Shown here piece by piece: positions 1 through 64,000 of a DNA stretch of 64,000 bases. The DNA is from Sulfurospirillaceae bacterium. GTDB lineage: Bacteria > Campylobacterota > Campylobacteria > Campylobacterales > Sulfurospirillaceae. The translations under genes were made by a program, and so were the position numbers. The notes under the pieces are model-generated. The model saw only the letters and a list, made by a program, of their open reading frames with translations. It did not search any database and had not been told where the DNA came from. The stretch spans positions 28,805 through 92,804 of the forward strand of contig JAWVXD010000009.1 of the NCBI GenBank assembly GCA_033723415.1, read 5' to 3'. Each line of letters begins with the position of its first letter. Position 1 is the first letter of the stretch.

Positions 1-275
1 TGATTTATCTTGTAATCTTCTAGTATTAAGCTCATGATAAAGTGCCAGATATCAATTACCTCTATGACAGCATTTTCCCAATCTATCGGAGCGTCAATAT
101 TTTTCCAGTGCTTCCAGTTGAAGCTGTCTATAAGTTCGGCGCACTCCATATAAATACATCTTTTCCAGTTTATCATTTTGTCGTTTTTTGTATAGCCGTT
201 TTCCCAACCTATTCCGTTAGTTTCATCATTTAATTTTTGTTGCAATAAAAACATCTCTTCTATATAATCATGCAT
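1..275 (-). CDS. dut: Dimeric (all-alpha) dUTPase, N-terminal part; runs off the window edge
   Basis: Not in the ORF track. My translation, MHDYIEEMFLLQQKLNDETNGIGWENGYTKNDKMINWKRCIYMECAELIDSFNWKHWK...EVIDIWHFIMS, resembles Campylobacter dimeric dUTPase. AAGGAG RBS upstream. Confidence 0.9.
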   Translation of the reverse strand, partial: MHDYIEEMFLLQQKLNDETNGIGWENGYTKNDKMINWKRCIYMECAELIDSFNWKHWKNIDAPIDWENAVIEVIDIWHFIMSLILEDYKIN

Positions 276-383
276 GTTGATTTCTCTCTCCTTAGCTTTT
301 AAGATATGCGGCGTAAATTATACCATTTATTTAAAAATAGTTTAATTACAGATGGTATAATATGCCAAATTTAAAGGATTTGT

Positions 384-749
384 ATGTGTTCAAATAGTTT
401 TAGAATCATTACGATGTTAATTTTCGCTCTTTTAGCTTTCATAACAAATCTTTTTATACCTAACATCCCTGTTTTAGTCTGGTATTTTGCTAATGCGAGC
501 ATTTTTTCATTTATACTGTTTGCCATAGATAAACTAAATGCCAAGAAAGATCGCATAAGAGTGCCTGAAAATAGTTTTCATTTTTTATCTCTTATCGGCG
601 GAACTATAGGTGTTATGCTGGGCATCATTCTCCTTAGGCATAAGCTTGGTAATAAAGGTTTTTTGGCTATCCAGTTTGCTATTTTTATAGTTTATCTCAT
701 CATTGCTTTTTTTGTCATCAAAAATTATTCCGCCATACTAGGCATATAG
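384..749 (+). CDS. DUF1294-family membrane protein
   Basis: FAIDKLNAKKDRIRVPE...SLIGGTIG...LRHK motif. Confidence 0.8.
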   Translation: MCSNSFRIITMLIFALLAFITNLFIPNIPVLVWYFANASIFSFILFAIDKLNAKKDRIRVPENSFHFLSLIGGTIGVMLGIILLRHKLGNKGFLAIQFAIFIVYLIIAFFVIKNYSAILGI

Positions 750-758
750 AAGTATTTT

Positions 759-1163
759 ATGGATGCTAGAATTTTAGAATTCATAACAAAACATCATGTA
801 CTTAGTTGTTCTTTCAGTCTAGGGGATGAAGTTTACAGCGCTAGTTGCTTTTATGAGTTTTTAGATGATCCTGCAAGATTTATAGTCGCTTCCAGCGGTT
901 CTACAAAGCATGTCAATATGGCAATACAAAATAACAATGTAGCAGGTACGATCCATCTTGAGACAAAAGAGATCGGCAAGATACAAGGCATCCAATTTCA
1001 AGGTGTTTGGGGAAAAGCTGATATGAAAGAAATACAAGCTTACCTCAAAAGATTTCCTTATGCTGCTGCTATGCTCCCTAAACTTTGGCATATTAATATT
1101 ACATATATAAAATTCACCGATAATAGATTTGGCTTTGGTGAAAAATTAGAATTTTTTGTATAA
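759..1163 (+). CDS. Pyridoxamine 5'-phosphate oxidase-like protein (YhbP/UPF0306)
   Basis: HHVLS, SASCFY, TKH, VAGTI, IQGIQF, KFTDNRFGFG motifs. Confidence 0.75.
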   Translation: MDARILEFITKHHVLSCSFSLGDEVYSASCFYEFLDDPARFIVASSGSTKHVNMAIQNNNVAGTIHLETKEIGKIQGIQFQGVWGKADMKEIQAYLKRFPYAAAMLPKLWHINITYIKFTDNRFGFGEKLEFFV

Positions 1164-1183
1164 TATAAACCAAAGGATTATTT

Positions 1184-2359
1184 ATGAGAAAATTAGCAAT
1201 CATTGTCTTGTTTGCAAGTTTACTTTTATCTGATACCATACCTCTTTCAAATGAGAAAATAGAGCTTCTCAAACTTCAAAGACAAAAGATCGAACAAGAT
1301 ATCAAAAAAGGAACTAAAAGTTGGATATCGCCTGTGAGCATCTCAGTAAGTGCAACGAAAAGTCAAGATGCTTCTAGTGCTACCAGTGAAGTGAAAAGTG
1401 CAGGTTTGGGCTGGAATCAAGATATATTTCGAAGTGGCGGGATCGAGTACAGTATAAAGAGCGCAAAAGATATCGGTGCCGTAAATTTGCTTGGAATTGA
1501 TATAAACGAAGCAGCATATATCAAACAGGCATATACGCTAAAAGCTCAGATCGAGAGGGATAGATTAACTTATAGGCAACAAGAATTAACTCTCAAGAAT
1601 AGTGATATCAATCTTCTGATAATAAAGGCAAAATACAAAGCCGGAAGTGCCGATATCACTGATCTAAGCAGATCAACGATAGATAGAGACAATGCCAGAA
1701 AAAATCTTATAGCTACGAAGAATATTTTACAAAATGAGCTGTTTGGACTCAAAAAACTCATAGGAAATAAACAAATTGACACTATTAAACTGCCGAATAT
1801 CCAGCTATTATCGGAAAAAGAATATATCAAAAATAATCTAGAATTACTCAAATACAGAGCTATGGATCAAAGTAATAACACAAGTTTGCAGCTTACTAAA
1901 TCTTCATATATGCCAAAACTTACTTTCGGAGCAAGTGCAGGTTACAGCAACTATAAAGGCAATATAGTAGGTTACAGCGGAGATCATTATAGTTATGGAT
2001 TGACACTGAGTATGCCTCTTGATATCAACAATAAAGCGACTATAGAGTCTGCTAGATTAGAGTATCTACAATCAAAAGAAGCAGGAATTGACAGGAAGTT
2101 GGAATTAGAACAAGAATATCAAATGCACATGAACAACATAGCTGATTTTAAAGAAAAAATATCTGTTGCAGAAGATATGATGAAGATGTATGATGATCTA
2201 TATAGTTTTACGGACAAGCAATATAAGGCGGGTTTTAAATCAGCTTATGATCTTGAGTCGTTAAAAAATTCTTTACAGATACAAAAATTAGAAAAACAGA
2301 TAGAAGAATACAATATAATAATAGAAAAAATCTCACTCTATTTTGATACAAAATTTTAA
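1184..2359 (+). CDS. TolC-family outer membrane efflux protein
   Basis: Signal peptide, repeated YKAG motifs, SYMPKLTF and GLTLSMPL strands; first gene of an efflux operon. Confidence 0.8.
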   Translation: MRKLAIIVLFASLLLSDTIPLSNEKIELLKLQRQKIEQDIKKGTKSWISPVSISVSATKSQDASSATSEVKSAGLGWNQDIFRSGGIEYSIKSAKDIGAVNLLGIDINEAAYIKQAYTLKAQIERDRLTYRQQELTLKNSDINLLIIKAKYKAGSADITDLSRSTIDRDNARKNLIATKNILQNELFGLKKLIGNKQIDTIKLPNIQLLSEKEYIKNNLELLKYRAMDQSNNTSLQLTKSSYMPKLTFGASAGYSNYKGNIVGYSGDHYSYGLTLSMPLDINNKATIESARLEYLQSKEAGIDRKLELEQEYQMHMNNIADFKEKISVAEDMMKMYDDLYSFTDKQYKAGFKSAYDLESLKNSLQIQKLEKQIEEYNIIIEKISLYFDTKF

Positions 2360-2366
2360 AGGAATT

Positions 2367-3578
2367 ATGATGGAAGATCTAAAGAAAGTTGTCGAATACA
2401 AAGGCAGCTCTATCAAATGGAAATTTATTTTTGTAATCTTCTTGATCATGATAGGAGTAGGCGGATATTTTCTCTACAAGTCAAAAACACAAAATGTAAC
2501 TTATCATTACGTGACGCAGCCTCTGAAAGACGGTAATTTAACTATAACTGTATCGGCTACGGGTAATATACAGCCGATGGAAAGTGTTCAAGTAGGAACA
2601 GAAGTCTCAGGAACGATAGAAAAAGTTTTTGTATATTACAATGACAAAGTAAAAAAAGGAGAACCTTTAGCTCAACTTGATAAGACTAAATATCTCAGTA
2701 ACTTGAATCAAGCAAAAGCATCTCTTCAAGCTTCCAAAGCATCTTTAGAAAATATGAATGCAAAATTAAATCAAGCAAGTCAAGTGATAGAAAGAGATAA
2801 AAGCTTGAAAAAGAGCACAAAAAATGCACTGCCTTCAAAAAACGATTGGGATACCGATTGGGCAAATTATTTGGTTGCAAAGGCACAAGTAGCAAATGCA
2901 AAAGCACAGGTCAATCAAGCTAAACAAGTGCTATCATCTTCTCAATATGATTATGAGCGAACGACGATATATTCACCGATTGACGGAACGATCTTAATAC
3001 GCAATATAGATCCGGGGCAAACAGTAGCTGCATCTTTTCAAACTCCGGTACTGTTTCAAATAGCAAAAGATCTAACCAAAATGCAGCTTCAGGTCAATAT
3101 AGACGAAGCAGATATTGCCAAAGTAAAAGCCGGGCAAGACGTTACATTTAGTGTAGATGCTTATCCGAATAGAAAATTTAAAGCCAAAGTTAATCTGGTT
3201 AGAGTCAATTCCGTTATAGTAGACGGTGTCGTGACTTACATAGCAGAGATCAATTTTGACAATTCCAATCTTCTTTTAAAGCCGGGTATGAGTGCTGATG
3301 CTGAGATAGTTACAAAGAATCTATCCCATGTATTTATAGTGCCAAGGTCTGCTATGCTTTATATACCTATAAATCCGACAGCAAAAAAAGTATTTGGATT
3401 TTCTAAAAAAGAGAAAGAAAAGGTAGATCAAAAGCCTCATGTCTGGATTTTGAAAAACAACAAGCCGGAAAAAGTTTATGTTAAAGAGTTGGGCAATAGC
3501 GGCTCAGACGCGGCTATTTCATCAGATGGTTTGCACAAAGGTGATCCTATCATCGTCATGCAAGAAAAAAGCAAATGA
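2367..3578 (+). CDS. macA: MacA-like periplasmic adaptor (membrane fusion protein)
   Basis: N-terminal TM, VSATGNIQP, VKKGEPLA, IYSPIDG, PGQTVAASFQTP, LKPGMSA. ATG after AAGGA preferred over the TTG at 2343. Confidence 0.8.
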   Translation: MMEDLKKVVEYKGSSIKWKFIFVIFLIMIGVGGYFLYKSKTQNVTYHYVTQPLKDGNLTITVSATGNIQPMESVQVGTEVSGTIEKVFVYYNDKVKKGEPLAQLDKTKYLSNLNQAKASLQASKASLENMNAKLNQASQVIERDKSLKKSTKNALPSKNDWDTDWANYLVAKAQVANAKAQVNQAKQVLSSSQYDYERTTIYSPIDGTILIRNIDPGQTVAASFQTPVLFQIAKDLTKMQLQVNIDEADIAKVKAGQDVTFSVDAYPNRKFKAKVNLVRVNSVIVDGVVTYIAEINFDNSNLLLKPGMSADAEIVTKNLSHVFIVPRSAMLYIPINPTAKKVFGFSKKEKEKVDQKPHVWILKNNKPEKVYVKELGNSGSDAAISSDGLHKGDPIIVMQEKSK

Positions 3579-4255
3579 TAAGTCTACGAAATGTAACCAA
3601 ATCTTATGGCAAAGGTGATGCCGTCAGTGTCGTTTTAAAAGGTATAGATCTCGATATAGAAAAAGGTGAGTTTGTTGCTATTATGGGACCAAGCGGTAGC
3701 GGGAAGTCGACTCTGTTAAATATATTGGGTGCTCTTGATGTTCCGACTTCCGGGAATTATAAATTTTTGGATGCTGATATCATCTCTTTAAGTAAAGACC
3801 AATTGGCACTTTTTCGCCGTTATATATTAGGTTTTGTTTTTCAAGGTTTTAATCTTTTAAAGAAAACATCTTCTTTGGAAAATGTGGAAATGCCTCTGAT
3901 ATATCTTTCTATCAATGCAAAAGAGCGTAAAAAAAGAGCTTATGAGGCTTTGAAAAACGTGGGTTTGGAAGATCGCGTTCACTACGATCCGGGTCAACTC
4001 TCAGGCGGGCAGCAGCAAAGAGTAGCTATAGCAAGAGCAATGGTCACAAAACCTCAGGTTCTCATAGCCGATGAGCCGACGGGAAATTTGGATACAAAAA
4101 GAAGTATTGAGATCATGCAACTCATAAAGAATTTCAATGATGAGGGCATAACCGTTATAATGGTCACACATGAAGAAGAGATAGCGGCATTTGCTTCCAG
4201 AACGATTCATATGCGTGATGGCATGATAGAGAAGGATCATAAAAATGCTCTTTAA
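3575..4255 (+). CDS. ABC transporter ATP-binding protein, MacB/LolD type
   Basis: GPSGSGKST, LSGGQQQRVAIARA, ADEPTGNLD, VTHE. Confidence 0.92.
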   Translation: MISLRNVTKSYGKGDAVSVVLKGIDLDIEKGEFVAIMGPSGSGKSTLLNILGALDVPTSGNYKFLDADIISLSKDQLALFRRYILGFVFQGFNLLKKTSSLENVEMPLIYLSINAKERKKRAYEALKNVGLEDRVHYDPGQLSGGQQQRVAIARAMVTKPQVLIADEPTGNLDTKRSIEIMQLIKNFNDEGITVIMVTHEEEIAAFASRTIHMRDGMIEKDHKNAL

Positions 4256-5459
4256 TGCCTTTTTACAAGCGATGCGAGAGATCAGACGTAATCTTATGCG
4301 TTCATTGCTCACTGCCTTGGGCATTGTCATCGGCATTGCATCTGTCATAGCTATGGTAAATATAGGTAAGGGAGCAAGTGAATCGATAACTCAAAGCGTG
4401 AGTGAATTAGGCAGTAATACACTTTTTATCATGCCTGGACAACAACACGGCGGTCCCGGAGGAAGTTCTTCTATAGTCAAAGCTTTTAAGATGAGAGATA
4501 TAGATGTGCTAAGAAATTCTATATTTTCGCTTTCCGGCATATCTCCATCAGAAAATGCTTCTCTTACGGTCCTTTATAAAGAGCAAAATTATCAAACCAC
4601 GATTTCGGGAGTAAATAATGACTACTTTAGCATACACAGCTGGGGTTTAAAAGATGGCAGGTTTTTCAATAAAAGTGAATTGAGAACAGGAAAAAATGCC
4701 TGTGTCTTAGGACAGACAGTCGTCAAAAAATTATTTGGCTCCGATCAGTCACCTGTCGGTAAAAAGATCCGTTTGCAAAAATTTTCTTGTGAAGTCATCG
4801 GCACTCTGAAGGCAAAAGGCGCAAACACATTTGGCAGAGATCAAGATGATATAGTCCTTGTACCGATCAAAATGTTCTTACGCAGAATAAGCGGCAATGA
4901 AAATCTACATCTCATCATGGCCTCAGTCAAATCAAATATACCGTTAGAAGAGGCAACGCTTCAGATAGAACAGCTGATGCGAGAGATTAGACACGTAAAA
5001 CAAGGTGCAGAAGATAATTTTTCCGTAAGAAGCATGGCTGCACTTTTGGATACTATCGGTAAGATAACTTCTGTACTGACTATTATGTTAGGTGCAGTTG
5101 CTGCAATCTCTTTGGTAGTCGGAGGCATTGGAATCATGAATATCATGTTGGTTTCCGTGACGGAGCGTACAAGAGAGATAGGAATCCGTATGGCAGTAGG
5201 AGCCATGGCAAAAGATATCTTGATTCAGTTTCTTATTGAAGCTGTCGTGCTCTCAGCACTTGGAGGTATAGTCGGGATCTTATTTGGACTAGGTATTACG
5301 GTTATGGTTTCTAGTATTATTCATATCAATCTTATAATTGATCCGACTATTACTGTAGTCGCCTTACTGTTTTCGATGCTGATAGGAATAATCTTTGGGA
5401 TATTGCCGGCTCGAAAAGCGGCAAATATGAATCCGATAGATGCGCTCAGATATGAGTAG
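4245..5459 (+). CDS. MacB-type ABC permease
   Basis: RSLLTALGIVIG, VGGIGIMNIMLVSVTERTREIGIRMAVGA, PIDALRYE. Confidence 0.92.
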   Translation: MLFNAFLQAMREIRRNLMRSLLTALGIVIGIASVIAMVNIGKGASESITQSVSELGSNTLFIMPGQQHGGPGGSSSIVKAFKMRDIDVLRNSIFSLSGISPSENASLTVLYKEQNYQTTISGVNNDYFSIHSWGLKDGRFFNKSELRTGKNACVLGQTVVKKLFGSDQSPVGKKIRLQKFSCEVIGTLKAKGANTFGRDQDDIVLVPIKMFLRRISGNENLHLIMASVKSNIPLEEATLQIEQLMREIRHVKQGAEDNFSVRSMAALLDTIGKITSVLTIMLGAVAAISLVVGGIGIMNIMLVSVTERTREIGIRMAVGAMAKDILIQFLIEAVVLSALGGIVGILFGLGITVMVSSIIHINLIIDPTITVVALLFSMLIGIIFGILPARKAANMNPIDALRYE

Positions 5460-5482
5460 AAGCCACGTATTATATGGCTTCT
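5458..5482. terminator. Hairpin between convergent permease and luxS
   Basis: AGAAGCCA-N9-TGGCTTCT inverted repeat. Confidence 0.5.
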
Positions 5483-5487
5483 GATTT

Positions 5488-5988
5488 TTAGATTTTGGAT
5501 AGATCCAGTTTTAGATCTTCATTATTCATGACTCCGACATCTTTGTCTAGAATCTTTTTTGCGATTTGCTTCGCTTCATCTAAAGAGTGCATTTTATATG
5601 AACCACACTGATAAAGATTTAGCTCAGGTATATCTTTTTGATCTTTTACTTCCAATACGTCTTGCATAGAGTCTTTCCAAGCTTTTGCTACTTCAGTTTC
5701 TTTTGGATCTCCTATCAAACTCATATAAAAACCTGTGCGACATCCCATAGGTGAGATATCAATGATCTCTACTCCTTCGCGGTTTAGATGATCTCTCATA
5801 AATCCGGCAAAAAGATGCTCCAAAGTATGGATTCCTCTCTCCGGAAGCATATCTTTGTTTGGTTGGCAAAAACGCAGATCAAAGACCGTTATCTCATCTC
5901 CGGATGGTGTTTTCATATGTTTTGCAACTCTTACTGCAGGGGCTGGCATTATTGTGTGGTCTACTGTAAAACTGTCAAGTAACGGCAT
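5488..5988 (-). CDS. luxS: S-ribosylhomocysteine lyase (AI-2 synthase)
   Basis: [30 protein letters not shown]. Confidence 0.98.
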
Positions 5989-6110
5989 AAATTATTCCTT
6001 CTTTTATATTTTTTTGCATTATACTAAAATCATTGATATAGCTCAATTAGAATTGTATATTTTTTTATTATAATACAAAGTTCAAATAAATCTACTTAAA
6101 GGAAAAAAGA

Positions 6111-6305
6111 ATGGAAATCAACAATATGCAAGTTTGCAATGTCTGTTTATCACCGAGTGATGATGGAAATAAACGAGTTTATGTAAAAGCAATGTGTGAA
6201 GGTGAGGAAGTCCATATTTGTACTTCTTGTATACCAAGAGTCATACATGAAAGCGGTGAGTTAGTCAAAACAAACGAGGAAGTTAAAAAATCATTATCTC
6301 TGTAA
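6111..6305 (+). CDS. Small Cys-rich hypothetical protein (CxxC...CxxC)
   Basis: AAGGA RBS, upstream TATAAT, CNVC and CTSC motifs, terminator downstream. Confidence 0.7.
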   Translation: MEINNMQVCNVCLSPSDDGNKRVYVKAMCEGEEVHICTSCIPRVIHESGELVKTNEEVKKSLSL

Positions 6306-6311
6306 AAGTGT

Positions 6312-6335
6312 AGCGGAGAGGTTTCCCTCTCCGCT
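6312..6335. terminator. Bidirectional intrinsic terminator
   Basis: AGCGGAGAGG-TTTC-CCTCTCCGCT between convergent genes. Confidence 0.8.
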
Positions 6336-6343
6336 GTTATTTA

Positions 6344-9300
6344 TTATTCTACTTCGTTAGAATAGTCAGCTTCTGCCATTCTCTTTAATTGTCTCCATCT
6401 GAATTTCGCATCGTTTTTGTTCTTTTCAAACATTGCCGCTGCATGTTCCGGATGTGATTTTTTCAATGAAGCATATCTTACTTCGTGCATCAAGAAATCT
6501 TCATAAAGATCCCAATCAGGCTCTTTACCGCTGATCTTGATAGGATTTTTGCCTTCTTTCATCAATCTTGGATCGTATGTATAAATCGGCCAGTATCCAC
6601 ATTTTGTTGCTAGTTCTGCCTGATTTCCAGATTGTGCCAATCCACCTTTGATACCGTGAGCGATACAAGGAGAGTAAGCAATAACCAAAGAAACTCCAGG
6701 ATACTCTTCAGCTTCCTTCATGACTTTTAAAGTTTGAGCTTGAGAAGCATTTGAGTTGATCTGTGCAACATAGATATTACCGTAAGTCATAGTGATATAA
6801 CCGAGGTCTTTTTTCTGTACCGGTTTACCTGAAGCAGTAAATTCAGAAACAGAACCGCTTCTAGATGCTTTTGAGCTTTGTCCTCCGGTGTTCGAATACA
6901 CTTCTGTATCAAGAACCAAGATATTGACATCTTCGCCGCTTGCACTTACATGATCTAATCCACCGTATCCGATGTCATAAGCCCAGCCGTCGCCGCCTAC
7001 TATCCATTGAGATTTTTTAGCTATGTATCTCTTTAGCGTATAAAGTTCTGCGATACTTGGGATATCTAAATGCTCTTCTAGAAGAGGCACTAATCTATCT
7101 CTTATTTCTGCTGTTTTAACTCTGTCATTTTTATACTCAAGGAAGTCTTTATATAGAGCTGCTATCGCATTTGGAACTTCTTGGATAGAGTTTGACATGA
7201 TGTTTGCAACTCTATTTCTAATAGTCTCATTTGCTATATGCATACCCATACCAAATTCTGCATTATCTTCGAACAATGAGTTAGCCCATGCAGGTCCGTG
7301 TCCTTTTGCATTTGTCGTATATGGAGTTGATGGCATTGATGCACCATAGATCGAAGAACAACCTGTTGCATTTGCTATCATCATGTGATCTCCGTATAGT
7401 TGCGTAGCCAAGTTAATATACGGTGTTTCACCACAACCAGGACATGCACCGTGGAACTCTAGTAAAGGTTGAGCAAATTGTGAACCTTTAACGGTTGATT
7501 TGTTTACAAGATCATCTTTATAAGTCACTTCTTTAAATAGGTAGTCTGCATTTTCTTGCTCACCTTTGTCAAGTTCTTGATTTATAGGAACCATGACCAA
7601 AGATTTTTCTTTTGTAGGACAGATTTCAACACAAAGATCACATCCTGTACAATCTAGTGTAGAGACTTGAATTTTGTATTTTAGACCTTTAAGTTCTTTA
7701 CCTTTTGCTTCTAAAACATGGTTCTTAACGCCGACAGGTGCATTTGCAAGTTCTTCATCATTGATCAAGAATGGTCTGATAACAGAGTGAGGACAAACAA
7801 AAGCACACTGGTTACATTGGATACAAGTATCTTCATGCCACTCAGGAACCATTGTTGCAACGCCTCTTTTTTCTGTTGCAGTTGAGCCGTTTTCTGCCGT
7901 ACCGTCTGGTCTTTCATAAAATACAGAAACCGGAATTTCATCACCGAGGGCTGCATTCATAGGTTTACAGATTGTCTCAACATATTTGCTTCCTGTATAT
8001 TTACTAGGAACTGCCAGTGATATCTCATCTTTGAGGTTAGCCCAAGCCGGATCTACTGTGACTTGCTCTAGTCCTGCTTCTCCGCTGTCAATAGCTTTGT
8101 AGTTCATCTGAACTATATTTTCACCTTTTTTGATGTATGATTTGTGAGCGAACTCTTTCATAAAAGTTTTAGCTTCTTCATAGTCTATGATATTTGCCAA
8201 TTTAAAAAATGCTGATTGCATTATAGTATTTGTTCTATTTCCTAGTCCGATATCACGTGCTATCTTAGTAGCGTTTATAACATAAAATTTTGCATTTCTT
8301 TCAGCCAAAATTCTTTTTACTTTATTTGGAATTCTTTTTGCTGTTTCTTCTGCATCCCAGATAGAGTTCAATAAGAATGTACCGTTGTTTTTGATACCGC
8401 CGACAACATCGTATATGTCAAGATAAGCTGCAACAGAACACGCAACAAAGTCAGGTCTTGTTACAAGATAAGTTGATCTGATCGGAGTTTTACCGAATCT
8501 CAAGTGGCTTCTTGTGTAACCGCCTGATTTTTTTGAGTCGTATGCAAAATAAGCTTGTGCATATAAGTCTGTCTTGTCACCGATGATCTTTACAGAGTTT
8601 TTATTTGCTCCGACAGTACCATCAGCTCCCAGTCCATAAAATAGACACTCGACTATGCCTTCTCCGCCAAGTGACATATTTTCACCGGAAGTAAGCGATT
8701 TGAAAGTTACGTCATCTACTATACCTATAGTAAAATCTGTTTTTGGTTCTTTTTCTTCTAGATTTTTGTAAACAGCTATGATCTGAGCAGGATTTGTATC
8801 TTTTGAAGACAATCCATATCTTCCGCCGACTACTATCGGAGCATCTTCTTTCCCGTAAAATGCTGATTTTATATCTAAGAAAAGTGGTTCACCTAGGCTT
8901 CCAGGCTCTTTTGTTCTATCTAGTACTGCAATTTTTTTGATAGTCTTAGGAAGAACGGCAAAAAAGTGCTTTAAGCTAAATGGTCTATATAGATGTACAT
9001 TTACAAGACCGACTTTTTCACCTTTGCTTCTCAAGTGATCTATAGTTTCTTTTATAGTTTCGTTTACCGATCCCATAGCGATTATAACTCTATCAGCTTC
9101 AGGGTCTCCATAATATACGAACGGCTTATATTCTCTTCCGGTTACTTTCGAGATCTCATCCATATAATCAGCTACAATATCAGGTACTGCATCATAAAAT
9201 TTGTTTTGTGCTTCTCTTCCTTGGAAGTAGATATCATCGTTTTGTGCTGTTCCTCTAGTTTTTGGTGCTTCTGGATTCAAAGCTTCATCTCTAAATTTTG

Positions 9301-9901
9301 CAACTGCTTCTTTATCTAAAAGTCTGTCATAAACTGCATAATCCATTACTTCGATTTTTTGAATTTCATGTGATGTTCTAAATCCGTCAAAAAAATGTAA
9401 GAAAGGTACTCTACCTTTTATGGCTGCAAGGTGAGCAATTCCTCCTAAATCCATCGCATCTTGAACTGAACTAGAAGCTAGCATTGCAAATCCGGTTGCA
9501 CGAGCGGAACAAACGTCTTGGTGATCTCCAAAAATAGAAAGTGCATGAGTTGCTAATGATCTTGCTGCAACGTGTATTACGGCTGGTAAAAGTTGTCCGG
9601 CCATTTTGTACATATTTGGAATTTTTAATAATAATCCTTGTGATGCTGTATAAGTTGTTGTCAATGCTCCTGATTGAAGTGATCCATGAACTGCTCCGGC
9701 TGCTCCGCCTTCACTTTGCATCTCTACCACTTTAACAGGCATTCCGAATAAATTTTTCTTTCCTTGCGATGCCCACATATCAACGTGATCTGCCATAGGT
9801 GAAGAAGGTGTTATCGGGTAAATCCCGGCAACTTCCGTAAAAGCATAAGAAGCATAAGCTGCTGCTTCATTTCCGTCCATCGTTTTCATGACTTTAGCCA
9901 T
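6344..9901 (-). CDS. nifJ: Pyruvate:ferredoxin/flavodoxin oxidoreductase, single chain
   Basis: MDGNEAAA, YPITPSS, two ferredoxin motifs (CIQCNQCAFVCP, CTGCDLCVEICP), GACPGCGE, GGDGWAYDIG. Confidence 0.98.
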   Translation of the reverse strand: MAKVMKTMDGNEAAAYASYAFTEVAGIYPITPSSPMADHVDMWASQGKKNLFGMPVKVVEMQSEGGAAGAVHGSLQSGALTTTYTASQGLLLKIPNMYKMAGQLLPAVIHVAARSLATHALSIFGDHQDVCSARATGFAMLASSSVQDAMDLGGIAHLAAIKGRVPFLHFFDGFRTSHEIQKIEVMDYAVYDRLLDKEAVAKFRDEALNPEAPKTRGTAQNDDIYFQGREAQNKFYDAVPDIVADYMDEISKVTGREYKPFVYYGDPEADRVIIAMGSVNETIKETIDHLRSKGEKVGLVNVHLYRPFSLKHFFAVLPKTIKKIAVLDRTKEPGSLGEPLFLDIKSAFYGKEDAPIVVGGRYGLSSKDTNPAQIIAVYKNLEEKEPKTDFTIGIVDDVTFKSLTSGENMSLGGEGIVECLFYGLGADGTVGANKNSVKIIGDKTDLYAQAYFAYDSKKSGGYTRSHLRFGKTPIRSTYLVTRPDFVACSVAAYLDIYDVVGGIKNNGTFLLNSIWDAEETAKRIPNKVKRILAERNAKFYVINATKIARDIGLGNRTNTIMQSAFFKLANIIDYEEAKTFMKEFAHKSYIKKGENIVQMNYKAIDSGEAGLEQVTVDPAWANLKDEISLAVPSKYTGSKYVETICKPMNAALGDEIPVSVFYERPDGTAENGSTATEKRGVATMVPEWHEDTCIQCNQCAFVCPHSVIRPFLINDEELANAPVGVKNHVLEAKGKELKGLKYKIQVSTLDCTGCDLCVEICPTKEKSLVMVPINQELDKGEQENADYLFKEVTYKDDLVNKSTVKGSQFAQPLLEFHGACPGCGETPYINLATQLYGDHMMIANATGCSSIYGASMPSTPYTTNAKGHGPAWANSLFEDNAEFGMGMHIANETIRNRVANIMSNSIQEVPNAIAALYKDFLEYKNDRVKTAEIRDRLVPLLEEHLDIPSIAELYTLKRYIAKKSQWIVGGDGWAYDIGYGGLDHVSASGEDVNILVLDTEVYSNTGGQSSKASRSGSVSEFTASGKPVQKKDLGYITMTYGNIYVAQINSNASQAQTLKVMKEAEEYPGVSLVIAYSPCIAHGIKGGLAQSGNQAELATKCGYWPIYTYDPRLMKEGKNPIKISGKEPDWDLYEDFLMHEVRYASLKKSHPEHAAAMFEKNKNDAKFRWRQLKRMAEADYSNEVE

Positions 9902-10109
9902 AATGTTCCCCTTTGTTAAATTTCATTTTATTACAATATAAATAGTTAACCCAATGATTGCGCCTATTGTACTTTTTGCAATCTTAATAATTTATTAATG
10001 GGTTATTTTATCTCATATTAAATTAAGAATCTAGCGATAAAAAACACTAGTTTACTTTTTTTATACTATCTAAATAGTATGACAATTTTATAATAAATTC
10101 TTAGATTTT

Positions 10110-10748
10110 TTATAAATTTCCCCGTATAAACTTAACTGCGTCATGTGAATTTTGATGTATGTTAGAAGTTGTAGATTCTAATGCATCCTTTGTCCCGTAT
10201 CCGCAAAGAACGGCACAAGTTTTGATCCCTGCTTCATTTGCACTTAACATATCCATCGGAGTATCTCCTATCATCCATGCAAATTCTTTATTGCAGTTTA
10301 ACAATGATAATGCCTTGAGTACAGGCTCAGGGTGAGGTTTTGGGTTTTGAACGTCTTCTCTACCTATTATAACTGTAAAATAGTGTAAGATTCCCAAATG
10401 CTCTAGTAGTTCTATCGAGTATCTTTTTGTTTTAGTTGTGACTATGCCCAAGGTTGAAAATCGTTTAGCTTCTTCCAGTGCTTCTTTTACATAGGGTAAA
10501 AGTGTAGTTTGTTCGCTTGAGATCTTTCTATAATGTTTTTTATACTCAGCGATAATTGAATCTATTTGACTTTTTTGAACGCCCAACTCTTCGTACATGA
10601 TATCAAGAGGATGCCCTATAAGAGATTTGATTAATTCATCGTTTGGGGATTTTATATCAAAGTATTTAAAGCTAACATGAAAGCTCTCTAGTATAGCATC
10701 TGTTGAGTCTATAAGCGTACCATCTAAATCAAAAAGTATCGTCGTCAT
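10110..10748 (-). CDS. HAD-family hydrolase (phosphoglycolate phosphatase-like)
   Basis: FDLDGTL, KPHPEP, IGDT motifs. Confidence 0.88.
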   Translation of the reverse strand: MTTILFDLDGTLIDSTDAILESFHVSFKYFDIKSPNDELIKSLIGHPLDIMYEELGVQKSQIDSIIAEYKKHYRKISSEQTTLLPYVKEALEEAKRFSTLGIVTTKTKRYSIELLEHLGILHYFTVIIGREDVQNPKPHPEPVLKALSLLNCNKEFAWMIGDTPMDMLSANEAGIKTCAVLCGYGTKDALESTTSNIHQNSHDAVKFIRGNL

Positions 10749-10775
10749 ATCGTGTCCTATTAATTTTTCGCAAAA

Positions 10776-11744
10776 TTATACTATAGGACACCTGACTAAA
10801 TGATTATCTCCGGTATCTTTTAACTCAGGATGTTCATCCAGACAGCTATCTTTTTTGTAAGGACATCTGTTTTGGAAAAAGCAACCCTTCGGCAGATCTA
10901 TCGGACTTTGGATCTCTCCTGTTTTAAGCACGCTTTGTGTCGCTAGCGGAGTATAGATATCCGGGACAGTCGAAAACAGCATTTCGGTATAAGGGTGTTT
11001 GGGTGATTTAAACAGCTCTTCTTTGCTTGCATACTCAACTATCTCACCAAGATACATGACCGCGATATAATCACTAAGATGTTTTACTACACTTATGTCA
11101 TGAGTTATGAAAAGAGTGGTAAGGTTGTATTTTTCTTTTAGATCCATAAGTAGATTTATGATTTGAGCTTGGATAGAGACATCGAGTGCAGATATAGGCT
11201 CATCAGCCAAGATCAGTTTAGGCTCTAGTATCATAGCTCTAGCTATAGCGATTCTCTGCCTTTGTCCTCCTGAAAATTGATGCGGATATCTCTCTAGATA
11301 AGTATGATCTATTCCTACGTCATCACATAGAGATAAGATTTTTTGCATTCTCTCTTTTTTTGTCATTTTGGTGTATATCTTTAAAGGCTGTTCTAAAATC
11401 GTTTTGATCTTCTTTCTAGGGTTCAGTGATGAATAAGGATCTTGGAAGATCATTTGTATATCTTTTTGTATCTTCCCTCGTTGGCTTGGGGTTAGTTTGG
11501 ATATGTCCTGATCTTGAAATATGATCGATCCGTTAGTGGCTTGATGAAGACCCAGGATAACCTTGCCTATAGTTGTCTTTCCGCAACCGCTTTCGCCTAC
11601 CAATGAGAGAGTTTTTCCTTTGTAGATATCAAAATTTACTTTATTTAGAGCATGCAGATCTTTCTTCTCAAACGCTCCTGTTTTGACGCTAAAAACTTTC
11701 TCGACATTATTTACTTCTAGTAATTTTATTTCACTTTGTGGCAA
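10776..11744 (-). CDS. Peptide ABC transporter ATP-binding subunit (DppF/OppF-like)
   Basis: GESGCGKTT, YPHQFSGGQRQR, HPYT, C-terminal Cys cluster. Confidence 0.92.
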   Translation of the reverse strand: MPQSEIKLLEVNNVEKVFSVKTGAFEKKDLHALNKVNFDIYKGKTLSLVGESGCGKTTIGKVILGLHQATNGSIIFQDQDISKLTPSQRGKIQKDIQMIFQDPYSSLNPRKKIKTILEQPLKIYTKMTKKERMQKILSLCDDVGIDHTYLERYPHQFSGGQRQRIAIARAMILEPKLILADEPISALDVSIQAQIINLLMDLKEKYNLTTLFITHDISVVKHLSDYIAVMYLGEIVEYASKEELFKSPKHPYTEMLFSTVPDIYTPLATQSVLKTGEIQSPIDLPKGCFFQNRCPYKKDSCLDEHPELKDTGDNHLVRCPIV

Positions 11745-12682
11745 AATACGATCCTTTTATCTATTTCTTGTTTAGGTGGATAGACATCGCACTGTTCATC
11801 TTTAAACTCACATCTGTTTTTAAAATAACATCCGCTAGGAAGATTGAGAAGGGAAGGCATGATGCCTGATATCTGATATAGCCTCTCTTTATCTTCATTC
11901 ATCTTAGGCAGACACTCTATCAAGCCTTTGGTATAAGGATGAAGAGGATTAAAGATGATGTCATCTTTTGTTCCGTATTCTACGATGCGTCCTGCATACA
12001 TGACGGCGATCTTGTCACATAACTGCGAAACTACTGCTATATCATGAGTGATGAGTATCAAGGATGAATCAAAATCTTTGCTTAGTTTTTTCATAAGATA
12101 TAAGATCTGAGCTTGTATCGTTACATCAAGAGCTGTTGTAGGTTCATCCGCTATCAAAAGTTTTGGATTATTTAAAAGTGCCATAGCGATGACGACTCTT
12201 TGCTTCATACCGCCTGAGAGTTGATGAGGGTAGCTGTTCATCCTTTTTTCTGCTGCAGGAAGACCTACTAATTTTAAGATCTCTACACAGGCTTTAAAAG
12301 CTTCTTTTTGCGAAATTTTTTTGTGGTGATAGAGTATGGTTTCCATCATCTGTATACCGATACTAATGACGGGGTTTAGTGAAGTTTGAGGATCTTGAAA
12401 GATCATAGATATCTCATTTCCTCTGATCTTCTCCAACTCTTTTTCGCTAAGTCCGACTAAGTTCTTACCGTCAAATAATATTTCTCCATCAACGATCTTG
12501 CCCGGCTTATCAATAAGTCCCAATATTGAAAATCCGGTTATTGATTTTCCTGCACCTGATTCTCCGACTATTCCTAGTATCTCGCCTTTTTCTATTGAAA
12601 AGCTGATACCGTCAACTGATTTTACTACTCCATTTCTTGTGAAAAAATGAGTTTTGAGATTATTTACTTCTAAAAGTGCCAT
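11726..12682 (-). CDS. Peptide ABC transporter ATP-binding subunit (DppD/OppD-like)
   Basis: GESGAGKS, YPHQLSGGMKQR, ADEPTTALDVTIQAQI. Confidence 0.92.
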   Translation of the reverse strand: MALLEVNNLKTHFFTRNGVVKSVDGISFSIEKGEILGIVGESGAGKSITGFSILGLIDKPGKIVDGEILFDGKNLVGLSEKELEKIRGNEISMIFQDPQTSLNPVISIGIQMMETILYHHKKISQKEAFKACVEILKLVGLPAAEKRMNSYPHQLSGGMKQRVVIAMALLNNPKLLIADEPTTALDVTIQAQILYLMKKLSKDFDSSLILITHDIAVVSQLCDKIAVMYAGRIVEYGTKDDIIFNPLHPYTKGLIECLPKMNEDKERLYQISGIMPSLLNLPSGCYFKNRCEFKDEQCDVYPPKQEIDKRIVFCHKVK

Positions 12683-12688
12683 TTTTAC

Positions 12689-13546
12689 CTATCTTTTTAA
12701 TCTTGGATTCATGATGTCTCTCATACGATCACCAATCAAATTGATGGAAATGATTAGTAACATTAGAACAATTCCGGGGAATACGGAAGTCCACCAGTAA
12801 CCGCTAAATAAAACTCTATAACCATTTGAGATCAATGACCCTAAAGATGGTTGAGTTATAGGAACACCAAGTCCTAGGAAACTCAAAGTCGCTTCCAGAA
12901 TGATCGCATTGGCTATCCTGACTGTTGCTATGACTATGATCGGAGCTGTTACATTTGGCATTATCTCACCGAAAATGATGCTGAAATTTTTCATCCCAAG
13001 AGCTTTTGCTGATTGAGAGTAGTCTTTTTCTTTCTCAGAAAGTACCACTCCTCTAGCCGTCCTTGCATAATATACCCAGTTAACTATGGTTATGGCTATG
13101 ATGATCTTGCCTACTCCAGCACCCCAAAGTGCCATGATGATAAGAGCGATCAAGATAGCAGGGAAAGAGAGCTGAATATCTGCGATCCTCATGATGATAG
13201 TATCTATCCAACCACCGTAATATCCAGATACCAGACCAGCCGAAAAACCTATGATAACAGATAAGATAGTACTGGCAAGACCAACATAAAGCGAGATCCT
13301 AAGACCATATACAATCGCAGAATATATGTCTCTTCCTTGCCCGTCGGTTCCCAACCAAAAGTTGGAGTTTGGAGCTTGAAAACTATTTTGCAAAAATAAT
13401 TGAGACAGGTCGTAAGGATTTTGATACGAAAAGAAAGAAGGGACAAGTGCAAGTACGGCAAAGATTACAAATACAATCAATCCGATGACTGCTAGCTTAT
13501 CCTCAAAGAATTCCAATACTAATTCACTTTTAAATATATTTTTCAT
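12689..13546 (-). CDS. Peptide ABC transporter permease (DppC-like)
   Basis: LGTDGQGRD, EATLSFLGLG, NLIGD...NPR. Confidence 0.92.
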   Translation of the reverse strand: MKNIFKSELVLEFFEDKLAVIGLIVFVIFAVLALVPSFFSYQNPYDLSQLFLQNSFQAPNSNFWLGTDGQGRDIYSAIVYGLRISLYVGLASTILSVIIGFSAGLVSGYYGGWIDTIIMRIADIQLSFPAILIALIIMALWGAGVGKIIIAITIVNWVYYARTARGVVLSEKEKDYSQSAKALGMKNFSIIFGEIMPNVTAPIIVIATVRIANAIILEATLSFLGLGVPITQPSLGSLISNGYRVLFSGYWWTSVFPGIVLMLLIISINLIGDRMRDIMNPRLKR

Positions 13547-14493
13547 ACTCTAACCCTAGGATCTATAAATGTATAAAGAACGTCAACGATAAAATTGATC
13601 AAAACAAAGATTAGTGAGATCACCAGCAGATAAGCCACGACAACAGGTCTATCTAAACTTTGAATAGAATCTATTATCAGTTTGCCGGTACCTGGCCATG
13701 CAAATATGGTCTCCGTTACTATCGTAAAGGCGACTAATTGTCCAAATTGTATACCTATGATAGTGACAAGTGGAATCAGAGTGTTCTTTAGTGCGTGATA
13801 ATAAACGATAACCTTTCTAGGAACTCCTTTTGCACTGGCTAATTTTATATAATCTTGCATCAATACTTCCATCATGCCAGTTCTTGTAAGACGCAATATA
13901 AGGGCTAATTGAAATATTGATAGGGTAAGAACCGGCATGATAAGATGTTTGATCCCATCCCAGGTAAAAGCACTCGTAAAGAGAAAGACATCTCCCCGAC
14001 CGGAGGAGGGCAGTACTCCAAGTATGACCGAGAATATAAGTACGAGTATCATACCTGTCCAAAAAACCGGCACTGAAATCCCCGCAAGCGAGAAGAACAT
14101 AATGATCCTGCTGATGATGGAGTTTGGTTTTATGGATGAGATGATACCCAAAGGGACTCCCAGAATGATAGAAAATATCATAGCCAAAACAGATAGTTCC
14201 AAGGTTGCAGGAAGTCTTTCAAAAACAATTTTCAAGGCAGGTTCTCCGTATCTAAATGAAGTTCCAAGATTCCCTTTTGCGACATTTTCCAAAAATTTTG
14301 TATATTGGACGATGAAAGATTGATCTAATCCTAGTGCGTGTCTCATCTGAATAACGTCATGCTGCGTTGCATCCGGTGGAAGCATAAGTTCTACGGGGTC
14401 TCCGGCTTTAAACATAATAAAAAAAACTATAAAACTAATAGTAAGCATTACCAAGACTGAGTGAAAGAGTCTATTTAGTATGTATTTTGTCAT
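13543..14493 (-). CDS. Peptide ABC transporter permease (DppB-like)
   Basis: GDPV, LGLD, ERLPATLEL, HALKN, TETIFAWPG, DPRV. Confidence 0.92.
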   Translation of the reverse strand: MTKYILNRLFHSVLVMLTISFIVFFIMFKAGDPVELMLPPDATQHDVIQMRHALGLDQSFIVQYTKFLENVAKGNLGTSFRYGEPALKIVFERLPATLELSVLAMIFSIILGVPLGIISSIKPNSIISRIIMFFSLAGISVPVFWTGMILVLIFSVILGVLPSSGRGDVFLFTSAFTWDGIKHLIMPVLTLSIFQLALILRLTRTGMMEVLMQDYIKLASAKGVPRKVIVYYHALKNTLIPLVTIIGIQFGQLVAFTIVTETIFAWPGTGKLIIDSIQSLDRPVVVAYLLVISLIFVLINFIVDVLYTFIDPRVRV

Positions 14494-15242
14494 CTTTGCT
14501 CCTGCTTTTTTGTCTCTTCGATAAATCTTTGGAAGATTTTCAGCATATCCGGATTATTTTTGGCTGCCATCATCTCAGGATGCCATTGGAGTGAGAGGAA
14601 AAAGTATTCAGGATTTTCGTATTCCACGGCTTCGATTATGCCATCTGTTGAAATTCCAGTGATTTTAAAACCTTGAGGTAGTTTTTTGATAGCTTGATTG
14701 TGAAATGAATTGGTCCAAACTTCATCTTTTTGTAATATTTCATACAAAATGCTCTCTTTCGATATCAGTACTTTGTGCGTTGGAAGATCGGTATTTGCTT
14801 CTTGATCATGTTTTAAGATCACGTTTGGATCGTAGGTTATATCCTGCCATAAAGTACCTCCATTAGAGACGGCAGTTACTTGATGACCTCTGCATATACA
14901 TAAAGTCGGTATTTTTTCTTCTCTTGCTATCTTAGCCAGATTCAGATCAAATGCATCTCTTCTTTTATCGGGTACGGTCATCTTTGCCAGATGCTCTTCA
15001 CCGTACTCTATGGGATCGACACTGACTCCTCCTGAAAAAATAATTCCATCTAGTTTGCTTATTTGCGCTTTCATGACTTCGATGTCATCTACAACAGGCA
15101 AAATATATGGAACACCGCCGGTTTTTAATACCGAGGTTATATAGTCTTCATTTACATAAGCCTTCAAATATCCGTTCAATTTTGGATTGGCGTCTACTAC
15201 CAAACCGCCACTGATGCCTATAATACTTTTTTTCTCTTGCAA
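14490..15242 (-). CDS. Peptidase C26 / gamma-glutamyl-gamma-aminobutyrate hydrolase-like (PuuD-like)
   Basis: DGIIFSGG, ICRG nucleophile elbow, NSFHNQ, LQWHPE catalytic His/Glu. Confidence 0.88.
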   Translation of the reverse strand: MQEKKSIIGISGGLVVDANPKLNGYLKAYVNEDYITSVLKTGGVPYILPVVDDIEVMKAQISKLDGIIFSGGVSVDPIEYGEEHLAKMTVPDKRRDAFDLNLAKIAREEKIPTLCICRGHQVTAVSNGGTLWQDITYDPNVILKHDQEANTDLPTHKVLISKESILYEILQKDEVWTNSFHNQAIKKLPQGFKITGISTDGIIEAVEYENPEYFFLSLQWHPEMMAAKNNPDMLKIFQRFIEETKKQEQR

Positions 15243-15261
15243 TTTAGTATCCTAAATAACT

Positions 15262-15289
15262 TCGTGTCCTCCCCTAAAAGAGGACACGA
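15262..15289 (-). terminator. Intra-operon stem-loop after the binding-protein gene (attenuator or mRNA stabiliser)
   Basis: TCGTGTCCTC-N8-GAGGACACGA perfect 10-bp stem. Confidence 0.6.
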
Positions 15290-15297
15290 GTTGTGAT

Positions 15298-16830
15298 TTA
15301 TTTTATATCAAATGCCCAAATACGGCTATCTGCTCTTGGTTGAAAATGAACTTTTTTGCTTGATGCATATATATCTACTTGAAAATGTAGAGGGATAAAG
15401 CATTGATCATCTACCATTGCTATCTTTTGTGCTTCTTGAAGAACTTTCAATCGCTCTTTTGGAACCATTATAGAAGCTGATTTTTCTATCAATGCATCGA
15501 CTTTAGGATCGGAGAATCTTCCTCTGTTATATCTTCCGTAACCTTTCTTCGCATCATATGAATGAACACATCCATCTAGGATAGAGCTTTGATCGCCATC
15601 GCTGTTTGACCATCCTATAAGGAAAAAGCTTGTATTTAATTTTCCTGTTTCTGCAAAGAATGTAGATTTTGGTGTAGCATTTACTTTTACTCTGATACCG
15701 ATCTTTGCCAAACTTGATGCGACAGCTTGAGCTATTTGAGCATCATTGATATATCTGTTGTTTGGTGAATCCAATACAATGTCAAATCCATTTGGATATC
15801 CTGCTTCTGCTAAAAGTTTTTTTGCTTTTGCAGGATCATATTTTACTCTTTTGATGCTAGGGTCATAACCAAATACGACTTTTGGGCTTAGTTGACCGGC
15901 AGGCTTTGCAAAACCTTTCATGATATATTTTACTATAGCATCTTCATCTATACCATAGTATATAGCTTTTCTTACTCTCACGTCTTTAAGAGGATTTTTT
16001 CCTGTAGGACTTTTGATAAATGGAGAATTGTCTCTGTCTTGGTCCATTTGAAGATAGATGAGTCTAAGACCGGGTTGAACAAAAAAGTTTAATTTACTGT
16101 TTTCTTTAACTCTTTTTACATCGACAACGGGAACTCTGTTTATGATGTCTACTTCACCGCTTAGAATAGCTGCAACTCTTGTTGCATCGTTTGTCAACGG
16201 TTTGAAGATAAGTTTATCGTATGTAGGTTTTCCTGCCCAGTAATTTTCATTGGCAGTCATTTTTATATAATCACCCTTGCTCCAAGCAACTAATTTGTAT
16301 GGACCTGTACCGACTGGGTGCATAGCGATCCATTCGTCGCTTTTTCCTTCAACCGCTTTCTTGTTCATGATTTCCATATAAGTAAGTTTTCTCAAAAATA
16401 CAGGGAATGGACCATCGGTCACAAATTTTACAGTATAATTATCTACTTTTTCACAAGATAGTATAGAACTTAATTTGCCTTTAAAACCGGATTTTGGCCA
16501 GTTTTTCATTCTATTGAATGAAAATACAACGTCATCTGCACCAAAATTCATGCCATTGCTGAATTTTACGCCATGACGAAGTTTCAATATCCATACTGTT
16601 GGCTCAGGATTACTCCAAGAAACAGCAAGATCAGGATGTATTTTGATGTCTTTGTCAAAAGAGACCAAAGCATCAAACATATTTGAAAGTATAGAGTTAG
16701 TAGCAGTTTCATTGTGCCCGTAAGGATCCATATTTAATGCACCTGAGGCTACACCTATTCTGAGGGTTTTTCCAAAACCCAGTGTTCCTAGCAAAGCGAT
16801 TGCCGCAATCGCAACAATGATTTTTTTCAT
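15298..16830 (-). CDS. Family 5 peptide/nickel ABC substrate-binding protein
   Basis: Signal peptide, LRHGVKFSNG, PVGTGPYK, VRKAI, AKKLLAEAGYPNG. Confidence 0.92.
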   Translation of the reverse strand: MKKIIVAIAAIALLGTLGFGKTLRIGVASGALNMDPYGHNETATNSILSNMFDALVSFDKDIKIHPDLAVSWSNPEPTVWILKLRHGVKFSNGMNFGADDVVFSFNRMKNWPKSGFKGKLSSILSCEKVDNYTVKFVTDGPFPVFLRKLTYMEIMNKKAVEGKSDEWIAMHPVGTGPYKLVAWSKGDYIKMTANENYWAGKPTYDKLIFKPLTNDATRVAAILSGEVDIINRVPVVDVKRVKENSKLNFFVQPGLRLIYLQMDQDRDNSPFIKSPTGKNPLKDVRVRKAIYYGIDEDAIVKYIMKGFAKPAGQLSPKVVFGYDPSIKRVKYDPAKAKKLLAEAGYPNGFDIVLDSPNNRYINDAQIAQAVASSLAKIGIRVKVNATPKSTFFAETGKLNTSFFLIGWSNSDGDQSSILDGCVHSYDAKKGYGRYNRGRFSDPKVDALIEKSASIMVPKERLKVLQEAQKIAMVDDQCFIPLHFQVDIYASSKKVHFQPRADSRIWAFDIK

Positions 16831-16832
16831 TT

Positions 16833-17984
16833 TTACTCCTTAAGATTTAGTAATTTACTCATAAATAGGACAAATATTTTAACCCTATAAAGAAGCGATT
16901 CTTTTTTTATGTATTCTTTCTTCGTATGACTAAAGTTGCCGACTGCTCCCAATCCGTCGATCACGGGAATTCCCATCCCTGATATAAAGTTGCCGTCACT
17001 TCCTCCACCTGTGCTTAATTCTTCACAATCATAACCAAGTTGTAGGGAAGCTTCTCTATACAAGTCGTATAATTTTTCAGATTCACTGCTTTTTTCAAGA
17101 GGAGGTCTGTTTAAGACAAGGGTGTAGTTTACTTTTGCATCGACACTGTTTTTTTCATTTAAAATTTTTTCTATACTTTGAAATAACGGATCTTTTTGAG
17201 ACATTTTTGCAAATCTGACATCAACTTCTATCTTACTGTAAGCAGGTACGACATTTCTCGCAACTCCTGAGCTTATGACGTTGCAGCCTACACTGATACC
17301 GTTTGGATAGTCGTTTAGTTTTTCTAGTTTTTGAATGATCTCACAAGATGCCAAGATAGCATTTTTACCTTCCCAAGGAGCTACTCCTGCATGTGCTGGC
17401 AAACCTATGACTTCTATGTCTAAAGTGGCGATGGCTTTTCTGGCAGTTACTATCTCACCGTTTGGACGACCCGGTTCAAATACAAAACCTGCGAGAGCAT
17501 TTTTAAATTGTGTTTCTATGATCTCTCTTGAATCAAGCGAGCCGATCTCTTCATCGGAATTAAAAATTATTTTTATCGGGATATCTGTTTTAGGATAAAG
17601 TTTTTTTAGAAAATATAGTGAATAAAGAGCGACTATCAGTCCGGATTTCATATCATTTGTACCGGGACCTTTTAAAAATTCGCCTGTATCTTCTAGTCTT
17701 TGAAAATCGCTGTGTGGAGGATGCACCGTATCAAAGTGACCGATGAAAGCGTAAAAATCTTTTTTTCGTTCTTTGTCGTATATCAGATGAGGTCTTTCTC
17801 TTTTTTCTGAGTATATTTTCTCGAACTTTATATCTCTTGTGTCTGCAATATTTACTAAAGCTTCCAAAACCTTATCAATACCTTCAGGATTTGCAGAAAA
17901 ACTGTTTATATTCACTATCTCTTCAAAGTCAGAATAAATCTGTGCTTTGTTCTCATCTATCAATTTATTTAAAGTATCTAACAT
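16833..17984 (-). CDS. M20 metallopeptidase (glutamate carboxypeptidase G2-like)
   Basis: GHFDTV, GPGTNDMKSG, DEEIGS, FEP, AHAG, GGGSDGN, SHT. Confidence 0.88.
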   Translation of the reverse strand: MLDTLNKLIDENKAQIYSDFEEIVNINSFSANPEGIDKVLEALVNIADTRDIKFEKIYSEKRERPHLIYDKERKKDFYAFIGHFDTVHPPHSDFQRLEDTGEFLKGPGTNDMKSGLIVALYSLYFLKKLYPKTDIPIKIIFNSDEEIGSLDSREIIETQFKNALAGFVFEPGRPNGEIVTARKAIATLDIEVIGLPAHAGVAPWEGKNAILASCEIIQKLEKLNDYPNGISVGCNVISSGVARNVVPAYSKIEVDVRFAKMSQKDPLFQSIEKILNEKNSVDAKVNYTLVLNRPPLEKSSESEKLYDLYREASLQLGYDCEELSTGGGSDGNFISGMGIPVIDGLGAVGNFSHTKKEYIKKESLLYRVKIFVLFMSKLLNLKE

Positions 17985-18193
17985 GTGAACCTTTGGTTCT
18001 TGGATTTTAAAGATTATCGCCGAATGTAAGTTAATTTTTACTTAATATAGAGACAAAAACCAAATGAAAACATGGGGTGTGTAGAAAATCTACTTAAATG
18101 ATTTTGGATATATGTTAATCATTATAAATACACGTCAATTGCGCCAATTTAAGGTATAATCTCTAAGCAAATATAACACAAAGAGAGTTCAAA

Positions 18194-19087
18194 ATGAAAA
18201 ATATCGTCAAGAAGATAGCGATCACAGGCGGCACGCATGGCAACGAACTAACCGGAGTATATCTTATAAAGAAATTTCTTAAAAAGCCAGATTTAGTGCA
18301 AAGAAAAAACTTTGAGACTATTTTTATGCATACCAATTTGGGCGCTATGAAGCAATGCACCAGATATGTTGAAAAAGATCTAAATCGTACATTTGTGATT
18401 AAAGATCTGGCAGATCCGAGTCTATGTACATATGAAGATATTTTGGCAAAGAGTATCAACCAAAAATTAGGACCCAAAGGTTCATCAAATCCAAATGTTG
18501 ACTTTATCGTTGATCTACATTCAACCACTTCTGATATGGGACTTTCCATAATAATAGACAATGAAAGTGATCTAGTTTGGCAATTGGCATCTTATTTAAA
18601 AGTACATGAACCAAAACTGCATATCTTTAGATGGAAAGGCGATACGCCTGAAGTCGCTTTTGTAAACTCTATAGCCAAAAACGGTTTTGCTGTAGAAGTA
18701 GGTCCGATCCCTCAAGGAGTGTTAAGGGCTGATCTGTTTTTTGAAACTGAAAAACTGGTGCAAAAGATACTGGATTTTTTTGAAAAATACAATGATGATA
18801 AGTTAGAAACTCTTCCAAAGAAAATAGAGATCTACGACCATATAAAACTAGTAGATTTTCCACGAGATGAAGAAGGCGATATCGGTGCTACCGTGCATCC
18901 AAATCTTCAAGACCATGGATATGTAAAGCTTACAAAAGGCGATCCATTATTTGTTGACCTAGATGGAAACGTCATAAATTACGAGGAAGATGATGATGAA
19001 GTTTATGCCCTGTTTATAAATGAAGCGGCATATTATGAAAAAGGCTTTGCTCTTTGTTTGGCAAAGAAAAAAACAATAGATATCTAA
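18194..19087 (+). CDS. Aspartoacylase / aminoacylase-3-like zinc deacylase (AstE/AspA family)
   Basis: GGTHGNE, DLNR, DLHSTT, EVGP, QGVLRAD, FINEAAYYEK. Confidence 0.9.
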   Translation: MKNIVKKIAITGGTHGNELTGVYLIKKFLKKPDLVQRKNFETIFMHTNLGAMKQCTRYVEKDLNRTFVIKDLADPSLCTYEDILAKSINQKLGPKGSSNPNVDFIVDLHSTTSDMGLSIIIDNESDLVWQLASYLKVHEPKLHIFRWKGDTPEVAFVNSIAKNGFAVEVGPIPQGVLRADLFFETEKLVQKILDFFEKYNDDKLETLPKKIEIYDHIKLVDFPRDEEGDIGATVHPNLQDHGYVKLTKGDPLFVDLDGNVINYEEDDDEVYALFINEAAYYEKGFALCLAKKKTIDI

Positions 19088-19102
19088 TCAAAGGACTTGT
19101 AT

Positions 19103-20266
19103 ATGCAATTTTCGGCTCCGTTAAAATCAAATTCAAAAAAAATAATGCTGTTAGGTTCCGGTGAGCTTGGCAAAGAAGTCATCATAGAAGCCCAAAGACT
19201 AGGTTTGGAGACTATAGCGGTTGACAGATACCAAAACGCTCCAGCTCATCATGTGGCTCATAGAAGTTATGTCGTGAACATGCAGGATAAAGAGGCAGTG
19301 TTGGAGATAATAAGACGTGAAAGACCGGACTTCATTTTGCCTGAAATCGAAGCTATAAGTATTCAGGCACTTTATGATGCCGAAGCCGAGGGATTTAATG
19401 TCATCCCAAATGCCGATGCTGTAAACAAAACGATGAATCGCAAGAACATCCGTCGTTTTGCGGCAGAAGAGCTTGGATTGAAAACGGGTCCTTATGAATT
19501 TGTGAGTACATTGGAAGGATTAAAAGATGCGAGCGCAAGACTCGGTTTTCCTTGCGTCATCAAGCCTGTCATGAGCAGCTCCGGACATGGGCAAAGCGTA
19601 GCACGAAAAGCAGATGATATAGAGAGATCTTGGGAGATGGCAAAAGAGGCCAGGGGTGATGCAAGTGAATTGATAGTCGAAGCATTTATTGATTTTGATT
19701 ATGAGATTACGATGCTGACCGCGCGCAATGGCAAAGAGACTGTTTTTTGCGAGCCTATCGGTCATGAACAGCGTGATGGAGATTATGTTTTTTCCTGGCA
19801 ACCGATGCAGATGAGCGAGAAGGCAAAGAAAAGTGCGCAGGAGATAGCAAAAAAGATAACAGACGGTCTGGGCGGTCGCGGAATATTCGGCGTAGAGATG
19901 TTTGTAAAGGGTGATGAAGTTTATTTTAGTGAAGTCAGCCCTCGTCCTCATGACACAGGTATGGTCACTCTAATCACACAGAGTCAAAGTGAATTTGCAC
20001 TTCATCTACGTGCCGTACTTGGACTTCCTCTCGGGTTTACATTTTATGGAAACGGTGCCAGTGCGGCATTTAAGTCTGACAAAGATTCACATGCTCCGTT
20101 GATCGATGTTGATGATACTTTGTTTTCTACTGATTCATTTGTGAGAGTTTTCTCAAAGCCTGAATCGCACAAAGGACGCCGCATGGCAGTTGTCCTTGTT
20201 TTTGACAAGGTAGATGCGGCATTAAAAAAAGCCAGAGCGTTGATCACTAAGATCAAGGATATATAG
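19103..20266 (+). CDS. purT: Formate-dependent phosphoribosylglycinamide formyltransferase
   Basis: [40 protein letters not shown]. Confidence 0.97.
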
Positions 20267-20267
20267 A

Positions 20268-21974
20268 TTAGTTTTGCGGTTTATATCCTATGCGAAAACC
20301 TCCCCAGTGTTTTCCATTGATAAATATCGGGGTTGATAGATCGTGCATTATTTCGCCCGTATCTCTAAGATAAGTCTGCAACAGTACATTTTTCTCATGA
20401 CTCCCGCATCTTGAGCCTGTTCGATCGCTAAAAATTCTCTTGCTCCTGTTCCCTACTAAATCTTTTGCATAATCACCGCTCAAAGGTTTTGCAAATGCGT
20501 TATTATGAGTGGGGACATAGCCTTTGGGATCTGTGCAGATTGCATATACTATGTTGGGATTTTTTTCTAATATCCGTTCTTGTATGCTAGGAAGCTTTTT
20601 ATCGCAAAAATTGTCATATCTTGTAGTAAATTTTTGTGGATTTGTATTTGGTATAGGTTGATAATTTGTATCGAAGATATCCTCTTGTTTTATCTCACCT
20701 TGTTTTATTGCATTTTCAAACATCAATCCTATCTCAGCAGATGCGGTACCGGCAACATTAAAAATCTTTTCATGATATGCATCCAGGGCAAATTCGCTTG
20801 CATATTCAAATGCGTTTTCTGAAGCATCCACCAACTCTTTTGTTGCATGAGAAACATGTTTCATCTCATCTGTTTCTGCGTTCAGTTGGTGACTGAATTG
20901 TTCCAGAGAAGAAGATATGGCTTCTAGATCATGATTATTCAGGGAAGCATTTTCTGCTATTTGATTTATCTTCTCTTCTATGGAACGAGATTGTTCTAAA
21001 AAGCCGTTGATATCTTTCACGATCTCTTCAATATTTTGTGTTCCTGAGTTGATCTCTGTCGATAATGTTTGAATTTCCTCAGTCACTATTTGCGTATTGT
21101 TTTGCATATCTGCTATAGAAATGTTCACTTCATGCGTTGCTTTTGATGTTTTTTCTGCAAGATTCCTGACTTCATCGGCTACGACTGCAAACCCTCTCCC
21201 ATGTTCACCTGCACGAGCCGCTTCTATGGCTGCATTTAGTGCTAGAAGATTCGTTTGATCTGCTATCTCGTCTATAACTTCCGTGACTTTTTTGATCTCA
21301 TCCGACTTTTTATTCAGCGAAATCATTTTTTCTGAAGCTTCGGTTACTATATGGTTGATGTTATTCATCTTTGCTATGACACTTTGTAAGTCTTTTTGAC
21401 TTTGAATACTGCCTTCCATGGTTTGGGAAGTAAAAGTCGAGGCTTCTTGTGCATTAGTCGATACGTTTAGTACATTTTGCATGATATTTGATGAATTTGC
21501 AGATATTTGATCTATGACTTTTGCCTTTTCTTCCAGTTGCAAAGTCAGGTTGTCAAGCGAACCTGAGAGTTTTGCAACGTGCAAAGAATTTGTACTGGCA
21601 TCAAGTGAAATATTTTTCGCCATTTCCATTAAGACATCAAGTAGCAAATATGCCTGGTCATAAAAGAATTGAACAAAATGGTTATTTTTCTTTAGGTTGA
21701 AAAACTCAGATTTGTACTTAGTTTGTTCGTCAAAATCTCTAGTCTGAAAATTGTTTAAAAGAACCAAGCTTTGAAGCGTAGGTTTGAATAACAGTATATG
21801 AAATCCAACAGCAGTCATAACAGAACCCAATAAAGAAAAAAACAAGATAAGCGGCAAACGCATAGCGGCTATTTTTGAATACACTAAACTAAATAGTATG
21901 ATCGATATAATAATAAAAGGTATCAATATAACTTTTATGTAAAATGTTAATAATACGGATTTTTCTTTGTTCAT
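20268..21974 (-). CDS. Methyl-accepting chemotaxis protein with extra C-terminal domain
   Basis: Two N-terminal TMs; [31 protein letters not shown]; ~170-aa C-terminal domain ending HWGGFRIGY. Confidence 0.92.
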
Positions 21975-22130
21975 GCGTGCTCCTTATCGGATGATTATAA
22001 CATAAACATTTCTAAATAAAAGATATAAAAAACGATGATTTAACTGAATATGAAAAAGAAATATAGATTTTGTTTACAATCGAAGCATAAAATGTTTTAT
22101 AATATAACTTTATACTAGAAAGAGAAAATT

Positions 22131-22160
22131 GACTGGGGAGGGATTGTCCTCCCGTCAGTC
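22131..22160 (-). terminator. Intrinsic terminator after ompA-mscS
   Basis: GACTGGGGAGG...CCTCCCGTCAGTC hairpin just past the mscS stop. Confidence 0.65.
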
Positions 22161-22162
22161 TG

Positions 22163-22963
22163 TTATTTTTGGTGTACGTCCATCTGTGGATAAGGAATAG
22201 AGATATTTTTTTCGTCAAAAGTCAATTTGACTTTTTCAGTTATATCAAAAAATACTCCCCAATAATCTCCACTTTTCGTCCAAGCTCTTACAGTGAAATT
22301 TACACTGCTGTTTCCAAGCTCACTAACAGCGATCAGAGAGACGGGGTCTTTGAGTATACGCTCATCTGCATCAATGATCTCTTGAAGTGTTGTCTTGGCT
22401 AGTTTTAGATCATCGTCATATCCGATACCAAAAACAAAATCCACTCTTCTGGTCTCCTTCTTAGAATAGTTGATGATGTTCTTACCGATGATAGCCGAGT
22501 TTGGTATGATTATTTGCTTATTGTCTCCCGTTTTAAGCAGAGTGCTGAAAAGATTGATCTCCTCTACAGTACCGCTAGCTCCTGCTGCATCAATAAAATC
22601 TCCAACATTGAACGGTCGAAAAAAGACCAAAAGAACACCGGCACCGATATTGGACAACGTGCCTTGAAAAGCCAGGCCTACAGCCAAACCTGCGGCTCCT
22701 AAGACTGCTATGAAAGAAGTTGTATTGACTCCAAGATTGCTAAGAGCTGCAAGTATGATAAAGACTAACAAGGCTCCATATATGATATTTGCCATAAAAT
22801 GCACAATTGTTTCGTCGACTTTTGCTTTTTTCATCGCAGTTTTTGAAAATTTTGTTAACGCTTTGGCAACTATTCTACCTATGTAAAATATAAATATCGA
22901 GCCAACAAATTTTAAGCCATAAATACTTAAAATCGTTGTAATCGAGTCAAGATTGAAGTCCAT
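22163..22963 (-). CDS. mscS: Small-conductance mechanosensitive channel
   Basis: GAAGLAVGLAFQGTLSN, RPFNVGD, IPNS, IPYPQ. Confidence 0.93.
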   Translation of the reverse strand: MDFNLDSITTILSIYGLKFVGSIFIFYIGRIVAKALTKFSKTAMKKAKVDETIVHFMANIIYGALLVFIILAALSNLGVNTTSFIAVLGAAGLAVGLAFQGTLSNIGAGVLLVFFRPFNVGDFIDAAGASGTVEEINLFSTLLKTGDNKQIIIPNSAIIGKNIINYSKKETRRVDFVFGIGYDDDLKLAKTTLQEIIDADERILKDPVSLIAVSELGNSSVNFTVRAWTKSGDYWGVFFDITEKVKLTFDEKNISIPYPQMDVHQK

Positions 22964-22965
22964 TG

Positions 22966-24090
22966 TTATTCACCTTTTGTAAATTTTGCATCGACTCTTC
23001 TGTTAAGAGCTCTGCCTTGCGCTGTTTTATTGCTCGCAATTGGATCTGCTTCGCCAAGTCCTTTGGTGATTATCCTATCTGGACTTATACCTAGTTTTTC
23101 TAGTTCCGCTGCTACTGCTTTTGCTCTTTTTTTAGAAAGTGCTAGATTATATTTTTGACTTCCTATAGAGTCTGTATGTCCCTCAAGTGATACTTTATAG
23201 CTTTGATTGATAGACATAAAGTTTGCAACTTTTTCTATCTGTGTCATGTATCTCTCGTCAATAATCGCTTTATTGAATTCAAATGCAACACTAAGATGGA
23301 TTATCTTGACACATCCGTCTGGATTAACGACATTGCCCTTAGGAGTGTTTGGACATGCATCTTTGCTATCTACGACTCCGTCATGATCACTGTCCAGTTC
23401 GCAACCTTTTTGATCTACTTTTACACCCATAGGGGTATTTGGACACAGATCTTGGTTATTGTTCACACCGTCTTTGTCATCATCCAAAACAACAACAGGG
23501 GCAGGTGCTTTTTTGGGTTCTGGTTTTGCGATTGGCTTAGCTATAGGTTCAGGCTTATAAGCTGCCACCGGTTCTGCTTTTTTGCCAAAAGGTATACTAA
23601 ATCCTACACTGTAAAACAGATTATTGTCTCCATGGCTGAATTTGATGGCATGCCTTAGTTCCGCTCTTAGAGAAAAACCGTCATTTACCATATATTTCAA
23701 CCCAAGACCATAATTGAAAAATCCGCTGTCCGTATTGTCTGCAAAATGGTTTTGCATATTTTCATATCCAAAGCCGAGAAGTGAGTACAGAGATAGATTT
23801 GATCTTAAAGGATAATATTTGAGTACATTCACAAAATATCTGTCTATGTCTGTACTTAGTGTCGAGTTTTTATAGTCTACGCTGTTTGATCTTTCATATC
23901 CTAGTTCTACCTGATCAATGATAGACTTATCAATATTTATACCGAATCTCAATCCATAACTTAAATGGTCTTTTAAATCCAGATTCCCTTCAGGAACGAC
24001 TCCGCCGATCATAGGCGTGATCTCATATTTATAGTTTCCTGCAAATGCTAGAGTACTAATAAGCATTAGCGACATTACTAATCTTTTCAT
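22966..24090 (-). CDS. OmpA-family outer membrane protein (CadF/OprF-like) with Pro-rich linker and TSP3-like repeats
   Basis: N-terminal beta-barrel, KPEPIAKP linker, DDDKDGV/DSDHDGV-CPNTP repeats, EGHTDSIG and NRRV OmpA domain. Confidence 0.88.
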   Translation of the reverse strand: MKRLVMSLMLISTLAFAGNYKYEITPMIGGVVPEGNLDLKDHLSYGLRFGINIDKSIIDQVELGYERSNSVDYKNSTLSTDIDRYFVNVLKYYPLRSNLSLYSLLGFGYENMQNHFADNTDSGFFNYGLGLKYMVNDGFSLRAELRHAIKFSHGDNNLFYSVGFSIPFGKKAEPVAAYKPEPIAKPIAKPEPKKAPAPVVVLDDDKDGVNNNQDLCPNTPMGVKVDQKGCELDSDHDGVVDSKDACPNTPKGNVVNPDGCVKIIHLSVAFEFNKAIIDERYMTQIEKVANFMSINQSYKVSLEGHTDSIGSQKYNLALSKKRAKAVAAELEKLGISPDRIITKGLGEADPIASNKTAQGRALNRRVDAKFTKGE

Positions 24091-24154
24091 GATGTCCTCC
24101 TTATTTAAGTTGTTAAGTAATGATTATATCACATTTTGTGTTTCATGTCTGTGT

Positions 24155-24628
24155 TTATTTGGAGATCAAATCCGCGAAAGTTATATCAAATAGTTTTTCC
24201 AGATCTTTAGGATCTATGTGTAGTTGTTGACCTCTTACACCGGCACTTAGAAAAATTTTCTCATGTTCTTGAGCACTTTTATCCATAAAGGTTCTAAACT
24301 GTTTTTTCATACCGATCACTGAACATCCGCCTCTCACATATCCTGTAGTTTTCAAAAGATCCTTCAAGGGGAGCATCGTACATCTTTTACATTTTGCAGA
24401 CTTTGCCAACTTTTTTAGATCTAGCTCATCATCACCGGGTATGCAGGCGACCAGGGGGATATTGTTTTCATCCAAAAGCAGCAATGTCTTAAATATATTT
24501 TTTGCATCTATGTTCAAGATCTCCGCTACATGAGCAGCGCTTAGATCGTCCTCGTCTACTTTGTATTCATGTAACTCATAGGGTATCTTATGTTTGTCCA
24601 ATATCCTTGCGGCGTTTGTCTTTTTCAT
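24155..24628 (-). CDS. ybaK: Cys-tRNA(Pro) deacylase
   Basis: KTNAARILD, IFKTL, LDLKKLAK, TGYVRGGCS, SAGVRG. Confidence 0.93.
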   Translation of the reverse strand: MKKTNAARILDKHKIPYELHEYKVDEDDLSAAHVAEILNIDAKNIFKTLLLLDENNIPLVACIPGDDELDLKKLAKSAKCKRCTMLPLKDLLKTTGYVRGGCSVIGMKKQFRTFMDKSAQEHEKIFLSAGVRGQQLHIDPKDLEKLFDITFADLISK

Positions 24629-26418
24629 GGTCTTTGTCTTAGCTCTTTTGCTTTTTGTATAAATTCATCTCCGTACTTCTCGAGTTTTGACGGTCCAACG
24701 CCATTGATCTGCAAAAAACTATCTTTATCATTCGGCAGTTTTTGAGCCATCTCTTTTAGTGTTGCATCTGAAAATACTATATAGGCAGGAACTCCTGCTT
24801 TGGCTGCTATTTGTGATCTAAGAGTTCTAAGCGCATCAAAGTTATCATCTTTTAGTGCAACTTTATTGCTCAGTGCTATCTTCTCTTCTTTTTCAAATAT
24901 CTCTGCTTTGGCAGATATCTCGACATTTCCTCTCAAAAGTTCGCTTCCGTAAGCTGTGATAAGAAGCTCTTTGAACTCTCCTCTTTTTATAGCATCCTTT
25001 TCAAAAAGCTTGTCTATGAGTAGTTCCCAGCTGTGTTTGTCAAGTTTGCTCCCTATGCCGTATACACTTAGCTTGTCATGATGATTGTCAAGTATTTTTT
25101 TGCCTCTGCTGCCTCGTAATATATCTATGATATAAGTCTGTCCGAAACTTTGATTCGTGCGGTAAATCGCAGAGAGCAGCATCCTCGCTTCACGCGTTAC
25201 GTCTACTTCTTCTTGTTTTTCTTTTGCACAGTTGTCACATGAGCGTTCGCATTCATCCATATCTTCTTCAAAGTAATTTACAAGCATCTTGTGCCTGCAA
25301 TCTGTTGCATTTGCATAGCGGTATAGCTTTTCTATTTTCTCTTTTGCCAGATTTTTATATCTCTCATCATCTATGTTGTTCATCAACTCGCTTTTTTTGA
25401 TGACATCACTCATAGAGTAAAGCAGCAGACATTCACTTTGCAGTCCGTCTCTTCCTGCCCGTCCTATCTCTTGATAATAACCTTCTATGCTTTTTGGAAG
25501 ATCCATATGCACGACAAATCTGACATTGCTTTTGTCTATGCCCATCCCAAATGCGATGGTAGCTACGATGATCTTAGTCTCGTCTTTTATAAATGAACTC
25601 TGTATCTCTTTTCTAAGCTCACTTTTCAATCCTGCATGATATGCCTTGGCTTTAAATTTTTTGGATTGCAAAAATGATGCCAGATCGGCACACTCTTTTC
25701 TTGTAAACGTATATATGATGCCGCTTTCTTTGTTGTATGCTTCCAAAAATTTTATGAGCTCCACTCTTCCGTTGCCTTTTCGTTTTTTGACATTTAGTAC
25801 TAGATTGTCTCTAAAAAAGCTTCCTTTCAGCACGGTTGGATCGTTTAGTTTGAGTGATTTGACGATGTCTTTTGCTACCATATCTGTAGCGGTTGCCGTA
25901 AATGCTGCGATAGGGATATGCGGAAACTCAGCTTTTAGATAGTGTAGCTTTCGATAATCAGGCCTAAACTCATGTCCCCATTCACTGACGCAATGTGCCT
26001 CGTCTATGACGATAAAGCTGACATCTATCTGATGAAGTAGATTTTTGAAACTTTCCATAACGGCTCTCTCAGGGGAGACGTATAAAAGTGAAATTTCCTT
26101 GTTGTTTATCTTCCTGTAGACTTCTTGTATCTCATTTGCATCTAGTTCACTTGTCAGTTTATCTGCTTTGATGTTGTTGTCGGTGAGATTTATGATCTGG
26201 TCATTTATGAGGGCTATCAATGGAGAAATTACTATAGCTATCTTGTCTTTAAAAGATATAGCAGGGAGTTGATAGCACAGTGATTTTCCACCGCCTGTCG
26301 GTAAGATCGTCAGTAGATCTCTCTTTGCGAGGATCGCTTCTATACTCTCTCTTTGCAAAGGTTTAAATGTGTTGTAGCCAAAAATTTTATGTAATATCTG
26401 TTTGATTTTTATCTCCAA
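24625..26418 (-). CDS. recQ: ATP-dependent DNA helicase RecQ
   Basis: PTGGGKSLCYQLP, DEAHCVSEWGHEFRPDY, QEIGRAGRDG, Zn-binding Cys, RQC and HRDC domains. Confidence 0.97.
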   Translation of the reverse strand: MEIKIKQILHKIFGYNTFKPLQRESIEAILAKRDLLTILPTGGGKSLCYQLPAISFKDKIAIVISPLIALINDQIINLTDNNIKADKLTSELDANEIQEVYRKINNKEISLLYVSPERAVMESFKNLLHQIDVSFIVIDEAHCVSEWGHEFRPDYRKLHYLKAEFPHIPIAAFTATATDMVAKDIVKSLKLNDPTVLKGSFFRDNLVLNVKKRKGNGRVELIKFLEAYNKESGIIYTFTRKECADLASFLQSKKFKAKAYHAGLKSELRKEIQSSFIKDETKIIVATIAFGMGIDKSNVRFVVHMDLPKSIEGYYQEIGRAGRDGLQSECLLLYSMSDVIKKSELMNNIDDERYKNLAKEKIEKLYRYANATDCRHKMLVNYFEEDMDECERSCDNCAKEKQEEVDVTREARMLLSAIYRTNQSFGQTYIIDILRGSRGKKILDNHHDKLSVYGIGSKLDKHSWELLIDKLFEKDAIKRGEFKELLITAYGSELLRGNVEISAKAEIFEKEEKIALSNKVALKDDNFDALRTLRSQIAAKAGVPAYIVFSDATLKEMAQKLPNDKDSFLQINGVGPSKLEKYGDEFIQKAKELRQRP

Positions 26419-26530
26419 GCCTGTGAAATTATAACTATTATAGCATTTTAACTTTTCATTTTCATTTCATTTTAGATGTTTATAATTCAAAAATGTCTAT
26501 AATGTAAAGACTATAAATATAAGGAAAACA

Positions 26531-26959
26531 ATGAACAAAACTAAAATCTTCTTATTAATCGTTGTCTTGGCCGTGTTGATTCAGTTTATACCTTACGGAA
26601 AAGATCATGTAAATCCGCAAGTCGTAAGCTCACCAAAATGGGATAGCCCAAAAACTAAACAGCTGTTTGATAACACTTGTGCCGATTGTCATAGTTTTGA
26701 GACAAAGTGGCCTTGGTACAGTAAAATAGCTCCAGTCTCTTGGTTAGTTTACAGTGATGTTCAAGAAGGTCGTGAACATTTTAATGTTTCAGCTTGGGGC
26801 GTACAAAAGAAAAACAAAGGTGATGAAGCAGCAAAAGCGGTAGAAGAGGGTGATATGCCGATGTTTATCTATCCTTGGATGCATCCAAAAGCCAGACTAT
26901 CCGACCAAGATAAAAAAGATCTTATCTCAGGATTAAAAGCAACTTTCGGAGAAAAATAA
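26531..26959 (+). CDS. Haem-binding domain protein (c-type cytochrome, Haem_bd)
   Basis: N-terminal TM, CADCHS, WPWYSKIAPVSW, MP distal ligand. Confidence 0.88.
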   Translation: MNKTKIFLLIVVLAVLIQFIPYGKDHVNPQVVSSPKWDSPKTKQLFDNTCADCHSFETKWPWYSKIAPVSWLVYSDVQEGREHFNVSAWGVQKKNKGDEAAKAVEEGDMPMFIYPWMHPKARLSDQDKKDLISGLKATFGEK

Positions 26960-26971
26960 AATATCTTCGGT

Positions 26972-27005
26972 GATGGGAAAGCATGTTCTTGCTTTCCCAT
27001 CTTTT
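26972..27005 (+). terminator. Intrinsic terminator
   Basis: GATGGGAAAGCA-N6-TGCTTTCCCATC followed by TTTT. Confidence 0.8.
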
Positions 27006-27013
27006 ATACCGCA

Positions 27014-27028
27014 CTGTCCCTGAGATTC
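27014..27028. repeat. Partial right arm of the island palindromic element (left edge of island)
   Basis: CTGTCCCTGAGATTC resembles CTGTCACCGGAATT and CTGTACCCGAAATTC in other copies. Confidence 0.4.
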
Positions 27029-27214
27029 TATGTACTTTCAACATTATTTTCGCATACTTTAATGCATATTTTTTAGTTTATTCCAAGCTGTTTTACATAT
27101 AATAATAGTGTTCTAGCGCAGAAGTGACCGTGCCTGCGAGAATAGGAAATCTCTTGCAGAGTTTCCTTAACCGTGTAAAATTGCGATGGAGTACTGAGAG
27201 CTTAAAGGGAAAGA

Positions 27215-28015
27215 ATGGAATGTAAACGCATAAAAACAGTATATTTTTCACCAACAAGAACAACAAAAAAAGTCTTAGAAAGTATCGCCTATGGAATCGG
27301 TGCTGATGAGGTTGAGGATTTTGATTTGACATATCCCCTAAACACTCAGCAAACAATCGCAACATCTTCAGATGAAATTGTTATTTTCGGAGCACCTGTA
27401 TATGCCGGTCGTTTGCCTGTTGAAGCAGTCCGGCGTTTTAAACAATTAAGAGCAAACAATACCTTGGCTATTATCGTAGTCGTGTATGGAAATAGAGAAT
27501 TTGAAGATGCCTTGTTAGAGTTAAAAAATCTAGTGATCGAATTAGGATTTACTCCTATCGCAGGAGGTGCTTTTATAGGAGAACACTCATACTCAACAGA
27601 TGAAACTCCTATCGCTAAGGGAAGACCGGATCGTTTGGATATTCAAAATACAATGGAATTTAGTCTAAAGATAAAAGAAAAAATCAAAACTTTATCAACA
27701 CCTCAAATGCAAATTGATTTAGAAATTCCCGGTAATTTCCCATATAAAGATGCAATGCCGCCTAACAAAGTTGCTCCGGTAACAGATAAAAATCTTTGTA
27801 ATGAATGCGGTATGTGTATTGATCTTTGTCCGATGGAAGCTATTTTTCTTGAAGAGCATATCAAAACAAATGCTGAATTATGTATTCGTTGTTGTGCTTG
27901 TATCAAGAATTGTCCTAATGAAGCCAAAGTGATTGAAGATAGTGCGTGGAAAGCGATAGGTGCTAGATTAAACGCAAATTGTAGCACACGGAAAGAACCA
28001 CAATTTTTTCTATAA
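27215..28015 (+). CDS. EFR1-family flavodoxin-fold/4Fe-4S ferredoxin protein
   Basis: YFSPTRTT, PVYAGR, YGNREFEDALLEL, CNECGMCIDLCP, CIRCCACIKNCP. Confidence 0.85.
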   Translation: MECKRIKTVYFSPTRTTKKVLESIAYGIGADEVEDFDLTYPLNTQQTIATSSDEIVIFGAPVYAGRLPVEAVRRFKQLRANNTLAIIVVVYGNREFEDALLELKNLVIELGFTPIAGGAFIGEHSYSTDETPIAKGRPDRLDIQNTMEFSLKIKEKIKTLSTPQMQIDLEIPGNFPYKDAMPPNKVAPVTDKNLCNECGMCIDLCPMEAIFLEEHIKTNAELCIRCCACIKNCPNEAKVIEDSAWKAIGARLNANCSTRKEPQFFL

Positions 28016-28079
28016 AGTTTCTAATCTTCGGGATTGGTAGATGATTAGAAATATTGTTTTATGAAATTCTCAAGCCGGC

Positions 28080-28613
28080 TTATTCTTTCTCATCCATAAG
28101 GCGTTGATACTCTTTTTCCATGACGATATCCTGAGTGCTTTCAATGCGATCAAGAAAAACGGTAGCGATGAGGTGGTCGTATTCATGTTGAAAAAGACGC
28201 GCTAAAAAATCTTTGAAAATCGCATGTTGTTCTTTTCCTTGCCTGTCAAAATAGCTGACTTCTACTTGTGTATGTCTTGGAACGCGCGCGCGAATACCGG
28301 GCAAACTCAAACACCCCTCCCAATCTTTCACGCTTTTCTCTGAGACTGATATGATGCGAGGGTTGATCAGTGCGGTTGGCTCCATCATCGGGGCATGCGG
28401 ATAGCGTTTATTTGGAGAAGAAGCCATGATGATAATACACAAAGATTGCCCGACTTGCGGTGCGGCAATGCCCATGCCTTTAGACTCTTTACAAGTAAAG
28501 ATCATATCGTCTATCAATGCTTGTGTTTGGAGCGCATGAATGTCGCTCACCTTTTGCGCGATGGTGCGTATAACAGGAGCACCAAGTTGCGATATATTTA
28601 AAATTTGAGGCAT
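28080..28613 (-). CDS. def: Peptide deformylase
   Basis: GMGIAAPQ, EGCLS, QHEYDH. Confidence 0.95.
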   Translation of the reverse strand: MPQILNISQLGAPVIRTIAQKVSDIHALQTQALIDDMIFTCKESKGMGIAAPQVGQSLCIIIMASSPNKRYPHAPMMEPTALINPRIISVSEKSVKDWEGCLSLPGIRARVPRHTQVEVSYFDRQGKEQHAIFKDFLARLFQHEYDHLIATVFLDRIESTQDIVMEKEYQRLMDEKE

Positions 28614-28684
28614 CCGGTATTCCTTTGATCTTTCATTTTGTCATCATATTATGATTTATAACACTATATCGCATATAAACTTAT

Positions 28685-29263
28685 TTATAAAAGATGTTTT
28701 ATAAGCATCTTCTCTTCTTCGACTGAGAGATAACGCCACTTGCCGATTTCAATGTCCAGCTTAAAGCTGCCTATGCTAACTCTTTTTAAATCTAAAACCT
28801 TTAAGGGTGTGCCAAATTTTGGGTCTTTGAGTGCTCCGAAAAGTCGGCGTATATGACGATTTTTCCCCTCGTCGATTATGACTCTTAGTTTTGTTTTCGC
28901 ACCGCCCGTGCTTATCTTTTGTACTTCAAGAGCTTTGAGCAGACCGTGTGGGCTTTGCACTCCATGTAAAGCCTCTGCGATAAGTTCATCGCTCACATGA
29001 CCTCTGACCCAGATCTCGTAAACTTTCATGCAATTGCCTGGTTTGGTCAAAGCATCTCCGATTTTGCCCTCAGTTGTAAAGAGTAAAAGCCCTTTAGATT
29101 CTAGATCAAGACGTCCGATAGGCATCCATCCCTCGTTAAAGGCCCACTCAGGCAAAAGATCATAGACTGTTTTTCTCCCAAGTTCATCAGAACGTGTGAC
29201 CACGTAACCTTTGGGCTTATTGAGGACTAACAGTTTTTTTGAATCTTTTGTTGTTCTGTTCAT
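28685..29263 (-). CDS. RsuA/RluE-family pseudouridine synthase without S4 domain
   Basis: NKPKGYV, GRLD catalytic Asp, EGKNRHIRR. Confidence 0.88.
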   Translation of the reverse strand: MNRTTKDSKKLLVLNKPKGYVVTRSDELGRKTVYDLLPEWAFNEGWMPIGRLDLESKGLLLFTTEGKIGDALTKPGNCMKVYEIWVRGHVSDELIAEALHGVQSPHGLLKALEVQKISTGGAKTKLRVIIDEGKNRHIRRLFGALKDPKFGTPLKVLDLKRVSIGSFKLDIEIGKWRYLSVEEEKMLIKHLL

Positions 29264-29402
29264 CAGAAGTATTCCTTAGGTGTTCACAGTCAGAACTATG
29301 TTTAAGAACATTATATATGGCAGAGCTTGGATCTAGCTAAATAAATGGAGATAATTAGACACTTTATCTACTAAATTTTGGAATTTCTACACAGAATTTT
29401 TT

Positions 29403-30122
29403 TTAGTAGATCCACGGTATCAAACGATAGCGTACACGCTGCGTATAATCCAGATATCCGGATAACTCTTCCTTAAGTGTTCGGTCTTCTAAAGCAGTTC
29501 TGATCACGGATATTATAAGCGCCACTATGGCAGGGATGAGCACCCACACCGAGCTAAATGCTAACATCATGCCAGGAAGTGCCAGCAGATTTCCTGCATA
29601 ACCTGGATGTCGTACGAGCCGATAAGGACCGCTATCGCAGAGTGAATGTCCCCGATCCGTTTGGATATGCACAGTAGAGGAGAAAAAACGGTTCTCTACT
29701 AAAGCCCAGGAGGCAAATGCGTACCCCAGTGCGATGATAACAAGACCTAAGATGTTCAGCCAAGTAGAGAACTGAGGTGTCCACTCATAGCGGTGATCAA
29801 GTCCTGCAACGATAACAATGGGAAATGTGAGACTAATCGCCATAAGCGGAGAAAGCACCTTGTCCCATGGTTTTGCATTGAGCGTTTTTTCCGAGGTAAA
29901 CCGTTCTACCAAAATTCCCGGATGCCGTTTTTCTGCCAAGAAACGTCCGCCTATACCTGCTGCAAATATCAGCACTAAATATACCCAAGCCTGCCACCAG
30001 AGTAAATCTCCTCCGCAAACAAGTAAAAGTAGAGGGATGAAAAGATACGTGAAAGACAAAGCTAACCAAAGGCTAGGACTTGGGGATTGAGATATATTTG
30101 GATCAACGGTTTTTGGTGTCAT
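29403..30122 (-). CDS. Isoprenylcysteine carboxyl methyltransferase / PEMT-family membrane protein
   Basis: ENRFFS, GPYRLVRHPGYAG, EDRTL, RYRLIP. Confidence 0.88.
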   Translation of the reverse strand: MTPKTVDPNISQSPSPSLWLALSFTYLFIPLLLLVCGGDLLWWQAWVYLVLIFAAGIGGRFLAEKRHPGILVERFTSEKTLNAKPWDKVLSPLMAISLTFPIVIVAGLDHRYEWTPQFSTWLNILGLVIIALGYAFASWALVENRFFSSTVHIQTDRGHSLCDSGPYRLVRHPGYAGNLLALPGMMLAFSSVWVLIPAIVALIISVIRTALEDRTLKEELSGYLDYTQRVRYRLIPWIY

Positions 30123-30144
30123 CTTTTACTCCTAAACAAAGTCG

Positions 30145-30239
30145 TAATCTCAATGAATGGCTATCTTAACAAGCTCATTGCAAGTAAAAAAGCTTGGGCT
30201 TAGTGATTACAACAATTTGGTAAACTGTCATCGTAATTC
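30145..30239. repeat. Palindromic island element, degenerate copy
   Basis: Right arm TTGGTAAACTGTCATCGTAATTC matches TAGGTAAACTGTC at 34978 and ends 6 bp from the LOG stop; left arm weak. Confidence 0.55.
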
Positions 30240-30245
30240 TCGTTC

Positions 30246-30803
30246 TTACCATTTCTCTTTTGGTGGGATATACTCTTGGATAGCTTTCAATAGTTTTTCT
30301 TGGTCATTAGTTCTGATCAACATATCAGAATACTCTTGTTTTAAAAATTTTGCATCACACATAGTATCTATCATCTCAAATAGCTTATCATAAAATCCAT
30401 TTACATTGAAAAAAGCGCAAGCTTTCGTATGAAATCCAAGTTGTGCCCAGGTCCAAACCTCAAAAATCTCTTCTAAAGTTCCGGCACCTCCTGGAAGTAC
30501 GACAAAAGCATCAGCTAACTCTGCCATTACCGCTTTTCTCTCATGCATATCTGCAACTATTTTTAAATCAGTTATTCCGTCATGAGCTAACTCTTTTTCT
30601 TGTAATTTTTCAGGAATCACTCCATAAACTTTTCCACCGTTTTTCATCACAGAATCTGCAAGTGTCCCCATAAGTCCAACTTTTCCACCACCATAAACTA
30701 CATCCACATTATTTTGTGCAAAAAATTTACCTAGTTGTTCTGTGGCATTGGTATACTTTATATCATCTCCGCTGCTTGATCCACAAAAAACTGCAATTTT
30801 CAT
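30246..30803 (-). CDS. LOG-family (TIGR00730) nucleotide phosphoribohydrolase
   Basis: VFCGSS, VYGGG, GLMG, MHERK, PGGAGTLEE; ATG at 30803. Confidence 0.92.
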   Translation of the reverse strand: MKIAVFCGSSSGDDIKYTNATEQLGKFFAQNNVDVVYGGGKVGLMGTLADSVMKNGGKVYGVIPEKLQEKELAHDGITDLKIVADMHERKAVMAELADAFVVLPGGAGTLEEIFEVWTWAQLGFHTKACAFFNVNGFYDKLFEMIDTMCDAKFLKQEYSDMLIRTNDQEKLLKAIQEYIPPKEKW

Positions 30804-30884
30804 AAGTATATTTCCTTTTATCCTTTGAATCGGTTGAATAAAGATTTTATCTAATTTCAACTACTGTACAAATTAAAATAAATG

Positions 30885-30964
30885 GAACTCCAAGGACAGT
30901 ATACTTAGCTCTGGATTCTTCATCTATAACGATTTTTTAGTTAGCTATCCTGTACCCGAAATTC
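30885..30964. repeat. Palindromic island element, full copy
   Basis: GAACTCCAAGGACAGTATACTTAG...ATAACGATTTTTTAGTTAGCTATCCTGTACCCGAAATTC; close direct repeat of 31641-31718. Confidence 0.85.
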
Positions 30965-30970
30965 GTCTTT

Positions 30971-31534
30971 TTATTTTTCTGTCAAAAATGCCATAATTTT
31001 CTCAAAGTGTCGCTCGATCCCTTCAAAACTATGATTGCCGCCTTCTTCTAAAATCGTTTGAGCATGAGGCAGTGCGTCACAAGCTTCTGCATAGTCCAAA
31101 ACTTCATCGCCTTTTTGAAGTAAGAGTAAGATAGCCTTTTCTTCCGGCTCTTCAATCTCGTAATTAACCAGCATATCAAGGTGTGATTCATTCCACTCGT
31201 AGCTTGAGTCATCATAATAATTCACCCCATGCCCAAGCGCTTGATGCAGTGTTTCAGGAGCATTAACTGCAGGATTGATAAGCACGGCTTTGAGGTTGTA
31301 TTTATCACTTAAATAGAGTGCATAATACCCACCCAAAGAAGAGCCGATCAGATAAACAGGTTCATGTTCTAGATAGGACTCGATCAGTTCACTCAGCGTT
31401 TTAATAGCCAAATCAGGAATATTAGGCAAAGATGGAGCGATAAAACGGATCTGTTTTTGAGCACAATAAGAACGTAAAGCCTTCGCCTTATTTGCCTCTC
31501 CACTTGAACCAAATCCGTGAATATAGATAATCAT
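30971..31534 (-). CDS. YqiA/YcfP-family alpha/beta hydrolase (esterase)
   Basis: YIHGFGSS, GSSLGG, INPA, GDEVLD, GGNHSF; ATG at 31534. Confidence 0.9.
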   Translation of the reverse strand: MIIYIHGFGSSGEANKAKALRSYCAQKQIRFIAPSLPNIPDLAIKTLSELIESYLEHEPVYLIGSSLGGYYALYLSDKYNLKAVLINPAVNAPETLHQALGHGVNYYDDSSYEWNESHLDMLVNYEIEEPEEKAILLLLQKGDEVLDYAEACDALPHAQTILEEGGNHSFEGIERHFEKIMAFLTEK

Positions 31535-31640
31535 CACACATCCTTTATATGTAAATATAAAATTGTAGTGTAACATATATTCATAAAAAACGTTATCTTT
31601 AGAATCCATATAGTAATGCCAAAAAAGCTGCAATTTGATG

Positions 31641-31718
31641 GAGTTCTGGTGAATATATCTAACTTTATATTCTTCATAGATAACGATTTTTTAGTTAGGT
31701 ATCCTATTCCACGAATTC
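31641..31718. repeat. Palindromic island element, full copy
   Basis: GAGTTCTGGTGAATATATCTAAC...ATAACGATTTTTTAGTTAGGTATCCTATTCCACGAATTC. Confidence 0.85.
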
Positions 31719-31799
31719 ACTGCAGTATCTCAGATAAAAACAAGTCATTTTATATATAATGTTTGTTAAACAAATAGTGAGACAAGGAGGTACCAGGAT

Positions 31800-32528
31800 A
31801 TGAACTCTGAACGCATCGCGCTTGTAACCGGAGCAAATAAAGGAATCGGGCTGCAAGTTGCACGAGAACTTGCCCTGTTGGGTTATACTGTCTTGATTGG
31901 GGCTCGCTCAAAGACCCTCGGGATGGAAGTTGCAGCAAAATTCACCGAAGAGGGTTTTCGTGCTGTCTTTATCCCGATCGATGTCACCGATCCCTCCACG
32001 ATCAGCGTAGCGGCGAGGGATATAAACGAACGCTTTGGGAGACTTGATGTTCTCATCAACAATGCAGGTATTTGCCTAGATGCGGGATTGCTACCGAGTC
32101 AGGTCAGTTTGGAAATACTTCGCAAAACCTTTGATACCAACGTTTTTGGCGCTTTTTCAGTTTTACAAACGATGCTTCCATTGCTGCGCAAATCTGTAGC
32201 AGCAAGAGTGGTCAATATGTCATCCGGATTGGGTTCATTGACTTTAAACAGTGATCCAAACTATGAGTTTGCACAGTTTAAATTGCTCGCATACAATGCG
32301 TCCAAAACCGCGCTAAATGCGATGACAGTTCAATTTGCTCATGAATTGAAAGGCTCCTCCATAAAGATCAACTCAGCCGATCCTGGTTTTACGGCAACGG
32401 ATCTCAATGGTCACCGAGGTATCGGCACTACGGAGCAGGCAGCATCGATCGTGTTGAGACTTGCTACTCTTCCGGAATCCGGACCAAACGGTGGATTTTT
32501 TGATCAAAATGGACAAGTTCCTTGGTGA
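31800..32528 (+). CDS. Short-chain dehydrogenase/reductase (carbonyl reductase-like)
   Basis: TGANKGIG, NNAG, YNASK, PGFTATDLN; AAGGAGG RBS; visibly GC-richer than core genes. Confidence 0.92.
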   Translation: MNSERIALVTGANKGIGLQVARELALLGYTVLIGARSKTLGMEVAAKFTEEGFRAVFIPIDVTDPSTISVAARDINERFGRLDVLINNAGICLDAGLLPSQVSLEILRKTFDTNVFGAFSVLQTMLPLLRKSVAARVVNMSSGLGSLTLNSDPNYEFAQFKLLAYNASKTALNAMTVQFAHELKGSSIKINSADPGFTATDLNGHRGIGTTEQAASIVLRLATLPESGPNGGFFDQNGQVPW

Positions 32529-32548
32529 AACGCTCTAACCATCATAGG

Positions 32549-32595
32549 CAATTCTAGTGACAGTATCCCTAATTCCATATTCTTTACATGTAAAG
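32549..32595. repeat. Left half of a palindromic island element, interrupted
   Basis: AATTCTAGTGACAGTATCCCTAATTCCATATTCTT matches the left arms of other copies. Confidence 0.7.
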
Positions 32596-32598
32596 CGT

Positions 32599-32923
32599 TT
32601 CTCTCTGTACTTTTTTCTCCGCAAAAAAGTACCAAAACAAGCGAAGCGTTCTCGAAGAGATGTTTCCTTGAAAAAGCTCTTGCAACGGCTTCGAGCTTGA
32701 CTTTGTCAAGTTCCCAAGAAATAGTAAATCCATTCCTAAAAATGCAAAACTCACTTCGTTCAAACAGTTGCATTTTCTTAACGTCATTACTTTACTATTT
32801 CTCGGCTCTGCAGATGTTGCAACTGATGCACAATTCTGGATAGCGTTTTATGATTGGATATGGTTTATGGGGACAGGCTACTTTTTATATTCTTCTCTTA
32901 TTTTCTATGTTTACATATAAAGA
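32599..32923. repeat. Long structured repeat, copy A (MITE/REPIN-like or ncRNA)
   Basis: Near-identical to 34681-34968 apart from a ~37-bp insertion; nested inverted repeats. Confidence 0.9.
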
Positions 32924-32968
32924 AATTGGAAGGATAAAAATAGAAACTATTTAAAGTAGCCTGTCCCC
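32869..32968. repeat. 100-bp element with perfect 16-bp terminal inverted repeats
   Basis: GGGGACAGGCTACTTT (32869-32884) and AAAGTAGCCTGTCCCC (32953-32968). Confidence 0.9.
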
Positions 32969-32990
32969 TTTATGTCGTTTTTTTATGTAT

Positions 32991-33025
32991 AAAGATTTTT
33001 TAATTAGCTATCTGTCACCGGAATT
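32991..33025. repeat. Right half of a palindromic island element, overlapping the aminotransferase stop
   Basis: AAAGATTTTTTAATTAGCTATCTGTCACCGGAATT. Confidence 0.8.
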
Positions 33026-34150
33026 TTTTATTTCATTTAAAGCTGCGATAAACCTGTCAATATCGTTATGATTATTGTAATAATGCAAAGATACACGAAC
33101 TCCTTCTCCTCGCTTTGCGACAATAATATTTTTAGCTTTTAGACTTCCTACAATATTGCTAGCATTTGGGACTGCAAATGATGTGATGCCAGACCTATTC
33201 TCTTGTTCAAGTGGAGAAAGAATCTGTATATTGTGATTTTGTAGCTGCCTACGAAGATAATTTGATAGGTGATGGATCCTTTCAGAAATGTTATCGATTC
33301 CTATTTTATTGAGAGTATCTATTGCTCCACCAAGCGCAAGAATATTAGGAAACTGTGGGTGACCCAACTCTAAAGCCTTTGCATTATTTGCTATAACTAG
33401 CCGATTATTAAGTAACTTAGATGGATCACTAGCACTCTGCCAACCAACTGCAGGAAACTTTGATGAATCATGGAACTTTTTGTTGATAAAAAAACCTGCA
33501 ATACCACAACCAGCATTGAGCCACTTGTAACCGGTGAACACCAAAAAATCAATATTGGCAGAACATACATCAATATTGAATGCTCCAGCAGATTGACTTG
33601 CATCAACAACCAAATGTATGCCTAAACTCTTACAAAGCGCTCCTAGCTCTTCAAGGTTTTGACGAAATCCAGTTGTAAATTGAACGTGACTTATGACAAT
33701 GATTTTTATAGATGGCGTGATAGCTGAATTAAATTGATCTACGGTAGTTTTTCCATCCGATTCAACATCTATAAATTTCACATTATAGCCATGCTGAAGC
33801 CAGGGAAGAGAACATGATGGAAACTCATCAGAACGCATTAGTACATCACCAACATTATCCAGAATTTCTGCTATATAGTTCATTCCAAGAGAAGAGTTGG
33901 GTAGAAAGGCTATTTCATTTGAGTTGCCACCAACAAACTTTGCGATGTCCTCTCTGGTTTTTACAATTTTATCTGACCATTTATCCCAAAGTGTATTTCC
34001 ATATTGCAAAGACTCCTCATAATAAGATTTACCCCCGTTAGATGCGCTCCTTGATACAGGGCCTTGTCCAGCTGTATTTAAATAAACAAACTGCTCGCAG
34101 GCTGGAATGTCTTTCCGGAGTGTTTCCCAATCTATTGAATGCTTTTCCAT
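33008..34150 (-). CDS. Class V PLP-dependent aminotransferase-fold enzyme
   Basis: YLNTAGQGP, SHVQFTTG, VDASQSAG, TGYKWL (PLP Lys), RVSLHYYN. Confidence 0.9.
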   Translation of the reverse strand: MEKHSIDWETLRKDIPACEQFVYLNTAGQGPVSRSASNGGKSYYEESLQYGNTLWDKWSDKIVKTREDIAKFVGGNSNEIAFLPNSSLGMNYIAEILDNVGDVLMRSDEFPSCSLPWLQHGYNVKFIDVESDGKTTVDQFNSAITPSIKIIVISHVQFTTGFRQNLEELGALCKSLGIHLVVDASQSAGAFNIDVCSANIDFLVFTGYKWLNAGCGIAGFFINKKFHDSSKFPAVGWQSASDPSKLLNNRLVIANNAKALELGHPQFPNILALGGAIDTLNKIGIDNISERIHHLSNYLRRQLQNHNIQILSPLEQENRSGITSFAVPNASNIVGSLKAKNIIVAKRGEGVRVSLHYYNNHNDIDRFIAALNEIKNSGDR

Positions 34151-34171
34151 AAAAATTGTCTCTCCTTTTAA

Positions 34172-34555
34172 TCAGCTGTTTATGACAGCCGCAATTGCTT
34201 CAATCTCGATCTGAAAGCCAAAATGCAGCTCACGAGTAGGAACAACAGCTCTTGCAGGACGATGGTCACCAAAAAAGCGGGCATACGTTGCGTTGACACG
34301 ATCCCATAACGTAATATCAGAGATATATATGGTCACTTTGAGTACATGATTTTTGTCACTATGTGACTGTTTTAAAATGACTTCCAAATTATTTAATGCT
34401 TGCTCTGTTTGCTCTTCAATGTTACCGACGTGCTTATCACTGCTCTTAGGATTTATGGGAAGTTGGCCAGAAACATAGATTAATCCTCGATGCTCAATAG
34501 CTTGAGAATAGTGCCCAGCGGGTTGAGGAGCATCATTCGATAATATTTTTTTCAT
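34172..34555 (-). CDS. RidA/YjgF-family enamine-imine deaminase
   Basis: PAGHYSQA, VSGQLP, RPARAVV (catalytic Arg), IEIEAIA. Confidence 0.93.
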   Translation of the reverse strand: MKKILSNDAPQPAGHYSQAIEHRGLIYVSGQLPINPKSSDKHVGNIEEQTEQALNNLEVILKQSHSDKNHVLKVTIYISDITLWDRVNATYARFFGDHRPARAVVPTRELHFGFQIEIEAIAAVINS

Positions 34556-34581
34556 GTAAAACTCCTATATTGATTATGAGA

Positions 34582-34680
34582 GAGGTTCGGTGACATTATA
34601 CCTAACTCTATATTTCTCAATCTACATGTAGAGGTTATATTCTTCACATATAAAAGATTTTTTAGTTAGGTATCCTGTCC
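34582..34680. repeat. Palindromic island element, full copy
   Basis: Left arm GGTGACATTATACCTAACT; right arm AGTTAGGTATCCTGTCC; internal AAAGATTTTTTAG. Confidence 0.85.
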
Positions 34681-34995
34681 TTCTCTCCATACTTTTTTCT
34701 CCGCAAAAAAGTACCAAAAAGCTCTTGCAACGGCTTCGAGCCTAACTTCGTTAGGTTCCCAATAAATAGTAAATCCATTCCTAAAAATGCAAAACTCACT
34801 TCGTTCAAACAGTTGCATTTTCTTAACGTCATTTCTTTATTATTTCTCGGCTCTGCAGATGTTGCAACTGATGGACAAGTCTGGATAGCGTTTTATTATT
34901 GGATATGGTTAATGAGGACATGCTACTCTTTATATCTTTCTCTTGTTCTCTATCCTTATATGTAAAGATTTTTTAATTAGGTAAACTGTCTCCCT
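34681..34995. repeat. Long structured repeat, copy B, ending in an element right arm
   Basis: Matches 32599-32923, then AAAGATTTTTTAATTAGGTAAACTGTCTCCC running up to the stop codon at 34996. Confidence 0.9.
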
Positions 34996-35187
34996 TTATT
35001 CTTCTTTCACATAAACTGCTAGGTAAGTGATTGTTGGTTTTCCTAATCCTAAACAGCCGGGCTGTTGAATTTGAAATACTGAATGAAATTTGTATCCATC
35101 TGAAGCATAAGAAGTAAAGCGTTTCTCTAGACCAGAGATAGCTTTATTTGAAAACTCAGCACCGATTGATTCTATTTTATATTGCAT
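34996..35187 (-). CDS. Small hypothetical protein (DUF4177-like)
   Basis: AAGGAG RBS; YK...YASDGYKFHSV...GCLG pattern; overlaps the upstream yidD-like gene. Confidence 0.65.
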   Translation of the reverse strand: MQYKIESIGAEFSNKAISGLEKRFTSYASDGYKFHSVFQIQQPGCLGLGKPTITYLAVYVKEE

Positions 35188-35546
35188 GATTTCTCCTTTT
35201 TACATGAAAGATCTACTCCTCCTCTGCCTGGGCGACATCGGAAGAGCCTTTTTATTGTAAGTATTACACCTATGAGTAAACCGTTTTCTCTAATTGCCAA
35301 TTCACTGTAATGTGAGCAACTTGGTTCATAAACACACCTATTACCGATATGTGTTGGTCGATATTTACGATAAAATCGTAATGAGTGTACTGCAATTTTT
35401 ATATGAAATGGAATTCCTGATATAGGCAGTGACTGTATTTCCGTATCTGTTTTTGTCGTTCCAGTTAATTTCCGTTCCAATGAAGGCCGCAAATATTCTT
35501 CTACATTTAAATCTAAACTAGCACCTTTTATTTCTAATCTATCCAT
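35172..35546 (-). CDS. YidD-like (membrane protein insertion efficiency factor) domain protein with N-terminal extension
   Basis: FYR...RCVYEPSCSHYSELAI...RLFRCRPGRGGVD; ATG 35546 lies downstream of the attC-like site. Confidence 0.78.
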   Translation of the reverse strand: MDRLEIKGASLDLNVEEYLRPSLERKLTGTTKTDTEIQSLPISGIPFHIKIAVHSLRFYRKYRPTHIGNRCVYEPSCSHYSELAIRENGLLIGVILTIKRLFRCRPGRGGVDLSCKKEKSCNIK

Positions 35547-35560
35547 TCTTATGTTCTCGT

Positions 35561-35632
35561 ACATAATGTTTAAAATTAGCAATCAAAAAGTCACTTGTGG
35601 GTTTTTGATTGGTCTCTTTTGGTTTGTTATAC
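35561..35632 (-). mobile_element. Integron attC-like recombination site, degenerate
   Basis: Minus strand: GTATAAC begins 1 nt after the stop, central 10-bp IR CAATCAAAAA/TTTTTGATTG, end ATTATGT (G of GTT replaced); 72 bp. Confidence 0.6.
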
Positions 35633-35633
35633 A

Positions 35634-36182
35634 TCATGCTTCTTCGAATTTTGCAATTACACGCTTAGCCAATTTGGCGTACTCTATAGCAGTCTTTGTA
35701 GAAATCTCATGATCAGAAATATGAACAGCTTCATTTCTGAGGTTTTTTAGTTTGTATAACATATCAAAAAGACCTTTACCAATATAGTTATAATCCAAGT
35801 CGTGCATATATATTGACTGGATCAGTTGCATAGGGCTCTTTATATGTTCATTTATTCCTTTTCTTTTACAATAAGAATTAAGAGTTTCTTCAACCTCTAG
35901 CCAAGCATCTAATATTGCTCCTCTAGGACTGTCCATAGCTAATCTATAAATACGTTCTTGCTTATCTTTATTCTCCAAACGTGGTAAGTTATTTTTATCT
36001 GCTTGCTTGGCAGCATCCTCAATCCCTTGTTGTAATTCGATTTCAGAATCTTTGTGCTTTATTCGTTTAATCCTTGATAATAATTGACCTAAGTCTTTTT
36101 TTAGCAACCATACTATAATTATGATGGAGAAAGGCCATGCTATTGAGGCAACGATAGTTTCAATAAATTTCATAATTTCCAT
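35634..36182 (-). CDS. Hypothetical protein with N-terminal TM (cassette-like ORF)
   Basis: GGAG RBS; IAWP TM; SPRGAILDAWLEVE and LRNEAVH (RxxxxH, HEPN-like) motifs. Confidence 0.75.
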   Translation of the reverse strand: MEIMKFIETIVASIAWPFSIIIIVWLLKKDLGQLLSRIKRIKHKDSEIELQQGIEDAAKQADKNNLPRLENKDKQERIYRLAMDSPRGAILDAWLEVEETLNSYCKRKGINEHIKSPMQLIQSIYMHDLDYNYIGKGLFDMLYKLKNLRNEAVHISDHEISTKTAIEYAKLAKRVIAKFEEA

Positions 36183-36274
36183 ATAACTCCGATTCTCAGA
36201 AACATAACTATTTATTAAGCCTCCATTATAGTCATATCATACTTAGCTAGAAATAAACATAAAGTAAAAATATT

Positions 36275-37306
36275 TTAACTCTGGATTATCTTCTCCAACG
36301 CCTCCACTTTCCCTTTCATATCCTCAGCCATCGTGAGTTCCGTAACCAAAGCGAAGCTTTTGGCGCCTCGGTTTACTATTTCGTTTAGGTTGTGTTCTTT
36401 GATACCGCCGATGGCGACAAATGGGATGGGGATATTCCCAGCGACAAATTCTAGGTACTGGACTCCGACGGTTGCGTAGTCTTTGGTTTGGGTGTCGTAT
36501 ATCGGGCCGACTCCGATGTAGTCTGCTCCCAGTTCCACGGCTTCTAGGGCTTGTTCTTTGGAGTGGGTTGAGAGACCGATGATCTTGTCGTCGCCTACTA
36601 ATTTTCGCACTTCGCCCAGAGGCCAGTCGTCTTGTCCGATGTGCACGCCGTCTGCATCGACCATCATGGCAAGTTCTACATGATCATTGACGATGAAAAC
36701 GACTCCGGCTCTTCGTGTCATCTCTCGCAAGATCAGGGCTTCATCATACATCTCTCTTAGGGTTTTGTCTTTTTCTCGATACTGGACGACTTTGATACCG
36801 CAGTCTATCATGTCGCGTACGACTTCTACATTGGTTCTGCCGTTTGAGAATTTTGAAAAGGTGATACCGTAGATTCCCTCCGGCAAGGAGTTCTTTTTGC
36901 TACGCTCCATCAGTTCTTTTTCAAGATAGTAAAGTTCATATCTTAGTGCTTCGTAGCTTTTGCCGACTTCGTACATATCGTCTGTTGTTTTTAGTATCTC
37001 TTCGATCACGCGTATCGCTTCTAGTGCTCGTTTGAAGTTTGCGAAAATACTCTGTGAGATCGACGCTTTTTTGTCTATCTTACTCTCTTTTGAGACGGAT
37101 TTGCCGATGTCATGATCTGAGTCTCTGTGTTTGAGAAGATGGGTGTCGATACTTGCTAGGTTCTTTCTGATCTTGTGTCTGACGTCACGTAGTTTTTTTG
37201 TTAGGTTTTCATCTTCAAAATGAAACCTGCAGATGTCTTCAACCACGCGGATACCCTCTGCCGCTCGATTTACGTTGGCATCTAAAATCCTGTATATCTT
37301 TACCAT
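36275..37306 (-). CDS. thiE: Thiamine-phosphate synthase with N-terminal ThiD2-like domain
   Basis: RILDANVNRAAEGIRVVED N-domain; QYREK, VNDH, DGVHIGQDD, GLSTH, AIGGI. Confidence 0.92.
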   Translation of the reverse strand: MVKIYRILDANVNRAAEGIRVVEDICRFHFEDENLTKKLRDVRHKIRKNLASIDTHLLKHRDSDHDIGKSVSKESKIDKKASISQSIFANFKRALEAIRVIEEILKTTDDMYEVGKSYEALRYELYYLEKELMERSKKNSLPEGIYGITFSKFSNGRTNVEVVRDMIDCGIKVVQYREKDKTLREMYDEALILREMTRRAGVVFIVNDHVELAMMVDADGVHIGQDDWPLGEVRKLVGDDKIIGLSTHSKEQALEAVELGADYIGVGPIYDTQTKDYATVGVQYLEFVAGNIPIPFVAIGGIKEHNLNEIVNRGAKSFALVTELTMAEDMKGKVEALEKIIQS

Positions 37307-37830
37307 TGTGTCTTCTCCAAAACGATATTTGCCATCATGGCTGCGACGATACTCACTTTTGTGGAGTAGGTTTTAAAATCTTTGATATCTTTTTTAAAAT
37401 CACCTATTATATAGCAGTTGTCTTTTATCTTTTTTACTTTTATCTCTTCTAGATCATGATCAGCGATACCCGAAGCGCTTACGATCAAGCTTTTGGTTTC
37501 TATAAAATACTCTATCAGCAAGGCTTTGTACTGTGCTTTGTCAAAACCTTCTACTATGATATCGCAATCGTCAAATATATCATTGATATTGTGCTCTTCA
37601 ATCTTGGTGTTGAGTGTGATGATCTGAGCTTCCGGATTGATCCTTTGTAGATTTTCTTTGAGAGCCTCGACTTTGTATCTGCCGATCTGATCTTGAAAGT
37701 AAAATTGACGATTTAGGTTGGACTGCTCGATTCTGTCAAAATCTACGATCTTTAGCTTTTTCACACCGCTTCTGATGAGGTTTACCGCTACATTTGAGCC
37801 TATGCCTCCGGCTCCTGCTATACCTATCAA
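37300..37830 (-). CDS. thiF: ThiS adenylyltransferase (short ThiF)
   Basis: GAGGIGS, DFDRIEQSNLNRQ; thi operon context. Confidence 0.9.
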   Translation of the reverse strand: MIGIAGAGGIGSNVAVNLIRSGVKKLKIVDFDRIEQSNLNRQFYFQDQIGRYKVEALKENLQRINPEAQIITLNTKIEEHNINDIFDDCDIIVEGFDKAQYKALLIEYFIETKSLIVSASGIADHDLEEIKVKKIKDNCYIIGDFKKDIKDFKTYSTKVSIVAAMMANIVLEKTQW

Positions 37831-38930
37831 GATATGTTCTCCCAGTTTTTATATACGGGCTCATATCCCATAGCCGTGATCTTATCAATCACATCTTTGG
37901 AGTCTCTGACGTCGCTGATCTCAAATTGCGGTTCCGTTCTGGCTTTTGTATATCCTCCGACTTCGGTTCTAGAACCGGCTGAGAATTTTGTAGCACAGAT
38001 TTTTAGAAGGTTGTTCCTAAATTCAGCTTTTTCCCTAGTAGAGATGTTGATCTCAACTCGCGGCAAAAAGAGTCGGTATGCACACATGATCTGGACAAAA
38101 GTCGCATCATCCAAAAGTGTGTAAGGTTGAAATCCACCTTCAGCTTCATTGATGCGAGGTAGAGAGAGTCCGAGTTCACACTCCAAGTATTTGTCGCTTA
38201 AGTATTTGGCGTGAAGACCGCTGATAAACGCTTCTTTTTGGATATTTCCAAGACCGAAAAGTGCTCCGATATTTACATTTCTAAATCCGGCTTTTGCGCC
38301 TCGCTCAGGTGCATCGAGTCTATAGTCATAGTTTGTTTTCTCACCGCTTATATGCACTTGTCCATAGATCTCTCTATCATAGACTTCTTGGTAGATCGTG
38401 AGTCCGTTAACTCCTGCATCAAAGAGTTGTTTGTATTCTTCTTCACTCATAGGAGCGATCTCGATAGCAACTAAGGAGAAGTACTTTTTCAATATTTTAG
38501 TAACATCAATGAGATATTCAAGTGGAGTAATTTTTTTGGATTCTCCTGTCAAGAAAAGTATATGTTTTATCCCGGTTTTTGCTATCTCTTGCGCTTCTGC
38601 TTCAACTTCTTCAAGAGTGAGTTTACTTCTTTGGATTCTATTTTGTTTACTAAATCCACAGTATAGACAATTGCTACTACAATAATTTGACACATACATA
38701 GGGAGGTATAGATTGATCGTGTAGCCAAAGTTTTGTACGGTGACGTCATGTGCCCTTTGTGCGATCTTTTCTAGAAACTTTTTCGCTTGCGGTGCAAGGA
38801 TATTTAAAAAATCATATTTATCCAACGTCGTTTTATAAATAGACTCTAGTATCATCTCGTCTGTAACATTTTCAAAATACGAATCTAAATCAAACTCTTC
38901 ATACTCTTTCAACTTTTCTAAAAAACTCAA
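37827..38930 (-). CDS. thiH: 2-iminoacetate synthase (radical SAM)
   Basis: YVSNYCSSNCLYCGF, YQEVY, ISTRE, QFEISD. Confidence 0.95.
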   Translation of the reverse strand: MSFLEKLKEYEEFDLDSYFENVTDEMILESIYKTTLDKYDFLNILAPQAKKFLEKIAQRAHDVTVQNFGYTINLYLPMYVSNYCSSNCLYCGFSKQNRIQRSKLTLEEVEAEAQEIAKTGIKHILFLTGESKKITPLEYLIDVTKILKKYFSLVAIEIAPMSEEEYKQLFDAGVNGLTIYQEVYDREIYGQVHISGEKTNYDYRLDAPERGAKAGFRNVNIGALFGLGNIQKEAFISGLHAKYLSDKYLECELGLSLPRINEAEGGFQPYTLLDDATFVQIMCAYRLFLPRVEINISTREKAEFRNNLLKICATKFSAGSRTEVGGYTKARTEPQFEISDVRDSKDVIDKITAMGYEPVYKNWENIS

Positions 38931-38952
38931 TCAAATCTCCTTATTAGTTTAG

Positions 38953-39720
38953 TTATAAATTTAAAAAACCGGTCAATGGTGAGGAAGCATTGGCGTATTT
39001 GGTTTTATTTGCAATTTTTGCCAAGTATGCCATCCTTCCAGCCTGTACTGCTAGTGAAAAAGCATGTCCTGCTTTTACCGGATCTGCTGCTGTTGCAATC
39101 GCCGTATTTATAAGTACGGCATCTGCTCCCATCTCCATGGCAAGTGCTGCATGTGATGGCATCCCTATGCCTGCATCTACGATGACAGGGACGTTGCTGT
39201 TTTCTATGATAAGTTCTATCAAACTTTTTGTTTCTACTCCTCTGTTGGAGCCGATAGGCGAGCCTAAAGGCATAACCGTACTAGCACCTGCATCTTCTAG
39301 TTTTTTACACGTAACCAAATCAGGAGTGATATAAGGCAATACTACAAAACCGTCATTTGCCAGTATCTTTGTAGCTTTTATAGTCTCTTCGTTGTCCGGC
39401 ATCAGGTATTTGCTGTCATGTATGATTTCGATCTTTATAAAGTTTCCACAGCCGAATTCTCTGGCGATATTTGCTATCCTTACGGCTTCTTCGGCATTTC
39501 TTGCCCCTGATGTATTTGGTAGAAGAGTCATTTCTTTGGGGATAAAATTTAGTATATTGTCTTGTGGATTATCTAAGTTTACTCTTCTTAATGCTATCGT
39601 TATTATCTGAGAGCCGCTGTGTTCTAGCATATTTTTTATGTCATTCTTGTCTCTGAATTTTCCTGTTCCGCTGAGTAATCTACTGGAAAATTCTTTGCCG
39701 CCTATCTTCAATGAATCCAT
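38953..39720 (-). CDS. thiG: Thiazole synthase
   Basis: [42 protein letters not shown]. Confidence 0.97.
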
Positions 39721-39721
39721 A

Positions 39722-39925
39722 TTATCCACCTCCCATAAATGTTATTATTTCAATATTGTCGCCCTTGTGTAAAGTCGTCTGCGCCCAATTCACTTTTTTT
39801 ATAATTTGCAGATTTAACTCTACAACAATATTATGGTCTTTTAAGTTTAAAGAGTCTATTAAATTTTGTATAGTTGCTGCTTGTGTTTGTATTTTATTGT
39901 TATTTAGCGTGATTTCCAATATCAT
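39722..39925 (-). CDS. thiS: Sulfur carrier protein ThiS
   Basis: 67 aa, VELN, GDNIEI, C-terminal GG. Confidence 0.93.
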
Positions 39926-40002
39926 ATCTCCGTAAAAAGTTGTGTAAATATAGAAAATATGCGTTTTTGAAGATATACTTATATAGTTTTAGAGAATAAG
40001 TT

Positions 40003-40090
40003 GTCGCTTTCCTACGCTGGTATTATCCATATTCAGGTTCAAGGGTTAGAGCCTCGGCTCTTCTCAGCAAAAATTGCACCCCTAGCATGT
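40003..40090 (-). promoter_or_regulatory. TPP riboswitch
   Basis: Minus strand CTAGGGGTGC...GCTGAGA...AACCCTTGAACCTGAATATGGATAATACCAGCGTAGGAAAG upstream of thiS. Confidence 0.96.
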
Positions 40091-40183
40091 TCCGATTTCG
40101 TTATTCTTGCATTTTTAGTCTTATATGAACCTTATAAAACTTGTGAGTTATATGGAGCTATTTAAAATACAAGATTTCCAGTT

Positions 40184-41338
40184 TTATTTCTTTTTGTGGG
40201 AGAGCTCTATTTTTAGATTTGATCTCAACTTTTCTTCTCTGACAGATATGTAATGTTTGATCCTCTCAGCTTCATCATGACCCGGTAAGATGTTCAAGAT
40301 AACGTTATCTTCTGTTATATCAAATAAATAAGCTTTTATATCTATAAGAGAGAGAAAATTTTTCTTATTTATAAATTGAAATTGTATATTCAACTCTTTA
40401 TTTAACAGCTCTTTATTTAGATCGGTGTCTCTTTTATAATCAGGAATAGTCATAGAAAGAGAGGTTTCAGATATACTGGTTATATGACCTGCCATGATCT
40501 TCTTTTTTTTAGAAGAGAGGATGGCATGTATCTTTTGTTCCGGGACTATTCTGGCACTGCTGCGCTCAACAGGAGAAGATGGCATGAAAGTCAGATTTCC
40601 AAGTACGGCTATACGCTTGTTTTGATCCACTTTGAGGATATCTGCCTTGATCACGTCAGGGATCAGATCATGTCTGATAAAGGTAAATTTTTCATTTTGG
40701 TAAAAAGGCAGCATGGAGTGCTCTAACCTGACTTGCATAATCCCGCTGCTGAAACCGTTTATATTTACCTCTTCGCTTATCGGAATACCTTTGTAGATAT
40801 TGTTCAATGTTATATTATTTGATCTTTGAAATATGTTTTTGATAGCGTGGATCGGTTCGATAGTGTCATAAAAGTCGAAATCTACTGTTCCGTAGAACAT
40901 ATTGTTAGTGCTTGAAAATTTTGACATTACAAAATATTTGTCGACCCTGTCTATGATCTCTTTGTACGTGTCATTGTAGTCGTTTGTCGTTATACCGATA
41001 CTTTTGATCTCAAAATGAAACAGGTTTTCAACTTGTCTGGCTATCTTTTTCATCATAGTTTTTGCTTCTATGATCTTGATATCCTTCAAAAGCAACAAAA
41101 AAGAATCTTTATCTTGATATAAAACCGGACTGAAATTAGTGTTTAGATGTACAAAAGATATAAAGTCTTTGAACTTGTAAGTATCTTCCAAATCAACAAT
41201 ATGAGAAAATTTAACCAAGGAAAAATGAGTTTTATTTTCTTTGGAAGATTTCAGATGTGTTTCGACTATAGCTCGTATTATATAACTATTTATAATTCCA
41301 TCTTTTTGCATGTTTTGAGATCCACCCTGAGTAAGCAT
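40184..41338 (-). CDS. Hypothetical protein: degenerate GGDEF-like N-domain plus PilZ-like C-domain
   Basis: Long ORF; SIGIT...IIDRVDKY segment; ERSSAR (RxxxR) followed by SISETS. Confidence 0.55.
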   Translation of the reverse strand: MLTQGGSQNMQKDGIINSYIIRAIVETHLKSSKENKTHFSLVKFSHIVDLEDTYKFKDFISFVHLNTNFSPVLYQDKDSFLLLLKDIKIIEAKTMMKKIARQVENLFHFEIKSIGITTNDYNDTYKEIIDRVDKYFVMSKFSSTNNMFYGTVDFDFYDTIEPIHAIKNIFQRSNNITLNNIYKGIPISEEVNINGFSSGIMQVRLEHSMLPFYQNEKFTFIRHDLIPDVIKADILKVDQNKRIAVLGNLTFMPSSPVERSSARIVPEQKIHAILSSKKKKIMAGHITSISETSLSMTIPDYKRDTDLNKELLNKELNIQFQFINKKNFLSLIDIKAYLFDITEDNVILNILPGHDEAERIKHYISVREEKLRSNLKIELSHKKK

Positions 41339-41421
41339 GAAGTTTATAGTCCTCTTTGACTAAGGACTTATTATAACTTACTTGATATAATTATACAATT
41401 AATTATACAAGGAAAGCGTAG

Positions 41422-43275
41422 ATGTCTGAAAAATTTAGAGAAGATTTGTCAAGGTTTTATGATTTAGTCAGTTTAAATCAAAAGAACATAGGAACACTAT
41501 ACAAATTTATAGAAGATAAAAATTATGAAAACGATGAAGTCAAGATATATTTACATGAATTTCTAGACGAGTGTGAACTGCCTCATACAAAAGAGAATAA
41601 ACTGGCACTTTTAAGTCGTTTGATAAATCTAAGAGACGAGCAGTTGCATCAGGTTTTGATAAAAGAAGGAAACAGCAAAGAAGAGATAGCCCTGAAAAGA
41701 GCGCTGTCTTATCTTTGGACAAAAAATTTCCATATAAAAGCACACGAGGAACTGTTGGAAAAAATAGAAGGAGAAAACCTTCTAAACCCTTTTTATAGGG
41801 AGCTTTTAAGAGGCTTTCATGAGATTGGAAAAGTGCTTAGCTTTTGGCAGTTTGATTGGAATGAACACATCATCAATCAAATAAATCCTGAACTTGAATC
41901 AAAATTTGCAGACAACGTTATGGAATTTTTGAGTGAGAATGATCTGTTGGAAAGAGACGAAAAAGGGGAGATCGCAGATAGAGCGTATTCTGTATTGAAA
42001 AAGAACGATGAGGGATATGAAGTACTTACTTATGCTCAATTTTTCGATGAAGATGTTACAGAAGTTGTGGAAAAGCTTTCTTCGTTGATAGAGCGACTGG
42101 AAGATATGACAGATGAAGATACAAATCAACACAAGCAATATATCGTTTATCTTGAAGCTTTAAAAACAGCATTCGGTGAGATGGATAGATCAATGCTTTT
42201 AAAAAGATGGAAAGATGTAGACAGAGCTTGGATGAAGATCACTTCTCCTATACAATTAGGACATCCTTTGGAATATTATGAAGATCATTTTAGAAAAGCA
42301 GTAGCATTAGAGTGGGATGTCAGGATATCAAATCCAAAAAGCTTGGACTCAAATAAGATCTTTAATTCTATCTCATCTATGTATAAAAAACTTTTTGAGA
42401 AGATAGGAAAAGATAAAGCAGAGATTTTAAAGAGAACACAAGAAAACCTAAGCAGAGTTCAACTCTACATCGGTCGTCCGGCTTTTTATTATGCGTCTGA
42501 ATTCAACGGTCTTTTCTCTGCCCAGGTTGTTCCAAATGATGAAGAAGTCAGCAAGGAAGAGGGCAAGAAAATATTTGCATTTTCCGACAATGTCCTGGAT
42601 GCGCAAAGGGCAAAACCGTTTTTGAAAATAAACAAAATCGTATTTGGAGATGAATTCCTAAACAAAGAGAGAGAATTCGTTTTCAAAAAACCAGATATCT
42701 GGCATAAAGTATATGAGATAAGTACTATAGGTCATGAATACGGACATATACTCTGGCTTGACAAGGATAGTGAGACTATCATGAACAAAAGCGGAGTCTT
42801 TAAAAATATAGAAGAGTTCAAAGCGACAACAGGCGGATTGGCTGCATTTTTCATGAATGAAGACACAGATGTCAGTGAGTATGTGTTTATGGAACTTATA
42901 AAAAGATCAGTTGGTTTGATAGCTTGGAAACAAAGCAGTGAAGTAGAACCATACTACTGCGAAGGACTTATACATCTAAAAGCTCTTTTTGATAGCGGAG
43001 TTTTGGCATTTGATGAAAAACTTCATATAGATATGAGTAAAGACAAATATGAACTTCTTAAAAAATGGTATCTTGAAAATTATGAAAAATTGGCAAAGCA
43101 TTATCTAAATAAGTTAGACGCAAAAGAATTTTTAAATAATTTTGCGACAAAAGTGGATGGCTATTATATGCCGCTTGACAAAAAAGTATGGGATTTTGTA
43201 GAGTATTACTGGGAGTTACATAAAAATATCGGAAGAGTTGTAGATGAAACGTCACAAAAAAGTGACTGGATATAA
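41422..43275 (+). CDS. ciaB: CiaB-family protein
   Basis: GHPLEYYEDHFRKAVALEWD, GLFSAQVVPNDE, GHEYGH, IEEFKATTGG, PYYCEG. Confidence 0.9.
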   Translation: MSEKFREDLSRFYDLVSLNQKNIGTLYKFIEDKNYENDEVKIYLHEFLDECELPHTKENKLALLSRLINLRDEQLHQVLIKEGNSKEEIALKRALSYLWTKNFHIKAHEELLEKIEGENLLNPFYRELLRGFHEIGKVLSFWQFDWNEHIINQINPELESKFADNVMEFLSENDLLERDEKGEIADRAYSVLKKNDEGYEVLTYAQFFDEDVTEVVEKLSSLIERLEDMTDEDTNQHKQYIVYLEALKTAFGEMDRSMLLKRWKDVDRAWMKITSPIQLGHPLEYYEDHFRKAVALEWDVRISNPKSLDSNKIFNSISSMYKKLFEKIGKDKAEILKRTQENLSRVQLYIGRPAFYYASEFNGLFSAQVVPNDEEVSKEEGKKIFAFSDNVLDAQRAKPFLKINKIVFGDEFLNKEREFVFKKPDIWHKVYEISTIGHEYGHILWLDKDSETIMNKSGVFKNIEEFKATTGGLAAFFMNEDTDVSEYVFMELIKRSVGLIAWKQSSEVEPYYCEGLIHLKALFDSGVLAFDEKLHIDMSKDKYELLKKWYLENYEKLAKHYLNKLDAKEFLNNFATKVDGYYMPLDKKVWDFVEYYWELHKNIGRVVDETSQKSDWI

Positions 43276-43371
43276 ATTTAAGATTAAAAAAGATTTTTAT
43301 AACCTGAATGAAACGAACTATAAGAAAAAAGATAGTATTATTCGGTAAAATCCATTCTTAAGAAATTTTTT

Positions 43372-44766
43372 GTGAAAAAACATGTCGTCGAACAAACAGT
43401 AATATTTTTCAGTGTAACCAAATGGTTACTTCTATCTTCAGTTGTAGGTGTAATCATCGGTGCACTTATGTCAGGTTTTTTGTGGATATTGGAGTACTCT
43501 GTCAATAGTAGAGGTGTTCTTCCCTTTCACTATTATTTTATACTTCCTCTTGCCTTGCCTATTACAGTCTTTGTTATAAGAACATTTGCACCAAATGCAC
43601 AAGGGCACGGCACTGAGAAAGTCATCGAAGCAGTCCATAAAAGAAGTGGAAAAATACAGGTAGCAGTTATACCGGTAAAACTCCTGACAACAATTTTTAC
43701 TATCTTTGCAGGAGGTTCAGTAGGTAAAGAGGGACCTGGTGCACAAATAGGCGCTGGAGCATCTTCAGTTATCGCTTCACTTTTAAAATTTAGCAAGGCG
43801 GATCGTAAAAAACTAGTAATCTGCGGTATTAGTGCGGGTTTTGCCTCTGTTTTCGGCACTCCGATTGCAGGAGCAATTTTTGGAATCGAAGTATTGACGA
43901 TCGGCGTCATTATGTACGATGTCCTTTTGCCGTCGTTTATTGCGGGATTTGCAGCATTTACTACAGCTCAATTTTTAGGTACTGATTATACATATTTTGA
44001 TATTCACTTTTATAAATCCGTTGGTTTAAATCTAGGTCTGATAGTCGAGGTTGTTATAGCCGGAATATTTTTTGGATTGGTGGCTGATTTTTTTATTACA
44101 GTGGTTAATGAAGTTGAAGGAGTTATGAAAAAAATCGATGTCAATGTCTATATAAAAGCTTTTGGCGTAGGAGTATTAATGATTATTGCCACTTTGATAG
44201 TCGGCGATAAATATCTTGGCCTTGGACTGAATGTAATCGGAAATGCATTGGATCCTGAGGGCTTTTTATCTCAAAATATTCATTGGTATGACTTTATACT
44301 CAAAACTGTCTTTACAGCATTTTCATTTGGCGGAGGAGCAAGCGGAGGTATTGTTACTCCTATATTTTATGTGGGCGCTACAAGCGGTGTTCTATTCGGA
44401 CATTTGATGCACAATCAAGTAGCTCTTTTCGCAGCTCTTGGTTTTGTGAGTGTTCTTGCCGGTACTACTAATGCTCCCATAGCTTCTGTTATTATGGCGG
44501 TGGAACTTTTTGGTATTGAGATAGCTCATTATGCTGCGATTTCAGCTGTTGTTGCCTTTTTGGTCGCGGGACACAGAAGTGTCTATCCTTCTCAAAAAAT
44601 TGCCATGAGTAAATCAGGCAATATACAAGTAGAAGAAGGTGATGATATTGAGCATTCAAACATCAGTATACACACCGAAGACATAGAAAAATTTAGGCAT
44701 ATCGGTTCACAACTTAAGTATAAACGACTAAAATGGCAGGCAAAAAACTTTCACAATAAGAAGTAA
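43372..44766 (+). CDS. CLC-family chloride/anion channel or transporter
   Basis: GHGTE, GGSVGKEGP, FGTPIAGA, GGIVTP; many TMs. Confidence 0.9.
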   Translation: MKKHVVEQTVIFFSVTKWLLLSSVVGVIIGALMSGFLWILEYSVNSRGVLPFHYYFILPLALPITVFVIRTFAPNAQGHGTEKVIEAVHKRSGKIQVAVIPVKLLTTIFTIFAGGSVGKEGPGAQIGAGASSVIASLLKFSKADRKKLVICGISAGFASVFGTPIAGAIFGIEVLTIGVIMYDVLLPSFIAGFAAFTTAQFLGTDYTYFDIHFYKSVGLNLGLIVEVVIAGIFFGLVADFFITVVNEVEGVMKKIDVNVYIKAFGVGVLMIIATLIVGDKYLGLGLNVIGNALDPEGFLSQNIHWYDFILKTVFTAFSFGGGASGGIVTPIFYVGATSGVLFGHLMHNQVALFAALGFVSVLAGTTNAPIASVIMAVELFGIEIAHYAAISAVVAFLVAGHRSVYPSQKIAMSKSGNIQVEEGDDIEHSNISIHTEDIEKFRHIGSQLKYKRLKWQAKNFHNKK

Positions 44767-44773
44767 AATTATC

Positions 44774-45379
44774 TTATAACGTGCGAAAGAAGCTATAAGC
44801 TACAAAGAACATGATAAATGCACTGATTGCATCTAGCAACTTCCAGGTAAATGGCTTTTTAAACAAAGGTATCAATATCCTGCTCCCATAGCCTAAAGCA
44901 TAAAACCACGTAAAAGAAGCGCTGATAGCTCCTAGGATAAAAAGATTTTGATGAACGCCTTTGTAGTGTCCCCCGATTGAGCCTATCAACAAAAGAGTAT
45001 CTAAATAAACATGCGGATTAAGCAAGGATAATGAAAGAGTTGTCAGTATGGTCGATAACTTTGTATTTGTTTGGATAGCCTGACTCATGTGGATCGTTTG
45101 ATCTTTAAATATGGATCGGATAGATAAAAGTCCGTAGATAACAAGAAAAACAATCCCAAAATATGTTATATAGTCGACAAAAGACGGAAATTTCTTCAAA
45201 AATGTTCCTATCCCTTTGACTCCCGCAGTGATCAGTAAGGCATCTATGGCAAAACAGATGGATGCTATCATAAATACAGAGTCTTTTAAAAGCCCTTTTT
45301 TAAGTAAATATACATTTTGTGCGCCTATAGCGACGATCAATCCAATACTTATCAAAAAGCCCTGTATCAAAGAAACCAT
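44774..45379 (-). CDS. LysE/ArgO-family amino acid exporter
   Basis: LIVAIGAQN, LNPHVYLDT, ASFTWF. Confidence 0.92.
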   Translation of the reverse strand: MVSLIQGFLISIGLIVAIGAQNVYLLKKGLLKDSVFMIASICFAIDALLITAGVKGIGTFLKKFPSFVDYITYFGIVFLVIYGLLSIRSIFKDQTIHMSQAIQTNTKLSTILTTLSLSLLNPHVYLDTLLLIGSIGGHYKGVHQNLFILGAISASFTWFYALGYGSRILIPLFKKPFTWKLLDAISAFIMFFVAYSFFRTL

Positions 45380-45428
45380 ATAAAAATCCTAGTTAAAATT
45401 GCCGTATTTGAGTAAAAATATTGAAGAG

Positions 45429-45504
45429 TGGTGGCTTGAGACGGAATTGAACCGCCGACACGGTGATTTTCAGTCACCTGCTCTACCGACTGAGCTATCA
45501 AGCC
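45429..45504 (-). tRNA. tRNA-Phe (GAA)
   Basis: GGCTTGATAGCTCAGTCGGTAGAGCAGGTGACTGAAAATCACCGTGTCGGCGGTTCAATTCCGTCTCAAGCCACCA; cloverleaf, encoded CCA. Confidence 0.98.
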
Positions 45505-45638
45505 ACTCATTTTGAGACTGAAATTATAGCCGAATAACTTTAATATTGGCTTATCTTGAGATATATATACTCATATATAGTTTATTTAAGAAAAATTCAA
45601 TATGATTAGAGAAAATAATTTATAATAGAGGCATTAAG

Positions 45639-46412
45639 ATGAATGAAATAAAGTTTGTATCATGGAATGTAAACGGTATACGAGCAGTAGATAAAAAACA
45701 AGCGCTAAGATGGGTAGATGAAGACAATATAAATTTTTTGGCTTTGCAAGAGATCAAAGCGGAAATGGAGCAGATGCCAAGCAGTGTCTTTGACAAAAAA
45801 TTCAAAGAATTACACGTAAATTCATCTTCAAACAAGGGACAATCAGGGGTAGCGCTTTTCAGCGATATAGAATCAACATATGTAGATGTCGCGAAGAATG
45901 TTGATATTTTGGATGAAGGACGCATCAATGAATTTCATTTTGGAGATATAGCTTTCTTCAATGTTTATTTCCCTAACGGACAACGAAACGATGAAAGATT
46001 GGTCTATAAGATGGAATTTTACGATAGATTTTTGGCTCACACTGAGACTCTGAAAAAGGAAGGTAAATCCATCATAATCTGCGGAGATGTAAATACGGCT
46101 CACAAAGAGATAGATATAGCACGTCCAAAAGCCAATGAAAATACATCTGGATTTTTAAAGATGGAGAGAGATTGGATAGATAAGTTTCTCTCTCATGGAT
46201 ATATAGATACTTTTCGTCATGTAAATGGAGATATACAAGATAAGTACTCTTGGTGGTCATATAGAGCAGGAGCACGAACCAACAATGTAGGTTGGAGGAT
46301 AGATTATTTTTATGTGTCAGAAGATCTAAAAGATAATATTGTTGATGCAAAGATACATGATGAAATCCTTGGTAGTGACCATTGTCCTATCAGCCTTACT
46401 ATAAAGGTATAA
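45639..46412 (+). CDS. xth: Exodeoxyribonuclease III / AP endonuclease
   Basis: SWNVNGIRA, LQEIK, YFPNG, GDVNTAH, GWRIDY, GSDHCP. Confidence 0.95.
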   Translation: MNEIKFVSWNVNGIRAVDKKQALRWVDEDNINFLALQEIKAEMEQMPSSVFDKKFKELHVNSSSNKGQSGVALFSDIESTYVDVAKNVDILDEGRINEFHFGDIAFFNVYFPNGQRNDERLVYKMEFYDRFLAHTETLKKEGKSIIICGDVNTAHKEIDIARPKANENTSGFLKMERDWIDKFLSHGYIDTFRHVNGDIQDKYSWWSYRAGARTNNVGWRIDYFYVSEDLKDNIVDAKIHDEILGSDHCPISLTIKV

Positions 46413-46471
46413 AAAATTTTACCATTTAAACAAAGTTTTATCTTATAAGTTATATAATTTTTTAAAATAAA

Positions 46472-46555
46472 TGCTGTATAAGTCTGAGTTTCAGACAAAC
46501 ATGAAAAAGCATACTTCAAACACTTCGCTTTTCCTAACATGTATATTTTTCAGCA
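46472..46555 (+). promoter_or_regulatory. Structured 5' leader candidate
   Basis: TATAAT at 46453; nested stems TGCTG/CAGCA, GTCTGA/TCAGAC, ACATG/CATGT, AAAAGC/GCTTTT. Confidence 0.35.
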
Positions 46556-46578
46556 AATTTCTACCAAAGGATAAAACT

Positions 46579-47898
46579 ATGGGATTAGAGGCGCACAGAG
46601 AGTTACTCTCAGGTATAGGTTTAGATGTCGATAGACATGCAAAGATGATGGCTGCAGGGTTGGAAGGCTATAAACAACAGTTTTTATCACAACCGAATAG
46701 ACCTGAGGGAATGAAGTATTTTGATTGGTTTATGAGCGAGATACAAGGTGAAAGAATCGCTGAGATAAATAGACTAAGAGCAAATAAAAAACCTGCAGTA
46801 GGTACTTTTTGTATCTTTGTACCGGAAGAGATCATAGTCGGAGCCGGGGGAGCTTGTTATGGACTTTGCGGCGGAAGTAATGCAACCATAGCCGATGCAG
46901 AAACAGAACTTCCTAGAAACATTTGTCCGCTTATCAAATCAGCTCACGGTTTCAAATTGCAAAGAACTTGCGGATATACTCAATCTTCTGATTTTATATA
47001 TGGAGAAACTACTTGTGAAGCCAAGAAAAAAAGCTGGGAGATATTAGATAAGCATCATCCTGTTCATGTCATGAACATTCCTCATATGAAAAGAGAAAAA
47101 GATCTACAGATGTGGAAAGAAGAGATTCAAGATTTTAAATCCCACATAGAAGATGTTACCGGAGAGAAGCTTAGTTTGGAAGAGATGAAAGAGGGCACAC
47201 GCATCGTGAATGAAAAGAGAAAAGCACTACAAAGGCTAGATTCGCTAAGAGGAATGCATCCCGATGTCGTACCAATAAGTGGGAAAGATGGCCTTTTTGT
47301 GACTCAAGTCGGCTTTATGGATGATCCTGTGAGATATACGCAAAAAGTAAATGAATTGTGCGATGAATTGGAAAAAAGAGTTGAAAAGAAAGTTAGTGTT
47401 TTTGAAAAAGATACGCCAAGACTGATGGTACTTGGAACTCCATTTGCTCCGCCAAATTGGAAGCTACACGGTGCAGTTGAGACGACAGGCGGCGCTATAA
47501 TTAATGAAGAATCATGCATAGGTCACAGATACTACAAGGATAATGTTGACTTGGATGACGTTACAAACGAAGATGAAATGCTGCAAAAGCTTCTGGACAG
47601 ATATGCCAAGGTTGACTGTGCTTGTTTCACTCCTAACACTCCAAGGATAGATAAAATTCTTCAGATGTATAAAGATAGAAAGGCAGATGGAGTCATTTAC
47701 TATACTTTATCGTTTTGCCATACTTACAATGTTGAAGCACATCTAGTTATGGAAGCTTTAGAAAAAGAAGGTATTCCTTGTTTGTTGATAGAGTCTGATT
47801 ATTCTCCGGAAGATGTGGGTCAGATCAAAACACGTGTTGAAGCATTTTTAGAGAGTTTAACATTTAAGAAAAAAGCAAAAGCTTTTAAAGGTATCTGA
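46579..47898 (+). CDS. Double-cubane-cluster-type anaerobic reductase (2-hydroxyacyl-CoA dehydratase/HgdD fold)
   Basis: GTFCIFVPEE, LPRNICPLIKS, GETTCEAKKK, EESCIGHRY, CACFTPN, FCHTY, IESDYS, TRVEAFLE; ATG 46579 after AAGGA. Confidence 0.82.
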   Translation: MGLEAHRELLSGIGLDVDRHAKMMAAGLEGYKQQFLSQPNRPEGMKYFDWFMSEIQGERIAEINRLRANKKPAVGTFCIFVPEEIIVGAGGACYGLCGGSNATIADAETELPRNICPLIKSAHGFKLQRTCGYTQSSDFIYGETTCEAKKKSWEILDKHHPVHVMNIPHMKREKDLQMWKEEIQDFKSHIEDVTGEKLSLEEMKEGTRIVNEKRKALQRLDSLRGMHPDVVPISGKDGLFVTQVGFMDDPVRYTQKVNELCDELEKRVEKKVSVFEKDTPRLMVLGTPFAPPNWKLHGAVETTGGAIINEESCIGHRYYKDNVDLDDVTNEDEMLQKLLDRYAKVDCACFTPNTPRIDKILQMYKDRKADGVIYYTLSFCHTYNVEAHLVMEALEKEGIPCLLIESDYSPEDVGQIKTRVEAFLESLTFKKKAKAFKGI

Positions 47899-47902
47899 AA
47901 AA

Positions 47903-48652
47903 ATGTATTGGGGCGTTGATGTAGGTTCGACTTATACTAAAATAACAGGTTTAAGTGAAAATAAAGAATTGATTGATTTCGCGGTTATACCTACTATTAT
48001 AGATCAAGATGAAATAGTTAAAAAATATCTAAAAAACAAACCGGTAGAGATGCTTGTCTCTACCGGATACGGCAGGCATATGGTAGCGGATTCTTTGTCA
48101 TGTCCTGTTATAAGCGAAATCAAAGCTCATGCAAGAGGAGCATATTTTGCACATCAAGAAGCTCAAATCGTGATAGATCTTGGAGGACAAGACAGTAAGG
48201 TTATCAAGCTAGATAAGAGCGGTGGTTTCGTAGATTTTAGAATGAATGACAAATGTGCCGCCGGTACCGGAAAGTTTTTAGAAATAGCAGCAAACAGGAT
48301 GGGACTTGATCTGGAATCATTTTCAAATCAAGGATTCAATGCGGATAAAGAATTGACAATCTCCAGTATGTGTGCCGTATTTGCTGAATCTGAGGTGATC
48401 TCCCTAATCGCAAAAAAAGAAAGTGTTGCAAATATATGTTATGGTGTACACGAGTCGATAGCTTCAAGATTAGCTTCAATGGCACGAAAATTTGCAAGTA
48501 ACAGTGAATATATAATATTTACAGGAGGTGGTGCGCTCAATCCATTTTTAAAACATTTGTTATCCAAAAAACTTGAAAAAACCATAATCGTTCCGGCTAA
48601 ACCACAACTCATGGGATCACTCGGTGCTGCATTGGCCGGTTTGGATATATAG
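47903..48652 (+). CDS. ATP-dependent [4Fe-4S] activator (HgdC/BadF/BcrA-type, DCCP-R-like)
   Basis: GVDVGSTYTK, TGYGR, DLGGQDSK, MNDKCAAGTG, SMCAVFAESE. Confidence 0.92.
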   Translation: MYWGVDVGSTYTKITGLSENKELIDFAVIPTIIDQDEIVKKYLKNKPVEMLVSTGYGRHMVADSLSCPVISEIKAHARGAYFAHQEAQIVIDLGGQDSKVIKLDKSGGFVDFRMNDKCAAGTGKFLEIAANRMGLDLESFSNQGFNADKELTISSMCAVFAESEVISLIAKKESVANICYGVHESIASRLASMARKFASNSEYIIFTGGGALNPFLKHLLSKKLEKTIIVPAKPQLMGSLGAALAGLDI

Positions 48653-48824
48653 ATATTAACACACTTTACAACACTATTTTAATAGATTTTGATAAAGAGT
48701 CGATATTAACTATATCATAAGGTTATCAGTTTTTATTATTTTAATTTTTTTTTAATTATTGTATAATCACGGTTTGATGATATTTCCTTGACAAAATAAA
48801 TAAAATATAGTGGGTTAGTTCTTT

Positions 48825-51599
48825 ATGAAATTAATAAATCACAAATTTAAAACTATAAAAAAACTTGAAGATTTTATAGATACGTTAGATAAGAACAAAA
48901 CAGTATTTATACAAATGTTCTGTGGAATTTTTGATAGTTTGACGATCCAAGATATTTTAAATCTCCTAAATGAAAAGCTTCCGGATGCATCAATTATAGG
49001 TACGTCTACTTCAGGTGAAATTTCAAAAGGAAAAATTTCAAAAGAGAGCATTTTGATATCTTTTTCAGTATTTGATAACACACTGGTCGACACTTACTAT
49101 GTGCCTATAGTAGATTTTGAAAATGGTAAAATAGCTGCAGAGAAAATTATAAAAGAAAATACAAAAGCCTGTATAGCCTTCTGTGAAGGTCTCAAAAGTG
49201 ATCCGGAGTCTTTCATAGACGGTTTTTCTTGTGCTGCGCCAAATGTGCCATTGTCAGGAGGAAGTGCCGGAGATAATTTTCATTTTGATAAAACTTTTGT
49301 TATACACGCTGATAAGATTTATAACCAAGGCATAGTACTAGCAGTCCTAAATAGCGATGTATTACGTATATCAAGTCAATATTTGCTTGATTGGACACCT
49401 GTCGGTAAAGTTATGACGATAACTAAGGCTGATAAAAATATAGTTTATGAGATAGATGATAAGCCTATAGAAGAGATATTTCAATATTATTTGGGTGAAG
49501 ATATTCTTTGCGATATTCCAACAAATTCTATAGAGTTTCCTTTAGTTAAAATGGATAAGGATATACTCGTCGCAAGATCAATTATAAAGAAATTACCGCA
49601 AGGCGGATTTGTTTTTGCAGGTCAGTTCAAGAATGGAGAAAAAGTTCAGTTCGCCATAGGGAATCCGGAAGAAATACTTACAAGTGCTTCAAAATTGCAA
49701 TCAAAAATAATAAAAAATCCGGTGGAGGCAAGTTATATCTATTCTTGTTCTTCGCGTAAATTATTTTTAAAAGAACAATTAGATTATGAGTTTGGACTGA
49801 TAGCCGATATTGCTCCAATCTCAGGATTTATTACATATGGAGAATTTGCTTACTTAAATAAAAATAGGCTTTTAAATATCTCAACGATAACTTTGTCTTT
49901 ATCTGAATCAGATAAGCTTTTGGTGTTTGAAACAGCCGAAAGAAGGATACCGAAATACTCTGCTTTGAAGTTTTTAACACATCTTGCGAACAGAGTAGAA
50001 AATGAGCTTCAAAACAATATTCTTTTTTTAAATCAATATAAAATAGCACTTGATGAGAGTTCCATCGTATCTAAAACAGACAAAAGAGGCATTATCACAT
50101 ATACAAATGACAAATTTTGTGAAATCTCCGGTTATTCTAGAGAAGAGCTTATAGGGGAAAAACACAGTCTAATCAGACATAAAGATACCCCAAAAGAATT
50201 GTTTCAAGATATGTGGAAAACGATCACAAACGGACAAGTATGGAGAGGAAACTTTAAAAATCGTGCAAAGAACGGTGAAGATTATTATGTGAAAAGTGTG
50301 ATTTTCCCTATTCATGATCAAAATAACAATATCGTAGAATATATGGCGGTTAGAACAAATATAACAGATGTAATTAAGAAAGAAGAGATTATTAAAAAAA
50401 GTTTTATTGATAATCTAACAGGATTACAAAATAGACAAGCTTTACTCACAAATTATATAGACAAAGCCGGTTTTGGAGCCTTGTTATTGATCAATTTAGA
50501 TAGATTTTCAGAGATCAATGATTATTTCGGTTATGATTTTGGAGACGAAGTACTTAGAGCATTTGCCGGTAAATTAGAGAAAAGTCAATACTGCCAAAAT
50601 AATTTTAGAATTTCCGGTGATGAATTTGCGGTTTTACTAAAGTCAGATAAATATGACACCTCGTTAAAATCAAAGATAATAAAGATCGTAGAAGAATTGG
50701 AAAATAACAATTTCGTTATCCATGATGACGAGATATCTATAGACGCAAGTTTTGGATTTGCCTTTGGATACAATGGGAAGATTTATAATTTATCTCATTC
50801 GGCTCTTAAGGAAGCAAAAATACAAAATAAAAATATTGTTATCTTCAATGAAGAAAGCCATATAGCGATCAAAATACAAAACAATATAGACATGATACAT
50901 CAATTGAAACTAGCGATAAAAGAAGATCGTATAGTGCCGTATTTTCAAGGTATCGTGGATAATAAGAGCAGAAAAATCATAAAGTATGAAGCTTTAATAC
51001 GATTGATAAAGAAAGACGGTTCACTGCTTATGCCTTTTTTCTTTTTGGAACAAGCTAAAAAAACCAAGATATATCCGAAGTTGACTCAAATCATGATAAA
51101 AAAATCTTTTGAATTTTTTGCAAATCTTGATTATGATTTTTCGATTAATTTTATAGTCGAGGATATGCTGTCTTTAGAGATAAAAGAAGTTTTATTTGAT
51201 TGTTTGGAAACTTATAATTGTGGAAATAGATTGATAATTGAGATCATTGAAAGTGAAGAAATAGAAAAATTCCATGAAGTCAAGGACTTTATAAACGAGA
51301 TAAGATCTTACGGATGCAAGATCGCAATAGATGACTTTGGAAGCGGATATTCAAATTTTTCGTATTTATCAGAGTTAAGTGTTGATTATCTGAAGATAGA
51401 CGGTTCATTGATCAAAAATATTGACACTGACACAAATCAGAGGATCATTGTTGAAAGTATACTTTATTTTGCCAAATCACAAGGTATAAAAACTATAGCA
51501 GAGTTCGTAGAAAACGAAGCTATATTTAATAAAGTGGTAGAACTTGGCATAGATGAATCACAAGGATATTTATTTTCTAAACCGTCTAGATTTCTTTAG
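48825..51599 (+). CDS. FIST-PAS-GGDEF-EAL c-di-GMP signalling protein
   Basis: GTSTSGEI, GGSAGD, YSCSSR, GFITYGE (FIST); SKTDKRGIITYTNDKFCEISGY (PAS); SGDEF; YEALIR; DDFGSGYSNF. Confidence 0.9.
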   Translation: MKLINHKFKTIKKLEDFIDTLDKNKTVFIQMFCGIFDSLTIQDILNLLNEKLPDASIIGTSTSGEISKGKISKESILISFSVFDNTLVDTYYVPIVDFENGKIAAEKIIKENTKACIAFCEGLKSDPESFIDGFSCAAPNVPLSGGSAGDNFHFDKTFVIHADKIYNQGIVLAVLNSDVLRISSQYLLDWTPVGKVMTITKADKNIVYEIDDKPIEEIFQYYLGEDILCDIPTNSIEFPLVKMDKDILVARSIIKKLPQGGFVFAGQFKNGEKVQFAIGNPEEILTSASKLQSKIIKNPVEASYIYSCSSRKLFLKEQLDYEFGLIADIAPISGFITYGEFAYLNKNRLLNISTITLSLSESDKLLVFETAERRIPKYSALKFLTHLANRVENELQNNILFLNQYKIALDESSIVSKTDKRGIITYTNDKFCEISGYSREELIGEKHSLIRHKDTPKELFQDMWKTITNGQVWRGNFKNRAKNGEDYYVKSVIFPIHDQNNNIVEYMAVRTNITDVIKKEEIIKKSFIDNLTGLQNRQALLTNYIDKAGFGALLLINLDRFSEINDYFGYDFGDEVLRAFAGKLEKSQYCQNNFRISGDEFAVLLKSDKYDTSLKSKIIKIVEELENNNFVIHDDEISIDASFGFAFGYNGKIYNLSHSALKEAKIQNKNIVIFNEESHIAIKIQNNIDMIHQLKLAIKEDRIVPYFQGIVDNKSRKIIKYEALIRLIKKDGSLLMPFFFLEQAKKTKIYPKLTQIMIKKSFEFFANLDYDFSINFIVEDMLSLEIKEVLFDCLETYNCGNRLIIEIIESEEIEKFHEVKDFINEIRSYGCKIAIDDFGSGYSNFSYLSELSVDYLKIDGSLIKNIDTDTNQRIIVESILYFAKSQGIKTIAEFVENEAIFNKVVELGIDESQGYLFSKPSRFL

Positions 51600-52779
51600 C
51601 AAGCTTCTTAAATAAATCTCCTCTGTGTTCATATGATTTGAACTGATCTAAACTGGCAGCTGCAGGGGATAGAAGCACTATAGTTTCAAGCGTGTGAATT
51701 TTGTTTATCTCTTTAACAGCCTTTTCTAGATGATAACTTGCATATACGGTTTTGTTTATCTTTTCACAAAAATCTACTATTTTCTCGGTGTTTGAGCCTA
51801 TAGCAAATATTTGAACGTTTAATGGTCGCAACATCTCAAAAAGAGGGCTTAGATCTACGCCTTTGTCATCACCGCCGAGTATCAATATCAAGTTTGCGTC
51901 CTGGTATCGTTTTACAGCTTCAAGAGTAGCATCTAAATTTGTTCCTTTTGAATCATTTACCCAGATTCTGCCTTTTTTGTCGTAAAATTCTTCTAGCTTA
52001 TGTACATCCGTTTTGAATGCATTGATCTTTTCGTAATCAATCTTGTTAAAAAGAACTTTTTGTGCTGCCATGGCAAGTATGGCATCTAGTAAAAAAGGAG
52101 TTTGAAATTTTACTTTTTCTATATCTATTCCAAGCTTGATTGAGAGATCAAATTCATCATTATATATTATCTTATGAGCAAGAGTATTGATGTTTTTGTA
52201 AGCTTTAGGGATGATAACTACGCTGCCTTCTCTCATCCTCTCAAGCGGAGTGAGTTTTGCATTTTCATATCCTTCAAAGCCACCGTGCCAGGTTAGATGA
52301 TCAGGTTTAATAGGCAAAAGCAAATAGATATCCGGAGTTGCAATCTTTGTATAGTGTAACATATATGAACTTGTTTCTAGCACCCATATAGGCGCATTAG
52401 TATCAAGTTCAGCCAATGGAGTTCCTATATTTCCACCACTCAAAGAGCCTTTGTCTTTTAGCAGAAAATCACACATTTGAGTTGTCGTAGTTTTGCCGTT
52501 TGTGCCACTTATCCAGATTGAAAATGGCATCTGTGAAGCGAAAAAATCATACTCGCTCATGAGATTTTTCGCATTTTTGACCAGCTCATGACGAGGAGGA
52601 AAGCTAGGACTTAGGACCTGTACGTCACTTTCATAATTTGAAAATTCATTTGGAGGCAGGAGCAGATTTCCATATTCGTCTTTGCTTTTTTCTTTGATAT
52701 GATCATCAAAAATAAGACAATCTTTGAACCTTTTTGCTATGGCTTTCGTTGTTTTACCGTTTCCAAATAGTGCTATCAT
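51586..52779 (-). CDS. murD: UDP-N-acetylmuramoyl-L-alanine--D-glutamate ligase
   Basis: [46 protein letters not shown] overlap with mraY. Confidence 0.95.
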
Positions 52780-53840
52780 CTGATTTTCAACGCCGTTAGT
52801 GCAATTATGTTTGATATGATTGCCATGATCCAAAACCTCACTATGATTTTATTTTCTGCCCATCCTTTGATTTCAAAATGATGATGAATAGGAGCCATCA
52901 AAAACATTCTTTTCTTACGAGTCTTAAAGCTTCCTACCTGCAGGATGACGGACAATGTTTCCAGTACAAAAACAAAACTGATCAAGATAAGCAAAAATTC
53001 ATTTTTAGAAATTATCGCCATATATCCAATAAATGCTCCGATACTCAAGCTTCCGCTGTCTCCCATAAAGACTTCCGCAGGGTAGCAGTTATACCATAAA
53101 AATCCGACAAGTGAACCTATCATGGCTGCTGCTATAATGACAACTTCACCGCTTCCGCTGACTTTTGGAAGCAAGAGATAGCTGCTTAGTACGGCGTTTC
53201 CGCTCACATAAACGAAAACACCTAGACTGATCATAGAAAATATGGACGGTACGGTTGCTAACCCGTCTAATCCATCCGTAAGATTTACCGCGTTGCTGGA
53301 AGATACCATGACGATAGACCAAAATATAACGATAAGCCAATTCATATCTATGATTGGATGTTTATAGAAAGGAAGATATATCTCATGATTCAACCCCGCA
53401 AGAGAATAAAGCGAGTAGCCAAGTACCAAAGAAGATAAAAATTGTAAGAATATTTTAGTTTTGGCACTTATTCCGGAGGCATTATTTTTGCCGACTATTT
53501 TCGCAATATCGTCTTTTACGCCTATAAGCCCAAACAAAATAATCGTAAAAAGACCTAAGGCTACATATACGTTTGCCAAATGAGCACAAAAAATAATAGA
53601 TATGACAGTAGAAAAGATTATGACAATCCCTCCCATGGTAGGAGTTTTACTTTTTATTTGATGTGTTTTAGGTGCCAGATCGTAGATCGGTTGGTTTGCA
53701 TTTTTCCCTTTTGCCCACGCTATAAAACGGGGCATCAAAAATAAACTGATAGTTAGAGATATAAAAAAAGCAAAACCAGATCTTACGGTTATGTACTGAA
53801 ATAAGTTAATGTGTAAACCATGATAAAGCCAATAAAGCAT
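52776..53840 (-). CDS. mraY: Phospho-N-acetylmuramoyl-pentapeptide transferase
   Basis: [35 protein letters not shown]. Confidence 0.98.
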
Positions 53841-54061
53841 CGCAATCCCATATATTTTATTAAAAGCTACATTGTAGTAAAATATTGCTTATAAGTTGTT
53901 AATAACATAAAGTAATAAACAAATTATGATATATTAGGATAGAGAGTTCTTTGTTGAACGCATATTTGGCAAAAAAATCATATGGTGATTTTTACTCAAT
54001 GTTCAAATTTTAGTAAGGGGAATTTAGTTTGGATAAGGTTCAGACTAAAGGAGAAATTTTA

Positions 54062-55546
54062 ATGAATGATAAAGTACAAAAAACGATCTTAGTGATAACA
54101 GATGGCATAGGATATAACTCAAGTGATAGTAATAATGCTTTTTCCAATGCCAAAAAACCGACATACGACAGACTGTTTAAAGAAGTCCCTCATAGTTTTA
54201 TAAAAACTTCAGGACTATCTGTAGGTTTGCCTGAAGGACAGATGGGAAATAGCGAAGTAGGACATATGTGTATCGGAAGCGGTAGGATCTTGTATCAAAA
54301 TTTGGTAAAGATTTCCCAAGCGATACGAGATGATACTCTAAAGAATAATCAAGCTTTGAAACACATCTTGCAGGTAAGCGGAGATATCCATATCATAGGA
54401 CTTGTGAGCGATGGAGGAGTACATTCTCATATCGATCATATCATAGCACTTGCTGAGATTGCAAAGCTTGAGGGCAAAAAAGTTCATCTTCATGCTATAA
54501 CTGACGGCAGAGATGTCTCACCAACTTCAGGTGATTCATTTTTAGAGAAATTAAGTTCAATTTGCGATGAATCTATAGAAATCTCTACTATAAGCGGTAG
54601 ATTTTATGCGATGGATAGAGACAATAGATGGGAGAGAGTACAAAAAGCTTACAACGTCATAGTTAATGGTGCTAGTAAAACTGACCTTTCTGTATTGGAA
54701 TACATCAAGAATTCTTATGAAAAAAACATCACGGATGAATTTATAGAGCCTGCTTGTTTTTCTGACTATAACGGTATGAAAAAAGAAGACGGAGTTATAT
54801 TTGCAAATTTTAGAAATGACAGAATGAGAGAGATGACCAAGGCGATCGGATTTGATCATTTTGACGAATTTGAGCGTAAGGTCGGTGCTATCAGCTGTAT
54901 CACTATGACAAATTACGATAGCTCTTTCCCTTTTGAGATCATGTTTGATCAAACTGTTCCAAAAAATACTTTGGCAAGTGTTATATCAGAACAAAATCTT
55001 AGACAGTTTCATACTGCTGAAACCGAGAAATATGCACATGTGACCTTTTTCTTTAACGGAGGCATAGAAGAGCCTTATATCGGAGAGAGTAGACTTCTTA
55101 TACCTAGTCCTAAAGTAGCGACTTATGATCTAATGCCTGAGATGAGCTCATCAAAAGTAGGAGACGGTGTTTTAAGCGCTATGGATGAAGAGTATGATTT
55201 TATAGTCGTCAATTTTGCAAATGGCGATATGGTAGGACATACAGGAAATTATGAAGCTTCTGTAAAAGCGGTTGAAGCAGTAGATAAGCAAATAGGCAGG
55301 ATTTTAGATAAAGCGAAAGAAAAGGATTATGCTTTTGTTTTGACAAGTGATCATGGAAATTGTGAAATGATGGCAGAAGAAAGCGGCAAGAAACTAACAA
55401 ATCATACAACTTTTGATGTTTTTTGTTTTGTGTCCGCAAATGGAGTAACAAAGGTAAAGAACGGCGGTTTAAACAACATCGCTCCGACGGTTCTAAAGCT
55501 CATGGGTATAGAAATTCCACAAGAGATGGATACGCCTTTGGTGTAA
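54062..55546 (+). CDS. gpmI: 2,3-bisphosphoglycerate-independent phosphoglycerate mutase
   Basis: TDGIG, GQMGNSEVGH, SDGGVHSH, AETEKYAHVTFF, DMVGHTG, SDHGNCE. Confidence 0.97.
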   Translation: MNDKVQKTILVITDGIGYNSSDSNNAFSNAKKPTYDRLFKEVPHSFIKTSGLSVGLPEGQMGNSEVGHMCIGSGRILYQNLVKISQAIRDDTLKNNQALKHILQVSGDIHIIGLVSDGGVHSHIDHIIALAEIAKLEGKKVHLHAITDGRDVSPTSGDSFLEKLSSICDESIEISTISGRFYAMDRDNRWERVQKAYNVIVNGASKTDLSVLEYIKNSYEKNITDEFIEPACFSDYNGMKKEDGVIFANFRNDRMREMTKAIGFDHFDEFERKVGAISCITMTNYDSSFPFEIMFDQTVPKNTLASVISEQNLRQFHTAETEKYAHVTFFFNGGIEEPYIGESRLLIPSPKVATYDLMPEMSSSKVGDGVLSAMDEEYDFIVVNFANGDMVGHTGNYEASVKAVEAVDKQIGRILDKAKEKDYAFVLTSDHGNCEMMAEESGKKLTNHTTFDVFCFVSANGVTKVKNGGLNNIAPTVLKLMGIEIPQEMDTPLV

Positions 55547-55577
55547 AGTTTCAAAAGTGCTAAAAACAAATAAAGAG

Positions 55578-55754
55578 CGGCTAGCCGCGAGGGCACTCCG
55601 CCGAGGAGAACCAAGCGTTAGCGTAGTTTTTTGGACTTGTTCAAAAAGCGTGTTAAAGAGATAAAACGGCTAGCCGCGAGGGCACTCCGCCGAGGAGAAC
55701 CAAGCGTTAGCGTAGTTTTTTGGACTTGTTCAAAAAGCATGTTAAAAGATAAAA
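55578..55754. repeat. Tandem duplication of an 89-bp GC-rich palindromic intergenic unit
   Basis: CGGCTAGCCG...CAAAAAGC identical over 72 bp at 55578 and 55667. Confidence 0.95.
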
Positions 55755-55776
55755 TTAAATTTTTAGGAGAATATAA

Positions 55777-56520
55777 ATGAAATTTAGCGGTAAAAATGTT
55801 TTAATAACTGGTGCTGCAAGCGGAATAGGTAAACAAGTTGCGATAACATTAGCAAATTACGGTTTAAAAGTATGGATAAATTATCGCTCACGTCCAAGTG
55901 AAGCAGATGCACTAAAAGAAGAGATTGAATCAAATGGCGGAACAGCAGCGGTTATCTGTTTTGATGTCGCAGATGAAGAAGGTTTTATAGAAGGTATCAA
56001 GACAATAATCAGTAGCGATGGAGAACTTTCATATTTGGTAAATAATGCAGGTATCACAAATGATAAATTGGCGATGAGAATGAAAACAGAAGATTTTACT
56101 TCAGTTATAAATGTAAATTTGACTTCAGTATTTGTAGGCTGTAGAGAAGCTTTGAAAGTTATGAGTAAAAAAAGATTTGGAAGTGTTGTAAATATTGCTT
56201 CTATAGTCGGTGAAACAGGAAATGCAGGTCAAGTAAACTATAGTGCAAGCAAAGGCGGAGTTATCGCTATGACAAAAAGTTTTGCATTAGAAGGCAGTGC
56301 CAGAGATATAAGATTTAACTCTATAACACCGGGTTTTATAGCTACTGAAATGACGGAAAAACTGAGTGATGACGTCAAAGAATCATATACTAGCAAAATA
56401 CCTCTAAAGAGATTTGGAACACCTGAAGATGTTGCCGAATCAGTTGCATTTTTACTTAGTGACAGTTCGTCCTATATAACAGGAACAACTCTCCGGGTAA
56501 ACGGCGGCATGTATATGTAG
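55777..56520 (+). CDS. fabG: 3-oxoacyl-ACP reductase
   Basis: TGAASGIG, NNAGITND, GNAGQVNYSASKGG; fab operon context. Confidence 0.96.
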   Translation: MKFSGKNVLITGAASGIGKQVAITLANYGLKVWINYRSRPSEADALKEEIESNGGTAAVICFDVADEEGFIEGIKTIISSDGELSYLVNNAGITNDKLAMRMKTEDFTSVINVNLTSVFVGCREALKVMSKKRFGSVVNIASIVGETGNAGQVNYSASKGGVIAMTKSFALEGSARDIRFNSITPGFIATEMTEKLSDDVKESYTSKIPLKRFGTPEDVAESVAFLLSDSSSYITGTTLRVNGGMYM

Positions 56521-56588
56521 CTTTAAGTCATAACATGAATTAAAGTTTATTTTGATAAAATAATGAAAATTTTTTAAAGGAGTTAGTG

Positions 56589-56819
56589 ATGGCACTAATT
56601 GAAGAAGTAAAAGAGGTTGTAGTTGAGCAACTAAATGTTAATCCTGATGAAGTAAAAGAAGAATCAAAATTCGTTGAAGATTTGGGCGCTGATTCTCTGG
56701 ATGTTGTTGAACTAGTTATGGCATTGGAAGAAAAATTTGATATAGAAATTCCTGATACCGATGCAGAAAAAATAGTAACAGTAAGTGATGCTGTAAAATA
56801 CATAGAAGAACATAAATAA
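56589..56819 (+). CDS. acpP: Acyl carrier protein
   Basis: [18 protein letters not shown]. Confidence 0.98.
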
Positions 56820-56837
56820 AAACTATCATATTATCTT

Positions 56838-56860
56838 AGCGCTAGGTTTACCCTAGTGCT
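56838..56860 (+). terminator. Stem-loop after acpP
   Basis: AGCGCTAGG-TTTAC-CCTAGTGCT. Confidence 0.55.
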
Positions 56861-56887
56861 CTTTCTAGTGAAAATTAAGGAGTTATC

Positions 56888-58096
56888 TTGAGAAGAGTAG
56901 TAGTCACAGGTTTAGGTATGATTAATTCAGTCGGGTTAGACAAAGAAAGTTCTTTTAAGGCTATAGTTGAAGGAAAATGTGGCATTAAAAGGATTAGTTC
57001 ATTTGATACGACTAATCACTCTGTAAAGATTGCAGGTGAAATTACTGATTTTGATCCTGAAACTGTTATGAATCCAAAAGATGTAAAAAAAGCTGACAGA
57101 TTTATCCAACTTGGTTTAAAAGCTGCGCAAGAAGCGATGTTGGATGCTAAACTCGACTCTTATGACGAAGAGCGATTTGGTGTATGCTCGGCTTCAGGGA
57201 TAGGTGGTTTGATCGCGATAGAAAAGAACTCTTTGATTTGTGAAGAGCGAGGTCCAAGACGGATATCGCCTTTTTTTATTCCATCAGCGCTTGTAAATAT
57301 GCTTGGTGGTATGGTTGCGATTGATCATAAACTTAAAGGTCCAAATCTTTCAGCAGTAACTGCTTGTGCAGCAGGAACTCATGCGATATCAGAAGCTTTT
57401 AAGACGATTGTAGTAGGTGGCGCAGATAAGATACTGGTAGTTGGTGCGGAAGCTGCTATCAGTGCTGTCGGTGTTGGCGGTTTTTCATCAATGAAAGCTC
57501 TCTCTACTAGAAATGACGAACCACAACTTGCATCTCGTCCTTTTGACGGACAGAGAGATGGTTTTGTCATGGGTGAGGGTGCAGGAGCACTTGTATTGGA
57601 AGACTATGAAGATGCCGTTGCCAGAGGTGCCCATATATACGGTGAGATCATAGGTTTTGGTGAAAGCGGTGATGCTTATCATATAACTACACCTGCACCT
57701 GATGGAGCACTTAGAGCTATGAAAGCAGCTTATGAAATGGCAAATAGACCAAAAGTCGATTATGTGAATGCACATGGAACAAGCACTGCTGCAAATGATC
57801 AAAATGAAACAGCGGCTATAAAAGCGTTATTTGGTGAAAACGTTCCTTTGGTCAGTTCAACAAAAGGACAGATCGGACATTGTCTTGGTGCAGCCGGAGC
57901 TATTGAAGCGGTTATATCATTGATGGCGATGAGAGATAGAATTTTACCTCCAACGATAAATCAAACAACACCGGATCCTGATTGTGATTTGGATTATATA
58001 GCTAATACAGCCAGATCAGTGGATGTAGATGTTGTTATGAGCAATTCATTTGGATTTGGCGGTACAAATGGCTCTTTAATATTTAGAAGAGTCTAG
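56888..58096 (+). CDS. fabF: Beta-ketoacyl-ACP synthase II
   Basis: RRVVVTGLG, TACAAG, NAHGTST, GHCLGAAG, SNSFGFGGTN. Confidence 0.96.
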   Translation: MRRVVVTGLGMINSVGLDKESSFKAIVEGKCGIKRISSFDTTNHSVKIAGEITDFDPETVMNPKDVKKADRFIQLGLKAAQEAMLDAKLDSYDEERFGVCSASGIGGLIAIEKNSLICEERGPRRISPFFIPSALVNMLGGMVAIDHKLKGPNLSAVTACAAGTHAISEAFKTIVVGGADKILVVGAEAAISAVGVGGFSSMKALSTRNDEPQLASRPFDGQRDGFVMGEGAGALVLEDYEDAVARGAHIYGEIIGFGESGDAYHITTPAPDGALRAMKAAYEMANRPKVDYVNAHGTSTAANDQNETAAIKALFGENVPLVSSTKGQIGHCLGAAGAIEAVISLMAMRDRILPPTINQTTPDPDCDLDYIANTARSVDVDVVMSNSFGFGGTNGSLIFRRV

Positions 58097-58105
58097 GAAA
58101 TATTT

Positions 58106-59044
58106 ATGGCAACATATTTGGACTTTGAAAAAAGTATAAAAAGCTTAGATGAAGATATTGCCAATGCAAAAATAAAAGGCGACATTCCTGCAGTTGAAAT
58201 TTTAGAAAAGAATTTAGCTAAAGAGATATCAAAAGTCTATAAAAATTTAAATGACTACCAAAAACTACAGCTGGCAAGACATCCAGATCGTCCGTATGCT
58301 ATGGATTATATCAGACTTATCTTGGATGATGCATATCAGATACATGGAGATCGCGCATTTAGAGATGATGAAGCGATGTTGGCGTACATGGGATATATCT
58401 CAGGGCACAAAGTCATCGTAATCGGACAGCAAAAGGGACGAGGAACAAAATATAAACTAAAACGAAATTTTGGTATGCCTCATCCTGAAGGTTACAGAAA
58501 AGCTCTTCGTATTGCCAAGATGGCAGAAAAATTTGATATCCCGGTACTTTTTTTGATAGACACTCCCGGTGCATATCCGGGACTTGAAGCAGAAGAGAGA
58601 GGTCAAAGTGAAGCAATCGCTAAAAATCTGTATGAGCTTAGTGATATAAAAACAAAGACTTTAGCGATAGTTATCGGAGAAGGTGGAAGCGGCGGCGCTT
58701 TGGCTATAGGTGTCGCTGATAAGATAGCTATGATGCGATACTCCGTATTTTCCGTTATTTCCCCTGAGGGATGTGCTGCGATTTTATGGAATGACCCTCT
58801 AAAACAAGAAAATGCTACAAAAGCCATGAAGATAACGGCTGAAGATTTGCATAAACTAAAACTTATAGATGCAGTTTTAGATGAGCCTATAGTCGGTGCT
58901 CATAGAGATAAGATCGGAGCTGCAAACGCAATCAAAGACTACTTTTTGAATTTTCTAGATGAGATGGATAAATTGAGTCCGGAAGAGCGACTCAAAAGAA
59001 GATTTGATAAAATACTCTCAATCGGTGCTTACGAAGAACTTTAA
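58106..59044 (+). CDS. accA: Acetyl-CoA carboxylase carboxyltransferase alpha subunit
   Basis: [38 protein letters not shown]. Confidence 0.97.
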
Positions 59045-59092
59045 CTCTCGATAATTTATAGCAGTAAAATTTATATATTTTTAGATGAAGAT

Positions 59093-59116
59093 AACCCGGG
59101 TTTTGACACCCGGGTT
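59093..59116. terminator. Bidirectional terminator between accA and petC
   Basis: AACCCGGGT-N6-ACCCGGGTT. Confidence 0.7.
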
Positions 59117-59124
59117 TAGTTTTC

Positions 59125-60078
59125 TTAGTGTAGATCTTTCCAGATAGATCTCTTCCACAATAGTGCAAGTATAGTAAATATTACAAAGAAGCCTATGACC
59201 CATGGTCCTATTTTTTCTCTGGCCGGTTTACTAGGATCACCTGTTTTTTCCAAGAATGCTTTAACGTTCTCGTATCCTTCTTTATTTAAACCAACTCTAG
59301 GCATAGCAGTACCAGGAAGTTGACTTTGAGGATCTTCTACGAAAGTTTTCATAAAACTTTCGCTTCTAGCTCTAATCATGATAGAAAGATCAGGAGGAAG
59401 TTTACCTAAGTATTTAGCTAGATTATTTTGATAATCTGCAACTTTTGTTTCAAACTTCAATAGATCAATATCTTGATTTGTAGTGATATTTGATTTAGTT
59501 TTTGGTACAAAACCAATCTGAGTCCATTTTGCATATCTATTTGCATGACATCTACCGCAACTAACTGTATATGCGATTGTCGGAGTTATTTTGCTTGCTG
59601 TTGCTATTGATTTTAAATATGCAACCATATCTGCTACTTCTTGATTTTTGTCTCCGCCTGCTCCTGCAAATGCCGGCATAGGGAATACTCTTGTTTTGCC
59701 GTCAAATTTGTGACCGAGCATCAAAGCTTTTGTCGGATCTTTTATCATCTCAGCCAAAAATTTCTCATCAAATAAAGCACCTACATGACTTAAATCAGGT
59801 GGATTCACGCCATAGCTTGCAGCAGCGGTATTTGCATCCATCGGACTTGGTATGCCAGCAGCTTTTATACTGTGACAGCCGACACATGCACCAGCACCCA
59901 TTACAAGTGCTTTTCCTCTTGCCGCATCTCCTGTTTTAGTCAATGCAGGCAGATCTTTGTATGCAAAATGTTTGAAATCTACATGTTTGTGCATTACACT
60001 ATGCGCAAACGGCTCAACTCCCCAATATGTAAGAAGCGTAAAAAATACGAGTACTGCTATTATTTTTAATTCTTTCAT
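59125..60078 (-). CDS. petC: Cytochrome bc1 complex cytochrome c subunit (two CxxCH)
   Basis: CVGCH, CGRCH, PPDLS, PGTAMP, C-terminal TM. Confidence 0.92.
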   Translation of the reverse strand: MKELKIIAVLVFFTLLTYWGVEPFAHSVMHKHVDFKHFAYKDLPALTKTGDAARGKALVMGAGACVGCHSIKAAGIPSPMDANTAAASYGVNPPDLSHVGALFDEKFLAEMIKDPTKALMLGHKFDGKTRVFPMPAFAGAGGDKNQEVADMVAYLKSIATASKITPTIAYTVSCGRCHANRYAKWTQIGFVPKTKSNITTNQDIDLLKFETKVADYQNNLAKYLGKLPPDLSIMIRARSESFMKTFVEDPQSQLPGTAMPRVGLNKEGYENVKAFLEKTGDPSKPAREKIGPWVIGFFVIFTILALLWKRSIWKDLH

Positions 60079-61301
60079 TATTTGCCCCCAATCGGTTTTT
60101 CAAATTTCGTGATTATTGGCAGAGCAAGCCACAATAAAATAAAGATACTCGCCGGTACTGGGCCATAAGTTTTATAGATACCCTCAGGCGGCAATTTACC
60201 CATAATCGTGAGTACTACCATCGTAATGAGTAGCAACCAAAACCATACTTTAAACGCACCTCTTCTATTAGCAGGTCCAACATTTGGACTTCGATCCAAG
60301 AAAGGTAAAAATATAAATATAACTTGTGCAAAACCAAAAGCTAAAAGCCCAGGATTTTTAGGGAAAGGTCTTAATATCTCGTAAGTCCATAAAAAATACC
60401 ATTCAGGATATATATGTGTCGGTGTTTTTAGTCCATTTGCAGGATCAAAGTTTACAGGATCCATCGCAAATTCATAATGAAAAAATACCAGATAGAAGAA
60501 GAAAATAAAGAAAAATCCTAGAACTACTATATCTTTACTTAAGAAGTCAAATTGAAATCTTATAACTTTAGAATTTTTTGTATTGCCTGACAAATATTTT
60601 TCAGATTCTTCTTTGAAATCAATCTCTTCACCGTCTTGATTATTAACATGAGGCAATCTTAAAGTTGCAAAGTGAAATACGATCAAAGCCATAACAGCAA
60701 GTGGAAGCAACACAACGTGTAGCATAAAGAATCTGTTCAAGAATGCATCACCAGGAACAAAGCCTCCTCTGATCCATTCAACCAATCCCGTTAAATCTAG
60801 TGATCCAAGACTAAAGATATCTGTGATAACAGTACCTGCCCAATAGCTCATCTGCCCCCAAGGAAGCATATAGCCACTGAAAGCTTCACCTGAAAATGTT
60901 ACAAATAAAAGCATGCCTGAGATCCATATCATCTCTCTGCCTTTTTTGTAACTTCCGTAGTATATACCTGTAAACATATGTATATATATGATCAAAAATA
61001 CAACTGAAGCAGCTACTGCGTGAATGTGTCTCCACAACCAACCATAACCTACTTGACTCATGATAGTGTAGTTAACACTGTCAAATGCTAACTTAGTGTC
61101 AGGTTTGTAATACATCAATAAAAATATTCCAGAAATTAACAGCAACCCAAACGTTACAGCTAAAATCATACCCATTGCCCATAAAAAGTTTATATTTTTA
61201 GGAATCCAATATTCAGTTGCTAAAACTTTTCTTACTGAATCAACAGCTAGTCTTTGATTTAGCCACTCATGAACACTTGTCGCCTTTTTGAAATGTGCCA
61301 T
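60078..61301 (-). CDS. petB: Cytochrome b
   Basis: WRHIHA, IYIHM, GYMLPWGQMSYW, PEWY. Confidence 0.97.
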   Translation of the reverse strand: MAHFKKATSVHEWLNQRLAVDSVRKVLATEYWIPKNINFLWAMGMILAVTFGLLLISGIFLLMYYKPDTKLAFDSVNYTIMSQVGYGWLWRHIHAVAASVVFLIIYIHMFTGIYYGSYKKGREMIWISGMLLFVTFSGEAFSGYMLPWGQMSYWAGTVITDIFSLGSLDLTGLVEWIRGGFVPGDAFLNRFFMLHVVLLPLAVMALIVFHFATLRLPHVNNQDGEEIDFKEESEKYLSGNTKNSKVIRFQFDFLSKDIVVLGFFFIFFFYLVFFHYEFAMDPVNFDPANGLKTPTHIYPEWYFLWTYEILRPFPKNPGLLAFGFAQVIFIFLPFLDRSPNVGPANRRGAFKVWFWLLLITMVVLTIMGKLPPEGIYKTYGPVPASIFILLWLALPIITKFEKPIGGK

Positions 61302-61311
61302 CAATCCTCCC

Positions 61312-61821
61312 TTATACTGTTAAGCCAGCGGCTTTTAATTTTTTAAATTCTGGACCTGCTTCACCGATAACTACTTTAGTGCCCTCTAACTTAAAAGGAG
61401 GGATGTGTAAAGGTGCCGGAGGAGGAGATTTTAGAACATAACCGTTTGAATCATACTGACCGCCGTGACAAGCACAAATAAATTTATGTTGTTTAGGAAA
61501 ATAAGAAGGAATACACCCAAGGTGAGTACATATACCTATACAGATGAGATATCTGCTTCCATCAACGATAACCTCTCTAGGATCTTTTTTCATATCCGGA
61601 GTCTTTTTAAGTATAAAGACAGGTTTCCCTCTCCATTTTGCAACATACAGTGCGTTAGGTTCTGCTGCGCTTAAGTCTATAGTAGAAAACCCTGCTGCCA
61701 TAACGCTTGGTAGCGGGTCCCAAGTTCTCTTGGCAGCACCAAGAGCAGCTATTCCGCCAAGTGCAGTAAAACCACCAAGAGCCATACCAAGAAAATCTCT
61801 TCTCTCTTTTTTTATCGCCAT
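61312..61821 (-). CDS. petA: Rieske iron-sulfur subunit
   Basis: Tat signal RRDFL, CTHLGC, CACHGG. Confidence 0.97.
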   Translation of the reverse strand: MAIKKERRDFLGMALGGFTALGGIAALGAAKRTWDPLPSVMAAGFSTIDLSAAEPNALYVAKWRGKPVFILKKTPDMKKDPREVIVDGSRYLICIGICTHLGCIPSYFPKQHKFICACHGGQYDSNGYVLKSPPPAPLHIPPFKLEGTKVVIGEAGPEFKKLKAAGLTV

Positions 61822-62134
61822 TGCTTTCCTTTCAATTTATTGTATATGATGTAGATTTTCATTTTACCTAATTTGTTTTAAAATTTTAATGACATACGTC
61901 AATTTTTAAACAATTATATTAGGGCAATTCGTAAATTACACATTTTTTTTAGGATAAACGGTATTTTGCCACAAATTAGCTTTTAAAATTATAATCAAAA
62001 TATTAAATTTCTTTAATATTTTGATTAATTTTTGTTTTAATATCAAATGCCATTAGACTTCTAAATCAAGTTAGTTTACTTATACAAAGGAGTGTTTTAA
62101 CTTTATGATTTAATTTTTTGATATTAGTAAAATA

Positions 62135-62500
62135 TTAATGAGTAGAACATGTTCCTTGTCCGGTACTTCGTTCAAGCTTTCCGTCTAAGAACATTTTTAT
62201 GCTATCTTTCACGGTTACAGAAGTCCTATCAAAATATACATCAAGACCTATTTTTGAAAAGCCTTCCGCGGGTTTCCCTCCTATGCCCACGACTATAAGA
62301 GCATCTGGTTTGAAGTCCATAATATTTGTGATGGCATTACCACATCCGCCTGTCGTGTGCCCAGGATTTGCAACGCCCTCAACATTGACTATCTTATCGT
62401 TTTCAAGCGTGATAACAGTATAAAATTTTGCTTTACCGAAGTGTGCGCCTCTTGGCGACAAGTAACCCTCATTCGTGTCCGTTGGAAATACTAATTTCAT
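62135..62500 (-). CDS. NifB/NifX-family (IssA-like) metal-cluster-binding protein
   Basis: HFGKAKFY, NPGHTTGGC, GIGG, C-terminal CSTH. Confidence 0.85.
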   Translation of the reverse strand: MKLVFPTDTNEGYLSPRGAHFGKAKFYTVITLENDKIVNVEGVANPGHTTGGCGNAITNIMDFKPDALIVVGIGGKPAEGFSKIGLDVYFDRTSVTVKDSIKMFLDGKLERSTGQGTCSTH

Positions 62501-62519
62501 CTTTTTCCCCTTTTTAATG

Positions 62520-62666
62520 TTATTTGCTAATTTCTATAAACTTTCTGCAACCCTTTTCAGGAGTTCCTCCGTTTGTGGAGTACTCTTTTGCTCCATCTTT
62601 AAATAGGTTGTACCTTTTACATTCATTCTTCTTTATACATTTGTCATTGTTACAAGCTAGTGTCAT
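62520..62666 (-). CDS. 48-aa four-Cys protein, not in the ORF track
   Basis: My translation MTLACNNDKCIKKNECKRYNLFKDGAKEYSTNGGTPEKGCRKFIEISK; GGGAG RBS; fills the gap in the operon. Confidence 0.7.
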   Translation of the reverse strand: MTLACNNDKCIKKNECKRYNLFKDGAKEYSTNGGTPEKGCRKFIEISK

Positions 62667-62958
62667 CTTGCTCCCTTTTTTTTACTTCCAGCATTTTGTT
62701 GTTTAGTAGCGCATCGGCTATTTTTTTTCTTGCAGATTCAACGAGTCTTGAAAAAGTAGTGCGCGATATGTGCATCTTGTCTGCACACTCTTGTTGATAC
62801 AACGATTCATAATCTGCTAATCTTACGGCTTCCATCTCATCTTCATAAAGAATGACAGATTCTAGTGAATCGCTTCTAATACCGCGAGGTTTGAAGCAGA
62901 TTTCACTATGGTCTGCATCTATATTTCTATCTTTGCGTCTTCTTCCACAACAAGGCAT
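62650..62958 (-). CDS. DUF134-family predicted DNA-binding protein
   Basis: FKPRG, EMEAVRLAD, QQECADKMHISRTTF, ARKKIADAL. Confidence 0.9.
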   Translation of the reverse strand: MPCCGRRRKDRNIDADHSEICFKPRGIRSDSLESVILYEDEMEAVRLADYESLYQQECADKMHISRTTFSRLVESARKKIADALLNNKMLEVKKREQDDTSL

Positions 62959-63163
62959 AGCATCTCCTTTATGAACATATGTCCGAAATTATATCGTGCA
63001 AAGAATTATATGTCAATATATTTTAAAATTATTTTTTTAATAATATTATTTTATTATATAAGTGAAATCTCATAATCTTGTAAAAGTGTTTAAATTGGAT
63101 GTAGCAAAACCCTATGATCTTAGATGCGGAAAATTATAGATGATGACGTTATTATTGTGAAGT

Positions 63164-63799
63164 CTAGTTTTCTAGTTTCAATAATTTAAAATCATTCAAT
63201 TCCAAGCATGCACTTTTGCAAAACGCTTCTTTTGCACCGGCAGAATGAGTGTGTCCGTGAATGTTAATATCACATTTTGTAAAGATATAAATCTCCTCTA
63301 ACACTTTGGTAAGAGAGTTGTATTTTGTGTCATGAGGGTTGTTATTGAAAATAGGAAAGTGAGAAAACATGATTCGTTTATCGTTTATGTCACAAACCCA
63401 GCATGCCAAAAGTTTATTGTTGAGTTCATCTTTTGTAAAAATACTCATTAGGTATTTCATCACTTGGTCTTTTTCATCGATATCCAATCTTAGATAATCA
63501 ATGATATCCCAGCCTATTTCACGATAGAAGTTTAAATACTTATTTTTTAGATCATGATTGCCGATGATCAAAGTGATGTGTCCGTTTAACTCTTGAGCTC
63601 TTTTATAACCTTCTTTCAAGCCTACATCTCCCAGATGCAAGAGGGTATCTTCTTTTTTAACGCTTCGGTTCCACATATCTATGATCATCTCATCAAAATC
63701 CGCATATCCCTCCATCCGGGCTTTCGAGACACGCGAGGGTTCGTAAATAAGAATATTGGGATGCCCAAAATGAGTGTCTGCGGTCACATAATTGATCAT
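63164..63799 (-). CDS. Calcineurin-like metallophosphoesterase
   Basis: DTHFGH, HLGD, GNHD, SHFP, HGHTH. Confidence 0.88.
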   Translation of the reverse strand: MINYVTADTHFGHPNILIYEPSRVSKARMEGYADFDEMIIDMWNRSVKKEDTLLHLGDVGLKEGYKRAQELNGHITLIIGNHDLKNKYLNFYREIGWDIIDYLRLDIDEKDQVMKYLMSIFTKDELNNKLLACWVCDINDKRIMFSHFPIFNNNPHDTKYNSLTKVLEEIYIFTKCDINIHGHTHSAGAKEAFCKSACLELNDFKLLKLEN

Positions 63800-64000
63800 G
63801 TTACTTTTCTCGCTCTCACTTATCTTGAGCCTTTTTAAACTTTCTTTGTTCTTGAACTCATGTCATATCCAATAAAGTTTGATACATATATTTCTTTAAT
63901 TATACTGTTATTTGGCTAATTATAACTACCTTAACTAATAAGATTACCCAAAATATAAAATAAAGTTTGATATGGTATTGCATCCCAGTTTATATTTCAA

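Follow-up and report, generated by a model that had tools for sequence, protein, structure and literature searches.

Gene content of the variable locus

The window, a 64,000-nt stretch of DNA from a Sulfurospirillaceae bacterium, contains a gene island between a conserved cytochrome gene and a conserved thiE fusion (Table 1). The gene assignments made in a first-pass annotation of this DNA hold, as does its remark on uneven base composition, the GC content of the island genes ranging from 0.33 to 0.47. Its expectation that the cargo would not be syntenic in relatives is likewise borne out: the closest relative lacks the def-to-thiE block at this locus, and the island genes are of mixed origin. 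At the same locus genome G013 carries its own variable block of 3.4 kb without any of the repeat arms described below; its cytochrome orthologue (78%) adjoins recQ and its EFR1 homologue (70%) abuts thiE, i.e., EFR1 is already present at the locus there.

Homologues of def (68-79%) lie in a variable def-rsu region of genus g3, and those of the rsu-like gene (74-86%) have differing neighbours. The LOG gene has a homologue of 82% in G017 and was not found in any of the five same-genus genomes searched, while YqiA homologues reach 84-87% in genus g3 and occur in one of five genomes of the bacterium's own genus, at 53%. No SDR homologue was found at E<=1e-45 among 60 genomes of the family, and the homologue of the PLP enzyme in G007 has neither arm, core nor RidA gene beside it.

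Table 1. Genes and repeat elements of the island and its borders (positions in the window).
Feature	Position	Strand	Remarks
Haem-binding cytochrome gene	26531..26959	+	PF14376; conserved left border of variable locus
EFR1-like flavodoxin-ferredoxin	27215..28015	+	Older locus resident; without significant arm
Peptide deformylase (def)	28080..28613	-	Accessory gene; ends without site
Pseudouridine synthase (rsu-like)	28685..29263	-	Accessory gene; ends without site
ICMT/PEMT-family membrane methyltransferase	29403..30122	-	GC 0.46
Solo type-1 TIRYT arm	30215..30240	-	21.0 bits, outside-trained matrix; outer end 5 nt from LOG stop
LOG-family gene (cargo)	30246..30803	-	Family annotation
Site b: head-to-head type-1 arms around worn core	30884..30965	.	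Repeats, profile, matrix
YqiA/UPF0227 esterase (cargo)	30971..31534	-	Stop 5 nt from arm; near-core palindrome upstream at 31544
Site c: type-1 dimer with worn core	31640..31719	.	Repeats, profile, matrix
SDR oxidoreductase (cargo)	31800..32528	+	GC 0.47; opposite orientation
Site d, left half: type-1 arm and the island's only exact core palindrome (32583-32594)	32548..32594	+	
Segment X, copy 1: non-coding repeat module	32598..32860	.	Begins just past core; D1, D5 repeats
Complete type-2 dimer (GGGGACAGGCTACTTT arms)	32861..32976	.	Core 32910-32921; strong hairpin
Site d, right half: worn core and type-1 arm	32982..33027	-	Arm carries PLP gene end
Class-V PLP enzyme (cargo)	33008..34150	-	Last codons and stop supplied by type-1 arm of site d
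RidA/L-PSP gene (cargo)	34172..34555	-	With PLP gene, between two segment X copies
Site e: type-1 dimer, two cores 22 nt apart (34621, 34643)	34581..34690	.	Right arm truncated by X
Segment X, copy 2	34681..34905	.	D1 repeat
Site f: hybrid dimer, type-2 left and type-1 right half	34906..35001	.	Alignment of two copies
63-aa ORF and YidD-like ORF (cargo pair)	34996..35582	-	ORF list and annotation
182-aa ORF, no Pfam family	35634..36182	-	Ends without site
thiE fusion	36275..37306	-	Conserved right border

Composite sites at the gene junctions

The junction element is a decayed composite of TIRYT arms around a worn copy of the palindrome TTTACATGTAAA (the core), which the first-pass annotation had overlooked. 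That a repeat family recurs at the gene junctions is confirmed. Repeat analysis recovered family D2 (30917, 31671, 32980, 34642 and 34953, plus one weak member of 65%) and family D3 (three copies of 65 nt); an nhmmer profile built from four copies gave strong matches in this island alone across the whole 2.43-Mb genome; and a matrix trained solely on five arms from other contigs placed nine island arms within the top 49 of its 127 genome matches above 11 bits, although the segment concerned (30.2-35.0 kb) makes up some 0.2% of the genome. The first-pass annotation had not noticed the element elsewhere in the window; in the genome at large, strong profile matches are confined to the island, but single arms also occur at C1:434/1161, C1:79.7-82.5 kb, C3:217.6 and 223.1 kb and C11:73.0-74.1 kb. 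No match to the element was found in Rfam.

The island comprises five head-to-head sites, co-oriented with one common polarity, and one solo arm. As first reported, right arms lie at cargo stops: 5 nt separate the arm end from the stop of LOG and from that of yqiA, while arm and stop overlap at the PLP gene and at the 63-aa ORF (34996). Other parts of the earlier description require revision. What was taken for a full copy at 30145-30239 consists of a right arm alone (27.6 bits); the best left-arm candidate scores -2.4 bits. The remnants suspected near 27014, 28045 and 29345 score 3.1, 2.2 and 3.1-5.3 bits, within a background of 861 genome sites above 5 bits, so that no recognisable site bounds EFR1, def or rsu; the left third of the island is free of sites. 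In the copies at 34912-34995 and 32549-33025, a second arm type, GGGGACAGGCTACTTT, accounts for the left arm (34906) and for the inner element 32861-32976, respectively. The latter is the only strong hairpin (z -7.2), most copies folding no better than shuffled sequences (z +1.2 to -2.2).

Absent from the first-pass annotation is a direct repeat of 253 nt and 91% identity (D1) that flanks the PLP-RidA pair and was confirmed, at about double depth, by the contigs from the probable source run. Between its two copies there is a difference of 72 nt, the stretch from one core to another, which gives rise to the hybrid site f, whose halves meet at core 34955-34966. Pieces related to segment X lie beside cores and arms in G024 and G046.

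The arms belong to a TIRYT transposase

The island arms, of the GGGGACAG type, are the terminal inverted repeats that frame the genome's sole Y1/HUH transposase gene, located on another contig between GGGGWSAS inverted repeats at C1:434 and C1:1161. The protein matches PF01797 above the cut-off, and its residues N59-H60-x-H62, Y119 and N123 (the HUH/NHVH and Y...NP motifs) are invariant in 13 sequences. Its predicted fold matches 4ER8, the best PDB match, and IS608 TnpA; the C-terminus is a short helical tail modelled with lower confidence, and Pfam finds Y1_Tnp alone. It is a TIRYT, or TnpA-Y1 subclass 2.1, enzyme. The TIRtron/TIRYT family is common in epsilon-proteobacteria, where its repeats also occur as dimers and clusters, as here (Di Nocera et al. 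2013, PMC3733652), and subclass 2.1 is described as the second-largest group of Y1 transposases, found in 14.9% of strains (Quentin et al. 2018, PMC6006769). Both accounts describe a Y1/HUH gene with NHVH and Y...NP motifs framed by GGGGWSAS inverted repeats; the element itself is not new. The postulated Y1/RAYT-like transposase acting in trans from elsewhere does exist as a gene framed by the same arm, but its score with the RAYT model NF047646, 57 bits, falls below the cut-off of 80.

GGGGWSAS was present on both sides in 27 of 80 homologue rows and on at least one side in 52, the rows including same-locus repeats. There are three arm types, each paired with its own transposase clade, that of the type-2 arms being other than that of type 1. 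The copies of a TIRtron within one genome (G101) share 99.7-99.9% identity from arm to arm (791-792 nt), an indirect sign of movement; the arms are the ends of this apparently mobile TIRtron unit. The cognate TIRtron in the present genome lacks the core.

A highly iterated palindrome at the centre

Five near-exact cores lie in the island, where 0.096 would be expected and where 59 control palindromes occur 0-1 times. Copies of TTTACATGTAAA number three in this genome and up to 812 in sister genera; in 28 genomes of genus g3 there are 14-812 (0-4 for a reversed control), about one per 700 intergenic nt, and across 18 loci 59 copies lie in ORFs and 65 are intergenic. In the bacterium's own genus counts are 0-17, although 12 of 13 genomes have a TIRYT-like gene. 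Since the palindrome is abundant genome-wide irrespective of the transposase, crossing-over at the core need not involve the HUH enzyme.

The core resembles HIP1 of cyanobacteria, also described as a hyper-abundant palindrome in coding and non-coding DNA, for which precise excision between flanking copies as well as a part in recombination or transformation have been proposed (PMC4390886, PMC13756078). Unlike HIP1 as described there, it is an AT-rich 12-mer of Campylobacterota, is linked to transposase end repeats and is scarce in this genome.

Break points in related genomes

In two close pairs of related genomes, eight of 34 large break ends had a core no more than 25 nt away in both genomes, compared with 3-10% of intergenic positions (P about 0.003 on 32 ends; the 17 break events are not independent, one slot being counted twice and three representing within-gene divergence). 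Insertions of 3574 and 372 nt are framed by direct core copies. Ten of 14 arms lie in variable DNA, which makes up 8-26% of the span, and a genome-specific gene lies on the outer side of eight of 16 arms and on the inner side of two. Gene fragments terminate exactly at outer arm ends, and incomplete arm copies that begin 7 nt outside the GGGG were found outside 21 of 130 arms and inside two. Break points at a fixed position in the element, as predicted earlier, are thus enriched in the close pairs, at the core and at the outer arm end, but not in a looser test of 15 hot-spot loci, where six of 50 alignment ends were at cores against a background of 8%.

The end of one thioredoxin-like gene is common to six genomes as far as the core, beyond which each continues with a different gene, four of the six having an arm at that gene's stop; G049 holds a seventh gene, and the G041/G049 junction is core-to-microhomology rather than core-to-core. 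Within the genomes compared, the palindrome is a point at which related sequences diverge. Block gain and loss at such elements agrees with the proposed mobility of one- and two-gene cassettes, but none of the island cargo was found bounded by arms elsewhere: a type-1 dimer was absent from all 29 loci that carry island-gene homologues, a few of them having single type-2 or type-3 arms nearby, and none of 169 arm-adjacent non-transposase ORFs formed an arm-bounded unit common to more than one locus. No segment among 455 shared ones was bounded by cores on either side in the two genomes alike, and no circle or excision joint was seen in contigs of the probable source run, contigs being assemblies that drop rare forms.

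Proposed mechanism

We put at about even the chance that the island consists of gene blocks joined at composite sites, paired TIRYT repeats around a HIP-like TTTACATGTAAA, through arm-end attachment and core crossing-over. Foreign genes would first be attached to the outer arm end, where the joint has a fixed position 7-8 nt outside GGGG and most likely stems from the HUH enzyme acting on single-stranded DNA. Crossing-over at the core would then bring blocks built as core - arm - gene(s) - arm - core into the chromosome or remove them from it; this would rebuild a head-to-head site at each junction, keep the sites co-oriented and yield hybrids. The second step may be carried out by the host, as has been suggested for HIP1, instead of being a TIRYT reaction. 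Because its sites are old and decayed and much of its DNA comes from palindrome-rich sister genera, the array is more likely a relic than an active system. A gene-cassette function of the elements is plausible from these comparisons, and gain and loss at arms and palindrome in relatives hints at a gene-swapping system other than integrons.

A somewhat unlikely alternative is that the dimers are non-autonomous, MITE- or REPIN-like mini-copies of TIRtrons that settle behind stops in variable, weakly selected DNA; the transposase would move only itself and these mini-copies, and genes would move by ordinary homology-assisted or microhomology recombination, with the palindrome as a handy short match. 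TIR dimers and clusters are indeed on record (PMC3733652). The 14 metagenome dimers are mostly single, beside ordinary genes and in GC-rich hosts, and a 156-nt dimer family occupies several separate loci in G105, its inner sequence matching that genome's own TIRtron end; 66 of 98 arms lie behind a stop, modestly over 52%, cores are frequent in g3, and the G013 block does without arms. Set against this, the different genes that occupy one slot carry different arm types at their stops, the sites of the present genome are co-oriented and clustered at a single locus, and a core-arm-X-MNT-HEPN-core module ending at the core is shared by G024 and G046 (94-96% identity) in two differing neighbourhoods. 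No dimer-only indel occurred among six small indels in one genome pair, a small sample.

Improbable is the stronger version in which TIRYT itself cuts and joins at both arm end and core, a gene with one site forming an excisable, integron-like cassette. Type-2 TIRtrons have a core about 31 nt inside the upstream arm (19 of 51 type-2 arms have one on the inner side), co-oriented dimer arrays occur in G105 and G321, and HUH enzymes of the family are described as cutting and transferring single-stranded repeats in vitro (PMC8266576). Against it stand the low core counts of the TIRYT-bearing own genus, the dimers of other lineages, where 2 of 126 arms have a core, and the fact that no integrase-adjacent primary site or promoter was identified.

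That the sites are degenerate attC sites of an integrase-less cassette cluster (CALIN) is very improbable and largely refuted: stops do sit just ahead of arms, two copies hold an internal RYYYAAC...GTTRRRY pair and one TIRtron elsewhere (L075) lies near a tyrosine recombinase that presumably resembles IntI, but no IntI (TIGR02249) passed the cut-off in the genome, the pair belongs to the arm consensus and is found around Y1 genes too, it spans 44 nt in one copy, below the usual length of attC sites, gene orientation is mixed, and inspection by eye with folding found weak hairpins and R-like motifs internal to the arms. The non-integron nature claimed at first is in keeping with the absence of any IntI above the cut-off; the claimed lack of attC ends needs correcting for the internal pair of two copies, a pair that forms part of the arm consensus.

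Relation to known systems

Integron cassette arrays, CALINs and pdif modules are one- or two-gene blocks with co-oriented imperfect palindromes close behind stops and crossing-over within the site. The island is similarly a row of small gene blocks between co-oriented imperfect palindromes; unlike those arrays it has no IntI above the cut-off and no XerC/D arms, an attC consensus structure was not apparent by eye and folding, its sites derive from transposase ends and its genes are of mixed orientation. With RAYT/TnpA-REP and REP/REPIN systems, as described in PMC8266576 and PMC5581495, it shares the fold (4ER8) and non-autonomous paired repeats, here presumably acted on in trans; it differs in an arm consensus without GTAG/GTGG foot or short REP hairpin and in few, clustered copies (16 sites above 20 bits) rather than hundreds. 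Unlike in the published TIRtron accounts, the dimers here delimit genes and carry a HIP-like core; the sections of those accounts consulted (PMC3733652, PMC6006769) contain no cargo, central crossover palindrome, break-point analysis or subclass biochemistry.

It is rather unlikely, but would be of consequence, that TIRYT end repeats and the TTTACATGTAAA core constitute an undescribed non-integron gene-cassette system of Campylobacterota, in which the HUH enzyme attaches genes to outer repeat ends and the hundreds of chromosomal cores of sister genera serve as ready-made landing sites. Gene capture would then proceed via a single-strand HUH enzyme in place of an integron integrase, and HIP-type palindromes would acquire a concrete function; if only the core reading is true, a HIP-like motif would still be a testable landing site for foreign genes. 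The finding links TIRYT repeats to highly iterated palindromes with named break points, and the arm end at -7/-8 and the core centre are exact substrates for a simple cleavage and strand-transfer assay.

Repeat Elements at the Gene Junctions

In the genome under study (G000; 2.43 Mb in 17 contigs, GC about 0.34), the row of unrelated genes between the haem-binding cytochrome gene and thiE carries a repeat family at its gene junctions, as the first-pass annotation had held, and a profile of four copies run against the G000 contigs gave strong matches nowhere but in this island. The five head-to-head sites, each consisting of two arms around a core, share one polarity. A supposed two-armed copy at 30145 proved to lack a left arm, and three proposed remnants score no higher than background. 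Two stop codons stand 5 nt from an outer arm end and two more are overlapped by one, and the PLP gene is full length with its last codons supplied by an arm. Sixty-six of 98 arms follow a stop codon (background 52%) and 17 of the 98 begin within 15 nt past one (background 7.7%), a modest bias of placement. The element had no Rfam match at E ≤ 1, and a blastn query with one copy returned, from 100 relatives, nothing beyond short chance matches.

Repeat elements of the island, in window coordinates
Feature	Position	Remark
Solo arm	30215-30240	
Head-to-head site	30884-30965	
Head-to-head site	31640-31719	
Head-to-head site	32548-33027	split
Segment X copy	32598-32860	
Nested complete element	32861-32976	second (type-2) arm type
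Head-to-head site	34581-34690	
Segment X copy	34681-34905	
Head-to-head site	34906-35001	

The Arms and Their Transposase

G000 encodes a single Y1_Tnp gene (C1:455-1114), and the inverted repeats that frame it resemble the arm of the island element. Nine island arms ranked within the top 49 of 127 genome matches to a matrix whose training set was five arms of other contigs, a test that is thus not circular; later scores of window sites are partly circular because the window arms belonged to the training set. The Y1 protein contains the motifs NHVH and Y...NP and has the fold of TnpA-REP and IS608 TnpA; its family was recovered by fold search, a PDB sequence search with the protein as query giving no matches, and its closest named homologues are from Sulfurimonas and Arcobacteraceae, which places G000 in the Campylobacterota, putatively in a Sulfurospirillum-like family. 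In sequence and fold, both arms and enzyme have the features of a TIRtron, and the pair is the TIRYT transposase and TIRtron of Di Nocera et al., who already describe TIRtrons and TIRtron dimers (PMC3733652); in the scheme of Quentin et al. it corresponds to subclass 2.1 (PMC6006769). The first-pass annotation had proposed a Y1/RAYT-like enzyme acting in trans; the sole Y1 gene does lie on another contig between arm-like repeats, and its catalysis at the island is putative.

Three arm types occur, each paired with its own transposase clade, and the island combines type 1, the cognate type, with type 2, which has no close cognate gene in G000. The strict arm pattern matched in eight of 401 genomes of the order, so type-1 arms are uncommon, and viral contigs gave no match to the arm pattern. 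Since one relative (G101) has three TIRtron copies that agree at 99.7-99.9% over 791-792 nt, TIRtrons can be regarded, on these alignments, as mobile from arm to arm. A search for empty sites of the G101 array in 120 genomes of the same genus found no close allele, and no target-site duplication was noticed by eye at TIRtron flanks. Of 130 arms, 21 have partial arm copies beginning 7 nt outside the GGGG motif on their outer side and two have them on their inner side; gene fragments, too, end exactly at outer arm ends, and together these features mark the outer end as a joint. Outside many arms such stuttering copies pile up, all beginning at the outer end and stopping at variable points (L071, L072, L074, L076, L129, L137, L138, L179); they also occur outside the arm upstream of the G000 Y1 gene.

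Several neighborhoods of arms were recorded. The G000 TIRtron adjoins a fused restriction-modification gene at the contig end (G000:C1:1298-4000; L004, L048), and a 578-aa reverse transcriptase gene and a YafQ/RelB toxin-antitoxin pair, a possible defense module, lie between arms (G000:C1:79692-82477; L046). In two loci (L071, L073), TIRtrons lie within arrays of polymorphic-toxin (haemagglutinin-repeat or Rhs-like) modules, where fragments of genes are cut off at the ends of arms. Three places have an IS-like element with long inverted ends lodged within type-3 arms (G015:C1:1577075-1580838, G048:C1:1869027-1874613), which suggests an insertion sequence targeting TIRYT repeats. At L075:4092-10690 a TIRtron and a 320-aa tyrosine recombinase lie ~5 kb apart; the recombinase, we presume, resembles an integron integrase. 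The type-1 consensus often has RAATTY at its outer end, which we take to be the Campylobacter transformation-methylase motif, perhaps by coincidence.

The Core Palindrome

In comparisons of relatives, sequences diverge at the palindrome TTTACATGTAAA. Per genome, this 12-mer occurs in 14-812 copies in 28 genomes of one sister genus (g3) and 7-353 in another (g5); it is nearly absent from the genus of G000, with 0-17 copies (three in G000), and the reversed control sequence gave 0-4. Across 18 loci, 59 copies fell in 308 kb of coding and 65 in 45 kb of intergenic DNA, an occurrence in both that resembles HIP1 (PMC4390886, PMC13756078). Core abundance does not track the transposase, a TIRYT-like gene being present in 52 of 61 family genomes. 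The island holds five copies with at most one mismatch where 0.096 were expected, and several sit mid-site. In palindrome-rich lineages a core lies on the inner side of 25 of 86 arms and on the outer side of 10 (intergenic windows, 10.8%), and in other lineages at two of 126 arms; the core is therefore a lineage-specific part of the site. In the sister genera (g2-g6) TTTACATGTAAA behaves as a HIP-like hyper-abundant palindrome that frames gene-scale indels.

Break Points Relative to Cores and Arms

The end of a thioredoxin-like gene is common to six g3 genomes as far as a core; beyond it each has a different gene, and four of these six genes carry an arm at the stop codon. In G049 a seventh gene and arm stand where G041 has none, the junction running from core to microhomology. 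It had been predicted that gains and losses end at a fixed position in the element. Two close pairs were compared over 220 kb of each genome, of which 69 and 201 kb could be aligned. Of 34 break ends, 8 (in 7 of 17 events, few and not independent) had a core no more than 25 nt away in both genomes, as do 3-10% of intergenic positions, an excess that favors the prediction; a looser test of 15 hot-spot loci, in which 6 of 50 ends coincided with cores and the background was 8%, does not. Direct core copies bound two blocks, one of 3574 nt and one of 372 nt. Ten of 14 arms lie within variable DNA, and of 16 arms 8 have a genome-specific gene next to their outer side and two next to their inner side. 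G024 and G046 carry, in differing neighborhoods, a core-arm-X-MNT-HEPN-core module of 94-96% identity that terminates at a core and contains a core-to-core indel. Of 455 shared segments, not one was bounded by cores on both sides in each of the two genomes, and none of six small indels, all from one genome pair, fell at cores or arms. A search for same-species strains found the stretch in a single run, which may itself be the source. Excised circles were not seen in contigs of the probable source run, and two other runs of the same study gave short unrelated matches only.

Origins of the Cargo

The island varies between relatives, as anticipated: in the closest relative (G013, a complete genome; thiE 88%), EFR1 abuts thiE, everything from def through the 182-aa ORF is missing, and the locus holds its own 3.4-kb block without arms; G013 has no arm match, and its only Y1 gene is of IS200 size. 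The expected independent origins of the genes are borne out by a mixed cargo: sister genera have genes 68-87% similar to yqiA, LOG, rsu and def, yqiA is missing from four and LOG from all of five same-genus genomes, and SDR has no close homologue among 60 family genomes. Another contig holds a second, internally deleted rsu-like copy of 81-84% DNA identity (G000:C10:47683-47952).

Proposed Route and Alternatives

The identity of the arms, the mobility of TIRtrons and the two recurrent joint positions appear established from the sequences. In a first step, the HUH enzyme would attach genes to the outer ends of arms; in a second, core-arm-gene-arm-core blocks would enter by crossing-over at a core, through a host process or the transposase. 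We regard this reading, with joints at the outer arm end and at the core, as evenly balanced between right and wrong. Several results count against it: of 14 dimers from metagenomes most are single and beside ordinary genes, type-1 dimers flanked homologues of island genes at none of 29 loci (some with single type-2 or type-3 arms nearby), the G007 PLP homologue is bare of arms, cores and RidA, and among 169 arm-adjacent ORFs no non-transposase gene was shared as an arm-bounded unit. That the sites are passenger mini-elements in a hot spot is somewhat unlikely. The broader proposal, that TIRYT end repeats and the TTTACATGTAAA core constitute a non-integron gene-cassette system of Campylobacterota with cores as landing sites, is tentative and slightly less probable still. 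A cassette system driven fully by TIRYT is decidedly improbable. That the sites are attC sites is very improbable, the attC/CALIN reading being rejected on weak folding (except in the nested element) and the lack of any integron integrase above cut-off in G000, which upholds the non-integron assignment. A REP reading was likewise rejected, with no GTAG/GTGG foot, 16 genome sites above 20 bits and NF047646 below cut-off. The outcome of the proposed route would be like that of an integron or pdif array, although the island falls outside integrons.

The listings of the literature searched, largely open-access papers, showed no report of cargo capture by RAYT/TIRYT elements, of TTTACATGTAAA, or of break points at either, and the exact 12-mer appeared only in three unrelated papers; relative to described TIRtrons, the cargo, the core and the break points at them seem new within that literature.

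Segment X

PLP-RidA is flanked by a 253-nt direct repeat of 91% identity, segment X, confirmed in contigs of the probable source run and without an Rfam match (E ≤ 1). Copy 1 begins just past a core, and the copies differ by the 72 nt that lie between two cores, so the site at 34906-35001 is a type-2/type-1 hybrid. Motifs of segment X recur in other repeats (L203, L287-L291, L206): a 40-nt piece, part of a long palindromic mini-element, occurs eight times in G004, and G094 has a 37-nt unit in four tandem copies.
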